Shown: piece after piece, positions 1-64,000 of the stretch
Layout of the letters: every line of letters starts with the position of its first letter
Numbering within the stretch: position 1 is the first letter of the stretch
Source of the DNA: Candidatus Poseidoniaceae archaeon
GTDB taxonomy: Archaea; Thermoplasmatota; Poseidoniia; Poseidoniales; Poseidoniaceae
Direction: 5' to 3'
Assembly (NCBI GenBank): GCA_965662895.1
Contig: CBFIJH010000003.1
Coordinates: forward strand, 69,693-133,692
Length of the DNA stretch: 64,000 nt
The notes under the pieces: model-generated
The model's database searches: none
Seen by the model: only the letters and a program-made list of their open reading frames with translations
Told to the model about the DNA's origin: nothing
Made by a program: the position numbers and the translations under genes

Positions 1-526
1 TGACGCCTTCAGGAGGAAGTTCGTTTGCTGGCTCGTCACCGAGCAAGAGAACACCACAACGTGGCCACTTTGCTGCATCATCGGGCAAGTTTGCAATCAA
101 CTTGTCGAGGACTGTTGTATCGGCAACAGCGATGAGTGATGGTTCGGAATCATCCAAAATGTAGGCCCATTCGGCACCGTGCTGGTGTGTGTACATGGCG
201 GTGTATGCTGCACCGAGTGCGTTTGCTCCATAGGAAAGAGCAGCCCACTCGACGGAATTGTTGAGAATCATTGCAACTCGATCGCCAGCGTTGACTCCAA
301 CATCGCGAAGTTGCTTACCAACGGCAGCCGCAAGGTCACCGAATTCACGGTACGTTAGGTGAACACGTGGCATGCCAGGACTCGGAATGTATCCAAAACA
401 TGGATGTTCACTGAATCGCTCTGCGCTCGTCATAAGCATCTGGTAGAGTGTTCGAGGGTCGTCTCCCTCTGGCTTCTTCCATTGGCGGTCGTCAGGCTGT
501 CGTTCCCACGCAAGTTGTTGTTGCAT
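1..526 (-). CDS. AMP-dependent synthetase / long-chain fatty-acid-CoA ligase, N-terminal part (runs off window start)
   Basis: Not in ORF track. Manual translation from ATG at 526: MQQQLAWERQPDDRQW...LTYREFGDLAAAVGKQLRDVGVNAGDRVAMILNNSVEWAALSYGANALGAAYTAMY...AYILDDSEP, the typical N-terminus of ANL-family acyl-CoA ligases. Confidence 0.8.
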   Translation of the reverse strand, partial: MQQQLAWERQPDDRQWKKPEGDDPRTLYQMLMTSAERFSEHPCFGYIPSPGMPRVHLTYREFGDLAAAVGKQLRDVGVNAGDRVAMILNNSVEWAALSYGANALGAAYTAMYTHQHGAEWAYILDDSEPSLIAVADTTVLDKLIANLPDDAAKWPRCGVLLLGDEPANELPPEGV

Positions 527-570
527 AGACTATGGTGTGCATTGCTACACTTAATTTCATCCCCTACTCT

Positions 571-1308
571 TCATGGTTGGGGGATTTTTGAAATGGCATT
601 GGCTCTCCAATCCGCACCACCGTTTCGATTTGCGAGTGGCGAAGCAGGGCTTGGGTGCCACATCGAATCGATATGGACATCGGTCAGTACCGATTGAGCA
701 CGCTTTTTTGCGTAGTTGCCAACACCAACGACCGACTCGATGGCCATGATGTCAACGACCGCCTTGAGGTGTTTGTCACATGCTTTCAAAACGGGTTCAA
801 TGGTTGATTTTGGAAGATCGACAGGCGTTACATTGCGACCCGTTTCTCCAAGAATGAGAAGTGGACAGTGATTGACGACGAAGATGTTTGAAAAAATCGA
901 TTCAGTTGAACCATAATGTTCGGATAACATCGACCAGAATCTCGTTCCTGAAACTTCCTGTCGTTCCATCGATAAACCTTCAATCGGTCGTTTTGGATGT
1001 GCCCCTGGAGGTGTTCTTACGTCCCGTTCTTTGATTTGTAGAATGTCTCGAGCCATCGCAGTCGCTCCGAAAGGAACACCTGTCTGCGCCATTCCATAGG
1101 GTCCTGGATTCATGCCAAGAAGGAGCGTTGTAGCACCAAATCCGCTCCATTTGTCGATGAATTGTTCATGATAGGCCCATGCATAATCAAGAGGATTTGT
1201 GACGTGTGCGACCGATTTGTGTTTCATGATACGACCGATACCTCGATTGCAATCTTCTGAAAGGCGCAATGCTGCATCCTTCAATTGTTCCGAGATGGAT
1301 TCTACCAT
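571..1308 (-). CDS. SMUG1-type (family 3) uracil-DNA glycosylase
   Basis: Motifs NPLDYAW, LGMNPGPYGMAQTGVPFG, EVSGTRFW, HPSPASP. Confidence 0.9.
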   Translation of the reverse strand: MVESISEQLKDAALRLSEDCNRGIGRIMKHKSVAHVTNPLDYAWAYHEQFIDKWSGFGATTLLLGMNPGPYGMAQTGVPFGATAMARDILQIKERDVRTPPGAHPKRPIEGLSMERQEVSGTRFWSMLSEHYGSTESIFSNIFVVNHCPLLILGETGRNVTPVDLPKSTIEPVLKACDKHLKAVVDIMAIESVVGVGNYAKKRAQSVLTDVHIDSMWHPSPASPLANRNGGADWRANAISKIPQP

Positions 1309-1982
1309 GGAAGTTCGTCCCCTGTATACTCGAAGAATCGTCCGCTTCGCTCCTCTGTTTGTTGATTGATCAATCCAATAAGGCCTTCAACAGATACAGA
1401 AGCAGGAACGGGAGCACGTTCGCCACCCATGTCGGTCTTTGCCCAACCGGGGTGATAGGATGTCACCGTAATGTTGTCATTTTGTCCTTCCACAGCAAGG
1501 ATTTTACTGATCATGTTCAATCCAGTCTTGCTGGTCCGGTACGCATATGATCGACCGCTCATACAATCATCAATCGAACCCATCAGGCTTGAAATGTTGG
1601 CAATCTTGGTTGGCATTGAACCTTGAAGCAGTGGCCAGAGTGCTTGTGAAACTCGTAATGGGCCAATGGTGTTCACGTTCAAAACATCGAGTGAGATTTC
1701 TGGATCAACCTCCTCAATGGATTGCCATCGTCCATCCATGCGACCTGCATTGTTGACGAGAACATCGATTGAATCCGTAACTGATTTGATATGATTCGCG
1801 AATTCTTTGACAGATGCTGTCGAGGCAACATCGAGTTGAAACACAGTCAATTGCGCATGTTCAAATTCCATTGCTTTAGGATCACGAACACCTGCAAGAA
1901 CCGTGTGTCCATCTGCAAGGAGTTGCTTCGCAAATTCAAGCCCTAGTCCTCTGTTTGCACCAGTAATGACCCATGTCGCCAT
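1302..1982 (-). CDS. Short-chain dehydrogenase/reductase (CsgA/C-factor-like)
   Basis: TGANRGLG Rossmann motif, NNAG, YRTSK catalytic motif, HPGW.KTDMGG. Confidence 0.9.
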   Translation of the reverse strand: MATWVITGANRGLGLEFAKQLLADGHTVLAGVRDPKAMEFEHAQLTVFQLDVASTASVKEFANHIKSVTDSIDVLVNNAGRMDGRWQSIEEVDPEISLDVLNVNTIGPLRVSQALWPLLQGSMPTKIANISSLMGSIDDCMSGRSYAYRTSKTGLNMISKILAVEGQNDNITVTSYHPGWAKTDMGGERAPVPASVSVEGLIGLINQQTEERSGRFFEYTGDELPW

Positions 1983-2013
1983 AGGGATACGTGGTCAAGG
2001 GGATTCATTGAGG

Positions 2014-3771
2014 TTACTTGTCGCTCAATACGGACAACATGATGGAATCGAGATTGACCTTTGCCGCATCAAAAATTGCTTCAAGCGATGGATTCTCCTG
2101 CTTACGTTTTAATTTCGCACGAGATGAAATGAGATTCCACGCTGCCTTTTTTCCAATACCCGGTATGGCTTCAAGCTGCTTTTCTGTAACTGTATTAATG
2201 TTCAAATCTGTCTCAACACCCGTGATTGAACGTGCGCCATGTCCTGTAATCATAATGTCCGATGTCGTTTCAAGCGGAATGTGATATGTAACGCCAATGA
2301 GGATTGGATATGCACCAATTTGACGACCGAAGGTAAGTCCTGCACGTCCATGGATACGCTTCCCAACGTGTTCTTCTGTAAGGTGGACAGGTAAACGCGT
2401 TCGCCCATCGTGGGTTTCCCAATGCACATCTTTGAGAACATGACCTAGAGGAAACAATTCTTGCAGTAGTGGTGAATCGATGGTCTCACGTACAGCCGAT
2501 TTGAACCGCTTGAACTCAACTTCTGGAATGTCTTGGAAACCGTCTCCCTCAACTTGCCGAATGTTGATTCTTCGCAACAAAAGTCCTTCATTCCTCAAGG
2601 ATTGAAGCAGGTTTAGATTCATTTCATAGGTTTCAGGACGTTCTCCATTGAGGCCCGCAATAAAATTCAGTCCTGGTAGGAGTTTGGGAAGTCCCCGTTC
2701 ACCTCGTTCACGACCGTATTGATTGATGAGTCGAAGTGCTGTCTTCAATTGATTGGAATCACAATTCAACCAATTTTCAGCATGGACATTTGGATCGGCT
2801 GACTCAAGACCGAACGATAAGACCGCACCATCTGAGAGTGTTTCAACCAACGTTTTCGTAATTTCAGTCGAAGGTTCGATGTTCTCTGCGATAATGGATG
2901 GATTCCCGTTATCGGTATGGAGAATCTTCAACCGCTCATCTTCTCGTAATCCATGAAGCAGTTTGGCAATAGGTTCAGGATTTGGAATTGGATATTCAAG
3001 TTCCTTCACGCCGTCAGCCATGTAGGTGTAGGTGTCTGTCATTCCACCGAGTCGAACATGCTGAACTCCGGCATCATGAGCGAGTTTAACCTCTCGGATG
3101 ATGTCTTCGGGCGTTCGCCAAATCGGAACACCTTTTTTTGGTTCGATGCAAAATTTGCATCCACGCTTGAATCGCACGCAGCCTTGGTAGACCTCTACCT
3201 CATAGGTCAGGGGGCCTTTCTTTTGCTCCATACCCAAATCAGGATGCTGCACGACGGCTTTGCTCTGTGCGCCAAGGTGTGCCCATGTTGTCCATTCCTC
3301 GCTTGTTCTCCGCTCATGTTTCCATGTCCCTGTATTGAGGAATTGATGCAAGGTTGCATCGGTATCTTGAACAGACAAGAAGAGATTACTCCGAAGCGGT
3401 AACCATCCTTGTTGCTTCCAACCGCGAACGGCCCACCCGCCAAACAATGCAGGAATGTCGCGGGGCAGAGATCGAATCAGCTCAGTCGACTCTCTGCGAG
3501 ATATCGGCGTTCCTCGAATGTAACGGCCAGGAACAACAGCACCAGCGATGCAAACGAATCCTTCCAATTCTCTGAGAATCCGGTCTTGTTCTTGCTCGGA
3601 GCATAATCGCCACTGATCGATGGTCATGTATGTGTAATCGATGTTGTGCTGTTCGAGAACTCCACAAACATAGCGAATATGAAAACCGACGTATGGAGGA
3701 ACACCAAAAGCGGCTGGTTCGTCCTCGTACCCATCGAGAACGAGCCAAGAAGGAGAATCGTTCTCTACCAT
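2014..3771 (-). CDS. Radical SAM enzyme with C-terminal helix-hairpin-helix (COG1031-like)
   Basis: LDGYEDEPAAFGVPPY N-terminus, CVRFKRGCKFC cluster motif, SFGLESAD, GRQIGAYPIL, C-terminal INT...LEAIPGIGKK HhH. Confidence 0.85.
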   Translation of the reverse strand: MVENDSPSWLVLDGYEDEPAAFGVPPYVGFHIRYVCGVLEQHNIDYTYMTIDQWRLCSEQEQDRILRELEGFVCIAGAVVPGRYIRGTPISRRESTELIRSLPRDIPALFGGWAVRGWKQQGWLPLRSNLFLSVQDTDATLHQFLNTGTWKHERRTSEEWTTWAHLGAQSKAVVQHPDLGMEQKKGPLTYEVEVYQGCVRFKRGCKFCIEPKKGVPIWRTPEDIIREVKLAHDAGVQHVRLGGMTDTYTYMADGVKELEYPIPNPEPIAKLLHGLREDERLKILHTDNGNPSIIAENIEPSTEITKTLVETLSDGAVLSFGLESADPNVHAENWLNCDSNQLKTALRLINQYGRERGERGLPKLLPGLNFIAGLNGERPETYEMNLNLLQSLRNEGLLLRRINIRQVEGDGFQDIPEVEFKRFKSAVRETIDSPLLQELFPLGHVLKDVHWETHDGRTRLPVHLTEEHVGKRIHGRAGLTFGRQIGAYPILIGVTYHIPLETTSDIMITGHGARSITGVETDLNINTVTEKQLEAIPGIGKKAAWNLISSRAKLKRKQENPSLEAIFDAAKVNLDSIMLSVLSDK

Positions 3772-3850
3772 GCTGCTCGTCTTGGCTACCGATTGATAGC
3801 ATTATGTCCACAAACGTCGATGACAATTGATATTTTGAGGGAAAGAATCT

Positions 3851-5200
3851 TCATCGATTCTTCTTTTTCTTTTCTTCGGCAATGGCTTTCATTTCTCGAG
3901 AGGATTTCCCACCGCGAGGCTCTTTCTTTCCACCGGATTGCGAAATGTCAACTTTTAATCGTCGACCGTTGAGTTCTTTCCCGTTGAGGGCTTTAACGAC
4001 GTCATCACCCTTGTCTTTCTCATTGATAAAGACGAAAGCGAATCCTTTCGGTTTGCCGCCTTTGTCCGTTGCGATGGCAATTTCATTGATCGTCGCTGCA
4101 TCACCAAAGAATGCAGTAATCGCCTTTTCATCCGCATCGAATGGCAGGTTACCGACGTAGAGTTTCAATCCCTTTGCCGGTCCTTTCGAACGCTTTTCTT
4201 TGTTGTCAGCATCTCGAACACCAATGCGACGTCCATGCAAGCGATGTCCATCAAGTTCCTTGATTGCAGCCTCAGCGTGTGATTTTTCCGTGTACGTTAC
4301 AAATCCAAATCCTCTTGATGCTCCTGAATCATCGGTCATGACAATGCAATCCGTCATGTCACCATGCTTGCCAAAGAGTTCGCGAAGTTTTTCTGTGTCG
4401 ACCTCTCGAGGAAGCCCTCCAACGAACAAGCGGCACCCTGGCGCTGCTCTCTGTCGACGACCTCCACTCTGACCTTGGCCTACAAACCGGAAATACGTTC
4501 GCTCTCGCCCATCTTCACGGACGTCAGCAGCAATGTATGTTGCGCGACCAGAGGAACCATGAGCAAACAGTTGTTCAGCCTCCTTGCCCCAACGCTTTCC
4601 CGAGAGGTTCAATGTGGAGGCACCTTGCTCCAATTCGGCCCAACCAGCACCGAAGTTATCAGCAAGTGCACGATAACCTTCGTATTCGCACGTTGGACAA
4701 GCAACGTTCCAATCACCGTTGACATGCGCCTCGAGGGTATCTCCACAGGGGGGACAAATTGCATGCAAAACGCCACAATCATCTCGTTCTCGGAAATCGA
4801 GTCGAACAACGGGTTCAATTTCGGTGACAATCGCACGCGCAACATCTCTTCGTCGTACTGCATCCGCAACGGTGTGAAGGAAGCGATCGACGATTCTCGT
4901 GACGTGGAAGTGTCCGTGGAGCTGATGCGGAAGAACGTCCCCGCTCTTTCCTTCGACGGCGAGGATGCGTGCTTCACCACCCTTTTCTTGCAGTTTTTCG
5001 AATTGGCACAGGACTGTGTCACCAATCTGAATGTTAACAATGGATTTTGTAGCGTCAACGATGATGTGTTCGTCTTCAATGCGCATGTAGCCCGTTGTTG
5101 TTGCCACGATGTGGTCATCAACAGTGGTTGTTCCTTCGCCAGCTCGATGTTTGCCGACGGTTCCAATTCTTGTTCCTGGGGTGACGAGGCTCGTCGTCAT
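3851..5200 (-). CDS. csl4: Exosome cap subunit Csl4 fused to two C-terminal RRM domains
   Basis: N-terminus VTPGTRIG...AGEGT, S1-like region, GVLHAICPPC...CPTC Zn ribbon; then LFVGGL/RGFGFVTY and LYVGNL/KGFAFVFI RNP2/RNP1 pairs. Lies directly downstream of a METTL5-type gene, the usual csl4 neighbour. Start could be 5218 or 5200. Confidence 0.8.
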   Translation of the reverse strand: MTTSLVTPGTRIGTVGKHRAGEGTTTVDDHIVATTTGYMRIEDEHIIVDATKSIVNIQIGDTVLCQFEKLQEKGGEARILAVEGKSGDVLPHQLHGHFHVTRIVDRFLHTVADAVRRRDVARAIVTEIEPVVRLDFRERDDCGVLHAICPPCGDTLEAHVNGDWNVACPTCEYEGYRALADNFGAGWAELEQGASTLNLSGKRWGKEAEQLFAHGSSGRATYIAADVREDGRERTYFRFVGQGQSGGRRQRAAPGCRLFVGGLPREVDTEKLRELFGKHGDMTDCIVMTDDSGASRGFGFVTYTEKSHAEAAIKELDGHRLHGRRIGVRDADNKEKRSKGPAKGLKLYVGNLPFDADEKAITAFFGDAATINEIAIATDKGGKPKGFAFVFINEKDKGDDVVKALNGKELNGRRLKVDISQSGGKKEPRGGKSSREMKAIAEEKKKKNR

Positions 5201-5296
5201 ATTTTCAACTCGCTGCACAAGCTGCCGATGTATCGACGCGTTGTGCTATTTTGATGCGAGCGATGCTCCCTTTTCAACCCCTCACATAGGTTTGCA

Positions 5297-5917
5297 TCAT
5301 TTTTTCTTCTCGAGACGATAGCATCGTATGCGGGTCGAAGCCTTGTTTTTTGAGTGATGAGCATAGGCAGCAGGTAGGCGAAAATCGTCCTGATAAATTG
5401 AATGCAACGCATAGCCATTGTTGTGAGCAAGGGGTAAAAGATGCTCAGCACCAATGCTGTGAAGAAAATGAATAATCGGTATTTGCATTGCAAAAACCGT
5501 CTCAAAAAACACACGATCTGCGCGTTGGGTTTGAACACCCCACGGAGGGTTCATGATGGCAATGTCAACGGATTTTTGCAAGTCGATTGGACTTCCGATA
5601 ACGGTCTGTTCGAGTACCGTGCACATTGAATCACCCTCGACATCCTGGACATTTTTTCTCAAGACATCGACGGTTGTTGCGTCACACTCGATCAGCGTAA
5701 CGTGGGCTGCGCCAAGAAAGGCTGCACCTATTCCCAGAACTCCATTTCCAGCACCGAGGTCGAGAACGTGTTTCCCTTCGAATCCATCACCAAGATTGAT
5801 TTTGGTTAACCATGCAGCGGCTAGGTTCCCTTCAGTTGGATACTGTTCAAGTTCAACGGAGTTGCATGGGTGTGGAGAAAGTGACGAAAGGCGCATCGCA
5901 AGATGCCGTTGACGCAT
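5297..5917 (-). CDS. METTL5-family N6-adenine RNA methyltransferase
   Basis: LEQYPT motif, VLDLGAGNGVLG SAM motif, MNPPWG catalytic motif, Y.HH near C-terminus. Confidence 0.88.
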   Translation of the reverse strand: MRQRHLAMRLSSLSPHPCNSVELEQYPTEGNLAAAWLTKINLGDGFEGKHVLDLGAGNGVLGIGAAFLGAAHVTLIECDATTVDVLRKNVQDVEGDSMCTVLEQTVIGSPIDLQKSVDIAIMNPPWGVQTQRADRVFFETVFAMQIPIIHFLHSIGAEHLLPLAHNNGYALHSIYQDDFRLPAAYAHHSKNKASTRIRCYRLEKKK

Positions 5918-5921
5918 GCAT

Positions 5922-6164
5922 TCACCAACGTCGCTGTTGACCGAATTGTTGGTTGTTGAATTGTTGTTGCTGTTGCATCTGAGCGGCGTACTGAGCCTGT
6001 TGCATGGCTTGTTGATTGCTCATCATCAAAGCGATTTGACGAATCTGCTCTGCTTCCATTCGAAGACGTTGGATGAGTTGCTCACCAGGTTGTTGGTTGC
6101 CACAGAACCTACAAAATCGCATTCCATCGTGCAGGGATTGTCCACAAGCCACACAGAACGCCAT
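5922..6164 (-). CDS. Small zinc-ribbon protein with Gln-rich tail
   Basis: FCVACG...RFCRFCG at N-terminus, then helical and Q-rich C-terminus; GGTGA-like SD upstream. Confidence 0.75.
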   Translation of the reverse strand: MAFCVACGQSLHDGMRFCRFCGNQQPGEQLIQRLRMEAEQIRQIALMMSNQQAMQQAQYAAQMQQQQQFNNQQFGQQRRW

Positions 6165-6207
6165 CGTCTCACCTAATATTTGCTACCCGTCTTCCAATTT
6201 GAACCTT

Positions 6208-7263
6208 TCATTGAACTGCTGTTAGTTCCATGAACACTGGCCATGTTTCAAACCCAACCGCAGCGGCTCGTTCATTGATAGATTCCCAGCGAGGATCATC
6301 AACCATATCACTCGGTTCAACACCATTTCCAAGCAGTTCAGTGACCAGAGCACGGAATTCAATTTCGATTTCAGTTTGTGGCTGTTCAGCATCGGCTTGA
6401 GGAGCAAGTTCAGCTTCTTCCTCTGCGATTGCTGGAGGCGGTGAAGTCTGCAATTCCTTCAATTCGTCTCCTGCTGCTTGCATTTCTTCAAATCCATCGG
6501 TCGTCGCTTTGGTAATAGCCTCGCTCACAGACTGTGGTCCCTCATCTCCATCCGATTCGATTGTTGGGAGCGGTACTGATGTCTGTGCAGGTATTGTTAC
6601 CTCGCTGGCTTCGACGTGTGAAGGTGCAGGCGCAACTTCGACCTCTTCTGGAATTTGTTCCTCGACAACAACGGGCTCGGGCGTCGCAGGTTCGCTTGCT
6701 CTCCCCACGCCGAGGACTTCGGCTTGTTGTCGAGCCAACTCAGCAGCCTGTCGACGAGGAAGACTAACGAAGCACTTGTTGGGAATGGATGAAGGTGGAA
6801 ATGGAAGGTAGTACCGTTCGATTGCTGGGAGACTTGGGTGTCTGAAACAAATCATCGTGATGTTCTCAAATGCTCGTTGTGCAGGGACATCAACCGAAAA
6901 CGGGACGGGATGGACCGATATCGAACCGCGAACCCACTTTTCGCTCGTGACCATGTGCTGCATCCATGGGCCCAAATCGGATGTTGCAAGATCGAGGAAC
7001 TGGAAAGAAGCATCTCTTGGATTCAATCCTTGCTCTTCCAACAAGCGGGCTTCTGCTCGTGGTCGATGAAAAACCCCAATGACGGGTTGTCCATGCTCGA
7101 CCATATCGCCATGCATTTCGATAATTTTTCGCTCTTTTCGTGGACAGATGATCATCACTTGCATTCGCAATGCATCAGAGTCGAAGATGTCGCCCCAGCG
7201 ATCCTCTGCTTCGGAGAGAAGGCCACCGATGGTTGTGCCCGGAATCATTGCTGTTATTCCCAT
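6208..7263 (-). CDS. Hypothetical protein (globular N-domain, acidic Pro/Glu linker, small C-terminal helical domain)
   Basis: 351-aa ORF co-oriented between asd and the Zn-ribbon gene with short spacers; no family recognised. Confidence 0.7.
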   Translation of the reverse strand: MGITAMIPGTTIGGLLSEAEDRWGDIFDSDALRMQVMIICPRKERKIIEMHGDMVEHGQPVIGVFHRPRAEARLLEEQGLNPRDASFQFLDLATSDLGPWMQHMVTSEKWVRGSISVHPVPFSVDVPAQRAFENITMICFRHPSLPAIERYYLPFPPSSIPNKCFVSLPRRQAAELARQQAEVLGVGRASEPATPEPVVVEEQIPEEVEVAPAPSHVEASEVTIPAQTSVPLPTIESDGDEGPQSVSEAITKATTDGFEEMQAAGDELKELQTSPPPAIAEEEAELAPQADAEQPQTEIEIEFRALVTELLGNGVEPSDMVDDPRWESINERAAAVGFETWPVFMELTAVQ

Positions 7264-7267
7264 GTGC

Positions 7268-8365
7268 TCACGATTCCGATGAAGAAGAGGAGGGATTTAG
7301 GTCTACTGATGGAATCAGATTGTTGAAGTGTGCCAACTCTGCAAGAAGGAGTACGCCTCCTGCGGCGCCGCGAATCGTATTGTGGGAGAGTGCTTGGAAA
7401 GAAACAATACCTTGTTCCACCGAAACAAGATGAACAGTCGTTGTCATGCCTGCTTTGAGGTCAATCGATGGACGAATACCATCAAGCGTTTTTCCGTTCC
7501 ACAGATCACGGTCTCGTCGTGGCTTTGTGTCAATTATGACCATCGGAGCCTTGGGCTGACTTGGAAGAGGAACGATGCGATCTTGAAGGGTCGAATTGAG
7601 TTGCGTTTGTACGGAGTTAAATGATGGGCTATTGGCGACATGGACTTGGACGTTGACGATGTGGCCATCCACTTCATCCACCCGCTTGCATTGAACATCC
7701 CATTCGATGCCCTTCAAGTCGAGAATCCGCTCTGCCTCTTCCACGATTTTTTCGGCTTCGCCTGGAATTTCTTTCCCGACAGCATTCCTTCGTTGTTCAT
7801 CGTCAATGAGGAGTTTCCACCCTGCTCCAGAAAGCGCCTGCTTACTCCGAACTACAACCTTGGTAATGGTGTGGTGTTCCGAAAGAATCGAGAGTGGGTG
7901 GAGGAGCGGAATAAGCGTGCAGTTTGTCGCACATGCATGCAGGGCTCGATGTGCAGAAGAGCGAACCAGTGCCTCTGGATTGACATCAGCTACGACGAGT
8001 GGTACATCTTGATGCATGCGATAAGCACTTGCATTGGAAAAGACGTCGATGCCGGCGTCAACAAGTCTCTTTTCAATTTGCAGAGCAGGCGCACTTGGCA
8101 AAGCACTGAAGGCGATCTGGACTTCTGCATCCAACAATTTTTCCTCGAGTTGGGGATGATGAATATCGAGAATTTTGATGCTACTCTCAGCAAGAAATGC
8201 GGTTTGATCCTGCTCAAGATGCCAGTCAATTTTTGAGAGTTTCATGCCACTCTTTCGGCCTGCTACTGCGACAAGTTCAAACCACGGGTGGTTTGAGAGC
8301 CGCTGTTGCATACGTTGTGAAACGAGGCCTGAAGCACCGAGTATCGCAACTCGAAGCCTTCGCAT
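7268..8365 (-). CDS. asd: Aspartate-semialdehyde dehydrogenase (archaeal type)
   Basis: LGASGLV, HPWF, SNASAYRM..DVPL, catalytic NCT, QALSGAG, HNTIRGAAG. Confidence 0.85.
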   Translation of the reverse strand: MRRLRVAILGASGLVSQRMQQRLSNHPWFELVAVAGRKSGMKLSKIDWHLEQDQTAFLAESSIKILDIHHPQLEEKLLDAEVQIAFSALPSAPALQIEKRLVDAGIDVFSNASAYRMHQDVPLVVADVNPEALVRSSAHRALHACATNCTLIPLLHPLSILSEHHTITKVVVRSKQALSGAGWKLLIDDEQRRNAVGKEIPGEAEKIVEEAERILDLKGIEWDVQCKRVDEVDGHIVNVQVHVANSPSFNSVQTQLNSTLQDRIVPLPSQPKAPMVIIDTKPRRDRDLWNGKTLDGIRPSIDLKAGMTTTVHLVSVEQGIVSFQALSHNTIRGAAGGVLLLAELAHFNNLIPSVDLNPSSSSSES

Positions 8366-8456
8366 GACAAACAACTAGGCTCCGTTGATTTAGTCCCTTG
8401 CTTTCGGAATTTGCCTCAAAGCATATGTTCAAGTGCTAAACGGCTAAGGCGTAGTC

Positions 8457-8897
8457 ATGGAGAGCACATCTACCATCGAAGCCTTTGCCCATTGTGACGG
8501 CCCATGTGGCGTCTACGACCCTGCTAGCGCACGTGTTGCTGCTGAAGCAGTTCAATCCATGACCAAGAAAATGGTTGCCTTGAGCAGCAGTGATGCAGAC
8601 AAGTCATCTGCATCCTACATCAACACCATGAGCCGCTATGCCGCAATCAAGGAAGAGGAAGCACAAACATGCAAGGATGAACTTCTCGTCCTCTGGACAG
8701 ATTTTTTCAAACCTCAACACCTTGAATCCAACCCTGATCTTCACACAACATTCTGGATGGCCGCAAAACTTTGCTCAGCGTGCAAGGTCGAAGTCTCCGA
8801 ACAACACGCCCAAGAATTGATGGACGCCGTTGAAGCAATTCACACGATGTTTTGGGCGACCAAGGGACGTGAAGTTTCTTGGGTTCGTGCAAGTTGA
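8457..8897 (+). CDS. sodN: Nickel superoxide dismutase precursor
   Basis: Ni-hook HCDGPCGVYDPA after an 11-aa leader; LWTDFFK and FW.TK motifs. Confidence 0.95.
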   Translation: MESTSTIEAFAHCDGPCGVYDPASARVAAEAVQSMTKKMVALSSSDADKSSASYINTMSRYAAIKEEEAQTCKDELLVLWTDFFKPQHLESNPDLHTTFWMAAKLCSACKVEVSEQHAQELMDAVEAIHTMFWATKGREVSWVRAS

Positions 8898-8906
8898 GGC
8901 GATTCC

Positions 8907-9191
8907 TTGGAATCAATTGCTGTAGTCATAAACGGCGACAGCATGTGGCCTTCTCTGAAAGACGGAGATGCAATTGAAGTCACACCTTATCGAGGACAGG
9001 GGCTTTATGTGAACGACATTGTTGTTTTCAAAGACCCTCGAGTTGAATCCCGAATCTGCGTGAAACGCGTCAAACGAATTGAATCGGATGGATTGTTCGT
9101 GGAAGGTGATAACCCTGACCCTACGGCTTCCACAGATTCCCATAACTACGGGTTGATACGACTGCAATTACTCATTGGTTTCAAACGATAA
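8907..9191 (+). CDS. sodX: NiSOD maturation protease (S26 family)
   Basis: GDSMWPSL, VKRV, EGDN...STDSH.YG; immediately downstream of sodN. Confidence 0.88.
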   Translation: MESIAVVINGDSMWPSLKDGDAIEVTPYRGQGLYVNDIVVFKDPRVESRICVKRVKRIESDGLFVEGDNPDPTASTDSHNYGLIRLQLLIGFKR

Positions 9192-9911
9192 TTTTCCTTT
9201 CCCAAGTTCTTCCTCGACCGGAGTTGGAAACAACTTTCGAACCAAAAGTTTCCTTAAAATGGATGAACCATCGCGTAGGGAACCCAACTTCGCTTCACCC
9301 ACTCGTGCACTGTATGAGACTGGAATATTGGTCAATGGTATCTTCGATATTGCACATTGAGCATACATCTCGGCTTCAATTTCAAAATCCATGCTGTTCA
9401 AATTCATCTGCAACAACGCATCACGATCGAACAGCCAGTAACCACTACAGACATCATGAATCTCTGTGCTGTGAAGAACGACTGCCGACCAAGTAAGAAG
9501 ATGATTTCCAATCCAATTAACAGGCGACATTGCATCAACATTCAGAGAATGACTCAATCGATTTCCAACGATGACACATCCTGCTTTCAGTTGCTTAAGC
9601 ATCGGAAGCATATCCATTGGGTCATAAGTAAGGTCAGCATCAAACATGACCAAGGCATCAAATCCATTCTTGATGGCGAAATCAAATCCAACTCGAACGG
9701 CTTCCCCTTTTCCTTCGCTTGGCTGAACAAGGACTGTACAACCTGCATCGATTCCAATCCTTTGCGATTCATCAATGCTGTTTCCATCAACGATGACGAC
9801 GTCTGCATGCCAGCCTTGTTCGAGAAGAGGTTCGTATGGAATCGTCCTCAGAACAACATCCAGTCCCTCTGCTTCATTGAGCACGGGAAGGAGAATCATC
9901 AGTCGTTTCAC
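9168..9911 (-). CDS. Glycosyltransferase family 2 (dolichol-phosphate sugar synthase-like)
   Basis: LPVLNE, VDGNS.D, GKG, DADLTY, DVCSGY, R.GEAKL. GTG start at 9911 preferred over the track start at 9959. Confidence 0.9.
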   Translation of the reverse strand: MKRLMILLPVLNEAEGLDVVLRTIPYEPLLEQGWHADVVIVDGNSIDESQRIGIDAGCTVLVQPSEGKGEAVRVGFDFAIKNGFDALVMFDADLTYDPMDMLPMLKQLKAGCVIVGNRLSHSLNVDAMSPVNWIGNHLLTWSAVVLHSTEIHDVCSGYWLFDRDALLQMNLNSMDFEIEAEMYAQCAISKIPLTNIPVSYSARVGEAKLGSLRDGSSILRKLLVRKLFPTPVEEELGKGKLSFETNE

Positions 9912-9936
9912 GAATGTCGCTTGAACTGGTCGTTTT

Positions 9937-12273
9937 TCATGGCTTCGCACCAATTGCACTTTTCAATTCGATATGATGGATTCTGAGACCCGTCGAATCT
10001 AGAATCTGTGCATTTCTTCCTGAGAATCCCAATGGATTGATCCATGTGGTTCCACTTTCAATCAATTCGACACCAATGTCCATGGTGGAATTGAGTTCGA
10101 CGTTCATGCAATCATGATGCCATCCCGGGTATTCTTCCACGTTCATCGATTGTCCATTGATGTTGAATTCGTACGAATTAAAATCACCAATTTGTTCGTA
10201 AAGAATGCACACGTTTTGCATACCTTGTACAGACGTCTGATTCACAACATTCTCCCAAAAATAGGTGCCTTTTTGATCAAGAACAATTCGTTCGTCTCCA
10301 CGGTTGAGAGGGTCATGAAACCGATGGTTACGCCACGGGTCTTGTTCCAGTGCGCATCCTTTCAACTGTTCACAAATCGAAGTATTGAGCACTGTCGTGA
10401 TGATGACACGGGAAGGCGATGGTTCATCCCACAACTTCCAGAACCTTGCCCCATGAAACGATTGTTCAACGCTCCAGTACGGTGAAGGTCCGAGTGTGAG
10501 CGCAAGGGTCCCTATTGGGCTGGAAACTGCGTGGCCTATCTTCAGTGAACGTAATGTTTGGACGTCATCCACTCGGATGGCAGTGGTTGCTGCTGATTGT
10601 ACAGTTTCATCAAGTGTAAGTAAGCCCAACGATGGAACGCTTGTGGTCTTCAATGATGGGTCAAATCCGTAACTGTGTCCCCAATGGACGTTTTCTGAGT
10701 ACACAAATCCATCCGGAGGATAAGCTGAGAGATACTCCCTAAGTTCGGCATCACCATAAGCGGTTGCATGGAGTTCATCATGTGTCGATAGGTTCACGAG
10801 CAAACCAACGCTCAAAACAGATCCGAGCATGAGACCTACGAGAACGATCGAACTGAACAACGGTCGAATGTATGGGTCCATCTCCAAGCCAAACCATGAG
10901 CTCGTGTCACCAATGGTCGTAAGGGACGTCGATCGGCTTGCCATAAGCCCGACAACCACTGCGAGAGGTATGTGATAAGCATGCAATGCCATGGAATAAA
11001 GGGTGTACGATAAGAGGCTGAGAACCTGAATGTTTGCTAACCCTTCAATGAGGTGGACGAATGAGAGCATCCAAATTGCAAGAAACCAGATTGAAAGCAA
11101 GCGAATCTCGAAACTTTTTCGACCAAGGAATACCGAAACGCCGGCGAAGAGCATCAGTGGACCGTTGAACATCAGCATAGGTTTTCCACCTTGCCAACCA
11201 TATTCTGCGAAAACGGGTTCATTCAGCATCCGTGGTGCAAAGAAAATGAGTGCAATGACGAACATCGAAGTCACAATGATGATCGATGTCAGGAAAATTG
11301 GTTTTCGTTGAACCTTTTCATCTTCCGACAGACGGTTTTGAACGACCAAACTTGCAAACAGCAAGGCTGCAAGATAGATAGCTCCCGTTGGATGGATAAG
11401 CACAGTACAAAACGCAAGGAAGATGAACACGAGAATGTGATACTGCATTGATTGTTGAAGAGGTCGAAGCACGATAAGCAAACCAACAATCAAGCCCAAT
11501 TGGCTCGTTACAGTTGGGTATCCTGAATCAAACACTTTTGCAAACAAAGCAAACGAAGCACCCATGGCAAGAACACTTGATGCTCCTGCTCCTAGACGAT
11601 CCATACTTCCCCAAATTCCGAGCAACAATGCGAACAGAGAAAGATGACCAAGAAGAAGAATTGCTTGTTCAATTTCGGCGGAAGTAATGTGCTCCACCCA
11701 TGCTAAAACTGTCGGAAATGCGGGTGGATAGGTCCAAAGGCCAGAATTCGGTGGTTGAACTTCAAATGTTCCAGTGTGCCCAACATTGGTTGCAAGGGTG
11801 CTGAACCCAATCCAATCAACACCAAAGGGTCGCTCAAAGATAAAAATCGGGACAAGTGTTAGCAAACAAAAACAACCAGCAAGAATTTGTAAGACTGGAT
11901 TGCGATTGTTTTGAAACCATTGTTGTGCAGCAACTTCTTGCTCAATTTCAGGCTCAGTTTCGCTCAAGACAACGCCATGAATCGCAGCCTCCATTTTCTG
12001 CCATTGGGTGTACGTTGTCCGTTCTGAATGGACCTTGCGGGACAAAAATCCTATGGAGGCGAGATTCAGTAGAAGGATGGTTATGGTAAGATTTGAAGGA
12101 CTCCATAACTGTACAACGTAGAGGAATCCCGAGGTGCCGAACAGTGCAAGTAAACCAAGCGGGAAGCATAACAATGCTCTACGGAAGAGATCTGCAGAAG
12201 CATCGAGAATTCGCGTCAATGCTAGACCTGGTGCGAGTGTGGGGAGAAGAATTACCAACGCCACGTCCCACAT
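9937..12273 (-). CDS. Large polytopic membrane protein, possibly a GT-C-fold glycosyltransferase
   Basis: More than 12 hydrophobic segments, PFGVDW...YPPAF loop, IHP motif, soluble C-terminal domain; directly upstream of the GT2 gene. Confidence 0.6.
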   Translation of the reverse strand: MWDVALVILLPTLAPGLALTRILDASADLFRRALLCFPLGLLALFGTSGFLYVVQLWSPSNLTITILLLNLASIGFLSRKVHSERTTYTQWQKMEAAIHGVVLSETEPEIEQEVAAQQWFQNNRNPVLQILAGCFCLLTLVPIFIFERPFGVDWIGFSTLATNVGHTGTFEVQPPNSGLWTYPPAFPTVLAWVEHITSAEIEQAILLLGHLSLFALLLGIWGSMDRLGAGASSVLAMGASFALFAKVFDSGYPTVTSQLGLIVGLLIVLRPLQQSMQYHILVFIFLAFCTVLIHPTGAIYLAALLFASLVVQNRLSEDEKVQRKPIFLTSIIIVTSMFVIALIFFAPRMLNEPVFAEYGWQGGKPMLMFNGPLMLFAGVSVFLGRKSFEIRLLSIWFLAIWMLSFVHLIEGLANIQVLSLLSYTLYSMALHAYHIPLAVVVGLMASRSTSLTTIGDTSSWFGLEMDPYIRPLFSSIVLVGLMLGSVLSVGLLVNLSTHDELHATAYGDAELREYLSAYPPDGFVYSENVHWGHSYGFDPSLKTTSVPSLGLLTLDETVQSAATTAIRVDDVQTLRSLKIGHAVSSPIGTLALTLGPSPYWSVEQSFHGARFWKLWDEPSPSRVIITTVLNTSICEQLKGCALEQDPWRNHRFHDPLNRGDERIVLDQKGTYFWENVVNQTSVQGMQNVCILYEQIGDFNSYEFNINGQSMNVEEYPGWHHDCMNVELNSTMDIGVELIESGTTWINPLGFSGRNAQILDSTGLRIHHIELKSAIGAKP

Positions 12274-12282
12274 GATTCGATG

Positions 12283-12318
12283 CTTGATGATGCATCACAT
12301 CAAGTTCATGCATGAACT
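12283..12318. promoter_or_regulatory. Two adjacent palindromes in a divergent intergenic region (possible operator)
   Basis: TGATGCATCA (12288-12297) inside CTTGATG...CATCAAG, and perfect 16-bp AGTTCATGCATGAACT (12303-12318). Confidence 0.35.
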
Positions 12319-12345
12319 CATAGGGGTGAATCCCTTCTTAGGGCT

Positions 12346-12960
12346 ATGTGGGGTTCACCAGATTTGGCAGGAACCGGCGAAAATCAATTTCATCCGATTG
12401 TTCAACTTCCTGATGAGTACTGGGTGCTCAACCTCCAAAGGCCACAAGGCGATTGGGACCAACAGTTTGAGGTGACGATTGGACGTTACGATGAGGACAG
12501 AAAAGGCATGTACACACAAGCATTGTTTGGAGGCGAACGCACGCTTCATGTTGGTCTTGATATCGGCGCTCCCGCATCGACTCCGGTTTTTGCTTTCGAG
12601 GATGGAACAATTCACAGTTTTGCCGACAACGATGCGGATGGTTCCTATGGTCCATCGATAATTACAGAACACCGTATTTCAATCGATGGGGTTGAACAAC
12701 AGTTGTGGGTTCTGCTGGGTCATCTATCGCGTTCTTCGTTGCACGACCTTGAAATCGGAACAGCATTTCGAAAAGGTGACCAACTCGCAATCATGGGTCA
12801 TGAGCATGAGAATGGTGGTTGGCCTCCACACGTCCATATCCAACTCTCATTGTTTGAACCAACCAAACCTGATCTTGAAGGGGTCGTTCGTCCAGAAGAT
12901 CGAGAACAAGCTTTGCTTCGATATCCTGATCCAAGAAACATCCTAGGTCGACTGTATTGA
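12346..12960 (+). CDS. M23-family metallopeptidase
   Basis: HVGLD (HxxxD), YGPSII.EH, LGHLS, ENGGWPPHVH (HxH). Confidence 0.88.
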   Translation: MWGSPDLAGTGENQFHPIVQLPDEYWVLNLQRPQGDWDQQFEVTIGRYDEDRKGMYTQALFGGERTLHVGLDIGAPASTPVFAFEDGTIHSFADNDADGSYGPSIITEHRISIDGVEQQLWVLLGHLSRSSLHDLEIGTAFRKGDQLAIMGHEHENGGWPPHVHIQLSLFEPTKPDLEGVVRPEDREQALLRYPDPRNILGRLY

Positions 12961-14049
12961 AGCCTTATCGTCGAGGAATGCTTTGAGCGATCGAATTGGT
13001 CGTATTGCTGCAGGGTCTTTTCCGTGCAAGAATCCGAGTGCAATGGTTAACCAATCCATGACGATACAATGGTGCAAAAGGGCCTCCAAGAGAGACGACC
13101 CTTCCCCATGAATTTTCCAAGCATAATCGGTTGGTGTATGCTCAATCATCCAATCGATGCGACTGCGGACGCGTTGATGTAGTCCATCCCATGTTAAGAA
13201 CAACGTTGCTTGATTGCTTCGAGCGGGGTCGGCATCTTCGGACACTCCGCCCCATGCGACGAGTTCATTGTGATTCATTTCAGGAATGACGCCGATCCGC
13301 GCAAATCTACCAGCATTCTCATTTAATTGATTCTTAAACCGAATCAAAACAGGATGCAGTTCTGTCGGTCCGAGCAATGAAATCGGATGCTCTCTCATGG
13401 CCATTGCAAGGTCGAGGAGAGGAGCTCCTGATGGTTTTCGAAAATCGTTGCTCTGACAGGCGTATTCCAGTCGGACAAACATTGCCTCGCGCTCCTCAGG
13501 AGATTGTTGGGGAAGGAATCCAAGATACTCAATCACTGCGAGTTGACGTGAAAAGAGGTGCCCGAAAGCGGTACGAGGTGGTTGCCCACCAATGGAGGAA
13601 ATCAGATGGCAATCGTCGTACAATTCACACAGGCCTGCAAGCATCCCTCCGGTCGTGATAACCACTGCTGTCGCTCCTTGTTTCAATGCAGATTCAGTCG
13701 CTGCAAAGGTTTCCTCGGTGTTGCCACTGTGTGAGGTTGAGAGAACCAACCACTCTTCAGTCCACCACGACGGCAACCCATATTCTCTGTGAACAACAAA
13801 CGGTATCGACCCATTTGCATCAGAGAGTCGGGCGAGAAAATCTCCTCCTGCAGCCGATCCGCCCATTCCTAAGCAGAGAATACCGCTCCATTTTTTCTGT
13901 TTCAGGTTCACCAGCCAGGGAAGGTGTTGTTCGTTCACAACTGTGAATCCTTTTTCGAGATCGCTCACAAAGGATTCTGTGCAACCAATCATATTCTCTG
14001 AATCCAATTTCTTGATCAAATCATCGATACTGGAGGCATCGTCGTCCAT
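12943..14049 (-). CDS. Bifunctional phosphoglucose/phosphomannose isomerase (SIS domain)
   Basis: GMGGSA, SHSGNTEET, TTGG.L, QPPR, KNQLNENA, PEMNHNE. ATG at 14049 avoids overlap with NMD3. Confidence 0.88.
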   Translation of the reverse strand: MDDDASSIDDLIKKLDSENMIGCTESFVSDLEKGFTVVNEQHLPWLVNLKQKKWSGILCLGMGGSAAGGDFLARLSDANGSIPFVVHREYGLPSWWTEEWLVLSTSHSGNTEETFAATESALKQGATAVVITTGGMLAGLCELYDDCHLISSIGGQPPRTAFGHLFSRQLAVIEYLGFLPQQSPEEREAMFVRLEYACQSNDFRKPSGAPLLDLAMAMREHPISLLGPTELHPVLIRFKNQLNENAGRFARIGVIPEMNHNELVAWGGVSEDADPARSNQATLFLTWDGLHQRVRSRIDWMIEHTPTDYAWKIHGEGSSLLEALLHHCIVMDWLTIALGFLHGKDPAAIRPIRSLKAFLDDKASIQST

Positions 14050-14092
14050 GGTTCTGAGAAAGGCCTGACCTTCATATGGGCTCCTATGCGAA

Positions 14093-15160
14093 TCAGTCGT
14101 CAAGGCCCATCTCATGCAACGCAATGAACTCCCCATCGATTCGAGCTAGTCGAAGTTGGGGGGCACCATCGTAATCCCATGGTAGTCGAACAGAGGTCAT
14201 GTTCCAGGTGTTTGGGTCGAGAAATTCTGCCGCTGAGTCGTCCCGATTTAGGATATCAACAATCAGATGGTCTTTCATTTGTGCGAGAACATTTGCTCCC
14301 TCGAGGTCTCTCCATGATGCACCGGTTCGTTCTTGCCGAGAAATGCGTTCCATGATGGCTCCATCCTTGCTCCAAGAACTAGGTCGCCAAAGATCACCTC
14401 TCCATCGAACAACATCGCCAAGATCGTAGCCTGGTTTTCGATAGAGTAGTGTGAGTCGTGTAACATCAACACCGTCTTTTCGTCCGACCGTTGAATTGGT
14501 TTCGGTGACTTGACCGCCCCACGTTTCCGTCAAGTGTCGCCCCCATGCACGGGCTAAGCCTTTCGAGCCCATGACAACGTCGTAACCTCCTGTTACCGGT
14601 CCTTCATTGGTGATGAAGAACATTGGATCATCACTCAGATTTTCGATAACATCATCAAGGCTCGCTCGTAGATTGTTCAATTCATCATCAGCGAGTTTGC
14701 GGCCTGTTGAACGAAGTTGAACGGTTGCTTCGAAGTAATTCCCAGCTCGTCGTGTGCAGGTGAGACAAACACCATTTGACCGGCGCGCACGCATCGTCTG
14801 TTCTTGCGTGTACAGTAAATCGTCAATGACCCCTTCAATTTGCATGTGGAGCAACGTGTGTCGGTCAGAAACGACCTGCGGCTCGAAACCGAGGCCGATC
14901 TCTTCTGCACGTGCATGAAATTCGACGTTGCGTTGAATCAATTCATCCCACAATGTGTCGTCTGGAATGTTGACCCACCGTCCTTGAATATCGATGAGGC
15001 CGCAGCGTGCACACTGCGTGAAGTTGGTGTTTTCAGGTACGATGGCAAGTTTGGTCCGCTTCCGAGTGCACGCTTCGCACATTCGGTCGGTAAAGAGTGG
15101 TGGTCCACTTCCGCAAACGAGACAAAAGTCGCCCCCCAGTCCTTGATTCATTGGACTCAC
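14093..15160 (-). CDS. nmd3: NMD3-family ribosome biogenesis protein
   Basis: Four CxxC pairs (CLVC, CEAC, CARC, CLTC), YFEATVQLR, GG.D, VGRKDG. Confidence 0.88.
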   Translation of the reverse strand: MSPMNQGLGGDFCLVCGSGPPLFTDRMCEACTRKRTKLAIVPENTNFTQCARCGLIDIQGRWVNIPDDTLWDELIQRNVEFHARAEEIGLGFEPQVVSDRHTLLHMQIEGVIDDLLYTQEQTMRARRSNGVCLTCTRRAGNYFEATVQLRSTGRKLADDELNNLRASLDDVIENLSDDPMFFITNEGPVTGGYDVVMGSKGLARAWGRHLTETWGGQVTETNSTVGRKDGVDVTRLTLLYRKPGYDLGDVVRWRGDLWRPSSWSKDGAIMERISRQERTGASWRDLEGANVLAQMKDHLIVDILNRDDSAAEFLDPNTWNMTSVRLPWDYDGAPQLRLARIDGEFIALHEMGLDD

Positions 15161-15315
15161 TCCTTTTCGTTTCGACGTATCAACATGTATTGTTCAACGG
15201 CTTCAATCCGGTTCTCAAGATCGTTGCTCCTCGAGAAAACCGTCCATGTCCATAGGCCAATCGCAATGAGCATGCCGAGGTAAGCTACGGCAAGATACGT
15301 CATACCTTCCGCCAT
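15157..15315 (-). CDS. Small single-TM protein, CcmD-like (52 aa)
   Basis: Below ORF-track cutoff. MAEGMTYLAVAYLGMLIAIGLWTWTVFSRSNDLENRIEAVEQYMLIRRNEKE; ATG 2 nt after the ccmC stop, stop overlaps the nmd3 GTG start (GTGA). Confidence 0.7.
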   Translation of the reverse strand: MAEGMTYLAVAYLGMLIAIGLWTWTVFSRSNDLENRIEAVEQYMLIRRNEKE

Positions 15316-15317
15316 GA

Positions 15318-16016
15318 TTACACCTCATCCATCGCTTCTTGAATCCTTTCCAATTTTTGTTCAAACGACGTAATTCTCATGCTCATCAAGATGTGGCCTA
15401 CAATGAAGGTCGTAAATGACACTGCTCCAAACAGCAGAATCAGGGCCATTTCACTGTTCAAACTTCCACTTTCTCCCCCTCCAATCACCGGGCCTGGATG
15501 TCGGATTTGCCATAGACGAGTTGCGACGTATGTCACAGGAACGAGAACAAAACCAAACAATCCAAAAGTTGCGAACGTGTCTCTTGTTTCAACACCATCA
15601 GGTTGAGATTGCCGTCCGAGGACAAGGAACAACGCCAAAAATGTCAGCAATCCGAAGGTGTTCAATCGCACATCGGTCCAATCCCATGGAACTCCCCATT
15701 CTGCTGCGCCCCAAACCATTCCACTCCATACGGTCATTAGTCCGGTTGCTAATCCTGCCTCAGCCCCTGCAACGTGCATTCTCCAGCCGAGATTGGAACG
15801 TTTGAAAAACCAAAGTGCGGATCCAACAAAAAGAAATCCAAATGCAATGAATGCTGACCATGCTGCAGGGACATGCCAATAAAAAATGCGTTGCGCATCT
15901 GGAGATTCGAAAGCGTTGATGGATACGCTCGGTGCTTTCAGAAATGCTAGGCCAAGCGTGACCCCGATTCCTACGAATCCGAGCAAAAGAATCACCTCTG
16001 CGAGTCGCTTGGTCAT
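15318..16016 (-). CDS. ccmC: Heme exporter / cytochrome c biogenesis protein CcmC
   Basis: RIFYWHVPAAW, WWD motif WGAAEWGVPWDWTDVRL, second His in IRHP. Confidence 0.88.
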   Translation of the reverse strand: MTKRLAEVILLLGFVGIGVTLGLAFLKAPSVSINAFESPDAQRIFYWHVPAAWSAFIAFGFLFVGSALWFFKRSNLGWRMHVAGAEAGLATGLMTVWSGMVWGAAEWGVPWDWTDVRLNTFGLLTFLALFLVLGRQSQPDGVETRDTFATFGLFGFVLVPVTYVATRLWQIRHPGPVIGGGESGSLNSEMALILLFGAVSFTTFIVGHILMSMRITSFEQKLERIQEAMDEV

Positions 16017-16054
16017 AACGCATCCACTGAATCACTTGTTTTGAAGAATTGCAT

Positions 16055-17287
16055 TTACAACAAGTTTGAATCTGTAATCCATTGGACCAGTAATGCAAAT
16101 GGTAGAATTAAAATTGGAGTAAGAATTCTTGTAAATGCAGCTCTCGGGCGTGCCAATCGAGACGTTGCCAGATCAACCCATCGAAGAATTCCCATGGTGA
16201 TTGCCGTTAACATGCCGCCAAGAACGGTCAAAACCCAGGATATCTCATCGTCAAATCCCAACTGCGTTAGTGCGGTCAAACCCGAGCCAAGAAGGAGTGC
16301 GTGTATGTACGAATGGGGAATACCTTGGCGATGAGATTTCCACCAGTCCAATGCGCGATGTTCGTGCAACATTGCAACCATGTTATCGCCGACGAGTCCT
16401 GCTGCAAATGCCGCACTCAGGTAGAGTCCAGATGTCTGGATGAGATTTGAATCAACTGCGGATGGTTCGACAAGAGCCAACAGAATGCCGAGCGTTAGGA
16501 ATCCTGCGATTCCATTGCTTGCAAGCGTTGCGAGCGTCCTTTGATTGAGAGCGAGTCCTGTGCGTAGCGCTGTGTTGTTTTTCGCGGTGGTTGTTTTGAA
16601 AATTCGCTCATCACGTTGTCCGAGATCGAACTCAGTGTTTTCAACCAATTCATCCGATGCAAAGATGTGCGTTGCACATTTCATGAACACAGCATGATGA
16701 CTCGCCAAGAGAATACAATTGCCACGTTCTCTGAGTTCTTCCAAATCTTCAACGAGTAAGAGACGCGAATCTTCATCCAAACCTGCTGCAGGCTCGTCCA
16801 GAAACAACAACCGAGGCTCGGTTCCAACAAAACCAGGTAAAATTCCTGCGAGCATTGCTACCTTTCTGCGCTGTCCTCCCGACAAATGAGCAATGAGGTC
16901 GTGTCTGCGATGAGCGAGATTGTAACGACGCAGCCAATCGTCAATTTCAATCCGTCCTCCAGCGAGATCAAGGGCATTCAAAATATGCTCTTCAACCCGT
17001 TGACTTCCAATGCATGAGTCCGATTGCAATGTAAGCCCAAAGGCTCTTTTGGCACGTTTTGTTCGACCACTCGAATCAATGATTGGTTCACCGTAATGAC
17101 GTATTTCACCGGTTTCGAGTGGGAGAATGCCTGCTGATGCCTCAAGAATTGTTGATTTTCCAGCTCCGTTCTTTTCGTTCAAAAGAATGAGCTGACCTGT
17201 TGTGCATATCATGTTGAGATTCTTCAACACAGTTGAGGAACCTCGACGCACGGAGACGTCCTTGAGTGACAAGAGCACCTCGCCCAT
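16055..17287 (-). CDS. ABC ATPase (CcmA-like) fused to a C-terminal multi-TM domain (CcmB-like)
   Basis: NGAGKST, LSGGQRRK, LFLDEP, ASHH, then about 5-6 hydrophobic helices; upstream of ccmC. Confidence 0.75.
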   Translation of the reverse strand: MGEVLLSLKDVSVRRGSSTVLKNLNMICTTGQLILLNEKNGAGKSTILEASAGILPLETGEIRHYGEPIIDSSGRTKRAKRAFGLTLQSDSCIGSQRVEEHILNALDLAGGRIEIDDWLRRYNLAHRRHDLIAHLSGGQRRKVAMLAGILPGFVGTEPRLLFLDEPAAGLDEDSRLLLVEDLEELRERGNCILLASHHAVFMKCATHIFASDELVENTEFDLGQRDERIFKTTTAKNNTALRTGLALNQRTLATLASNGIAGFLTLGILLALVEPSAVDSNLIQTSGLYLSAAFAAGLVGDNMVAMLHEHRALDWWKSHRQGIPHSYIHALLLGSGLTALTQLGFDDEISWVLTVLGGMLTAITMGILRWVDLATSRLARPRAAFTRILTPILILPFALLVQWITDSNLL

Positions 17288-17363
17288 ACCCAATCCACAA
17301 CCCTCCCATGAATGAATGCTGCGTCAGGACAAGACCCTTAGTTTGGTAAACGTTGGGAGGGCC

Positions 17364-18410
17364 ATGGGCCAACTGTATCTTTCGACATTTGGCTCCAGTG
17401 AGTGGGTTTTTCTCATTCTTTGGTTCGGTGCAGTCGCAGCCCCTATCGCTTACTCTTTTCGAAACAAGACCCCAATTGCATTAGGAATCTCAGTTGGGCT
17501 TTTGTTGGGTTACATTGTTCAGTACGCATTTGTTGTGTTTGTTTCATACGGTTTTGAATTCAAATTCGTATGGTTTGATTTCTGGTTAATCCCTTCTCGA
17601 TTGGATTCGCCAAGTCATCTTCATACAATTTTCACTGCTGGTTTCCTTCACAGTATGAACGACGTAACCCACGTATTGGGCAATGTTTTGGTCATTGCAC
17701 TGGTAGGAATTCCGCTTGAGCAACGATTGGGTACAAAGCGATTCACGTTCATCTATGTTGCAGGATTGCTCGGTGGTTCTGTAGCATGGGTGCTTTTCAA
17801 CGGTGGATCAAATACCCCGTCGTGGGGTGCTTCCGGGGCGGCATACGGTTTGCTGGGGGCGTATCTTGCAGGCTGGCCAAGGGATGAAATCCCATTCCCA
17901 TTGATTCTGATACGACCGTGGCCGGTAACGATAATCGCGTTGTTTTACTTCGGGTTTGAGTTGATTCGAGCATTCAACACTGTTGGGCTGGGAGGTTATT
18001 CCACAGTGGCACACATGGCTCACATCGGGGGTTTTGTTCTCGCCTATGCTCTCTTGCCGCTCGCTGCAAAAGGTGGACCTTATCCGCTTGGCGTGATTGA
18101 TGGTGGACCGAAAGGTTTCGGAAACGGAAGAGCCGGATTTGAACAAATGAAATCATCGATGGTTGATTTATCGTCGATGGAGGACCCGTGGACTGAACTC
18201 GGCCTTGAAGTACCGAAAAATTTGCGCGAGCCACTGCAGAAATTGAAGGAAGCTGGCGATGAAGCAGAAACACGTATTGCTTGGATGGAACACATTGCAG
18301 AAGCAGGGGATTGCCCCGTATGTCTTGCCCCCCTTGGAATGGTTGAACGACGGACAGGTCCTCAACTCCAATGCTCCAAAGAACCGAAACATTTGGCTTG
18401 GCCAAAATAG
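17364..18410 (+). CDS. Rhomboid intramembrane serine protease with C-terminal Zn-binding tail
   Basis: FTAGFLH, HVLGN, G..LE, GASG (catalytic Ser), AHMAHIGG (His); tail CPVC...CSKEPKH; GGAGG before ATG 17364. Confidence 0.9.
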   Translation: MGQLYLSTFGSSEWVFLILWFGAVAAPIAYSFRNKTPIALGISVGLLLGYIVQYAFVVFVSYGFEFKFVWFDFWLIPSRLDSPSHLHTIFTAGFLHSMNDVTHVLGNVLVIALVGIPLEQRLGTKRFTFIYVAGLLGGSVAWVLFNGGSNTPSWGASGAAYGLLGAYLAGWPRDEIPFPLILIRPWPVTIIALFYFGFELIRAFNTVGLGGYSTVAHMAHIGGFVLAYALLPLAAKGGPYPLGVIDGGPKGFGNGRAGFEQMKSSMVDLSSMEDPWTELGLEVPKNLREPLQKLKEAGDEAETRIAWMEHIAEAGDCPVCLAPLGMVERRTGPQLQCSKEPKHLAWPK

Positions 18411-18477
18411 GTTCAATTCGCTGAGTTCAACAAACACTCAAGCGATAGCATCAAAATATATCGATTTGTGGTCAGGA

Positions 18478-21400
18478 ATGGCGATTATGAGCGAAAGGTC
18501 GAGATTTTCAAATTCAAGACACGCCTTGTTCTTGGTTTTGCTTATGTTGACATTGCCAATCGCATCACAATCTCAGGCTCTGAACATTCCCACTGAATTG
18601 GACCAGCCGACCCATGCAGACCCTATTCTCGTCGATGGATTGCCCCCTCTTGTTTGCGGAGATGATTTGTGTGATCGACCGCTTCGAATGTTCGAACGCG
18701 GTGGACGAACAGCCAACATGGAATACGGCTGGTGGCAGGCTTATGGCCCTGATCTTGACTGGAACGGAATGGATGACCGTTTGCAACGAATCATGGGAGG
18801 GCTTGAGTCGATGTCTCCGACTGCGATTCTTGGACCGGACGGTCGAAAAACAGTGGCGATTGTCGTTGATTATGCTTGGCTTCCGACGGATGAAGAATCG
18901 AAAGCCCTTCATTCCACACTGGAGAAACATGGATGGATCGGTCCCGAAGAAGGTGCCTTTTTCGAAGTGATTCGAAGCATTGATGCGATTGCAGTCGACA
19001 AAGTTCCTGTTTCAGCGCTCATGGATATTTATCATCTCAACGGCGTCGTTGTCGTAGAAATGCAAAACGTCATGGCACCGAGCAACAATGTAGCCTCGAA
19101 AGCAGCACTCGCACGCCCGTCTGAAGTTTACTCAAACACCGCCCACGAACTTGGCTATACCGGTACCGGGGTCACCATCGCAGTCCTTGACACAGGCGTT
19201 GATAATGAGCACCGATCACTCAACGATTTCGATGACCAGAACGATGAACCTGATGCTGATGCTACGTCGTATTCTGACAGAAAGTGGATTGCAGGGTACG
19301 ATGCTACAAGTCAAACTCCTGACGAGTCTGGTAATACGGACCCGGATGATGGGAACGGTCACGGCACTCACGTTGCAGGGTCTGCACTCGGAACTGGAGA
19401 CGCTTCGAAAGTGCACATGGGTACTGCCCCGGGTGCAGGACTGATTGACATCAAGGTTCTAACCGATGGAGGAGGGACAAACTCACAATTTAGTCTTCGA
19501 GGACTGCAATGGATGATCAACAATGCTGATACGGATTGGGGCGTGAATTCGACCTACACAGGCATTCAAATCGCGTCGATGTCCTATGGCTCTCTCGGTG
19601 GTGGCCCGTTGTTACCCGGTGACTCTGGTGACAATGGTACAAGCGCCGAAGCAAATCTTGTCAATCAAGCAACATCCGCAGGAATCGTTTGTGTTGTTGC
19701 GATTGGTAACGACGGCTCCAACCGCGTACCTTCGCCTGGAAGCGCGGATACAGCCATAACGATTGGTTCTGTTGATGACAACCAGACCGTCATCCGAACC
19801 GATGATATAGGATCAGATTTCTCCAACTATGGCCCGAGGGATTCTGATAATGATGATGATGATGTGGATGAACAGAAACCCGATGTTACTGCGTTTGGTT
19901 CAAACATTACGTCAGCAACCTACGCAGCTTCTTTTGTCCCAATTCCTGGATCAGAGGTAGCATTAGCGGATGACCAATACGATTCGAAATCAGGAACGAG
20001 TATGGCGACACCAATCGCTTCAGGTGTTGTTGCGCTTGTCCTGGAGGCTGACCCTTCTCTCACCCCAGAAGAAGTGAAAGAGATCATACGACTTTCATCA
20101 GAACCTCGAGGTGAACCTGCAGACTCAGACATCTCTCGGTGGAATGAGACTTTTGGTATGGGAATCATCGATGCAGCCTGTGCGATTGCGATCGCCACCG
20201 GTTTGATTTGTGACAACGGCTTGAGGGCAAAGACGAGTGACGTCAACATCACCTTCCCTGTCAACGGTACCTGGGTTATGGCGAACACAACAACCCGTAT
20301 TTCAGGAGAAGTCAATCTAACCGAGGTCGATTATGAAAAAGTTGAGATTAAGATTGAACAACGGTTCATCTTTAGAGACAAGAACAACGATGGCAAGAAC
20401 GACAAGCCACCACGAACGCTCCTTGATTGGACGGAAGTCAATGGTTCGCTCGATTATTGGTTCTACGACCTTGAACTGCAGGACTCGTGGGTTGCTTCAG
20501 ATGATGAATTTATTGTCGTTTACGGGCTTGCCTCAGATGCTGAGGAGAATGAGTCCGAAATAGCGATACGAACCTTCCAACTTTCACGAACAGGTATCAC
20601 TCTTGAAACGCCAATCTCAAGAAATGTGTTGAGTGGGACGATTGAAGTAACCGGTCAAGTTGAAGGTGTCGAACACGATCGTATCGAATACAAAGTCGAT
20701 GATGGTGATTGGAAAACGGGTACTGAATTGACTGTACACGATGGTCCGGGACAAGACGGCTACGATGAATGGATGTTTAATTGGGATACCACCGAAGTCG
20801 CTGATGGATACAGAGAACTCTTTGTTCGAATGGTCAACAAATCAGGCTTCTCGAGCGAGATTGAATCACGCAGTTACACCGTTGACAACGTTGCCCCTGC
20901 ACCATCATTGAGGTTCCAAGGTGAGGTCGAGATTTTTGACCAAAAGTTACCTGCAGATACAGTGTACGCAGGTAGTTTGTTGGAAGTTCAATTTGAAGTC
21001 TACAATGCAGGAGACAAAGCCGCATCCGATGTTTTTGTCCGACTTACTGCGCCGGGGGAAGAATCGGAAGTTTATCCCTCACAAGGACTCATCCCTTCAC
21101 TTGAGAAAGGCGAATCTGTTGGTGTGACCTTGTTTTGGCAGGCCAGCGTAGCCGGTCTTCATGAGGTGAAAATTGAACTTGATCCAAACGATGTTCAGGG
21201 AGATTTAGAACCAGAGGACAACGTCTTGACATTCCCATTTGAAATCTTTGAACGTCCATCTCAACCTGTACTCCGTTATCTTCCAGGAGCAGTAACGACG
21301 CTACCGAACGTTCCTTTGGCTGATGAAGAGTATACGATTTCCATTCGAATTGATAACCTTGGCCAATCAAACGCTGTAACGCTTGACATGCTCCTTGAGT

Positions 21401-23367
21401 ACTTGGATCCTGTTGACGGGTGGCTGCTTGTTGATGAGGAACGAATTGGATTTGTTCCGGGAGCAACAACGGAATCGGGCTCTGCAACGGCGCAATTCCG
21501 CCACAACAGCAAAGACATCGGAGCAGTTGTCTACCGTGCCACATTGACAGGCGATGGTGTCGAGAGCGAATTTAGTCAGTACACCTTCACCGTTGTTACC
21601 AGCGATGTATCCACAGGTCAAGGCTCTTCAACGCTCTCACTATCGGAATCTGAGATCCCAGTCGCTTTCGCAGGAATAGAGACCTCCACGCTGTTGTTTA
21701 CAACGGTCGATGGAGAATTGCATGTCCGCTCGATTAACGACAATCTCATGCTGTTGACGGATACCCTCATCGATCAAAACTGGGGCGGAGAGATTGACGT
21801 GATTGTACGTGAAGATGGTCTTGTCCATGCAGCATGGACAAGTCGAAAACAATCGGAACAAGGATACTTCCTTAACGATGTAGCCATGACTTCCTTTTCC
21901 GCAACCGGCCAGATGCTTCCAATCCATCACCACCTTACACCTTTGAAAATCTCAGAGGGTCAGTACTGGGGTCTTGACCTTGCTGAAGAAGACGATACAG
22001 TTGTCCTTTCAGGATATTTCCGTAATATTTCTACAGGAGGTTCTTGGTCCGACTTGACATCAATCTTCAGTATTCATTCCAGTACACCAGATGACGGTGA
22101 AAATTGGACAAACATGATCACGCACTTACCCGTTGTTGACCTTCACCCAGACGATGGTGACAAACTTGCAACTCTCCTTCATGACGGTATCCTGCACATT
22201 CTTTACCAAGAATTACGGGACGATGTAACCGGAAACGAACGAACAGGACTCATGTATTCACGCGGTGAATTAACCTCGAACCTCTGGTCGTATCAATCTT
22301 CGATTGGAGATGAGGCACGTTCTGCACAACTTGGTATGCTTGCCGATGGCGAAAACAAGTTTTTCTTCGCTGGATGGATTGAAGGCTCTGGTCGAGATTC
22401 GAGCATCGTCGTACTTGCAACGAAAGGGGAATGGGGTGAAGATGTTCAACGAATACCTGCACCAGGAGCAACAAAAGTACTTTTCAATCAACGCGATGAT
22501 GTGATTGAAGTTGTTCATGATGAAATTACAATTCGCGGAGTCGTTTCCCGATATGGGTTGTTGACAACTCAGAAACTAAATTCTGAAGAAGTTCCCGTCA
22601 TTGGTTTGTCGAACATTGTTTCCGAAAAGAAATCATTGCTTGGGTACAGCATGAATACAAAGGATGGTCTTCTGTTCACGGTATCTCCTACAGGTCGCTT
22701 CTCCATGCAAAAATTCCTCATGGATACGCCCCAGGAACCTGAAGAGCAAAAATCGTTGCTTGAACAGCTCTTGGAACCACTGCCTGGTTCTTACGAAACA
22801 AAACTCGGTATCTTTTTTGCTATTCTATCGGTCTTGGTATTGATTTTCGTGATGGTGGGCATTACTTTGCGCTCCGGCAATAAGGAAGACGAAGCATTGG
22901 ATGGCTTGGCTGTAGAAGAAGATGAAATCGCCATCTTGGTGCAGGTTGAAGAAGACGAACCCGAGGAAGAACTCGTTGCATCCGTTCCTGTCGCTGCTCC
23001 GATGGTTGTTGAGATGGAGGAACCTACGCTCTCTGAAGAGTTGGAGGCGAAGAGCATCGCAGGTGAGGGGAATGCGAGATTGAATCGTCGAATGAAGCGG
23101 AAACAAGATCGTGAAATCGCGGAAATCGTTTCAAAAGGACTCCCTCCTCTACCTACCCCGATGCCGTTACCAGTTGATTCTCCTACAGAGATTGCTCCTT
23201 CGATTCCAGTCCCAGAAATCGCGCCTGGAGCATTGCCTCCATTGGCAGATTTGCCACCACTTCGACGACAGGCCGTTTGCCCGGCATGCAACGCAAACTT
23301 CCCAGTGACGGACTTGATGCGTGCGAGAGTCGTTTGTCCCATCTGTTCGGAACAATTCAGTCTGTGA
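18478..23367 (+). CDS. Membrane-anchored S8 (subtilisin-like) peptidase with Ig/CARDB-like domains and a Pro-rich Zn-ribbon tail
   Basis: VLDTG, HGTHVAG, GTSMATP triad; signal-like hydrophobic N-terminus; C-terminal TM helix then acidic/Pro-rich tail ending CPAC...CPIC. Start 18478 or 18487 rather than 18259. Confidence 0.9.
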   Translation: MAIMSERSRFSNSRHALFLVLLMLTLPIASQSQALNIPTELDQPTHADPILVDGLPPLVCGDDLCDRPLRMFERGGRTANMEYGWWQAYGPDLDWNGMDDRLQRIMGGLESMSPTAILGPDGRKTVAIVVDYAWLPTDEESKALHSTLEKHGWIGPEEGAFFEVIRSIDAIAVDKVPVSALMDIYHLNGVVVVEMQNVMAPSNNVASKAALARPSEVYSNTAHELGYTGTGVTIAVLDTGVDNEHRSLNDFDDQNDEPDADATSYSDRKWIAGYDATSQTPDESGNTDPDDGNGHGTHVAGSALGTGDASKVHMGTAPGAGLIDIKVLTDGGGTNSQFSLRGLQWMINNADTDWGVNSTYTGIQIASMSYGSLGGGPLLPGDSGDNGTSAEANLVNQATSAGIVCVVAIGNDGSNRVPSPGSADTAITIGSVDDNQTVIRTDDIGSDFSNYGPRDSDNDDDDVDEQKPDVTAFGSNITSATYAASFVPIPGSEVALADDQYDSKSGTSMATPIASGVVALVLEADPSLTPEEVKEIIRLSSEPRGEPADSDISRWNETFGMGIIDAACAIAIATGLICDNGLRAKTSDVNITFPVNGTWVMANTTTRISGEVNLTEVDYEKVEIKIEQRFIFRDKNNDGKNDKPPRTLLDWTEVNGSLDYWFYDLELQDSWVASDDEFIVVYGLASDAEENESEIAIRTFQLSRTGITLETPISRNVLSGTIEVTGQVEGVEHDRIEYKVDDGDWKTGTELTVHDGPGQDGYDEWMFNWDTTEVADGYRELFVRMVNKSGFSSEIESRSYTVDNVAPAPSLRFQGEVEIFDQKLPADTVYAGSLLEVQFEVYNAGDKAASDVFVRLTAPGEESEVYPSQGLIPSLEKGESVGVTLFWQASVAGLHEVKIELDPNDVQGDLEPEDNVLTFPFEIFERPSQPVLRYLPGAVTTLPNVPLADEEYTISIRIDNLGQSNAVTLDMLLEYLDPVDGWLLVDEERIGFVPGATTESGSATAQFRHNSKDIGAVVYRATLTGDGVESEFSQYTFTVVTSDVSTGQGSSTLSLSESEIPVAFAGIETSTLLFTTVDGELHVRSINDNLMLLTDTLIDQNWGGEIDVIVREDGLVHAAWTSRKQSEQGYFLNDVAMTSFSATGQMLPIHHHLTPLKISEGQYWGLDLAEEDDTVVLSGYFRNISTGGSWSDLTSIFSIHSSTPDDGENWTNMITHLPVVDLHPDDGDKLATLLHDGILHILYQELRDDVTGNERTGLMYSRGELTSNLWSYQSSIGDEARSAQLGMLADGENKFFFAGWIEGSGRDSSIVVLATKGEWGEDVQRIPAPGATKVLFNQRDDVIEVVHDEITIRGVVSRYGLLTTQKLNSEEVPVIGLSNIVSEKKSLLGYSMNTKDGLLFTVSPTGRFSMQKFLMDTPQEPEEQKSLLEQLLEPLPGSYETKLGIFFAILSVLVLIFVMVGITLRSGNKEDEALDGLAVEEDEIAILVQVEEDEPEEELVASVPVAAPMVVEMEEPTLSEELEAKSIAGEGNARLNRRMKRKQDREIAEIVSKGLPPLPTPMPLPVDSPTEIAPSIPVPEIAPGALPPLADLPPLRRQAVCPACNANFPVTDLMRARVVCPICSEQFSL

Positions 23368-23376
23368 GGTTTGAAG

Positions 23377-25194
23377 ATGTGTGGTATCTTTGGTTATATT
23401 GGAAAGAAGAACGCATCTGAATTGCTCATCAATGGTTTGCTTCGGCTCGAATATCGTGGATACGATTCGAGCGGCATTGTCGTCAAAAATGGCCACCTCG
23501 AATCCTACAAGGATATTGGAAAAGTTTCGGAGATGGCATCGTCACTTCCTCGATTGAAAGGTTCGATTGGAATTGCACATACACGATGGGCAACGCATGG
23601 AGGTGTCACGAAAGAAAATGCTCATCCGCATTTGAGCAACGATGGAAAAGTTGCCATCGTTCACAATGGGATTCTTCAAAATTCAGAAACCTTACGCAAA
23701 CGTCTTACACAATTAGGTGTACAACTCAATTCAGAAACCGATTCGGAAATTTTTTGTCACTTCATTGCAAGAGAACTTGAACAAGGCAAAGAACCACTGC
23801 AAGCACTTCAAAGTGTCCTATCGATGGCGAGAGGCACTTGGGGCCTGTGTGTCTTGTTTGAAGATTATGACTATGTCTTGTGCGCTCGAAATGGCTCTCC
23901 TCTGATTATCGGCCGAGGAAACGGTGAGATGTTCATCTCGAGCGATCCACACGCTATCCGAGAACATACGGATCAACTGGTTGCACTTGAGGATGGTCAA
24001 ATCGCAAAATTAGAACTTGATGCATTTCAGGTGATGCAGACCGATGGAAAAGAGGTAGAATCCGTCCCTCTCCATTTGGAAGAGGAATGGGGCGAGAGCG
24101 AACTTGGAGAATACCCGCATTTCATGCTTAAAGAAATACACGAACAATCCCAATCACTCCAACATTGCATTTCAGGCCGTCTTAGGAATGCTGAAGGTAC
24201 ATCCGTGCTGGGCGGCCTGCAGATTCAGCCGCACGATCTTGCAGAACTTCCGCATGTACGACTTATCGGATGTGGAACGGCATTGCATGCAGCACAAATC
24301 GGACAAATTATCATTGAACAATGGGCTCGTATCCCTGCTGTTTCTCATGTAGCAAGCGAGTTTAATGCGAACGACCCAGTCATCAACCCTCGAGCGCTTC
24401 ACCTTGCAATATCGCAATCGGGTGAGACTGCGGACACGTTGTCAGCTGTGAAAGAAATTCAACGCAAGGGTGCAGATGTTTATGGAATCGTTAATGTCGT
24501 TGGGTCAAGCATTGCTCGACAATGCGGCAAAGGCGTTTACATTCACTCGGGACCTGAGCAATCTGTTGCGTCCACCAAGGCATTCACCAACATGGTCGGG
24601 GCTTTGGCATTGTTTTCACTACAACTTGGCCGTAGTCGACACCTTTCAAAAACCAAAGGCAAAACAATCGCCCGTGAAATGAGAAAACTCCCTGACAAAA
24701 TCCGAAATTATCTTGAGAATCCAGGCCCAATCAAGGAAGCGGTTGATATGATTGTTCAAGCAAAAAGTGTCCTCTTTTTGGGTCGCGGAATTTCATCTCC
24801 AGTGGCCTCTGAGGGTGCGCTCAAATTGATGGAAATTGCCTACATTCCCTGTCTTGCTTATCCTGCAGGAGAAATGAAACACGGGCCAATTGCTTTGATC
24901 GATGAGGATTATCCGGTTGTTGTTATTGCTCCGAACGATGGTGTTCAAGACCGAACCTTGAATGCGATTCATGAATGCAAAGCACGGGGTGCCAAAATTA
25001 TCCTCATTCATGAAGAAGGTGACACAATTTCAGAGTATGGTGATATCAGTATCGCCTTCCCATCTACAATACCAATGCTAACACCATTATTGAGCGTCTT
25101 ACCGACACAACTGATTGCATACCATGCGGCACTTGCGCTTGGCAATGATGTCGATCGTCCACGAAATCTCGCAAAATCCGTCACAGTCGAGTAA
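23377..25194 (+). CDS. glmS: Glutamine-fructose-6-phosphate transaminase
   Basis: MCGIFG start, LEYRGYDS, HTRWATHG, SQSGET, C-terminal PRNLAKSVTVE. Confidence 0.97.
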   Translation: MCGIFGYIGKKNASELLINGLLRLEYRGYDSSGIVVKNGHLESYKDIGKVSEMASSLPRLKGSIGIAHTRWATHGGVTKENAHPHLSNDGKVAIVHNGILQNSETLRKRLTQLGVQLNSETDSEIFCHFIARELEQGKEPLQALQSVLSMARGTWGLCVLFEDYDYVLCARNGSPLIIGRGNGEMFISSDPHAIREHTDQLVALEDGQIAKLELDAFQVMQTDGKEVESVPLHLEEEWGESELGEYPHFMLKEIHEQSQSLQHCISGRLRNAEGTSVLGGLQIQPHDLAELPHVRLIGCGTALHAAQIGQIIIEQWARIPAVSHVASEFNANDPVINPRALHLAISQSGETADTLSAVKEIQRKGADVYGIVNVVGSSIARQCGKGVYIHSGPEQSVASTKAFTNMVGALALFSLQLGRSRHLSKTKGKTIAREMRKLPDKIRNYLENPGPIKEAVDMIVQAKSVLFLGRGISSPVASEGALKLMEIAYIPCLAYPAGEMKHGPIALIDEDYPVVVIAPNDGVQDRTLNAIHECKARGAKIILIHEEGDTISEYGDISIAFPSTIPMLTPLLSVLPTQLIAYHAALALGNDVDRPRNLAKSVTVE

Positions 25195-25914
25195 TCAGAG
25201 AACAGTAAATCGCTGTTCATCCTGTTTCCAGTTGAACGGTTTGTAACCCAATGCGTGACGCGTATGGCGCATCTTGATGATGCCGAGTTTCCGTTGAACG
25301 TCGTCCTCTTTCCGATCCATAACCAGGTGGATGACACCATCGGAGAGGTAGTCTTCGACCCCATACTCGCCAAATTGTTTGTGATTCTCTCCAGTCATTT
25401 CGCATATGAAAAACGAGGTGAGCTCAAGTCGTCGCACCGCTTCAAAGAGGCGAAAGATTTCATCTCGTGGATTTTCCATCTTTGTGAGCGTGAAAAAAGC
25501 ACCAAGTGAATCAAAAACCAACAATTCAAACCCAATTGATTTTCTGTAGTTGGTGAGTTGTTTGATAAGCTGCCCCATCCAATCAACGCGCTTGCTCATG
25601 CCTTGTTCGTCAAGTTGGACTCGTAAGTCAGACAGATCAATGATTGCAATCCTGTTGCGAACTCGAGGGTCATCAACATTCATCCCCATGTTTGACATGT
25701 GGGCTCTCAACGATTCCTTGCCTTGTTCAAGAGTGACGTAAATCCCACTTGTTTCACCATACAACACTGCATTGTAGAGCATTGAGAAGGTCACGCTCGA
25801 TTTCATTGCACCCGAGGCTCCTGCGACAATGCAAATGTGTCCTTTCGGGATGCCGCCTTGCATGTTCTCATCAAGTCCTTCCACATGCGTGGGAATTCGT
25901 TCCATAATGTCCAT
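25195..25914 (-). CDS. KaiC/RAD55-like RecA-superfamily ATPase (single domain)
   Basis: GLDE...GGIP.G, GASGAMKS Walker A variant, YVTLEQ, VFDS, YLSDGVI, IIKMR. Confidence 0.88.
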   Translation of the reverse strand: MDIMERIPTHVEGLDENMQGGIPKGHICIVAGASGAMKSSVTFSMLYNAVLYGETSGIYVTLEQGKESLRAHMSNMGMNVDDPRVRNRIAIIDLSDLRVQLDEQGMSKRVDWMGQLIKQLTNYRKSIGFELLVFDSLGAFFTLTKMENPRDEIFRLFEAVRRLELTSFFICEMTGENHKQFGEYGVEDYLSDGVIHLVMDRKEDDVQRKLGIIKMRHTRHALGYKPFNWKQDEQRFTVL

Positions 25915-26009
25915 AACCTCGCCTCGATTTGAGGAGAAGCATTCAACACTTGAAATTCACCCTCGATTTTTTTCAAAAGTCTGATGAGGCCTATCGCCTA
26001 GGACTTGTT

Positions 26010-26594
26010 GTGCGCATCCTTCTTGCATCAGCTTCACAACGAAGAGCTGAAATCTTAGCGAAACGCTTTCCAGATGTTCGACAGAAGGCGCTGGAAGGTG
26101 TCAATGAGCGCGTACCGCGTGGGCCAATATCGCAACAGGTAGAACAGGTTGCAGCACGAAAGGCGGATTCTGTTGAAATCAATGATGAGGCAGATGTGTT
26201 TGTTGTTGCAGATACGCTTGTCGAAGATCCGGACGACCATTGGGAAGCATTGGGCAAACCGTCGACAAAACATGAGGCTACGACGATGCTTCTCAGATTG
26301 CGAGGGTCTCGGCATCGAGTATGGTCTGCTACGATGCTCTATGTTGCAGGGCAATGGCAGACCAGTGTTGAATCCGCACTGGTTGAAATCGAAGAGTTTT
26401 CCGATGATGATTTAATTGAACTTATTGAATCCAACTCATGGGTCGGTAAAGCAGGTGGTTACGATTTGGCTGGAATGATGGGACAGTACGCAACACTCAT
26501 CGAAGGCTCAGAATCAACAGTTCTCGGATTTACTCAAACGTCGCTGGATTTACTTGAAGAGATTCAATCGTTGTTTTCGATAAGTCGATCGTAA
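26010..26594 (+). CDS. Maf-family nucleoside triphosphate pyrophosphatase
   Basis: ILLASASQRR, ADT, LGKP, GKAGGY; GTG start near 26010. Confidence 0.88.
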   Translation: MRILLASASQRRAEILAKRFPDVRQKALEGVNERVPRGPISQQVEQVAARKADSVEINDEADVFVVADTLVEDPDDHWEALGKPSTKHEATTMLLRLRGSRHRVWSATMLYVAGQWQTSVESALVEIEEFSDDDLIELIESNSWVGKAGGYDLAGMMGQYATLIEGSESTVLGFTQTSLDLLEEIQSLFSISRS

Positions 26595-27850
26595 AACATT
26601 GGCATTCGATACCAATTATCGGATGGAAAGACTGTGTGACGTATAAACAAAACAGCAAGAAGAATCGAGGCAATGGCCTGCAAACCGACCCAAATGTAGA
26701 TTGGGAGATATTCTCGTTCGAGTAAAATTGATGCATCAAACAGTGACCATGCCATGAGCGCACCTGATGCGAGGAACATGAAGATCAGATGCCAATGTGT
26801 AATCCGGGAAGACGGTGAATAGTGCAGATGGTCTTCGTGAAGATATATCGCAAACCCACAAACGATAAAGAAACATGAATAGGCGATGAGAAGCCAGTGT
26901 GCCGGCTGGACATTTGCGAGTCCTTCATGACCCGTCCAAATCGGTGCAATTGAAACAAGAGCGAGAGCAGGGATGAGCAAATAACCAACGAACACAAACC
27001 TGGAATGAGGCTTTGCGTACGTTCCAATCGACAGACGCATCACTTTTATCGGATTCATCATAAAGAAGACGTTCAATAAAACGAGGGCAAACATCGCATC
27101 AACCATGTCTTCTGAAACACGTTCTCTCGCTCGAAGGAAACTCAAGATGATGTAACCTGCTCCGAGGAGAAGGAGCATTGCGAACCGAAGAGGTAGTGTT
27201 CTTTGAGTGGTTGTGTTCCAACCCAATCTCCGGTTAAAATGCGACAACAGTGTTGTCGACATCATCATTGTGCAGAAGATTGCTACAATAAAGGCAACTC
27301 CAGCTTCAATCATTCCTGTTTGTTCACGTGCGAACCATGCGACTGCAACGAGCAGTGCACAACCGACAAGAACAAGTCCTGGGGCATAAGAAAAAACACC
27401 AACTTCTCCGGCATTTGATTTTTGTTTGACAATATCCATTGCGGAAGATGTAAGTGTGAGCAATGCAAGGCACATGAGAACGATACCAATGCCTGCTAAT
27501 TCAAGAAAGAGGTTCCAGTTTCCGGAATAGATTCCAACGTGGATGAACACTTGACCAATCGCATTGAGCTGGAGAAAATGCCGCATCGTTGTTTTTTCAA
27601 ATGAAGGAATGTTGTAAACAAGAGGAAGTGTATCGAAGGCAATTCCTGCGAGAATACCCATCACAGGACCGAATGCAAACAGGGTAATCAAAACGTAGTT
27701 CATGACTGATAATCGCTCCTCGTTTTCAAAAAGTTCGTACGGTGAAAAGAACGTCAACCAAGTGAGGAGAAACGTCAAAGCGATGAAGAAAATCATCGCA
27801 GAGGTAAACAGTTCAAGGTAAGAACCGGCGAACTTTTCCTTTCGGCCCAC
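26564..27850 (-). CDS. Polytopic membrane protein of unknown function (about 12 TM)
   Basis: Hydrophobic throughout; GGTGA-like SD upstream; co-oriented 9 nt after sepF. Confidence 0.7.
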   Translation of the reverse strand: MGRKEKFAGSYLELFTSAMIFFIALTFLLTWLTFFSPYELFENEERLSVMNYVLITLFAFGPVMGILAGIAFDTLPLVYNIPSFEKTTMRHFLQLNAIGQVFIHVGIYSGNWNLFLELAGIGIVLMCLALLTLTSSAMDIVKQKSNAGEVGVFSYAPGLVLVGCALLVAVAWFAREQTGMIEAGVAFIVAIFCTMMMSTTLLSHFNRRLGWNTTTQRTLPLRFAMLLLLGAGYIILSFLRARERVSEDMVDAMFALVLLNVFFMMNPIKVMRLSIGTYAKPHSRFVFVGYLLIPALALVSIAPIWTGHEGLANVQPAHWLLIAYSCFFIVCGFAIYLHEDHLHYSPSSRITHWHLIFMFLASGALMAWSLFDASILLEREYLPIYIWVGLQAIASILLAVLFIRHTVFPSDNWYRMPMFYDRLIENND

Positions 27851-27859
27851 ACATTCACC

Positions 27860-28414
27860 TCAAGATACGCTCAAGAGTCGAGTAAGACCCAGTTCATGTT
27901 TTTCGATATCAACCACGACGTCAGCTCCTGGAATGAGCAGCAACTTGTCTTCGGAATCAAGCGCGAAGACACCAACTCCGATTTGTTCACACATGACTCG
28001 GAGTTCTCGTCGACATGCTTGCTGATGGGACTCCATGTGAACGAGGGTCCGAAGGTCAACGACGACGGTATCGCCTTGTACAATTCGTTGAGCAATTTCA
28101 CGTGTACGAATTCGATGTTTTTCATCGGGTTTCACATAACGTAGCGCTCGGTTCGGCCGTAGATTCGAACGAATTCCGTGGCTTGAAAGATCGTGAAATG
28201 GTTCCCCATCCGGTGTCATAGGACCGTTCCAGTCTTCGATTTGAGTGGGGCTGGATTGTGGTTTCAAATCCTCGGCAACAGGTTCCTGAACTTTACTGGG
28301 TTCGCTCGTCAATTGCTGATTTTGTGACGTTCTTCGTCCGTCAGAACTTCTCGGAAGAACACCAGCATCAGGATCGGGTAGACCAAAAAATTGCCACAAG
28401 TTTCCCATTCGCAT
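27860..28414 (-). CDS. sepF: Cell division protein SepF
   Basis: Amphipathic N-terminus (MGNLWQFFG), disordered linker, C-domain IAQRIVQGDTVVVDL...LLLIP. Confidence 0.75.
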   Translation of the reverse strand: MRMGNLWQFFGLPDPDAGVLPRSSDGRRTSQNQQLTSEPSKVQEPVAEDLKPQSSPTQIEDWNGPMTPDGEPFHDLSSHGIRSNLRPNRALRYVKPDEKHRIRTREIAQRIVQGDTVVVDLRTLVHMESHQQACRRELRVMCEQIGVGVFALDSEDKLLLIPGADVVVDIEKHELGLTRLLSVS

Positions 28415-31400
28415 CACAGGTCCAAATCATCCAACAGGTCGGAGAGATTTGTGGTCTGTGCAGATGTTGTAGTCATTGAAGATGTCGGTTGATATGTAGG
28501 TGCAGGTGCTCGATTTGCGGCGAGGTATTGCTCTCCATAGTATGCCCATTGTTCCATTGTCCATCCCGTTGGCAATCCCGTTGCTGGAAGCGGTGGGCCT
28601 TGATTCGTGGTCGGTTGTGGTGGTTGCACCGCTGGTTCGGGTTGGATTTGCGCTTGGGGTTGTGCAGGTTGCTCATAGGCTGGCATCTCTTCTGGCGAAT
28701 AGCTGGGCAATGGAGTTGAATCCCATGCTTTGGTTGAAGGTGTTTCGAGGATTTCGGGTTGAGCGCGACGAGTGATGAGGAGGAATGAGGCCAAAACGAG
28801 AACCAACCCAATCAAACTGAGGATGACAATCGACATGGTCGGTGAAACTCCCAGCGTTTCGCTGAATTCTTCAAGGAAACCTTCTGCTGGTGGTTCAGCG
28901 ACTTGGATAATGAGCGTCTTCGTATCCATCGACAGGTCATCATCGGTAATTGTAAGATTGATGGTCCACGTTCCAGCGGGCAAATCGGTAATCGACACCG
29001 ATGGACCAGTCTCTCCAAGATCTTGCTCGCCTCGCCATTCAAACTTCCACACATAGAGCATGTTGAGCAAATCCGAATCCGAATCGTTGGTACCCATTGA
29101 GGTCAGATTGAGGGTGTCGCCTTCAATCAGGTTGTCAAGTGAACCTTCCATGTACGATATGTTCGCTCTAGGAAGTTTGTTGTCGACTTTCACCACAGCA
29201 GAGATTGAAGCCATTGCTCCGTCATCATCCATGACCCAAGCCGTAACTGTGCGGTACTTGGGCACACTTGTTTCCCAAGTGTATTCAAAATGTGTTCCAG
29301 TTACATCGCAATCGTTGTTCATTGTTCCATCCAGATCTGCATCACGTGTTCCATCAATATCCCAACATACTTCCAAGCTTTCTTTGTCCGATGGTGTGTC
29401 GTCAACGGTGACATCGAAAACAACACGATCGTCCTCAAGCACTGGTAGTCCGTCAAGTCGGTCTACAGCATTTTTGAAATTTGGCTGAGCAGTTATTGTA
29501 GGTGCAACGTTTTCGATGGTTACCTTTGCAAGCGAGGTCGATGAGGTTGCCCCATCATCATCGACAGCGCGAACTGAAACGATGTGCTCTCCAGAGATGG
29601 GCCACGAGGTTGCAACATCCGATGCAGAGCCATCGGTCGATGCTGTCAGATTCTCGAGTACATCGCTGAGATTCCAGTCGATGATAAGGCCATCACGGTC
29701 GCTGAGTGTATCCTCTCCCTGAGCGCGTAAAATTACGGTTTGGTCTTCCTGAAGAACCCACGTTCCATTGGCATCAAAGGGGGTGTTAACACCGGCAATC
29801 CAAACTTCAATCTCTCCAATTGTTGGAGCCACGTTAAGGACCTGAATCGATGAGATCACTTCGGTTTCTTCTCCGTCATCGTCGGTCGCAATCGCCCGAA
29901 TTGGCATCGTTCCCTCTTGCATCGGTGTGAATGTACACGTCGGTTGCGTGAGTCCCTCCAAGCAATTGAGGTCCGGCCAAGATACACTGACTTGCTGGCC
30001 AGATGGAGATGAAGTATCAAGATCGCCACTATCGGTTGCATCGATGGTGATCGAAGATTCCACAGCAACTTCTGCTGAGTGGTTCAAATTGATGTATGGC
30101 GCTCGGTTGAGAATCGTAACATTGGTCACCAAAACAGTCGAGTCGAGTTCATCGTCGGTGACAACGGTGCGTAGTTCCCAATCCCCATTGTCTGACCAGT
30201 TCCAATACATGGAGCAATCGGGTGTGGTGATGACATCTATGAGTCCAGGTCTGGATTCAATTTCGAACCGGCATTCAACATCTCCACCATCTGGGTCAAA
30301 TGAGGAACTAGCATCGATAAAGACATCTTGGAACGTGTAGTTTCCAGTGTCGATGGAGATGGAGGCATTCGGTGCTCGTCCGATGAAGATATCAATCTCA
30401 GCCTGATTGTTGCTTCGATTTGCATCACCTGCAACGAGTTCATCAGGATCGACCGTGAAGGTCAATGTCTGGTTGCCGATGGTTGCACCTTCAGGAACCG
30501 TCCAATCAATCTCAATTCGTTGTTCACTGTATGCATCAATGGAAGGAACCGCTTGACGGCTTGAATCGCCATCGGGTACGACAATTTCCATTTCTGTTGA
30601 AGGAGATGGCAGGACCCCTCGATTTTGTGCTGGTAATGAGAAACTGAGTTGGTCGCCGGGAAGTGCATTGTACCCAATGGATTTCGAAAGGGTTGCAACT
30701 TCTCCATCACGAGTTCGAGTGACAATGATCGAATCTTCCTGAGCCACGAGATCGATACCAACAACCGATAGGTCGATGACCACGGTTGCGACCCCGATAA
30801 TTTCCTGTACCGGGTCCCACACTATGACGCCATTGCTGCTGAAGTCATCACTGGCGTTTGTATCGTCCGTGACGTTTGATACGTTGATGGACTCCTCAAT
30901 TTGACCACTTCCGTTCGTGATTGGATTGACAAGTGTTCCCGCCATTTCATATCGCAATTGCAAATTCTTGTTCACTTCAGGAATGCCGTTTGGAGCGACA
31001 GCATAGGTCGCATAAATCTTCGACATTGAATCGGGCAGTGTAGCAATAAACTGGGTTTCAACTTCAATATCGACGTTCCTTGATCCTGGACTTTTTCGTT
31101 TGTCGACACTAAACGAATCAACGGGTTCGTAGTCCTTAAGCAACCAATCGATTGTAAATCCAGCCGAGTTTGAAATCCGAATCCATGAATTAAATCGCAC
31201 TGCTGGACAGTACCAGTTGAATCCTGAACTTACACCGGTTTCATTCCATTCGTTGATTTTGTAGGAATCATCGCACCCCTCATACAGAATGTTCTTGCCG
31301 TCTTCAGTTGGTATTCCATCCGTTGTAACCTGCCAGGAATTGTTCTCTGCAGCTTCTGTATCGAACTCCGTAGGGTCAAAGTAACTTGATGATCCGGTTA

Positions 31401-32013
31401 CAGTGGTTCCGGACATGAATGGCATGTACCACTGGTCTCCTGTTCGAAGGGGGAAATCATACCGCTCTTTCGGGGGGTCATAATACGTATCGAAATTGAT
31501 TGTACCAATGTTTTGGGTCAGGAAGCCAAGGTTGAATGGAGCAAAATCGACATCAAGTTCAAACTCCGAATTGATGACCGCCTGGTCTCGAACCCGAATA
31601 ATGTCCTCTCCTTGGTAATCAATGCTGAGTCGACCAGTTACCCCTTCTAGGGTTGCACCACTGTTACCAGATGAGAATGAACCTTCGATTTTCAGTTTGT
31701 ACGCCAGAGTTTGAACTCCATCAACTGCGATGAAGAAGATATCTTCGACTTCGTACACAGTGTCTCCCGTGAGGGTGTTAAGACTCGCAGATACATTCGC
31801 TTGGGCAATGAGCTGGGCGACATCAAATTGCGTTTCATAGGTCCATTTGTCTCCAATTCTCCAACTTTGGACATCCGTCGAACTTCCTGCACCTGAGGAT
31901 TCGTACACCGTATCAGGACGTTCGAGGAGCGTTTGCTCTTGAGCGACAAGATGCGTCAAACTGGAAAAAGTGAGAAGAAACAGAACCAACGTTGCAACAA
32001 AACGGTTCGCCAT
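28414..32013 (-). CDS. Large surface protein with CARDB/PKD-like repeats, C-terminal TM and conserved cytoplasmic motif
   Basis: Signal-like N-terminus, repeated N.AP / D.DG Ig-fold motifs, TM near C-terminus, tail PPLPATGLPTGWTMEQWAYYGEQYL. Confidence 0.85.
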   Translation of the reverse strand: MANRFVATLVLFLLTFSSLTHLVAQEQTLLERPDTVYESSGAGSSTDVQSWRIGDKWTYETQFDVAQLIAQANVSASLNTLTGDTVYEVEDIFFIAVDGVQTLAYKLKIEGSFSSGNSGATLEGVTGRLSIDYQGEDIIRVRDQAVINSEFELDVDFAPFNLGFLTQNIGTINFDTYYDPPKERYDFPLRTGDQWYMPFMSGTTVTGSSSYFDPTEFDTEAAENNSWQVTTDGIPTEDGKNILYEGCDDSYKINEWNETGVSSGFNWYCPAVRFNSWIRISNSAGFTIDWLLKDYEPVDSFSVDKRKSPGSRNVDIEVETQFIATLPDSMSKIYATYAVAPNGIPEVNKNLQLRYEMAGTLVNPITNGSGQIEESINVSNVTDDTNASDDFSSNGVIVWDPVQEIIGVATVVIDLSVVGIDLVAQEDSIIVTRTRDGEVATLSKSIGYNALPGDQLSFSLPAQNRGVLPSPSTEMEIVVPDGDSSRQAVPSIDAYSEQRIEIDWTVPEGATIGNQTLTFTVDPDELVAGDANRSNNQAEIDIFIGRAPNASISIDTGNYTFQDVFIDASSSFDPDGGDVECRFEIESRPGLIDVITTPDCSMYWNWSDNGDWELRTVVTDDELDSTVLVTNVTILNRAPYINLNHSAEVAVESSITIDATDSGDLDTSSPSGQQVSVSWPDLNCLEGLTQPTCTFTPMQEGTMPIRAIATDDDGEETEVISSIQVLNVAPTIGEIEVWIAGVNTPFDANGTWVLQEDQTVILRAQGEDTLSDRDGLIIDWNLSDVLENLTASTDGSASDVATSWPISGEHIVSVRAVDDDGATSSTSLAKVTIENVAPTITAQPNFKNAVDRLDGLPVLEDDRVVFDVTVDDTPSDKESLEVCWDIDGTRDADLDGTMNNDCDVTGTHFEYTWETSVPKYRTVTAWVMDDDGAMASISAVVKVDNKLPRANISYMEGSLDNLIEGDTLNLTSMGTNDSDSDLLNMLYVWKFEWRGEQDLGETGPSVSITDLPAGTWTINLTITDDDLSMDTKTLIIQVAEPPAEGFLEEFSETLGVSPTMSIVILSLIGLVLVLASFLLITRRAQPEILETPSTKAWDSTPLPSYSPEEMPAYEQPAQPQAQIQPEPAVQPPQPTTNQGPPLPATGLPTGWTMEQWAYYGEQYLAANRAPAPTYQPTSSMTTTSAQTTNLSDLLDDLDL

Positions 32014-32037
32014 AGTCAAGTCTTGCCTCTCTTGTAC

Positions 32038-35000
32038 TTAGGAATTGTCAACTTGTGAGTCCAACCACTGTTGGCCATAATGTTCCCATTGCTCGGTCGT
32101 CCATCCCTGTGGTAAGCCTGATTGAGGAAGAGGTGGTCCAGATGAAGTTGAATTTTGAGAACTTAACGCGTCGAAGGCACCTTGAACAGGTGGGTCTTGA
32201 GGGCGATTCCTTCGTGCTGAGATTTCATGAGGCATCAAACCAACCTCCTCATCACTGAAAATCGCATTTTGTTGTTCATCGAGTCGATTCATTGCTCGCT
32301 GGTGACGACCAGATCGCCGCTTTCGCGTCACGAGACCGAGCGTGAGCATCATGAAGGCGAGGAGTGAAAGTTGGAGAATTGGGTTGGCTTCTTCGCCGAC
32401 CAGTGCAGCGCTCAAATCCTCAACGATTGTTCGCTCAGGAGCCCCTATTTCCACATTGATTGTTCGCGTTCCAGGCCGTTCGGGATTCTCATCCCATGCC
32501 ATGACGCGAATGGAGTATGTTCCTTGTTTCTTGAACACGTGCTCGATTTGCTTTCCGACTTTATCTGCATCATTGTCTTTGATTCCATCGCCGTTGCTGT
32601 CGGTCATGGTATCCAAATCCCACACAACGGTGATGAGATCAAGGTCGTTCAACGAATCAATTGTTCCCGTCGCATCAAGGACACAGGTTTCCAGTGCATT
32701 GCAAACAATATCCTTCGTTCGAACGATTGGAGGGATGTTGAGGACTTCGACGGTGAGAACTTGACTCACCCGTACTCCATCATCATCCGTGACATGATAG
32801 ATGACGGTATGCGAACCACTGGTGTTCCAATGCCAAACAAGTTCATCGCCCTTGACATCGCAGTCATCATCTGCCCCACCGATGTCGTTTGAGTCACGCC
32901 CAGGATCAACATCCCAACAGCGAATCAATGAATCATAGTCCGATGGCGTATCGGTTGCGTTCCCAATCAATCGAATTTCTTCACCTTCAGCAAGAGGTAA
33001 CACTTCTTCAAGAGGTTGAACAACAGGAGGCACGTTTGCAACGCTCACCCATCGTTCGTATGTTCCACTGCTCGCCCCATCCGTATCACTGACCTCAAGC
33101 CGCATACGATGCAGTCCTGAGGTTTCCCACATCATTTCAAATTCAGAGACTCGACCATCGAAGGTTTTGATCAGGTTTGGTTGTGCATCATCCGGCCACC
33201 AGCGATGTTTCAAGCCATCCAAGTCATCGATTGAATCCAAGGCTTGACCACGTAGCGTGACGATTTGATCTTCTTCAACGTGCCACGTTTGTTGCACATC
33301 TAGAGGAATCGAGCCACTTTCGTTCGTCATGGTAACCGACAAGCCATGCGGATCAATGTTGGTAAATTGGATGTCAATGCTGGCCATTGTCATGGCACTG
33401 TCATCATCGACGCCAACTGCCTGGAAGGTGTGCCATCCTTCAGTGGGTGCAGTTGTGGTGCACACCCGAGTGTAGTACCCTTCCTCACAGATTGCATTTG
33501 GCCAATACACATCAACGACTCCGGGAAAAGGATCCTCTGAGTCTGTATCGTTGGCGTAAGCATAGAGTGTGACTGGATGTTCAACTTTAACTTCATTTCG
33601 AGCACTCACAACTTCAATGTTCGGTGCTCGATTGAGAACAACGACATCAAGAACAGTTTCAATCTCATCCTGCTCTTCGTCGGTAATGGTGACTTCAATT
33701 GGATATTCTCCATCATTTGTCCAGGTCCAGTTGAGCATGCAATCAATCGATTCAACACGCGTCACGGCAGAAGTACGGGTACCATCGTACCAAGGAATGT
33801 TGAATGAGCATGAGACGTTTCCTCCGTCCTCGTCGAAACTCCCTGAAGCATTGATCAAGGTTTCAACATTGGTGTACACTTCGATAGGCTCGAGAACAGC
33901 AGTGGGCAAGCGCCCAACGAACAATTGGATTTCTCCGAGATCGTTGTTCGAATTTGCATCCCCTGTATTGACTTTCAAGGGATCGGCTTCCCACTGGATT
34001 GGGACATAGCCAATCGGTGCGTCAACAGGAACGGTCCAAGTGAAATTTACCTTGTGTGATTCGTACGTTGAAAGCGATGGAAGGAAAAGGTCGAAACTGG
34101 AGCCGTCTGGATGATAGATGCGCAGGTCGGATGGTGTTGAGGCTGTAATTCCGCGATTGACGACAGCAACCTCGACGGTGAGGTTATCACCTGGTAGGAC
34201 ATTGTAACCCGAAAGAGTGCTGACTGTACTGACAACACCGCTTCTGTTTCGAATCACAACGGCACGATCTTCATCTGCAATCAAATCCAAGCCAACAAGA
34301 TACTCATCGAGCGTAACTGTCGCTGCACCAACAAAATTTCCAGCCTTTGCAATGACGCCATGGCTTGCCCAATCGGTGTTTGTTGCAGAATAATCACTAC
34401 TGTTTCCAGAATCAAATATTGTGTTCAATGAGCCGTTTGAGGCTGTGTTTAGCGTGGTTGACGTGCCGTCGTATACCACTTCGACGGCAACTCCATCGAC
34501 GGTTGCATAACACGACGGACTCAAGTGAACCCAGACCTCAAACGGGGAATCGAGTGCGGTAAGGGAACGTTCGGGCACGACATCAACACACGTAGGGCGA
34601 TTGCCTGGAGCGCTGTTGCTTTCCACATCCGTGGCTCCCACTGGAAGGTATTGCTTTAGTCGAAAATCAATGGTCAGTCCAACATCCTCCTCAGCATGAC
34701 GCCAAGCGTAGTTGTTCACTGCAGGACAATACCATCGGTAACCGGTTGAAACACCATCGGAGTTCCATGATGTTAGCTCATACGAAGAATCACATCCGCT
34801 GTAAGCGATACCTGCCCCGATTGCATTCCGTGGTTGTCCAATCTTTGTGACCTCCCATGTCGTCGTATTCGTGTCTGTTTCGGGCGGTGGAAAGGGCGTG
34901 ATGTAGTCACTTTGACCCGACCATTGCGACGAAGCGGTTGTTAGCGAAGTCCATCGCTCACCGTATCGGAGTGGGAAATCATAGGCTTCGGTTGCCGGGC

Positions 35001-35562
35001 TGTATTCGTTTGTAATGGTGATGTCTCCAAGGATTTGGGTCAATGACCCAATTCCGTAAGGAATGAACTTGATGTACAAATCGAGATCGTTCTTGACCGT
35101 TGCAAAATCACTTACCCGAAGATATTCGGTTTGTGTAAATTTAATTTCCGCATTTCCGGTGAACCCTTCAAGTTCAACACCGCTCTTATCGAAATCCGCA
35201 GACATGCGAAGTTTGTAGACCCATTCTGTACGATTGTCGAATTCAAGTTCAAGAAGATCGATGACTTCTGCAGTCGAATCTCCACGAATTTCACCAACAT
35301 TGGCTGATACACCGGTGTCTGTTATGAGAATGGATGGGTCGAAGGTTCCTGAGTAAATCCATTTGTCACCAACCCTCCAGGTTGGTAAATCGGTGACACC
35401 AGGGTCAGCACCACTTTGGTGAATTTTTTCTTCATCAACAAGCTGGGTATGATGCTCAATCATTGGAATTTGACCAAACCCGAGCATCAACCCAAGCACG
35501 AGCAGGGTCAACACACGTGGTTTGAGCTGTCCGCCCATGCTGACGCTTTTCTGTTCTTGCAC
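32038..35562 (-). CDS. Large surface protein, tandem paralog of 28414-32013
   Basis: Shares WRxGDKWxY, YDFPLRxG, WYCPAV, GYNxLPGD and tail PPLPQSGLPQGWTTEQWEHYGQQWL with its neighbour; start 35562 or 35538. Confidence 0.85.
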   Translation of the reverse strand: MQEQKSVSMGGQLKPRVLTLLVLGLMLGFGQIPMIEHHTQLVDEEKIHQSGADPGVTDLPTWRVGDKWIYSGTFDPSILITDTGVSANVGEIRGDSTAEVIDLLELEFDNRTEWVYKLRMSADFDKSGVELEGFTGNAEIKFTQTEYLRVSDFATVKNDLDLYIKFIPYGIGSLTQILGDITITNEYSPATEAYDFPLRYGERWTSLTTASSQWSGQSDYITPFPPPETDTNTTTWEVTKIGQPRNAIGAGIAYSGCDSSYELTSWNSDGVSTGYRWYCPAVNNYAWRHAEEDVGLTIDFRLKQYLPVGATDVESNSAPGNRPTCVDVVPERSLTALDSPFEVWVHLSPSCYATVDGVAVEVVYDGTSTTLNTASNGSLNTIFDSGNSSDYSATNTDWASHGVIAKAGNFVGAATVTLDEYLVGLDLIADEDRAVVIRNRSGVVSTVSTLSGYNVLPGDNLTVEVAVVNRGITASTPSDLRIYHPDGSSFDLFLPSLSTYESHKVNFTWTVPVDAPIGYVPIQWEADPLKVNTGDANSNNDLGEIQLFVGRLPTAVLEPIEVYTNVETLINASGSFDEDGGNVSCSFNIPWYDGTRTSAVTRVESIDCMLNWTWTNDGEYPIEVTITDEEQDEIETVLDVVVLNRAPNIEVVSARNEVKVEHPVTLYAYANDTDSEDPFPGVVDVYWPNAICEEGYYTRVCTTTAPTEGWHTFQAVGVDDDSAMTMASIDIQFTNIDPHGLSVTMTNESGSIPLDVQQTWHVEEDQIVTLRGQALDSIDDLDGLKHRWWPDDAQPNLIKTFDGRVSEFEMMWETSGLHRMRLEVSDTDGASSGTYERWVSVANVPPVVQPLEEVLPLAEGEEIRLIGNATDTPSDYDSLIRCWDVDPGRDSNDIGGADDDCDVKGDELVWHWNTSGSHTVIYHVTDDDGVRVSQVLTVEVLNIPPIVRTKDIVCNALETCVLDATGTIDSLNDLDLITVVWDLDTMTDSNGDGIKDNDADKVGKQIEHVFKKQGTYSIRVMAWDENPERPGTRTINVEIGAPERTIVEDLSAALVGEEANPILQLSLLAFMMLTLGLVTRKRRSGRHQRAMNRLDEQQNAIFSDEEVGLMPHEISARRNRPQDPPVQGAFDALSSQNSTSSGPPLPQSGLPQGWTTEQWEHYGQQWLDSQVDNS

Positions 35563-35583
35563 ATCAAAGGTGCGATGAAGGGC

Positions 35584-36198
35584 TCACAGAAGGTCTGCTA
35601 GTTCGTCTTTGATGATTTCAACTGCTTCCAAGATTTCGTCCTTGTGGCGAGCACCGGTAATGACCATTTTACCGCTGCCGAAAATGAGACAGACAACCTT
35701 GGGGTAATCGAGTCGATAGATAAGTCCGGGGAATTGTTCTGGCTCGTACTCGACTTTGTCGAACGGAAGATGGAATGTGAGATTGTTGAGGTTCAACTTA
35801 CGTGGTTCTCCAGCAAGTGGTGCGCCAGTGAACTTGTCGTTTCCATCGTAATCTTCAGGGTAATGTAGTGCGTAGGTTGCAACCATATTTTGGACTTCGA
35901 TTTCAACATCTTTGAGATCCCAGGTGGTGATTCCTGCAGCACGTAGGTCCTTGATCATGCGATCGATACCTGTGTGAATGTTGTCCTCGTCTTTTCCTCC
36001 AGTACAGACGGCTCGTCCGGATCGGAACATGAGAATTGCGAGTTTAGGATCAGTAACGCGGTAAACCACACCTGGGAATTGTTCAGGTTCGTACTCACAG
36101 TTGAGTTGAATTGCGATATCAGGGAGGTCGAGTTCTTCGGCTACACGGGTGCTTGCTACGACATTGACAACAGTCAATCGCTCTTCATCGGTGGTCAT
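35584..36198 (-). CDS. tbp: TATA-box-binding protein
   Basis: Two repeats with NVVAS/QNMVA, EYEPEQFPG, FRSG/FGSGK. Confidence 0.97.
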   Translation of the reverse strand: MTTDEERLTVVNVVASTRVAEELDLPDIAIQLNCEYEPEQFPGVVYRVTDPKLAILMFRSGRAVCTGGKDEDNIHTGIDRMIKDLRAAGITTWDLKDVEIEVQNMVATYALHYPEDYDGNDKFTGAPLAGEPRKLNLNNLTFHLPFDKVEYEPEQFPGLIYRLDYPKVVCLIFGSGKMVITGARHKDEILEAVEIIKDELADLL

Positions 36199-36219
36199 GG
36201 GTTGCGGCTTTTCAACCGC

Positions 36220-36229
36220 ATATATAAAA
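36220..36229 (-). promoter_or_regulatory. Putative TATA box of tbp
   Basis: TTTTATATAT on the minus strand centred about 26 nt upstream of the tbp ATG, consistent with a leaderless archaeal transcript. Confidence 0.55.
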
Positions 36230-36271
36230 GAGAGGCTATCTCTTTGATTGAATTCCTTTCAACAAAGGTTC

Positions 36272-37252
36272 TCAGATTATATGCTCGGCTCGCAATCCTT
36301 CTTGGTTGAAATGTGAAATAAACGCTCGACCACCTTCCATCTCAATGGCATCAACAGTTTGTTCCGGGTTTCTGGTCAATGCGATCATGCAACCTCCCCC
36401 TCCAGCACCGGTTAATTTTACGCCGAGACTTGATGGTGCAGCAGCCCGAATGAGTTGTTCAAGTTTGGGAGATGAAACGCCGAGTGATCGCAATACGATG
36501 TGATTTTCCGACATGGCTTGACCCACTGCTTCCATGTTTCCATCCTTGAGTGATTGAATTCCTCTTCGTGCGATTGCACCAATCGTTTCAAGCTCAATTT
36601 GTCGTTCTGGATATTCTCGAATCAGATCAGCGACCTGTTGGACCATGGCCGATGTTGAACCATGAACGCCCGTGTTACCAATGACAAGAGCAACATCTTC
36701 CGGTATGCTGGCATCAAACGTATGCAAGTGCCACTGTTGCGTAGCACCATTGACTTGCATTGTCCGGGTTTCGATAAAATCGAGTCCCTCTTCAATGACA
36801 TCGGAGAGGACGACAAAACCGCCAAACGAACTTGTTGCTGTGTCCATCGGGCTGGCACGACCTCCTTGTGCTTCTGCTTCTGCGAAATGAGCAAGTTTGC
36901 TTGCTTCGAGGGGGTTGATTTCATCGCTCCGAATTTGCTGGAGAGCGCCACAAAGTGCAACCGAGAGGGCTGCTGATGAGCCAAGGCCAGATGCTTTCGG
37001 AATCGAACCTCTGATTCGAATATGGTGCGGTTGATTGCTCGAGGGCGGAAGTTGGTTGAGGATGTAGTCAATGTGCGGGTTTTTCTTGGGGTCGAACGCT
37101 CTTCCATCGAGACGCCACGCGTCAAATGTTTCCTCCCTCTCGACTTCAATGGTCATGCGTTGGTTGATGCTGCATGCCAAAGCAGGTTGGCCGTAAACGA
37201 CGGCGTGTTCGCCGAAAAGAATACACTTCCCGGGTGCGCTTGCCTTGACCAT
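36272..37252 (-). CDS. mvk: Mevalonate kinase
   Basis: APGKCILFGEHAVVYG, PKASGLGSSAA, AS.MD, KLTGAGGGG. Start at ATG 37252; the track extension overlaps the divergent gene. Confidence 0.92.
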   Translation of the reverse strand: MVKASAPGKCILFGEHAVVYGQPALACSINQRMTIEVEREETFDAWRLDGRAFDPKKNPHIDYILNQLPPSSNQPHHIRIRGSIPKASGLGSSAALSVALCGALQQIRSDEINPLEASKLAHFAEAEAQGGRASPMDTATSSFGGFVVLSDVIEEGLDFIETRTMQVNGATQQWHLHTFDASIPEDVALVIGNTGVHGSTSAMVQQVADLIREYPERQIELETIGAIARRGIQSLKDGNMEAVGQAMSENHIVLRSLGVSSPKLEQLIRAAAPSSLGVKLTGAGGGGCMIALTRNPEQTVDAIEMEGGRAFISHFNQEGLRAEHII

Positions 37253-37336
37253 GTCCGTTGCAAACCCACCTGAACCATTAGGATTGGTATTGGTTTCATC
37301 GTTGGGTTGAAGGATTGGATGTGTTTGGGTGGGTTC

Positions 37337-39364
37337 ATGATGGAACATCCACTCGACGTGACCTATGCGGGAATCAAAGGGTATTACCTCCTTCTCGTTC
37401 TCGGTGGAATCTCGATTGCCTTCTTCGTGTATCAAGTTCAAAAAGCCACTCGATTGGTGCTTTTGGGCGCACCTGACAAGCGTTTTGATTCATGGGGAAA
37501 AAGGCTGAAAGAGACCCTTACAGTTTGGCTTGGACAACGTAAGGTACTGGAGGATAAAGTTGCTGGAACAATGCACGTTTTGATGTTCTGGGGTTTCCTT
37601 ATGCTCTCCTCGGATATGCTCGATTTGGCAACTGCCAACCGATTCAGCGACCATATTCTTCCCGAAGCATTGAACGGGATTTGGAATGGAATGGTTGAAC
37701 TTGGTTATACGAGTGCTCTCATTGGTTGTTTCCTCGCTTTGAACCGTCGTGTTCTCTTCACGCCCGAGAAATTGAAGGGGAAATCGCAACTTGAAGGGAA
37801 TGTTATTCTTCTCTTGATTATGACCATCTGTACGACGTCCTACATTGTTGAAGCAGGTGAAAACCCGCATCCGACGTGGGAAATGATCGGCGCTTGGGTC
37901 GCAGACACATTTTCTCCCACGCAGACCACAATCAATGCTGCTTACTGGGCGCACATGGTTGCAATCTGCACGTTCTTGTTCCTAATCCCGCTTTCAAAGC
38001 ACATGCACCTCGTCATGGCCTTACCGAATGTAGCGTTTTACGACACTGAGCCTATGGCCAAAATGCGACCACTTGCAACCGACGAGAGTGGATCTGCTGT
38101 TTCTCTTGAAGAACTCGATTTGGAATCGTTCGGTGCTGCAAATTACACGCAACTAACCTGGAGAAGTTTGATTGATGGATGGGCCTGTACATCTTGTGCA
38201 CGTTGCCAAGATGTTTGCCCTGCTTATGCGAGTGGAAAGGCGTTGAATCCAATGCAAATCGTTCACGACGTTCGAAACTATGCGAACGAACATGCTTCAC
38301 AACTCTTCGCCGGGGAGGCGCCAGAAGAAGACATCATCGCACGATTTGGTGAAGAGTCAATTTGGGCTTGTACGACCTGTCACGCTTGTGTTGATGTCTG
38401 TCCGGTGAACATTGAACACGTACCGAAATTAACGGATGCGCGACGTCACTTGATGATGGAGCGAATGGAATTTGATGAGGCTGTAGAGGATACAATCATG
38501 CCACTCATGGCAACCATCGAGAATTTAGAATCCGATTCCAATCCCTACGGGTTACCATCCCATGAGCGAGGTGACTGGGCCGCTGATCTTGATGTAAAAG
38601 TCGCTGAACCAGCGGAATACATCTATTTCGCTGGATGCGCTGCTTCCTTTGATGAACGCAACAAAAAAGTCGCACGCGACACCATCTCCATCATGAAGGA
38701 AGCAGGTCTCGACGTTGGCATTCTTGGTATGCAAGAAGGCTGCAGCGGTGATGCAGCCCGTCGTGCAGGGAACGAATATTTGTTCCAAATGCTTGCGGAG
38801 ACAAACCTCGAAACTTTCAACGAACTTGGGGTCAAGAAGGTCGTAGCTTCCTGCCCACACTGCTTCCATACGCTTGGAAAGGAATACAAGGACTACGGCG
38901 GGGAAGACATCGAAGTGATGCATCACTCTCAGTTGATTTCACACCTTCAACAGGAAGGAAAATTACCGCAACCCAGTCACGATGGTTCTGTTACCTATCA
39001 TGACCCATGTTATCTTGGCCGAATTGGTGGTGAATACGATGCACCTCGGGATGCAATCGGAGGAGTTGATGTGGAAACTGAACGTCATGGCCGTGGATCC
39101 TTCTGTTGCGGAGCAGGCGGTGCTCAGATGTGGATGGAAGAACATGTTCCTGAAGGCAACGATCGGGTGAACATCATCCGTGCAAAGGAACTCGCATCGA
39201 CGGGTGCGGACACGGTTGCTGTTGGCTGTCCATTTTGTTCAACCATGGTGACGGATGGATTGTCTGCAATCGATGCGGAAATGGATGTCAAGGATATTGC
39301 CGAATTGGTTTGGGAGCAAATCAAAGCGAACGATGCGAAAATCGAAGAAGCAAAGGCCGCTTAA
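37337..39364 (+). CDS. Membrane-bound Fe-S oxidoreductase (FadF/HdrD-like: TM domain, two ferredoxin motifs, CCG domains)
   Basis: N-terminal TMs with His, CTSCARCQDVCP, CTTCHACVDVCP, CPHC, YHDPCYLGR, CCGAGG, CPFC. Confidence 0.9.
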   Translation: MMEHPLDVTYAGIKGYYLLLVLGGISIAFFVYQVQKATRLVLLGAPDKRFDSWGKRLKETLTVWLGQRKVLEDKVAGTMHVLMFWGFLMLSSDMLDLATANRFSDHILPEALNGIWNGMVELGYTSALIGCFLALNRRVLFTPEKLKGKSQLEGNVILLLIMTICTTSYIVEAGENPHPTWEMIGAWVADTFSPTQTTINAAYWAHMVAICTFLFLIPLSKHMHLVMALPNVAFYDTEPMAKMRPLATDESGSAVSLEELDLESFGAANYTQLTWRSLIDGWACTSCARCQDVCPAYASGKALNPMQIVHDVRNYANEHASQLFAGEAPEEDIIARFGEESIWACTTCHACVDVCPVNIEHVPKLTDARRHLMMERMEFDEAVEDTIMPLMATIENLESDSNPYGLPSHERGDWAADLDVKVAEPAEYIYFAGCAASFDERNKKVARDTISIMKEAGLDVGILGMQEGCSGDAARRAGNEYLFQMLAETNLETFNELGVKKVVASCPHCFHTLGKEYKDYGGEDIEVMHHSQLISHLQQEGKLPQPSHDGSVTYHDPCYLGRIGGEYDAPRDAIGGVDVETERHGRGSFCCGAGGAQMWMEEHVPEGNDRVNIIRAKELASTGADTVAVGCPFCSTMVTDGLSAIDAEMDVKDIAELVWEQIKANDAKIEEAKAA

Positions 39365-39383
39365 AATCGTTTGATGATGTAGG

Positions 39384-40313
39384 ATGGATCGAGAAGCCTT
39401 GCTTTCTTGGTACAAACGTGTTCAGCGGCCATTACCATGGCGAGTAAACCCGTCCCCGTGGTCCATCCTCCTTTCTGAAATCTTATTGCAACAAACACAA
39501 ATGGATCGAGGCATCGCCTATCATGCAAAACTATTGGAACGCTTTCCAACTGTTCAATCGATGGCTGAATCAAGTGTCGACGAAGTCTTGCATTTATGGC
39601 AAGGTGCTGGTTATTATTCCCGCGCTCGCCGATTGCATGCATTAGCGATTGAAGTCGTTGAATCGCATGAAGGTGTTCTTCCTGACAATTATGCGGGCTT
39701 GCTTCAACTGCCAGGGATTGGACCATATACAGCAGCTGCAGTCGCCTCGATTGCTTTCTCGAGACCTGTAGCTTGTGTGGATGGGAACATCCGACGTGTT
39801 ATGGCTCGCCAAACAAACCAGGAAAATCCTACCGCAAAGCAAACACAATCCTATGCTGATCAGCTTCTGTTCGAATCCGCACCCGGTGACTGGAATCAAG
39901 CGATGATGGAACTCGGCGCTCTTGTTTGTCGGCCACGAAACCCATCGTGCGATGTGTGTCCAGTTTCTGACACATGTCTGGGGCGAGCACGAGCGCATGA
40001 ATTGCCACGTCCAAAGAAAACAAAGAAGAAAATTCTCGAGTTATCCTGCATTGTTCGCGTTGATAAAAAGGGCCGGCCTGAATTGCACCAACGCCCAGAC
40101 CATGGATTGTTTGCAGGCCTTTGGGGTCCAAGATTGGAAAAGAATCTCAATACGACCGATTGTGAATTTATAGGGACAATACGGCACCTTCTCTCTCACA
40201 GGGAGATGATTGTCTCGGTTTGGAAAACGGATGGATTGAATGGAATCAACCCGGATTCTGTAGCCCTTTCATCCCTTGATCGAAGAATTCTCGAATTGGC
40301 TGGATTGCTCTAG
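39384..40313 (+). CDS. mutY: A/G-specific adenine glycosylase
   Basis: LPWR, SEILLQQT, W.G.GYYSRAR, LPGIGPYTA, VDGN, C-x6-C-x2-C-x5-C cluster. Confidence 0.93.
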   Translation: MDREALLSWYKRVQRPLPWRVNPSPWSILLSEILLQQTQMDRGIAYHAKLLERFPTVQSMAESSVDEVLHLWQGAGYYSRARRLHALAIEVVESHEGVLPDNYAGLLQLPGIGPYTAAAVASIAFSRPVACVDGNIRRVMARQTNQENPTAKQTQSYADQLLFESAPGDWNQAMMELGALVCRPRNPSCDVCPVSDTCLGRARAHELPRPKKTKKKILELSCIVRVDKKGRPELHQRPDHGLFAGLWGPRLEKNLNTTDCEFIGTIRHLLSHREMIVSVWKTDGLNGINPDSVALSSLDRRILELAGLL

Positions 40314-41009
40314 AATGTCCCAAGTGAATGAGGCCAGACATCCGAGCAACGCGAAAAACAGGACAAACTCTGCAGGGGCAGCCACATTGACCCATGGTTG
40401 AAGTTGGTCAAGCGGAATCATGTTGGGTTCGATGTTCAATTCATTGGATCTTTGCTCGATTCCTCGAGCAAGAGAAACGGTCATGACAAAGAGCGACAAA
40501 AGCGCAAGAAGCAAGGATGCCAATCGGAGTTGACGCCCTCGATGGTTTGGATTTTCCAATGAGAAATGTGCAAGGACTGCCCATGCAAATCCTCCATGGA
40601 ACACAATCATCGAAGTGTAGACATGGATTTCAATGTGGTCGTACATGTCTGCAAATGCAAGCACAGCCAGATGGCTTGAACTCAATACGCCCAGTATCGT
40701 CGCCAAAAGAAGAACTCTTTTTCGTGCACGTTCATGAAACAAAACGTACAACCGAAGAGCAAGTAGGCATTGGAAAAGTGCAGAAACAAACAGCCCACAT
40801 GTAAACACGATACGCTCGAGGCCAGGATGATCTGCTTCTGAAATGAAGAAGGGTATGTCGCGATAATTTCCCGTGAGCAGATGAATTGCTACAGCACCGA
40901 AAACCGTGCTCAGCGGGACAAGCCATGCCAGTTTGACGAGTTTGTCGTCACGAAGGACGTGTGAAGAGATTCGGACACCGTCTTGGTTACTGATGTCCAA
41001 GCCCCTCAT
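40269..41009 (-). CDS. Frag1/DRAM/Sfk1-like six-TM membrane protein
   Basis: Six hydrophobic helices with PFFISE...LE..VF after TM1, His before TM4 and E in last TM, matching the family pattern as recalled. Confidence 0.6.
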   Translation of the reverse strand: MRGLDISNQDGVRISSHVLRDDKLVKLAWLVPLSTVFGAVAIHLLTGNYRDIPFFISEADHPGLERIVFTCGLFVSALFQCLLALRLYVLFHERARKRVLLLATILGVLSSSHLAVLAFADMYDHIEIHVYTSMIVFHGGFAWAVLAHFSLENPNHRGRQLRLASLLLALLSLFVMTVSLARGIEQRSNELNIEPNMIPLDQLQPWVNVAAPAEFVLFFALLGCLASFTWDILEQSSQFENSSIKG

Positions 41010-41077
41010 CAGCGTGTCCTATGCTCCTTGACGTATCAATCTTCAAGTGAGAGTGGCGACACCGGGGGATTGTTCAC

Positions 41078-42565
41078 ATGCCACTACGAGTGCACGATAC
41101 ACGACGGCGGGAAAAGGTTGATTTCACAACCCAATCTCCTGGAAGAGTCTCGATGTATGTCTGTGGCGTCACGGTTTACGACCGCTGCCACCTCGGGCAT
41201 GCTCGATGTTACATCGCTTTTGATTTGATTCATCGCTGGCTTGAAGCATCAGGCTATGACGTGGATTATGTGCAAAATTTCACCGATATTGATGATAAAA
41301 TCATCCTTCGTTCGATAGAGTCTGGTGAGGATTGGAGAGCGATTGTTGAACGGAACATTGCAACGTATTACGAAGATATGGATGCGTTGAATATCCTTCG
41401 CGCTGATCACTATCCTCGATGTACAGAGTACGTCGATTCAATGATACACATCATTGAGGATTTAATCGAAAAAGAGCATGCCTATGTCGCCAACGATGGC
41501 GTCTACTTCCGGGTTGATTCCGCACCCGAAAAGTACGGACAGTTAACCGGTCAATCCATTGATGCTGTCCGACAAGGCGCTGGGGGACGTGTCGGTGAGA
41601 CGGGTTCTGGGAAACGCGATCACAAGGATTTCGCTCTTTGGAAACAAGCGAAACCAGGCGAGCCAACTTGGCCATCGCCTTGGGGTGAGGGGCGACCTGG
41701 CTGGCACATCGAGTGCAGCGCTATGAGTCTCGATCATTTCGGAACTTCCTTTGATATCCACGGTGGAGGGCATGATTTGCGATTCCCACATCACGAGGCC
41801 GAGATTTTCCAAAGTGAATGTCATACAGGCCATGCTCCGCTTGCTGGGTATTGGTTGCACAATGGATTTGTCAACATCGATGGAGAAAAGATGAGCAAGT
41901 CACTCGGAAACTTCTGGACAATTCGAGACATCATCCAGAACGTCGATCCGCTTGTTCTTCGCCTTGCATTGGTCAATGCACACTACCGTTCACCAATCGA
42001 CATGAATGAACAACTTCTGAACGATGCTTCCCGAAATCACGACCGAATTCTGCAGGTGTATGCCTCAGCATTGCGTATGGCAAGCGAAGGACGCCACCAT
42101 GCACTGCCAACTCCTGATAGGGGAAGCTCTGACCCATTGGCAAAGACACTTGGTCTACTTGAGCGACTTGCAGAAGGCTTCGCTCAAGCCATGGATGATG
42201 ATTTCAACAGTCGTGAAGCGGTTGCAAAAGTTCTCGCAGCGACCAAACAACTGCAACTTCTTATGACCCTTGGTACAGATGATGGTGACAAGCGAGCCAT
42301 TGCAATGTATGCGAAAGAATGGTTGGAAGAAACGGCCGGTAACATACTTGGAATTCTTCCTACGCCTGATGTCCTCTTAGCGGAACCCGTCGAAGACCCT
42401 CGAAAGGCAGAAATTGCTGACCAAGTTGAAGCCTTACTCGTCGAACGAAGCGATGCTCGAGCCAGCAAGGATTGGTCACGGGCGGACGAAATTCGTGACC
42501 AACTCAATGAACTCGGAGTTCGCGTGACCGACACTGCAGAAGGTCCGGTATGGGAACTCAACTGA
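41078..42565 (+). CDS. cysS: Cysteine-tRNA ligase
   Basis: [28 protein letters not shown]-terminal RxxKDW..AD.IRD.L. Confidence 0.97.
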
Positions 42566-45082
42566 TCATTCTTCTTCCATTGAAGGTGGAGGAGCAAGCG
42601 GCGGTAATTCAGGAACGAATTGCTTGTCTTCGTCTTGCCACTGTTTTTCAATCATAACCGTTTGGTCGACGCTCATTTCTTCGTCTTCTTCAGTCGTTCG
42701 AGTAAGAATTCCTACAGCTAAAAGAAGGAGAATGACAAGAATGACCAGGAGTGATTTCGGCCCAAGTAGCGAGGATTCTTCGCTTGAGGCATCATCAACA
42801 TCTTCTCCAAGAATACAGTTTGGTGGGCAGTTGGAATCTCTTCCTGAATCTCCGGTGGTGTCGTTGCTGTTCTGATTTGTATCCTCAATGGGCGTATCGT
42901 CAACGGGAGTTGTTGTTGAATCACCGGTATTGTCTTGAGGTTCAAGAACAACGTTGACGCCGGTACGGTCACCGTTCTCCATCGGAATGGCGTAGTAGTC
43001 TTCCAATTGACTCAATTGAATGTGGGTATTCGCATGCATCGAGCCAGTGATCACTCCAAAATGACGCGTATCACCTGTTGTGAAAATACTGTTGAGGACG
43101 TTGCCTTGCATGCTTGAGTAACTGTCCGTACTCGATGACCATGTTGCTGCGACATCGTCAGGATTTAGGGCCATTGCCATTTCCATGTCGGCCAAAATAG
43201 TCGACCACGATTGCGTTCCTTCCGGAACCGAGCGGTCCGTCACATCCACGGCTTTGTTGAATCCTGGACCTTCAACCAACTCCCAATCGTCACCCTTCAA
43301 TTGTGACATAAGGTCAACATCACCAAACACAGGCTGTCCATTGACGACCGTCAATCGGACGTCTGCATCAATGGCTTCAATCAAGTTTCGATATGGGTTT
43401 TCATGGAAGGTATCAATGACCACAAGGTCGGCGTATAAGCCGGGGTTGATGGTGCCAACAAAGCCATCCCAGTTGCTCGCAAGTGCTGGGTTTTTCGTCA
43501 CCATTGCAGCAAGTTCGTAGTCGGAAAAGTAGGAATCAAGGTTGTTCGAATTCCACAGATCGGCAATCTTCAGTTCATGCAAACTGTTCTTTGAACCACT
43601 TGGTCCCCAATCGGGAGCAAGCGATATCCGAACACCGGCTTGGTCTGCTGCGACAACATCGGTTGTATCTCCATAAAGGAGCAGATTTGAGAGTGGCGAC
43701 CAAGCGAGGTCAGCTCCCACTTCGCCCATCATTTCAAATTCGGTGGATGTGAGAGCAGTTCCATGGATCACAACCAACTCTCCAACAAGCAGATTGTTTT
43801 GTACGAGAATATCAAACTCAGCTCGGCTTTCCTCATCAACACCCTCGGAAAGGTGCAAGTACCATGCGTTCAAGCTTCCACTTGTGTTGCCCGATTTTAT
43901 GTGATTGCCTTGATAATCAGACTCAAGGGTAGTAACTTTTGTGTGCATACCGTCGCCGCCAAAGTTGTATAATTCGATGTTCCGTGAGAGCATACTGTCC
44001 CAGGCATCCGTGTTGCTTGAGGGCGAACCTTGGATTGATGTAACGCCACCAGCAACAGCCATAACTTCTGCATACTTCATTTGCTCATCGGCCATGTTCC
44101 ACATCGATCCTGATTGTACGAACGTCTTCATCCAGGAGATGTCACGTTTGTAATTTGGATTGTATTTCCATTGGTTTCGATTTGAATAGCCACCTTCATC
44201 AGATTTATCGTTTGTATGAACTTCAAAGTCCCACAGGGGGATGTGATTGTAATGGACATGGTTGTGCGTGTCGATTAGACCGGGGTAGATTGTACCGTTT
44301 GTTTCAACAACAGGTACGCCGGTTAAATCGACGTTTTGAGGGATATTTTGACCGGACCATACTGCGGAAATTTTACTGTTTTGAACCAGAACATTGCCAT
44401 CATTGATGACATTGCTTTCAGCGTTCATGGTCACAACTCGCCCTTTGAGGAGCATGGATTCAACATAACCTCCATCACTAATACCAAAACATCCAATCAT
44501 ATTTTGGGCAACATCAAACGATTCATCTTGGGAATATCCAGGTGTTGGAGGTCTAACCTTCCAAATCGAGCCATTGTCAAGTGGAATGTAGGAATTTCCG
44601 TACCAGGAATCTCTTTCCGGGTACGACAATGCATCAACAAGCGTTCCGTCATCGGTATAGAGGTTCACCGTATCTCCGTCATAATAGTCCAGTTCGATTC
44701 GAGAGGCGTTGATGAACACTGAGACGTAGCCACCTGGTTGGATGACAGTGTTGCGTGCAAGTTGACACGGCGCGCTTCCTCCATCGGCAATGTCGTCCAA
44801 AACCCAGTTGGAGATATTAATCGGAGCTGTTGTCGGATTGTGCAATTCAATGAATTGATCAGAAAATTTTCCATACTCTCCATCTCCATTCCAATCTGTA
44901 GCATTGTAGCAATTCGAACAGGTTTCGTTGTTTTTCATACTGTTTGGCGAGGCTAAGATTTCTGAAATGATAATGGATTCTGGTGAAGAATTTGAATCGT
45001 CTGTTTCTTCTGAAACTCCAAGCGGCGCAGCAAGAACGCCCAGAAGAAGAAACACGACAAGGAACGATGACACTCTGCTCAT
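42566..45082 (-). CDS. Secreted, membrane-anchored amidohydrolase with N-terminal lamin-tail-like domain
   Basis: Signal peptide; IIISEI...FIELHN...INISNWVL (LTD); PGLIDTHNH, HLSEG, IHG, APDW, G.YADLVV; C-terminal TM and Pro-rich tail. Confidence 0.82.
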   Translation of the reverse strand: MSRVSSFLVVFLLLGVLAAPLGVSEETDDSNSSPESIIISEILASPNSMKNNETCSNCYNATDWNGDGEYGKFSDQFIELHNPTTAPINISNWVLDDIADGGSAPCQLARNTVIQPGGYVSVFINASRIELDYYDGDTVNLYTDDGTLVDALSYPERDSWYGNSYIPLDNGSIWKVRPPTPGYSQDESFDVAQNMIGCFGISDGGYVESMLLKGRVVTMNAESNVINDGNVLVQNSKISAVWSGQNIPQNVDLTGVPVVETNGTIYPGLIDTHNHVHYNHIPLWDFEVHTNDKSDEGGYSNRNQWKYNPNYKRDISWMKTFVQSGSMWNMADEQMKYAEVMAVAGGVTSIQGSPSSNTDAWDSMLSRNIELYNFGGDGMHTKVTTLESDYQGNHIKSGNTSGSLNAWYLHLSEGVDEESRAEFDILVQNNLLVGELVVIHGTALTSTEFEMMGEVGADLAWSPLSNLLLYGDTTDVVAADQAGVRISLAPDWGPSGSKNSLHELKIADLWNSNNLDSYFSDYELAAMVTKNPALASNWDGFVGTINPGLYADLVVIDTFHENPYRNLIEAIDADVRLTVVNGQPVFGDVDLMSQLKGDDWELVEGPGFNKAVDVTDRSVPEGTQSWSTILADMEMAMALNPDDVAATWSSSTDSYSSMQGNVLNSIFTTGDTRHFGVITGSMHANTHIQLSQLEDYYAIPMENGDRTGVNVVLEPQDNTGDSTTTPVDDTPIEDTNQNSNDTTGDSGRDSNCPPNCILGEDVDDASSEESSLLGPKSLLVILVILLLLAVGILTRTTEEDEEMSVDQTVMIEKQWQDEDKQFVPELPPLAPPPSMEEE

Positions 45083-45174
45083 GTTCGATGCTTGTCGATT
45101 GAGCACATCAACCCGTCGATTGAACCTTTTGGTAAAATGCATGAGCACTTATACTGTGACCCCTAGGCTTAACC

Positions 45175-45537
45175 ATGGCAACAGTAGAGATGCATGAATC
45201 ATCCTTCAATGATATCATTGAGGGAAACGACCTCGTCATCATTGATTTCTGGGCTGAATGGTGCGGACCATGTCGCGCCTATGCACCGGTCTTTGAACGT
45301 GTATCCGAGGAATTTTCAGATGTTGTTTTTGCCAAAGTTGACACCGAAGTTGAACAAGCACTCGCTGGTTCGTTTGGTATTCGTTCCATTCCGACGACGA
45401 TTGCCTTCAAAGAAGGAATTGGTGTCTTCATGCAACCGGGGGCTCTCCCAGAGGACGCTCTCCGCGACTTAATCACCAAACTCCAAGGATTGGACATGGA
45501 CGAAGTTCGTGCAGAACTTGAAACACGTCAATCATAA
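45175..45537 (+). CDS. trxA: Thioredoxin
   Basis: DFWAEWCGPC, IRSIPT. Confidence 0.95.
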   Translation: MATVEMHESSFNDIIEGNDLVIIDFWAEWCGPCRAYAPVFERVSEEFSDVVFAKVDTEVEQALAGSFGIRSIPTTIAFKEGIGVFMQPGALPEDALRDLITKLQGLDMDEVRAELETRQS

Positions 45538-45589
45538 GATTTAGCATAAGGCGCAAAGCGTCATATGTCGGTTGTGAGACGATGGATTG

Positions 45590-47389
45590 ATGCGGGGCAT
45601 CTCGTTGTTGTTGGTTTTTCTTTTACCTTCCCTATTATCGGGATGTTTCGGAGAAGATCTACAAAATAATGCAGGTGAAATATCCGATATGATTTACCCC
45701 GAACCTTGGGATCGAAAAGACCGTAGTTATGACGATACGGATGTTTTCTCCCGAGTTACAACAAACGGTTCCTACGATATCGGACCTGTCCAATCAGTGT
45801 TCGTTCCGGTTCCGAGTATCACACTCGCTGATGGTGGCGCAGGCGCAACAGGAGGAGCTGAAGTACACCTCGGTCTCTGGCTCCCTGTGATTGAAGGGTG
45901 TGACTATTCTTCCGCAGACAACTTGAGTGAGTCGTGTCAAGTGCCGGTCATTGCAGAGATTGGCCCATATTACAGCGATGGAGATGTTGATGCCTTAACA
46001 CCTGCAAACCGATTGGGTCGGATGCTCATTGAAAATTATGTTCCGCATGGTTACGGTGTTGCTCAAGTCTCGGTTTTTGGTACGGGTGAATCAAATCACT
46101 GCATGGATCTCATGGGCACCGATGAACAACGTGGAATCGATGCTGCAGTCACATGGCTCGGAACGCAGTCATGGTCCAATGGAAACGTTGGAATTATTGG
46201 AAAGTCGTATGACGGATCAACTCCATGGCAGGCAGCCACATTTGGCAACCCACACTTAGCAACAATCGTACCAATGTCAGGTCTGATTGGTGTGCATGAA
46301 TTGATGTGGCGCAACGGTAGCATGGAAGCACGTGGTATGATTATGCACAACGGCGTTTACGGTTCGTTTGGAATTGATGGGGACGCGGAAGACAGTCATA
46401 CATTGTGCGAAGGCTACATCCAAGGCTACGTCAACGGGCCCGCTGCTTATTTGAGCGGAGGAATGGTCGACTATGGAGGAAACACGTATTGGACAGAGCG
46501 CTCGTTTCTCGACCGTGTTCTCCAAAATTACAATGGCTCTGTTTACTTGATTCAAGGAATGCAGGATTGGAATGTTGACCCACACATGTCGTTCCCTGTA
46601 CATCAGCAGGTTGCCGATGCTGGAATCGAAATCAAGACTCTTGCTGGACAATGGGCACATGATTATCCCGACCGTGTTGAAGGCCACTCTTCTCAAGGAG
46701 AAGGTCGAGGGGCTGAAGCCTATCCCTACACACTTCGTTGGGATTGGGCGGATGAAATGCTGTACTGGTTTGATTGGTACCTGAAAGGAGAAGGACGTGC
46801 ACCTACGCTTGGTGTTGAAATGCAGGATAATCGAGGCGGGTGGCGCTTTGAGCAAACCTATCCTCCACTCGATGCTGAACATTTGGAACTCACGGGAAGT
46901 GATCTTGCACCAACAGGTTCGACAGTCTCAGCAACCAGTTCTGTAACGCTGAGCTACGGACCTTTCGAAGAAGAAACACGTATCATTGGTATGCCGACCT
47001 TCCACATCGATGCTACCCCTAGCTTAACCGGAGGCCATCTTTTCATTGAAATGACCGATGGGACGGGTATGCATCTCGGGCATGCAGTTATGGATTTGCG
47101 ATACCATGCTGGCGGTCGAGATGGACAAGAGATTCTCGTTCCGTTCGCATCTGTCAATGCTTTGATGGAATTCATGCCGATGGATGTGGTGCTTCAGGAA
47201 GGAGAGGGTATTCTCCTCACAGTTTCGCAAACAGGAGAGGACTACGTTCCATCTCCTGCAGCATCAGGTGCTGTAACAATTGATTGGTCTCAAAGCACGC
47301 TCACACTACCGCTTATTGACCGAACATGCGAGGACTTGTTCCAGGTTCCAATGCTTGACTATTCAAGCGATGGTGGACGGCAATGCTGA
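45590..47389 (+). CDS. CocE/NonD - X-Pro dipeptidyl-peptidase (S15) family hydrolase, lipoprotein-like
   Basis: LLSGC lipobox-like, [15 protein letters not shown] nucleophile motif, DWNV, H near QWAH. Confidence 0.88.
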
Positions 47390-47390
47390 A

Positions 47391-49382
47391 TTAAAACAGC
47401 GAGAGAATATCGCTGAACACCGTCTTTGCGTCGCCAGTCGATCGCTCCACCAAACGTCGGACAATGAGTTCTGGAGTTGAGCGAGCCAAGCAGTTTCGTT
47501 TTGGTGTTCGGTCCACAATCAACTCAAGGTGTTCATCCAATCCTTTAGCTTCAATCCCATCAATTCGCAACGCATCACCACCGTAAGCCTCCACAATTGC
47601 AGGGGCAAGGTGTGTGACGAGAACCATACTTGAATCGGGTTGTTCGTTTGCCGCACGTAACATTCCAGCAATGATTCTCGCACCGGCACCGGGTTCTGTA
47701 ATTGCCTCAAGTTCATCAGCGAGAATCAGTTTAGGTTGTGGATTGCTGACAACTTGGGCGAGGTCGACCAAGGTTGTTTCAAGCGCTCCAGCGCTTTGCG
47801 TTCCACTTGACTTTGCGAGAACATGCAGAGCATCAACACGTCCAACAAGGGCAGTCTGTGCAGGTACGGGTAGTCCCATGTGTGCCAAAATGGTAATGTG
47901 TGCAACCAACTCCAGAAGCGTGGTTTTACCACCACTGTTGGCGCCCGTGAGAAGGGCTATTGGTTGCTGATCACCTTTCGGCGCAGCGAGTCCCAATCCG
48001 TAATTGACGGGTTGGACTTCACCATCGATGAAGAGATGTCGCCCGTGTTCAAACCAAATGCCATGGTGAACCAAATCAGGTAGTCGCGCATTGTGATGCA
48101 ATGCCCATGCTGCTATGCTGTACCACATGTCGTGTTCAATCAGGCGCTGGATAGCTGTTTCACACAATGGTTTGAGATCGGCGAGTTTTGTCGCTAATCG
48201 GAGCAGGTGTTCGTTCCGACTGTCGTTGATTCTTCGCTCGAGTTCCTCATTGAGTTTATCCAAAACAGAACGATTGAATTTCACGGGCCAGTTTGATGCA
48301 AAGAGGTCGAATGGTGATTGAAGCCCACCGGGCTCAAGGAACGATGAGAATTCGCTACGCCCTTGCTCAAGGATGTCTGTGATAACATCCTCAGTTGCGG
48401 ATGCAAGTTTTCTTTGGAACGTGGTCGCATCTGCAAGCGCTTCAAGCATGTCGGAACCCGTCAAATCAAGCGTTGCAGTTTCCATTCCCGCCGAGATTCG
48501 TCGATTCAAATCCTCCTCCATCTGCTTTGCCGTGCTCCAAAGTTCGTCACGAATCGATTCCATGGTTTCAACATCCGCTGAATTGCCCATCATTGCAAAG
48601 ACGGTTGCGAGTTGCTCCAATCCATTGGTTTCATCAAAGATCGATTCCAATGTGGGATGGATTGTTGTACCTTGCTCAATTCTCCACTGCATCAAGTCGA
48701 GAATCACCTTCAGCGTCTTTTTGTTGTTCGTAAACCAATCGAGTGTAAATTCGGGAACCATGACATCGGATCGACTGTTTTCAGGCAGGTTCAGCCAACC
48801 CGGAGGCAAATCCTCTGGACCATGACGGCCAACCCATGTCACGGTTTTGAAAACGGTGTAATCCTTCCACGATTCTTGGGCACTAGGTGTGAGGATACGT
48901 ACATGTTGACTCCATTCAGGATGCTCCAATTGACTGACGATGACTCGTTCATAACGTTGGGTTGGTCGACGAGTATAATTCAAGTTCTTGAAGAGAGTTC
49001 GGAGATGCGCAAATTCTTCTGGCGCTTCCTGAGCAAACAGCAACATTTGACGACAACGAATTCTGCGTTCATCGATTTGATGGCAAGGCATCAGCATTTG
49101 CATTCGAGATGAGCTTGCTTTGTTTGATGCAAAACCCTGCATTTGTGTGATAAGTTGTGCATGCAATTTTACAGCCTCTGTGGTTGCAAGAAACGATGTT
49201 TCTGCCCCATTGTATTCTCTCGCAAGGGCAAGAGCACGCTTGACCGAAATTCCTTCGACCTCTGCAATTCGCGAGATGTCCCCCGATTCGAGCGTTTTTA
49301 GGAGTTCTTGACGTCCTCCAAAATGCGAGTCCAATCGCTTCATCAATCTCTCGCCGATACCCGGTAAGTTCGTGAGCACCAT
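47391..49382 (-). CDS. Archaeal MutS-like ATPase (MutS2/MutS5 type) with N-terminal HhH
   Basis: LPGIG start, LTGANSGGKT, LAHMGLPVPA, AGALE, DELEAITEPGA, VTH, ARSTPE. Confidence 0.88.
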   Translation of the reverse strand: MVLTNLPGIGERLMKRLDSHFGGRQELLKTLESGDISRIAEVEGISVKRALALAREYNGAETSFLATTEAVKLHAQLITQMQGFASNKASSSRMQMLMPCHQIDERRIRCRQMLLFAQEAPEEFAHLRTLFKNLNYTRRPTQRYERVIVSQLEHPEWSQHVRILTPSAQESWKDYTVFKTVTWVGRHGPEDLPPGWLNLPENSRSDVMVPEFTLDWFTNNKKTLKVILDLMQWRIEQGTTIHPTLESIFDETNGLEQLATVFAMMGNSADVETMESIRDELWSTAKQMEEDLNRRISAGMETATLDLTGSDMLEALADATTFQRKLASATEDVITDILEQGRSEFSSFLEPGGLQSPFDLFASNWPVKFNRSVLDKLNEELERRINDSRNEHLLRLATKLADLKPLCETAIQRLIEHDMWYSIAAWALHHNARLPDLVHHGIWFEHGRHLFIDGEVQPVNYGLGLAAPKGDQQPIALLTGANSGGKTTLLELVAHITILAHMGLPVPAQTALVGRVDALHVLAKSSGTQSAGALETTLVDLAQVVSNPQPKLILADELEAITEPGAGARIIAGMLRAANEQPDSSMVLVTHLAPAIVEAYGGDALRIDGIEAKGLDEHLELIVDRTPKRNCLARSTPELIVRRLVERSTGDAKTVFSDILSLF

Positions 49383-49406
49383 CGCTCCACATCGATTGTC
49401 AAGGGC

Positions 49407-49427
49407 TTTTGAGGATAACCCTCAAAA
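49407..49427. terminator. Intergenic 8-bp stem-loop, possible terminator or operator
   Basis: TTTTGAGG-ATAAC-CCTCAAAA, 5 nt past the stop of the 49433-50836 gene. Confidence 0.3.
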
Positions 49428-49432
49428 TGTGG

Positions 49433-50836
49433 TCATTCTTGATAATCCGGTAGGTTGAGTTCAACGGCAAACAGAGGGTCAACATGCGTCGAATCATGAT
49501 AAGCAACGACAACACCTCCATCACGAAGGATACCTAAACTGGCAAAATCAAATCGAATATCGTTTCCAGCTCCAGATGTTGAATCGAGGTCGCCCTGCCC
49601 GATGTATGTGAGTGTGTCTGGCCTGAGGTCTTGGCTGTATTCCCTCGTGTGGAAGAGCACATCAACATCTGGCCCATCGCTCGATTGGTATCGTACATTA
49701 AGCACGAAAAGATCGTGCTCACCGTTGGCTTGGAATTCCCATTCCTCGATGCTGGAAGCAGCGTCTCCGAGATCGTAGGTGTAATTGTTCCAACTCACTG
49801 CACCATCCGTGGAGGAGTAGTGTGTAAAGGAAGTACCTGAGTTCGCAACACAGTGAATTGTTCCTGTCATGTCGATGTGGCAATACTCACTTGGGAACTG
49901 CACGGCCAACTCGTTCCAAGAAAGCGTGGTATCAAGAAACGCAGCGTTACCATTGTCGAAGTATTGTGGAAACAGCAGACCTCCACTCGGAACTGCAAAT
50001 GCTCGCATCTCTTTGTGCGGCTTGTTGACGTCCCAGTGAAAATCCAACGATGCGTTGGTAAAGTCGAGGTCGACTTCGATATCGGGTTGTGAGGATGAAC
50101 GTCCAGGGAATTGGATTGGATAGTAATTCAAACCATCCACTGAGATTTGCCCCCCAGCATTTTGCGACTGATGCCAGAAATTGGAAATAACCAGCGATGC
50201 CCATTCACCGTCGCCGATGCTTGAAGAAATTGGTCCAACAACTTCAACTTGCCAACTTCGATCGTAAAAGGGCTCTGTGATTCGGTTGTAACACCACTTC
50301 CATTCCATTTCAGAATCATCGTAGAGGATTGCATAGAACTTGTCGAGTTTCAGGTCACCCCCCACGTAAGGGAACCACGACATCGAAATGATGTCTCCAT
50401 TTGTTGCTTGTACGATGCTGCCCTCACCAAGACCTTCCGTGCCAGGGTTGGTTGGAACAAAGGTTCGGCATTGCAAATCGGGAGTAACGCCCGGAATCCA
50501 TGTGTCCCAGTCGTGGCCTCTGTCGACCGACCAAACGGGATATTCTCCTCCGATATTCAAGATTGAACCTGAAATGGTTGTTGCAATGTAATGCTCACAG
50601 CAGTTCCCTCCCTTTGATTCATCGAAGACCGCCCACGTCATGGTGGTTGTCTCATTGGTTCGCAGGTCAACGGTCATGAATTCACGTGGAGATTCATGTG
50701 GCTGCTCATCGATGAGGACGTACTCTTGCCATGCTGGTTGGATTTCCTCGGTTTTTACAACGGTTTCTCCATCACCATAACATCCCGCTAGAACCATGCT
50801 GAGAACCAGCATGACGGCGAGAAATCCTCTGCGCAT
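49433..50836 (-). CDS. Lipoprotein-like secreted protein with BNR/Asp-box (beta-propeller) motifs
   Basis: LAGC lipobox-like; SVDRGHDW and STDGAVSW Asp-boxes. Confidence 0.7.
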   Translation of the reverse strand: MRRGFLAVMLVLSMVLAGCYGDGETVVKTEEIQPAWQEYVLIDEQPHESPREFMTVDLRTNETTTMTWAVFDESKGGNCCEHYIATTISGSILNIGGEYPVWSVDRGHDWDTWIPGVTPDLQCRTFVPTNPGTEGLGEGSIVQATNGDIISMSWFPYVGGDLKLDKFYAILYDDSEMEWKWCYNRITEPFYDRSWQVEVVGPISSSIGDGEWASLVISNFWHQSQNAGGQISVDGLNYYPIQFPGRSSSQPDIEVDLDFTNASLDFHWDVNKPHKEMRAFAVPSGGLLFPQYFDNGNAAFLDTTLSWNELAVQFPSEYCHIDMTGTIHCVANSGTSFTHYSSTDGAVSWNNYTYDLGDAASSIEEWEFQANGEHDLFVLNVRYQSSDGPDVDVLFHTREYSQDLRPDTLTYIGQGDLDSTSGAGNDIRFDFASLGILRDGGVVVAYHDSTHVDPLFAVELNLPDYQE

Positions 50837-50843
50837 GGTCGGG

Positions 50844-51611
50844 CTATTCCTCTGCCATTTTCAAATCCTTGCAAAGTTCGTTAAACATACGCAGTCCGGT
50901 CAGAGTATGACTTCCAAACCACGTCAAGGCTTCACCATCGATGCATTGCGTCCAAGGTCGTTGGCCGCCAATTTCTTCAACAGCGTTGGCAATTTCTTCC
51001 CCCTCCTGCTTTGAGAACTCATGCGGTTCGCTTGAGAGCAGCAATCCTTCAACCGAATGCGATGTGATGTGTTTTGGTGTCACCACAGGATAACCGTTCC
51101 CATCTGGCTCGATGTCGGGTACCTGAAATCCACACGTTTCAAGCAATGCTCCTGCGTACTTCTTGGGAGACACTGCCATGAGTGGGTCGTGCCAAATCAT
51201 CGGTAAGACCACCGGGCCTTGTTCTGAGTCCATGCAGTGGATTTCATTGGAGATTGCTTCAGCAAGCATGCTCGCCTTTTCCAACCGATTCAATCGTTGG
51301 CCCAGTTGCATCAACATTTCGGGAACGTCGCTCGGTCGCTCGACAGTGCTCACAAAGGTCTCGATACCAAGTTTGACAAGTTCGTCATGAATTTGTTTTG
51401 GGTTTTCTTCACGATCGAGAATGACCAGATCAGGTTGAGCGTTTCGTATCTTTTTCAGATTCGGCGTCTTCGTTCCACCTACAATTGGGATTGCTTTCAC
51501 GAACGATTCTGGATGGATGCACCACGGTGTTCGACCAACAACATGAGAAGCATCAACGCCCAAATCCGCAAGCGTTAGCGTAAGACTTGGAACGAGCGAA
51601 ACCACCCGCAT
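50844..51611 (-). CDS. Helical-backbone metal receptor (BtuF-like)
   Basis: RVVSLVPS.T, VGRT.WC.HP, GGTKTP, EEN, SSEP.F, DGE..TW.G. Confidence 0.85.
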   Translation of the reverse strand: MRVVSLVPSLTLTLADLGVDASHVVGRTPWCIHPESFVKAIPIVGGTKTPNLKKIRNAQPDLVILDREENPKQIHDELVKLGIETFVSTVERPSDVPEMLMQLGQRLNRLEKASMLAEAISNEIHCMDSEQGPVVLPMIWHDPLMAVSPKKYAGALLETCGFQVPDIEPDGNGYPVVTPKHITSHSVEGLLLSSEPHEFSKQEGEEIANAVEEIGGQRPWTQCIDGEALTWFGSHTLTGLRMFNELCKDLKMAEE

Positions 51612-51620
51612 TCTTCTCCC

Positions 51621-54600
51621 TCAACGCTCGTGGACGCGGTATGCGATTTCAGCACCGTCAACATCGAAGGATTCAGCATCTTTGGGCGGTTGATCGGAAG
51701 TGAATGTCATCCCTGATGCTCTCGTTTCCTTAGCGATCCAGTTTTGGTCTTCTTCGAAAAGCTCAGGGGCATTGTTCATCCAAATTTCAACATCGATCAT
51801 GGATTCGATGGCCAAGTCCATGTCTTTCCTCTTGGACTGAATCCGACGTGTAATGTCGCGCGCAAGACCTTTCGAAAGAAGATGAGGTGTATCTTGCATG
51901 TCGAGAACCAAGCTTACGTGGGATGTGTCATCGCCCTCGCCGACGGTTATGGTGGAAGCTGCGTATCCTTCTCGCTCCGCACGTCGAATTTCAACATCCG
52001 ATTCTAAGATATCAACGCCCATGATGGTGCATGAACCGTTTTGGATGTCAGCAAGCAGCGCCTCGGGATCCGGATGGTTCTTGATTTGGCCAGCAATGGC
52101 ATTGACGTCACCTTTTGCTCGCGGAGCCAAGGCACGGAAATTCACACCAAGTTCAACTCGCTGGAATCGGTCAAGGTCGTTTTCGACAGCGATGTTTTCA
52201 ACGTTCAATTCTTCGCACAACAGGTCATGATACGGTTCCAAGTTCGGTCCAGCAACAATCCAACCTTCAGCACATGGGAGTCGCTGCCGGCGTTGAGCAT
52301 CAATTCGAATCCGACGACCGGTTTCAGCAAGTTCACGAACAAGTTCCATCTCATGCTCTAGGTCAGCATCATGTGGAGGAAGTTGTTGTGTTTCTGCGAC
52401 GAGGCTTTCGTCCCATGCATCGGCTGTCGCACCTTCAGTCGAACCAGGTGTCCCAAGCGGCCACGCTGCAGTATGAACGGTTGTTCCAGTAAGGTTTCGG
52501 TGGATGGTGTCAACCATGAACGGACTGACTGGAGCAATGAGTCGGCACACCGTAACGAGAATTTCGTGCAGGGTGTGTTGGCAGGCAAGTTTGTCGCCAG
52601 ATTCAGCCTCATCCCAAAGTCGACGTCGGCTTCTGCGTACGTACCAATTGGAAACATCGTTAACTATGAAATCCTCGAGTTCACGACATGCTTTGTGGAA
52701 ATTCCAATTGGTGAATCCTTGATGATATGCCTTGGCTGTCGAGTGAAGTTTGGAGAGAATCCAGCGGTCAAGTCGTGGTCGTTGCTCAACTGGCGATATT
52801 GCGTTCGTTGGGTCGAAGGAATCCAATGCAGCATAGTCGGCATGGAATCGGTAAATGTTCCAAAGTGTCAAGAACATCTTGGCATAGGTTTCGCGAACTC
52901 CGTTTGAGTCAAATTTGAGTGGATTCCAAGGTGCACCTGCTGTGACCATGTACCAACGCGTTGCATCTGCGCCCTCACGATTGAAATGATCCCAAGGGTC
53001 CACGATGTTCCCTCTCGATTTCGACATTTTCTTCCCTTCCGCATCGAGAATGAGTCCAAGCGAGAGACAGCGCTTGTAGGCGGGCGAATCAAAAACGGTT
53101 GTCGAGACAGCAAGAAGAGTGTAGAACCAACCACGTGTTTGGTCAACTCCTTCGCAGATGTAATCAACAGGGAATGAAGAATCAAACGTCTTGTTTTCAT
53201 CGAACGGGTGGTGCCATTGGGCGAACGGTGCACATCCAGAATCAAACCAGCAATCCATCACAAAGGGCTCACGGCGCATTGGTTTACCATTGTCTGAGAC
53301 AAGGGTGAATGCGTCAACGACAGGGCGATGCAAATCAACATCATCTGGACAATCAGGGTTTTCAATTCCTGCTGCAATAGCCTTGGCAACCTCTTGTTGC
53401 AGTTCTGAAATGGAACCAATGCATTTCATGTTTCCATCATCATCTCTCCAAACTGGCAGTGGTGTTCCCCAGTATCGTTCTCTTGAAATGGCCCAATCTT
53501 TGACGTTTCGTAGCCATTCACCAAATCGTCCTTCTCCAACCCAATCTGGGGCCCACTCCACATCATCGTTGAATTCAAGCAACCGGTCTTTGACGGCTGT
53601 CATTCGAACAAACCATGAGTCCATGGCATAGTAGAGGAGGGGATGATCGGTCCTCCAGCAGTGTGGGTAGTCGTGGAGGTAACTTTTCTCCCGATAGAGC
53701 AGGCCGGACTGGACAATATCGCTACGGTTAATCAGGATGTCCATGACCGAATCATCGCAAGATTTGACGTATCGTCCATCGAGTTCAGGATGGACTCCAT
53801 CGACGAAGTTACCTTCCATGTTGACGGTGTGATAGGCTGGCAATCCAACCTCCATTCCAAGATGATAGTCGTCTTCACCGTACATGACCGCTGTATGGAC
53901 AACACCTGTACCATCGGTTGTTGTGACCCAATCTGCGGACAAGACCGTCCATGCTGTGGTTGACTCACCGCGAGGTACTGCATCAGGGAAGAGTGGCTCG
54001 TAGGATTTCCCAACCAAATCTGAGCCTCGAATCTCTTCGAGAACATCGACATGGTGGCGAAGAACTTCGCCCATCAAGTCCTTTGCAAGAATGAGCTCTT
54101 CGCCGACTGAAGCCCCCCCTCGTCCTTGCCAACCTTCAGGTTCTTCTCGAATTTGACAGCGAACATACGTAACATCGGGACCAACTGCGAGGCCAACGTT
54201 TCCTGGAAGCGTCCATGGTGTTGTCGTCCAGGCGAGAATGGATGCAGAATCATCAACCAGCTTGAATTTCACATACACCGAAGGTTCCTCGACTTCCTTG
54301 TAGCCCAAGGCCACCTCGTGACTAGAATAGGACGTCCCGGTCTGTGGGCAATATGGCAAAACCTTGTGTCCCCTGTACAGCAAATCTTTGTCGAACATTT
54401 GTTTTAACGCCCACCAGCATGATTCGACGTAGTCGTTGTGGAGCGTGACGTATGGGTTGTCCAAATCAACCCAGTAAGCCATGCGCTCTGTCATCTCACG
54501 CCAAGCGCTTTCGTATGTCCAAACGCTTTCTCGACACGCATCGTTGAATGCTTGCATGCCGAAGTTCTCAATGGCTTCATTGCTCATGAGATCGAGTCGT

Positions 54601-54896
54601 TTTTGCACCTCAATTTCGACCGGAAGACCGTGTGTATCCCATCCACCTTTTCGTTCAACGAGAAAACCTTCCATGGATTTCCATCTGCAAACAAGATCCT
54701 TGTAGGCTCGAGCCACGACGTGATGAATTCCGGGCTTTCCGTTCGCAGTAGGCGGGCCTTCGAGAAAGATAAATGGCGCACCGTTTCGATTGGAATCGAT
54801 GGACTGCTGGAAGGTTTGTTCCTTCTTCCACGTTTCAAGAAGCGCCGTTTCAAGTGCAACAGCATCAAGGTCACCGGCGGGACTTGGTCGAACCAT
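51621..54896 (-). CDS. ileS: Isoleucine-tRNA ligase (IleRS2/eukaryote-like type)
   Basis: EGPPTANG, GIHH, GWDTHGLPVE, WTTTPWTL, SRERYWGTP, EGVDQTRGWF, KMSKS, SNWYVR. Confidence 0.96.
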   Translation of the reverse strand: MVRPSPAGDLDAVALETALLETWKKEQTFQQSIDSNRNGAPFIFLEGPPTANGKPGIHHVVARAYKDLVCRWKSMEGFLVERKGGWDTHGLPVEIEVQKRLDLMSNEAIENFGMQAFNDACRESVWTYESAWREMTERMAYWVDLDNPYVTLHNDYVESCWWALKQMFDKDLLYRGHKVLPYCPQTGTSYSSHEVALGYKEVEEPSVYVKFKLVDDSASILAWTTTPWTLPGNVGLAVGPDVTYVRCQIREEPEGWQGRGGASVGEELILAKDLMGEVLRHHVDVLEEIRGSDLVGKSYEPLFPDAVPRGESTTAWTVLSADWVTTTDGTGVVHTAVMYGEDDYHLGMEVGLPAYHTVNMEGNFVDGVHPELDGRYVKSCDDSVMDILINRSDIVQSGLLYREKSYLHDYPHCWRTDHPLLYYAMDSWFVRMTAVKDRLLEFNDDVEWAPDWVGEGRFGEWLRNVKDWAISRERYWGTPLPVWRDDDGNMKCIGSISELQQEVAKAIAAGIENPDCPDDVDLHRPVVDAFTLVSDNGKPMRREPFVMDCWFDSGCAPFAQWHHPFDENKTFDSSFPVDYICEGVDQTRGWFYTLLAVSTTVFDSPAYKRCLSLGLILDAEGKKMSKSRGNIVDPWDHFNREGADATRWYMVTAGAPWNPLKFDSNGVRETYAKMFLTLWNIYRFHADYAALDSFDPTNAISPVEQRPRLDRWILSKLHSTAKAYHQGFTNWNFHKACRELEDFIVNDVSNWYVRRSRRRLWDEAESGDKLACQHTLHEILVTVCRLIAPVSPFMVDTIHRNLTGTTVHTAAWPLGTPGSTEGATADAWDESLVAETQQLPPHDADLEHEMELVRELAETGRRIRIDAQRRQRLPCAEGWIVAGPNLEPYHDLLCEELNVENIAVENDLDRFQRVELGVNFRALAPRAKGDVNAIAGQIKNHPDPEALLADIQNGSCTIMGVDILESDVEIRRAEREGYAASTITVGEGDDTSHVSLVLDMQDTPHLLSKGLARDITRRIQSKRKDMDLAIESMIDVEIWMNNAPELFEEDQNWIAKETRASGMTFTSDQPPKDAESFDVDGAEIAYRVHER

Positions 54897-54992
54897 GAAT
54901 CGCCAAATGCGCCGTTGTTTTCAATCTCTCCCTCAAATAACAGCAATTGAATGGACTGACACATTCAAGTCCTTTGAAAACTAGGGCAGCGT

Positions 54993-57900
54993 ATGGCCGG
55001 CTCTTCCAATGGACGAGGCATTGCCCTGTTCGTTTTGTTTTTGTTTGTAGCAAGCCCGTACACGACCCTTGTACCTTCCGCTCCTGCCTCAATTCTCGGG
55101 GAGTCAATACCGGTAAGATTTGTCTCTCAAGGAACGCCCGTAACCGTTGATATTCGCCCTGGCCAGACAAGTCAATCGCCTTTCGAACTTGACCTGCCAT
55201 CAGGAAGCGGAGCGATTACCGCACTTGATTTAAACGTCCAGTCAGCAACAATGGAGAATTCACAGTCCCTGCTCTGGGAAGGTGATGCGGCATGGAACCA
55301 CCCAGATGCCGTGAAAAACAACACATTTTCTCAATCTGGTATTTTGACACGCGATGGATCAGCCCCTGACTATGATTTCAACAACGGACTTCAGGGTTGG
55401 ACTGTTTCCTCAGCAACCTATGTTGGTCGATACACGAATAATTCGTGCGGTTACAATGGTACGAGCGGTGGGTCGATCAAAACCCAAGCGAGCAGTACCC
55501 CTGAGCATGCAACGTCGCCGGCAACAAATTTGGCGGGACGTTCGAACATTCCTTTCCATGCTTGGGTCCATGAGGGACGCTCGGGTTGTGGAGAAACTCC
55601 TGATTCGGGAGAAAACTTGCACTTGAAATACAAAACAGCAGGCGGGCAATGGACCACTTTCCATACCTTCCAAGGAGGAGGTTCGCAGACAAGCAACTTC
55701 CAATATTCCACAGTTCTTCCTGCCGCAGCCCTTCATTCCTCTTCGCAGTTCCGGATTGAACAAACCCGCGGGACCGGTACATGTTGTGATTACTGGTTTG
55801 TTGACGATGTCAAGGTCGTTATCCCTCCATTGACGTCTTGGACGAGCCCGACATTCGGCTACAATGTTTCCAACAGTTTCTCCTTGGCAGAAGGCCCTTA
55901 TGGGCCAATGTACATCAATGCAAATCTTCCAATTGGCTCATCGCTGCATTGGACGCTCATCGATGCACAGACGGGAGACAACATCTCTGGATTTGAGTCC
56001 ATCGAGGGGACACGAGTCCACCTTGATGCGGTCGACTGGGAGCATTATGGCTCGCTGCGTGTCCAATTGATGTTCGAAGGTCTTGATAGTGCCTCGATGC
56101 CTTCCGTTGAATCCATCTCTGCTGGAGGATTGGTTTACGATACATTCAGCACAGACCCGGTTGAAAGAGGATGGATGTTGAACAACAGTTCCTATGTTTC
56201 AAACAGTATTTCTTCGGTGGCAAATGGAACTGTTTACTCGCCATGGTACAGAAGCAATTCCCCAATTGCGGGCTATCAGATTGCAGCGATTCTGCAAGAG
56301 TTCGAGGCTTTTGTTCGTCATACAGAATCCGATTCTTGGACCTCCGTTTCCTTGCCGTATTCTGGAACCCTTTCTCCAAATGAACATGCGTTCCAAGTGA
56401 AATTCGTTCATAATTCAACAACGAATGCCTCCCTAGAGGAGATTCAGGTTACAATTTCTAGCGGTCAACGCGTGTATTCTCCAACATTGGACTTGGACGG
56501 CGACCAAATACTTGAGTGGGGTCAGCCGGACATACGTATAGGATCATGGGGCTTCCAAGATCGATTTTCTCACGGTGAAAAGTCCCATGACGTTTCCTTC
56601 GGTTTGTCGGGTCTAGCGACTGCATCCGCTTGGATTCCCGCATCAAATCTTGAGGGATTTGCTGCTTCCGTTTCGACTGACGGTGGAAACATGACTGGTC
56701 TTTCAATACGCGTCGCTGGGTCAACCATCCTATCGAGGTCGATTGACAATACAACGGTGTATCGTCTTGAACTCAACAGTTCCGAGAGGGAAACCCTCGC
56801 TGCTGAGCTTTCAACTCAAAACGCACTGTTGAACAACATGGGTCAAGGTTTTGCTCTTGTGGAATTGGAAGTGTATGGTAACGGCGTTGCAACCTTCACC
56901 AATCTCGCTGCACCCTATGCAACCTCGATGACGGTTTCAGCGAATCAACAATCTCCTTTGGTCATGGCAGCAAATTCTGCGTACCGGGCGCCAGGTCCTT
57001 CTCCATCGATTTCCTTCCCCTTTACCGGTCTATCCAACGGAAAATTAATCGTTGAAGTAACGAATATGGATTTTAGTGACGATGTTGCTACCGGTACGGT
57101 CACAATGGAAAATGTCTCCAATCCGCTCACCACCTCGCAGCGTTGGCTTTCGTTTACGACTCGTTTCAGTGTTGACTCTGAGCGAACAATTTCCTTGATT
57201 CGACTTGACGTCCAAGGTCAGCACAATCACGGCACTTGGCTCATCCCTGCGAGTGGAGGGGAAGCGCTTGGGCAGGCAGACAGTGATTTGATTGAATTGC
57301 ACCCGACACATCCGTTTGCAATCGCTGAGGTCTCCCCTTCGATGAATGAAATTACTGTTAAATTTCGAATTGAACAAGGTTGGGACGACGAGGACTGGTT
57401 AACCGCTTCGATGCGACTTGTTCTCGATAATGGTGTCGTATCACGGCCAGGTCAATTCCTTTGGTATGCTGTTGGAGACCTTCCCGCATTGGAAAATGAT
57501 TTGATCATCAAATCTGTCAAAATTACTGGAGACCATGGACTGATACCAGAATCAACCGTATATCTCGCAGCAGGCATGGATTTGAACTTCTCCATCGATG
57601 TTGGATACCAAGGTGTCGATGGTGTTGATGCCTTTGCAGAAGGTGACGCGGAAGTCCAACTTTGGCGAGGAAACACAATGGTAGCTAACACGACGAGTCT
57701 CGATGTTGATATCTGGAATGTTTCAGATACTGCTCCATTCTCGTTCGGTGACCTCACATGGACAGTGCGTGTTGTTCCATTGAACGGTGGCGATGTTGTC
57801 GATGAGTCGGAATATCTTCGTACCTTCAAAATCGACCCGACAGCGCCTGCTGTTATTGGATCGAACGTTGACTGGTACGATCATCGTCTTGCCTCAACGA

Positions 57901-59849
57901 GCCAAACCGTCCAATTCCAGATACTCGACCCGGTTCTCCTCCCTTCGGATGTGCACGTCATGTTGTGGAGAGAATGGGCAGACGATGTTGATTTGAACGG
58001 ATGGCCGAGTCCTGACGAATACAAGCAACGCTCACTCATCATTCCTACCGACTTGACGCTTTCAACAGGGCTCTACACGCTCCTTTTTGATGACTCGATG
58101 GGGGCTCTTGGACAAAAAGTTGCAGGATATTTGGTTGGAACGGATGCATCGGGTCAAGTTCTCGAAGATGGAGGTAGTGGGTTGGAAGGGGAGCATTTGT
58201 TCATGTATCAGATTGGACCGGACGGACCTCCTTCCCTATCCGCCACAGCGATGTCGTGGGATGATGGTGCAAACCCGTGGTTGCATCCAGGTCAACCGTA
58301 CACGTTGCGTGTTGATATGAGTGAACCCAACGGTGCTTCGGATTTAACAACGGTTGAAATCCAACTCGCATCGAACATTCTCACTTCTCCATTGTCCTAC
58401 ACGTGGGACTTCCGAACAGATAGTTGTACGTCCAACAGCATACATCTGATTATTCACGATTGCAACATGCTCGCTTTGGATGGTACAACAGCAGGCCCAT
58501 ACGAGAAGGATACCTCCCTCATCACTGAACTCGAGTTGGCATGGACTACGCCCGATCTTGGCGATACATTCCGCGAACCAAGTGTGAAAATCATCGATCG
58601 AGCAGGACAAGAAGTCCTCCAAACATTCCCTGCGTTACGATGGCGATTTTCGCCAAGTCTCATGATCCCTCGAGATTGGGTCTCGTTGGAGTTAACCCAA
58701 GGTACTGTTCTCGATGACGGTGCAAGAATTCCGCCAAATTCCCAGTTTGAGTTAACGGGAGGTTTGGTCTTTGAGGCAACAGAATCCATACCAGCGTTCA
58801 ATTGCAGTGTTGATGTTGTCTTCGCAGGACAGACCTTCACTGCGGAAACGTACAATGGAATATGGAATGTCGAACTGGAATCACCTCCAACTTCTGGAAC
58901 AATTCCTTTGACCTGGTCGGTCGGATGTTTACCTCCACAAGGTATCGATGCTACCGAAAAAGAGTCCTCAGTGAAGTGGATGGTTGTCGATGGACTTGGT
59001 CCAGAACCAAAAGAAGTACAAACGCCTCGTCCAGGTTCAATTCTTTCAGCGGAAGAGCATGAAGTTACAATCGTTCTTTCAGAAGAAGGCGGGATCGATT
59101 TCGAATCTCTCCGCCTTGCTTGGTGGGTCGAGGATTCTGTAACAGGTGAATTCATCCGAGGTGGCGATAGCCCGTTCCTCTTGGAAGGAACTGAGATCAG
59201 TGGGTTAAGTTTGGTCGGAACCGGCGTCATGGACTTGAGTGTCATAACCGATGACATGCTCATTGATCGATTCACTGTTTCCGTTCTCGTCGAGGGTCGG
59301 GACCTGGCAGGGAATATGGTCCTTGGAGGTGAGGGGCAATCGGCAGGAAACGAAATCACATCATGGCTCATGGAATGGCGACAACCAAAATTTGAATTGG
59401 ATACACCGGCAATGGACTATTCTCGGTTGAATCTCCAAACAGGAGAATCAACGGCAGTTCAGATCTTTGTCAAGAACGTTGGAACACTCGATGGAACAAC
59501 AGATGCAACGATTTCCGTCGTCCGAGCAGATGGCACCTCCGAGGTTCTACGACAAACCGAAGTTGAGGTTGCAGAAGGTGGACTTGGAACCATTCTAATT
59601 GACTGGGCACCAGAACAACAAGGCCTGCAATGGATTGAAGTTGTTCTTGAAAATGGTGCAACCGCAAACGGTCCATCGGTTGATGTTCGTCCAAAGGCTG
59701 AACCATCATTCAGCGAGGCTGTCTTTGGCAACGTCAATCCGATATTGGGTTCAATCGGCGCACTTCTCGGCCTTTCCATCATTCTGGCATTGTTGCTCAT
59801 GGCTCGGAATGCGACAGTTCGCCGAGGCTCCAAGTCAGAATACGAATAG
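54993..59849 (+). CDS. Very large membrane-anchored surface protein with a Reelin-like domain; frame stays open past a TAG to 60080
   Basis: Signal-like N-terminus, beta-rich ectodomain, CARDB-like domain and TM near the end; in-frame continuation 59850-60080 encodes an acidic and Trp-rich tail. Confidence 0.8.
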   Translation: MAGSSNGRGIALFVLFLFVASPYTTLVPSAPASILGESIPVRFVSQGTPVTVDIRPGQTSQSPFELDLPSGSGAITALDLNVQSATMENSQSLLWEGDAAWNHPDAVKNNTFSQSGILTRDGSAPDYDFNNGLQGWTVSSATYVGRYTNNSCGYNGTSGGSIKTQASSTPEHATSPATNLAGRSNIPFHAWVHEGRSGCGETPDSGENLHLKYKTAGGQWTTFHTFQGGGSQTSNFQYSTVLPAAALHSSSQFRIEQTRGTGTCCDYWFVDDVKVVIPPLTSWTSPTFGYNVSNSFSLAEGPYGPMYINANLPIGSSLHWTLIDAQTGDNISGFESIEGTRVHLDAVDWEHYGSLRVQLMFEGLDSASMPSVESISAGGLVYDTFSTDPVERGWMLNNSSYVSNSISSVANGTVYSPWYRSNSPIAGYQIAAILQEFEAFVRHTESDSWTSVSLPYSGTLSPNEHAFQVKFVHNSTTNASLEEIQVTISSGQRVYSPTLDLDGDQILEWGQPDIRIGSWGFQDRFSHGEKSHDVSFGLSGLATASAWIPASNLEGFAASVSTDGGNMTGLSIRVAGSTILSRSIDNTTVYRLELNSSERETLAAELSTQNALLNNMGQGFALVELEVYGNGVATFTNLAAPYATSMTVSANQQSPLVMAANSAYRAPGPSPSISFPFTGLSNGKLIVEVTNMDFSDDVATGTVTMENVSNPLTTSQRWLSFTTRFSVDSERTISLIRLDVQGQHNHGTWLIPASGGEALGQADSDLIELHPTHPFAIAEVSPSMNEITVKFRIEQGWDDEDWLTASMRLVLDNGVVSRPGQFLWYAVGDLPALENDLIIKSVKITGDHGLIPESTVYLAAGMDLNFSIDVGYQGVDGVDAFAEGDAEVQLWRGNTMVANTTSLDVDIWNVSDTAPFSFGDLTWTVRVVPLNGGDVVDESEYLRTFKIDPTAPAVIGSNVDWYDHRLASTSQTVQFQILDPVLLPSDVHVMLWREWADDVDLNGWPSPDEYKQRSLIIPTDLTLSTGLYTLLFDDSMGALGQKVAGYLVGTDASGQVLEDGGSGLEGEHLFMYQIGPDGPPSLSATAMSWDDGANPWLHPGQPYTLRVDMSEPNGASDLTTVEIQLASNILTSPLSYTWDFRTDSCTSNSIHLIIHDCNMLALDGTTAGPYEKDTSLITELELAWTTPDLGDTFREPSVKIIDRAGQEVLQTFPALRWRFSPSLMIPRDWVSLELTQGTVLDDGARIPPNSQFELTGGLVFEATESIPAFNCSVDVVFAGQTFTAETYNGIWNVELESPPTSGTIPLTWSVGCLPPQGIDATEKESSVKWMVVDGLGPEPKEVQTPRPGSILSAEEHEVTIVLSEEGGIDFESLRLAWWVEDSVTGEFIRGGDSPFLLEGTEISGLSLVGTGVMDLSVITDDMLIDRFTVSVLVEGRDLAGNMVLGGEGQSAGNEITSWLMEWRQPKFELDTPAMDYSRLNLQTGESTAVQIFVKNVGTLDGTTDATISVVRADGTSEVLRQTEVEVAEGGLGTILIDWAPEQQGLQWIEVVLENGATANGPSVDVRPKAEPSFSEAVFGNVNPILGSIGALLGLSIILALLLMARNATVRRGSKSEYE

Positions 59850-60118
59850 GACGAGTATTCCGATTATATTGATGAGGACGAGGAAGAAGACATTGACGAC
59901 GATGCCGATCTCAACCTGAGCGAACCGATTCAAGAATCCGAACCAGTTGCTGCAACAACCCAAACCGCTTCTGCAGATGGATGGACGCAAGGGTCTGACG
60001 GCGTTTGGTGGTGGCAAAACCAACAAGATGGGAGCTGGTGGTACAAAGATGCAAACGGTGAAATTGTTCAATACAAGTGATGCATCATTTCTATGAAACC
60101 CAACATAGTGGGACGGAC

Positions 60119-61858
60119 ATGAGCGAGCAAGATGCCAGCATCGTTGCTTTGCTGCAGTTCAATCCAACCGTTGGTGATATTGCTGGCAATGCGGAACGGC
60201 TTGAACATCTTATTCGCCTCGCAGCGGAGTCAGGTGCTGTCGCATGTGTGAGCACAGAACTTGCCATTTGTGGATACCCCCCTAGGGATTTGTTGATGCA
60301 ATCGCAGTTTGTTGAACTTGCACAACAAGCGGCGTTTGGGCTTGATGTTGGGATTCCATCGCTCATCGGAACACCAACCATTCCTGACCACGCTCGGGAA
60401 AAACCCGGGAATGGTGTTGCTTTCCTTGGCAATGAGGCGCCTGTAAAGATCGTTGCGAGAAAACAATTGCTTCCAACCTATGACATCTTCGATGAAGCAC
60501 GGTATTTCGATTCCGATGACAGACCAGGAATTGCTCGCACGCTCTCTGGCCAACTTGAACTGGGTGTGACGGTCTGCGAGGATGCTTGGCAAGTCGCTGG
60601 TGAAACACCGTCTGAATACGATGCTGACCCAATCGAACAATTGGCTGAATGGGGCCGACAAGGCGTGAATTTGGATGCGACGGTGAACCTATCAGCATCA
60701 CCTTATCATTCCAACAAAATACAGACTCGCTTGCACGTTGCTCGGACTGCAGCGAAAACACTCGGCCATCCATTCCTTCTTTCAAATCAAATTGGTGGGA
60801 ACGACGACCTTCTCTTTGATGGGCGTTCACTTGCAGCATGGCCATCGGGTGAAGTTGTTGTCGCCCCTTCATGGAAGGAAGGCATCCTCTTGGTTGATAT
60901 CCATCATTCAGAGGATGCACGATGGGTTCCGATTCAATCCTCGGATGATTCTGTCATTCATCTCGGCCCCGATGAAACTGGAGAGGATGCGCAAGATGTT
61001 CTCGAAGAATTAGCGGATGCCGTTGTGGTCGGCTTGCGAGACTATTGCCAAAAATCAGGCATTCAACGAATCGTCTTGGGCCTGAGTGGCGGTATTGATT
61101 CTGCTGTTGCTGCGTGCGTAGCCGCAGAAGCCGTCGGAGCCGAAAACGTTCTTGGTATTTCGATGCCATCTCGTTTCTCATCGCAGCATTCCATCGATGA
61201 TGCACGATATACGGCAGAATCGCTTGGAATGGAATTTGCATCAATCCCAATCGATGAACATCATTCGAGTCTTGAACACGCTCTTACGGAGATGCTTGAG
61301 CAAGGTGCAAACGTTGCCCAAGAAAACATTCAGGCGCGTTTGAGAGGAATCGTTGTCATGGCGCATGCCAATGCACAAGGCCGTATGGCGATTGCAACAG
61401 GAAACAAATCTGAGCTTGCGCAAGGATATTGTACGCTTTATGGCGATATGTCAGGAGGTTACACGCCCTTAGGCGACGTGTACAAAATGGAAGTCTATGG
61501 GCTGGCAGAAGTCTTCAACCGCCGAGCTGTTGCTTGTGGAAAACAACCACCCGTCAACGATTCAACAATGACGAAACCCCCTTCTGCGGAACTCGCACCG
61601 AATCAACGCGATGATGATACGCTTCCTCCATACGAAACGCTTGATCGTATCCTCAAACATCACATCGAACAGGGCCTTGGTGTCGAAGAAATTGTCGAAC
61701 AGGGGGTTGACCGTGCAATCGTTGTTGATGTCTTGGAACGCCTTGAAGCGAACGAACACAAGCGGTGGCAGATGGCTCCAGCTCCACGCGTCTCTTCGCG
61801 TGCCTTTGGGCAAGGATGGCGTCATCCGCTTGCGAGCAAACACGACTGGCGTCGATAA
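60119..61858 (+). CDS. nadE: Glutamine-dependent NAD+ synthetase
   Basis: Nitrilase domain (EL..CGYPP, K.LLP.Y, VCED) plus LSGGIDS, ENIQAR, TGNKSE, PPSAEL. Confidence 0.95.
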   Translation: MSEQDASIVALLQFNPTVGDIAGNAERLEHLIRLAAESGAVACVSTELAICGYPPRDLLMQSQFVELAQQAAFGLDVGIPSLIGTPTIPDHAREKPGNGVAFLGNEAPVKIVARKQLLPTYDIFDEARYFDSDDRPGIARTLSGQLELGVTVCEDAWQVAGETPSEYDADPIEQLAEWGRQGVNLDATVNLSASPYHSNKIQTRLHVARTAAKTLGHPFLLSNQIGGNDDLLFDGRSLAAWPSGEVVVAPSWKEGILLVDIHHSEDARWVPIQSSDDSVIHLGPDETGEDAQDVLEELADAVVVGLRDYCQKSGIQRIVLGLSGGIDSAVAACVAAEAVGAENVLGISMPSRFSSQHSIDDARYTAESLGMEFASIPIDEHHSSLEHALTEMLEQGANVAQENIQARLRGIVVMAHANAQGRMAIATGNKSELAQGYCTLYGDMSGGYTPLGDVYKMEVYGLAEVFNRRAVACGKQPPVNDSTMTKPPSAELAPNQRDDDTLPPYETLDRILKHHIEQGLGVEEIVEQGVDRAIVVDVLERLEANEHKRWQMAPAPRVSSRAFGQGWRHPLASKHDWRR

Positions 61859-61895
61859 TCGATGAACATAAGTGAGGCGTCAAGGAGGCTTCATC

Positions 61896-62738
61896 ATGAC
61901 GGAAAAGCATCTCAATATAGCAGGGTACAAATTTGTCGTACTCTCTGATCGAAATGCTTTGCGTCAACCGTTCAAACAACGATGCGATAATCTTGGACTA
62001 AGAGGAACCATTCTACTCAGTTATGAGGGAATCAACATCTTTGTTGCAGGTCCGGAAGACAACATCAATCAATTCCGTTCCTTCTTAGCAGAAGACGAGC
62101 GATTCGCAGATATTGATTTCAAAGAATCCTATTCCGAACACCAACCCTTCAACCGAATGAACGTTCGGCTGAAAAACGAAATCATATCCGTCGGAATGCC
62201 AGACTTTGATCGTACCGAACCTGAACAAGGCCGAATCCGTCCTGAAGAACTTCACGAGCGACTCAACAAGCACCAGGATATCGTACTCCTCGATACTCGA
62301 AATACATACGAAACACGTTTAGGAACCTTCCAGAATGCGATTGAATTGGACATTGATACATTCCGTTCGTTCCCTCAAGCAATTTCGAAACTCGATGAAT
62401 CGCTCAAAGACAAAGAAATCGTCATGTTTTGTACGGGTGGTGTTCGTTGCGAGAAGGCTAGCGTCATCATGAAGGATGCTGGATTTACCAACATCAAGCA
62501 ACTCGAAGGCGGTATTCTTGGGTATTTTGAGCAGGTTGGTGGCGACCATTGGGATGGTGAATGCTTCGTCTTTGACAAACGCGTTGCGCTTCTTCCAGAT
62601 TTATCCGAAACAGGAACAACCATCTGTTTTGCATGCCGTGAGCCTTTAACGCCAAAGGAACAATTGCATCCAGCTTACGTTCCAGGCGAGTCGTGCTCCT
62701 ATTGCATCGAACGACGTCAATCCCAAACCATCCATTGA
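61896..62738 (+). CDS. trhO: Rhodanese-domain tRNA uridine(34) hydroxylase TrhO/YceA family
   Basis: YKFV, GTILLS.EGIN, K.EI, DTRN.YE..LG.F, FCTGGVRCEK, LEGGIL.Y, CFVFDKR, C-terminal Cys cluster; GGAGG upstream. Confidence 0.85.
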   Translation: MTEKHLNIAGYKFVVLSDRNALRQPFKQRCDNLGLRGTILLSYEGINIFVAGPEDNINQFRSFLAEDERFADIDFKESYSEHQPFNRMNVRLKNEIISVGMPDFDRTEPEQGRIRPEELHERLNKHQDIVLLDTRNTYETRLGTFQNAIELDIDTFRSFPQAISKLDESLKDKEIVMFCTGGVRCEKASVIMKDAGFTNIKQLEGGILGYFEQVGGDHWDGECFVFDKRVALLPDLSETGTTICFACREPLTPKEQLHPAYVPGESCSYCIERRQSQTIH

Positions 62739-64000
62739 TCTCGGATGGGTTGTCGGAGGAATTGATGCAATTCATGACCGTGCTGACCATCGTCTGCAAC
62801 GAACAAAAGATGACTCGATGTAACGGTTAATTGCCCATAGGCTCCAGCACCTGAGTCGTTTCCTACTCCCGTCCAAACATCAAAGGCAAGTGAGGCGGTG
62901 TTTCCTTCAATCGCCCAGAGTGCATGGCCACTGTTGGTACCAGAGTCATCCAATCCTTGAGCAAGAATATAAACAACGGAATCGACATAGGCCATCGAAC
63001 GAGGTTGGCTTGTACTCACACCGGGCATCAAGTCAATCGTCAGCGTTGTACCAGACACAGTACCATCGGTTTGGCACACTTCCATACCAGTATGACCCAG
63101 TACACAGTCGAACCAAATGGTGGAACCATCACTGACAATTTCGATGCTGTGACCAGGTGCAAGGATTGTCGGACTGAGCTCTTGTAAGGTTCCCGTACTG
63201 AGTGAATAAGCAAACAATGTTGCATCAGCGTTTCGATGGACTGCATCAAAAATCACAACATCACCAAGTTGTTGAATGCCAAAAGCAGGAGCAATCACCG
63301 AAATTGGCGTGGTTGTGCCCTCTCTTGTCAACGATGTCAGCCACTGGAAATTTCCATCTCGATCGAGTTGTGCCAGTTGCCGTCCAGTACCATCACTGGC
63401 TGCAACAATGTATCCATTTTCAATGGCCAATCCTTGCGAAGGTGAAGAATCACCAAACGGCTGCAAATCGTACATGTAGAGGATTCCTTCAACACTCAGG
63501 AACATCATTTCAAGCCCGGTTTGTGTTTCTTTTCCAGCAAACCACAATCCGTATTCATCCCCTTCAAGCACACCCTCTCCCAACGAAGACAAGGTTGCAG
63601 ATTGGTTGACCAAATCAGAAGAAGCTGTACTCGAAAACCATGGTGCCTGCCAAATTGATGTGGTTACGCTACCATTGCTCCACCACATTCTGTATCCTTG
63701 TGAACCATGCGTAGTAAAGACAACCCCATTCATCCATGAAGTGATTTCAGATGACCAATCGATTGCATCACCTGATTCCATATCACCAAGCATCATGGTT
63801 CCTGATACAGTTCCATCACTAACCCACAACTCTCGCCCATTGACGCCATCATCAGCATCAAAGAAAAAGCGTACTCCACGTTCTGTATCGACTGCATGGA
63901 TACCAATCTCTCGACCTGGTACAGAATCTCCAGATGCGTGAATGTCCATCAAGAGCGAAGGTACGTTCTCTTCATCGAGCATCCAAAGCTCGCATCCTGT
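62717..64000 (-). CDS. ELWxxDGT-repeat protein (5' end beyond window)
   Basis: DDGVNGRELWVSDGT, G.EVC.TDGT, DDGQHGHEL repeats; frame open to window end (TGCELWM). Confidence 0.82.
   Translation of the reverse strand, partial: TGCELWMLDEENVPSLLMDIHASGDSVPGREIGIHAVDTERGVRFFFDADDGVNGRELWVSDGTVSGTMMLGDMESGDAIDWSSEITSWMNGVVFTTHGSQGYRMWWSNGSVTTSIWQAPWFSSTASSDLVNQSATLSSLGEGVLEGDEYGLWFAGKETQTGLEMMFLSVEGILYMYDLQPFGDSSPSQGLAIENGYIVAASDGTGRQLAQLDRDGNFQWLTSLTREGTTTPISVIAPAFGIQQLGDVVIFDAVHRNADATLFAYSLSTGTLQELSPTILAPGHSIEIVSDGSTIWFDCVLGHTGMEVCQTDGTVSGTTLTIDLMPGVSTSQPRSMAYVDSVVYILAQGLDDSGTNSGHALWAIEGNTASLAFDVWTGVGNDSGAGAYGQLTVTSSHLLFVADDGQHGHELHQFLRQPIRDQWMVWD

Follow-up and report, generated by a model that had tools for sequence, protein, structure and literature searches.

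Little is understood of substrate choice by the archaeal exosome, and the selectivity known to date lies in Rrp4 and in DnaG, which is a separate protein. In eukaryotes, RNA is brought to the exosome by separate RRM proteins, such as RBM7 of NEXT and Nrd1-Nab3, which act via the Mtr4 or Sen1 helicase or via Rrp6. In this study, we analysed a 64,000-nt window from a Candidatus Poseidoniaceae archaeon (assembly GCA_965662895.1, contig CBFIJH010000003.1, positions 69,693 to 133,692), in which one gene appears to join the exosome cap subunit Csl4 to two RRMs within a single polypeptide. This locus raises the questions of whether the gene is a genuine csl4, whether the fusion is real, and what RRMs attached to the cap would do.

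The csl4-RRM gene and its neighbourhood

The csl4-RRM gene is one unbroken ORF, spanning 3851 to 5218 on the minus strand and encoding 455 aa if it starts at an in-frame GTG (5216-5218), which adds six residues. The likely start is the ATG at 5198-5200, which was chosen because the relatives start with MTTSLVTPG, and from which a protein of 449 aa beginning with the same residues is read. The uninterrupted frame at 3851-5200 originally predicted from the DNA is therefore in agreement with the start of the relatives. From the N-terminus, the protein is composed of an N-terminal domain, an S1 region, a four-Cys Zn ribbon, a module of ~60 aa, a Gly/Arg linker, two RRMs and a basic tail (Table 1). 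No fixed placement of the RRMs is given by the AlphaFold2 model of the full protein (pTM 0.42).

Table 1. Positions in the window of the csl4-RRM gene, its parts and its upstream neighbour
Feature	Position	Strand	Remarks
Whole csl4-RRM gene	3851..5200	-	449 codons plus stop (3851-3853)
Complete Csl4 moiety, aa 5-183	4652..5188	-	NF034126; 2ba1_A by phmmer and Foldseek; ECR1_N
N-terminal ring-anchor domain (predicted) of the Csl4 moiety	about 5078-5188	-	ECR1_N and 2ba1_A alignment
Four-Cys Zn ribbon	4688..4756	-	CPPC 4745-4756 (aa 149-152); CPTC 4688-4699 (aa 168-171)
Conserved order-specific module, aa 176-235 (...LNxxGKRWG...AAD.REDGRER...)	4496..4675	-	After the Zn ribbon; ~60 aa
Gly/Arg-rich flexible linker, aa 236-255	4436..4495	-	Variable in length and sequence across the alignment
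RRM1	4223..4429	-	RNP2 LFVGGL 4412-4429; RNP1 RGFGFVTY 4292-4315; RRM_1 78.9 bits
RRM2	3953..4162	-	RNP2 LYVGNL 4145-4162; RNP1 KGFAFVFI 4025-4048; RRM_1 57.7 bits
Basic C-terminal tail	3854..3943	-	GKSSRE[LM]xAxxEE (3872-3904), then Lys/Arg run
Upstream neighbour, METTL5/PH1948-type N6-adenine methyltransferase (NPPW motif)	5297..5917	-	PDB phmmer

Classically, csl4 adjoins a methylase gene. The gene upstream of csl4-RRM encodes a full-length homologue of PH1948 (1wy7_A, E 3.2e-24) and of human METTL5 (E about 5e-21) by phmmer against the PDB, which confirms the COG2263/METTL5-type methylase expected beside csl4. The order methyltransferase then csl4 is kept within Poseidoniales as well as in the sister order.

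The N-terminal part is a complete Csl4

Judged from its sequence, the gene is an orthologue of archaeal Csl4, the Zn-ribbon cap subunit of the RNA exosome. The NCBIfam equivalog for Csl4, NF034126, matches the protein over profile positions 2-178 of 180 with 90.7 bits (cut-off 90), and a six-frame search of the genome gives 93.5 bits, again a small margin over the same cut-off. As phmmer with the full-length protein against the PDB gave RRM proteins only, the Csl4 half was searched by itself, and its residues 5-186 align with positions 3-177 of Archaeoglobus Csl4 (2ba1_A, 179 aa; E 9.5e-11). The same structure is the top Foldseek match of the AlphaFold2 model (E 2.3e-16, TM 0.63 when normalised to target length).

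Among the Pfam families that the predicted architecture had called for, RRM_1 was found, ECR1_N falls marginally short of its cut-off (26.9 bits against 27, profile 1-37 of 38, with the 2ba1_A alignment beginning at residue 3), and EXOSC1 is absent. The Pfam scan of the csl4-RRM protein gave no separate S1 match either; a relative from family f3 has a weak EXOSC1 match. The S1-like region is spanned by both the Csl4 profile and the 2ba1_A alignment, and it is all-beta in the model with a pLDDT of 82-92. In the Zn ribbon, C149 and C168 are invariant among 27 sequences, and C152 and C171 are conserved in at least 90% of them.

The Csl4 moiety is markedly diverged, since its score of 91-93 bits is far below the 133-158 bits of Csl4 in the sister order. 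It is nevertheless the sole above-cut-off Csl4-type match found by six-frame search in this 92%-complete genome. The N-terminus had been predicted to be Csl4, and both the profile and the solved structure, the latter by phmmer and by Foldseek, indicate a genuine and complete one, and the only one of the genome. The size assumed for a normal archaeal Csl4, about 180 aa, also holds, as 2ba1_A has 179 aa, the profile 180 positions and the proteins of the sister order 184-186 aa.

The C-terminal extension

In the module of ~60 aa that follows the Zn ribbon, R177, R203, W204 and D226 are invariant in all three families. The module has no Pfam match, and residues 176-256 gave no usable match in the Protein Atlas; the AlphaFold2 model shows short helices at 194-220 with a pLDDT of about 79. 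Between residues 217 and 252 the pLDDT is below 50.

Pfam RRM_1 (PF00076) matches two stretches of the extension with a total of 128.9 bits (E 6.6e-38, cut-off 20.7), which bears out the RRMs with clear RNP2 and RNP1 motifs originally placed from about 4430 and 4160. The RNP1 and RNP2 assignments follow the general consensus of these motifs. Their aromatic residues are retained in all aligned sequences having the respective domain, 21/21 for RRM1 and 26/26 for RRM2. DSSP of the model gives the beta-alpha-beta-beta-alpha-beta pattern at 257-330 and 345-419 (pLDDT about 80-85), and Foldseek matches the model to the tandem RRMs of Sxl, HuD, hnRNP A1 and PABP with E values of 1e-13 to 1e-15. RRM_1 was detected nowhere else in the 92%-complete genome.

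The Lys/Arg-rich tail, likewise part of the original prediction, is evident in the translation. Its GKSSRE[LM]xAxxEE motif is kept in families f1 and f2, and f3 has RGG repeats instead. A helix is predicted at 434-447 with low confidence by AlphaFold2.

The fused frame recurs throughout the order

An error of assembly or sequencing, or a chimeric contig, could have fused neighbouring csl4 and RRM genes, and some public gene calls are in fact short, Csl4-only or RRM-only, a few of them on long contigs (P0122, 533 kb; P0144, 939 kb; P0154, 1.5 Mb). However, the seven short calls that were examined are frameshifted or truncated, with out-of-frame ends or internal-Met starts, and most of the remaining ones come from contigs about 1 kb long. 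Moreover, three independent studies yielded contigs that run through the csl4-RRM ORF with neither gaps nor indels, the frame is intact in 22/22 genera, and the best 120 near-length relatives are all 373-528 aa long, 119 of them with a query coverage of 94-100% and the remaining one, P0009, with 83%. An artefact is thus extremely improbable, and this recurrence together with the independent gapless contigs refutes it for practical purposes; independent assemblies and relatives alike show a single gene rather than two.

Csl4-type matches at E <= 3e-14 were found in 149/151 Poseidoniales genomes, representing 22/22 genera. The two exceptions are each about 93% complete: the assembly of G016 has only a weak match (E 7e-4) and no RRM, and that of G039 has no match. 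The recurrence of the fused frame in so many genomes of the order makes the architecture more than a chance event. RRM_1 lies inside frames of 301-598 aa in 48/49 genomes of f1 and 25/26 genomes of f3, and the Pfam architecture was checked on eight further ORFs of the order. The cassette of f1 has two RRMs; that of f3 consists of a treble-clef Zn finger, which occupies the place of RRM1, a single RRM and an RGG tail.

In the sister order, Csl4 is of normal size at 184-186 aa, and a single RRM is found in a separate protein of ~90-108 aa. In the phylum outside the class, RRM_1 was found in 29/189 sampled genomes, and it is present in most sister-order genomes, always in small stand-alone proteins, which were read from open frames of 80-158 aa. 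RRMs had been assumed to be rare in archaea. Their absence from the four archaeal control genomes (0/4) is in line with this assumption, but their presence in these relatives qualifies it, and their distribution in archaea is better described as patchy.

A single RNA run contained part of the stretch (share 0.10), in the form of one 164-nt metatranscriptome contig at 4294-4456. This is too little for claiming transcription, because DNA carry-over may explain it.

Exosome partners encoded in the genome

The genome also encodes the exosome core on which such a Csl4 would depend. Rrp41 scores 323.7 bits (cut-off 318.7), while Rrp42 (239.8 bits, cut-off 280) and Rrp4 (165.1 bits, cut-off 200) are below their cut-offs, yet each is the best match in the genome. 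All three, whose presence was a point left to be checked by the original prediction, sit in the canonical superoperon PsmA-SBDS-Rrp4-Rrp41-Rrp42-L37ae. DnaG is encoded as well (363 bits, cut-off 300, with the NCBIfam profile matched only to position 283 of 419), and was found in 40/41 Poseidoniales genomes. A complex prediction for residues 1-256 of Csl4 with DnaG (score 0.00, mark 0.32) weighs neither way on binding.

Origin of the RRMs

Two RRM domain trees of 81 columns were built, a careful one with 78 rows and a quick one with 90 rows, after removal of 5 and 12 near-duplicate sequences, respectively. The RRM1 of f1 groups with the RRMs of f2 (100/96, starred, in the careful tree; 95, starred, in the quick tree), and the RRM2 of f1 with the single RRM of f3 (93/85 in the careful tree and 88 SH-aLRT in the quick tree, not starred). 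In the careful tree the stand-alone archaeal RRMs are united in a single starred clade (99/85), and in the quick tree they are spread over several small unresolved groups; neither tree places the fused RRMs among them. Descent from the stand-alone RRM of the sister order is hence rejected as an established fact.

Two-RRM proteins from the alga Tribonema provide the outside rows that are closest to the RRM1 clade (92/85 and 88). Since this grouping is not starred, and its sampling is biased because the rows were picked as best matches to the query, acquisition from an alga is likewise rejected as an established fact. When RRM1 was searched by itself, with 48 candidates scored, the nearest stand-alone proteins were 41-53% identical and bore names from Myxococcota, Magasanikbacteria and fungi.

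Proposed function and alternatives

Taken as a whole, these sequence data suggest that the product of csl4-RRM probably sits in the exosome cap and uses its tethered RRMs to capture single-stranded RNA, with the extension gained in the stem of the order. In this scenario, Csl4 would have acquired the module, the linker, two RRMs and the basic tail in the stem of Poseidoniales (Marine Group II). The N-terminal domain would, like that of Csl4 in other archaea, attach the protein to the Rrp41-Rrp42 ring, and the RRMs, at most one pair per Csl4 in a trimeric cap, would bind single-stranded RNA close to the entry pore. The binding of RNA by the RRMs may then increase capture and processivity in phosphorolytic 3'-5' decay, and possibly in the reverse tailing reaction too. 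Because DnaG is still encoded, the RRMs would come on top of it, working beside DnaG rather than replacing it. As a precedent, Csl4 has been reported to be the docking subunit for DnaG, whose binding to the exosome requires Csl4 in Sulfolobus (PMC3672285), and for aRNase J (PMC7144898).

Alternatively, the Csl4-like part may have left the exosome and become, with its S1 region, Zn ribbon and RRMs, a free RNA-binding protein or chaperone, with a cap made of Rrp4 only. Such neofunctionalisation would account for the divergence of the Csl4 moiety, and exosomes without Csl4 have been reported in some archaea, namely Undinarchaeota and Cluster 2 DPANN (PMC7414124). Nevertheless, we regard it as quite unlikely, given that the anchor domain is still recognisable, that the moiety matches both the profile and the solved structure end to end, that the N-terminal and S1 regions contain residues invariant in three families, and that the synteny with the methyltransferase is that of a normal csl4. 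The retention of DnaG in nearly all genomes examined also argues against it, in view of the reported dependence of DnaG on Csl4 for exosome binding in Sulfolobus (PMC3672285).

It is also conceivable, albeit unlikely, that the protein is exosome-bound while its extension directs the exosome to a single process, for instance the maturation of pre-rRNA or of ribosomes, regulates or occludes the pore, or binds protein partners. The adjoining homologue of a METTL5-type rRNA methyltransferase, the location of the core exosome genes beside SBDS and a ribosomal protein gene, and the reported binding and tailing of rRNA by the Sulfolobus DnaG-exosome (PMC4227792) would fit a role in a single process. 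The linkages to the methyltransferase and within the superoperon, however, are uninformative about the RRMs, because they are also present where Csl4 has no extension. Binding of partners would be consistent with the conservation of the ~60-aa module and of the SSRE..EE motif, neither of which is a known RNA-binding fold. In addition, the presence of a Zn finger in f3 where RRM1 sits means that number and type of the modules are not fixed. Speaking against these proposals, both RRMs have retained the canonical aromatic residues for RNA contact in every sequence examined.

A more specific and tentative possibility is that the extension is a modular built-in adaptor, either an RRM pair or a Zn finger with an RRM and RGG repeats, that confers a sequence- or tail-selective choice of substrates such as A-/U-rich 3' tails or pre-rRNA, with the ~60-aa module and the SSRE..EE motif as docking sites. 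Such an adaptor would be a counterpart of the adaptor-guided targeting seen in eukaryotes, with a separate origin and with different forms in the two main families. Cold-adapted recruitment of RNA, originally suggested as an alternative to sequence selectivity, is speculative. If true, the most abundant planktonic Euryarchaeota would possess an independently evolved prokaryotic version of this strategy.

Comparison with known systems

Like canonical Csl4, for which Archaeoglobus fulgidus AF_0206 (2ba1_A, 179 aa) serves as reference, the protein described here has the predicted anchor domain, S1 and four-Cys Zn ribbon aligned throughout, is encoded in a single copy and is accompanied by Rrp4, Rrp41 and Rrp42. 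Unlike it, the protein has about 265 additional C-terminal residues and a more diverged Csl4 part. A laboratory precedent is the engineered Csl4-NT fusion of Sulfolobus solfataricus (Hou et al. 2014, PMC4227792), in which the N-terminal RNA-binding domain of DnaG was attached to the C-terminus of full-length Csl4, leaving the N-terminal anchor free. In the laboratory, this fusion was reported to assemble a homotrimeric cap and to enhance the decay of A-rich RNA (PMC4227792). It is, however, man-made and carries a domain with poly(A) preference (PMC4227792), whereas the present fusion is natural, order-wide, and equipped with RRMs or with a Zn finger and an RRM. A natural fusion thus mirrors a working engineered one, and offers a simple reconstitutable system for the effect of an added RNA-binding arm on the exosome.

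Archaeal DnaG resembles the extension in that it reportedly adds RNA-binding capacity on the Csl4 side of the cap and recruits particular RNAs (PMC3672285, PMC4227792), but it is a separate polypeptide with a TOPRIM fold. With the eukaryotic NEXT and Nrd1-Nab3-Sen1 adaptors there is a parallel in function alone, in that the RRMs would deliver RNA to the exosome. In the present protein the RRMs are covalently joined to a core cap subunit, no helicase link is evident, and the protein is not a member of those complexes. The prokaryotic stand-alone RRM proteins (NF058537, Rbp_regulator) share the RRM_1 domain and its canonical RNP motifs. Although the csl4-RRM protein reaches 103.7 bits with this profile (cut-off 100), a score summed over the two RRMs of a 449-aa protein, it was not classed as an Rbp regulator because its architecture differs from that of a single-RRM protein of ~80-110 aa.

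Across an entire order of uncultured and highly abundant archaea of the sea, classic RRMs are wired directly into the Csl4 cap subunit, in cassettes that differ between the two main families. No description of a natural Csl4-RRM fusion was found in the literature searched, and the main text of an MGII metatranscriptome paper (PMC9723583) has no mention of exosome, RNA-binding, RNA recognition, nucleolin or Csl4. The claim that the architecture is undescribed therefore stands for the literature, but less so for the databases, which already hold these proteins under automatic names. Relatives are called 'exosome complex RNA-binding protein Csl4' at NCBI and 'nucleolin' or 'polyadenylate-binding protein' at JGI, and each of these labels hides one half of a protein of roughly 450 aa.

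Sequence and domains of csl4-RRM

The minus-strand gene csl4-RRM is a single open frame of 455 codons from GTG (window 3851..5218), but since its relatives begin at the ATG at 5200 (MTTSLVTPG...), the gene most likely spans 3851-5200 and encodes 449 aa. In this numbering, residues 5-183 match the NCBIfam Csl4 equivalog NF034126 over profile positions 2-178 of 180 with 90.7 bits (cut-off 90), and phmmer, with the first 255 residues as query, paired residues 5-186 with positions 3-177 of Archaeoglobus fulgidus Csl4 (2ba1_A, 179 aa; E 9.5e-11). The Zn ribbon motif reads CPPC...CPTC. In Pfam, two RRM_1 domains were found (E 6.6e-38), and the N-terminal ECR1_N domain scored 26.9 bits, slightly below its cut-off of 27. 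The RNA-stacking aromatic residues are kept in 21/21 sequences of RRM1 and 26/26 of RRM2. All features described in the original prediction, namely the one ORF, the Csl4-type N-terminus, the Zn ribbon, the linker, the two RRMs and the Lys/Arg-rich tail, are present where it had placed them.

The order of the window's genome, which we take to be Poseidoniales, comprises three families (f1, f2 and f3). Aligned across them, the ~60-aa module has four invariant residues, R177, R203, W204 and D226; it has no family match in Pfam or Atlas and is possibly a docking surface. A variable Gly/Arg linker comes after it, and the C-terminus carries the motif GKSSRE[LM]xAxxEE with a basic run in f1 and f2, and RGG repeats instead in f3.

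Features of the csl4-RRM region and Logan contigs covering the gene
Feature	Window position	Strand	Remarks
Radical-SAM protein, 585 aa	2014-3771	-	C-terminal helix-hairpin-helix; directly downstream of csl4-RRM
Second RRM (RRM2)	3953-4162	-	RRM_1; RNP2/RNP1 = LYVGNL/KGFAFVFI
First RRM (RRM1)	4223-4429	-	RRM_1; RNP2/RNP1 = LFVGGL/RGFGFVTY
~60-aa module	4496-4675	-	Directly after Csl4 Zn ribbon; common to all three families of the order
80-aa protein	5922-6164	-	N-terminal Zn ribbon, Gln-rich tail
351-aa protein	6208-7263	-	Acidic, Pro/Glu-rich; without Pfam or NCBIfam match
Logan contig X2	3700-5287		
Logan contig X4	3902-5200		
Logan contig X13	3925-5200		

In an AlphaFold2 model built from a 27-sequence alignment (mean pLDDT 76, pTM 0.42), the Csl4 part is confidently predicted as all-beta, residues 194-220 contain short helices and residues 217-252 are disordered; both RRMs have the beta-alpha-beta-beta-alpha-beta order, and the C-terminal helix is of low confidence. 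Among PDB entries, Foldseek ranks 2ba1_A first (E 2.3e-16, TM 0.63 normalised by target length), followed by tandem-RRM proteins, best among them Sxl, HuD, hnRNP A1 and PABP. This likeness says only that the predicted fold is that of a classic single-stranded RNA binder.

Exosome genes and gene neighbourhood

In a six-frame profile search of the window's genome (1.86 Mb, 26 contigs, 92% complete), csl4-RRM is the sole Csl4, with 93.5 bits, a second, weak match being Rrp4, and it holds the only two RRM_1 matches. Rrp4, Rrp41 and Rrp42, which the original prediction had named for checking, all lie in the classical superoperon with proteasome alpha, SBDS and L37ae; Rrp41 scores above its cut-off, and Rrp4 and Rrp42 are the best matches, below theirs. 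All exosome genes are thus present in this genome, and its Csl4 orthologue is complete and conserved and carries both RRMs intact. A bacterial-type RNase PH is encoded alongside the exosome (L003:1108-1929(-), contig C5; TIGR01966, 240.5 bits, cut-off 141.5).

DnaG, a separate exosome subunit, is also encoded (L044:991-2280(-), contig C2; 363 bits, cut-off 300), and its match to the NCBIfam archaeal DnaG profile ends at position 283 of 419, the final ~110 aa departing from the profile. In a protein search (alignment A2), the match is nevertheless full-length (1-395) across f1 and reaches about residue 380-390 in f3. Since it is the C-terminal domain of Sulfolobus DnaG that matters for binding to the exosome, this region may have co-evolved with the modified Csl4.

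The upstream neighbour of csl4-RRM, also on the minus strand, is a methyltransferase gene whose product is homologous over its full length to Pyrococcus PH1948 and human METTL5. The radical-SAM gene directly follows csl4-RRM in 8/8 inspected loci of the order; in the sister order it follows csl4 in 0/2. The genes for the 80-aa and 351-aa proteins sit between the methyltransferase and an aspartate-semialdehyde dehydrogenase homologue (7268-8374).

Distribution of the fusion

The query matched 150/151 sampled genomes of the order at E <= 0.001, in 22/22 genera, and 149/151 at E <= 3e-14; G016 gave a weak match only (E 7e-4) and G039 none among these genomes, each being ~93% complete. Family codes are those of the tool. 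From source names ('Candidatus Poseidonia sp.', 'Candidatus Poseidoniaceae archaeon') and GTDB taxonomy, we assume that f1, which includes the window, is probably Poseidoniaceae (MGIIa), f3 Thalassarchaeaceae (MGIIb), and the sister-order families f4 and f5 MGIII.

The two-RRM architecture recurs in f1, where the match is full-length and RRM_1 occurs twice in ~460-600-aa frames (48/49 genomes). In f3, one RRM_1 was found in 301-503-aa frames (25/26 genomes), and six ORFs (L025:1790-3154(-), L026:1914-3224(+), L027:2054-3319(+), L028:2079-3368(-), L031:1316-2647(+) and L032:1591-2892(+)) have in Pfam the Csl4 region, a treble-clef Zn finger (PF23477, 28-50 bits), one RRM and then the RGG tail. 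The finger occupies the place of RRM1, and RGG repeats replace the SSRE..EE/Lys-Arg tail; the Csl4 scaffold thus bears in f3 another cassette, specific to that family. In the small family f2, comparison of L030:1708-2892(+) with L029:1514-2923(-) shows two RRMs on Csl4 in one genome and one in another. Domain trees place both f2 RRMs with the RRM1 clade, a hint that a duplication took place independently.

In the sister order, RRM_1 lies in 85-121-aa frames (39/45 genomes). Two such ORFs inspected (L022:1489-1815(+) and L018:1459-1743(+)) do not adjoin csl4 and encode proteins with a single RRM, one 94 aa and the other 108 aa long; one has a Gly-rich C-terminal tail, resembling cyanobacterial and plant glycine-rich RNA-binding proteins. 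Csl4 there scores 133-158 bits in 185-214-aa frames (5/5 genomes checked), and the two inspected (184 and 186 aa) come directly after the methyltransferase gene. RRM_1 was found in 90 of 251 sampled genomes of the phylum (completeness >= 80%); in this sample, it occurs outside the class in 29/189 genomes, always in 80-158-aa frames, and RRM-carrying frames >300 aa occur only in f1 and f3. From the distribution across order, sister order and phylum, we infer that the fusion arose at the csl4 3' end in the stem of the order and that the extension was remodelled afterwards.

Alternative explanations

That the fusion is an artefact is effectively excluded. Logan contigs from three different studies span the ORF with 0 gaps and 2-5 substitutions each, and among 8000 candidates scored, 859 proteins matched at E <= 0.001, the best 120 being near-length relatives (373-528 aa, 59-88% identical) with 94-100% query coverage in 119 and 83% in P0009. 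Seven short public gene calls inspected (P0122, P0123, P0135, P0144, P0154, P0169 and P0175) have an out-of-frame end or beginning or an internal-Met start, and most other short matches lie on ~1 kb contigs. The gene is one and not two, as had been predicted.

The low Csl4 score would suit a free RNA-binding protein that has departed from the exosome; however, conservation of the anchor, shared synteny and the retention of DnaG make this quite improbable. Rather unlikely, too, is a specialised or regulatory role of the extension, for example in rRNA maturation or partner docking.

Putative function

According to published work, Csl4 on its own is a weak poly(A) binder with no preference (PMC4227792, PMC3672285, PMC7144898), DnaG joins the exosome only with Csl4 and supplies the poly(A) preference (PMC3672285, PMC4227792), and aRNase J likewise binds Csl4 (PMC7144898). 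When the RNA-binding N-terminal domain of DnaG was artificially fused to the Csl4 C-terminus, the product formed a cap, and A-rich RNA was degraded more efficiently (PMC4227792). In csl4-RRM the RRMs are likewise added at the Csl4 C-terminus, but the fusion is natural. The protein is probably an exosome cap subunit with built-in RRMs. Its extension would leave the Csl4 anchor free and the two RRMs would hang beside the pore on a flexible tether, where they would help to capture single-stranded 3' ends that are to be degraded and perhaps also tailed. Since DnaG is retained in 40/41 genomes of the order, the RRMs would act in addition to it and not as a replacement.

In the main text of openly available papers, we found no description of Csl4 fused to RRMs or on RRMs in Marine Group II, and the consulted parts of the nearest papers (PMC7414124, PMC7144898, PMC4227792, PMC3672285, PMC9723583) make no mention of the fusion. 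Judged from sequence, the fusion is real, order-wide and biologically suggestive. The proteins are already in public databases under automatic names. Frameshifted or truncated calls of csl4-RRM occur in several public assemblies, some on contigs of 0.5-1.5 Mb, and annotation pipelines will therefore report spurious 'split' Csl4 and RRM proteins for these archaea.
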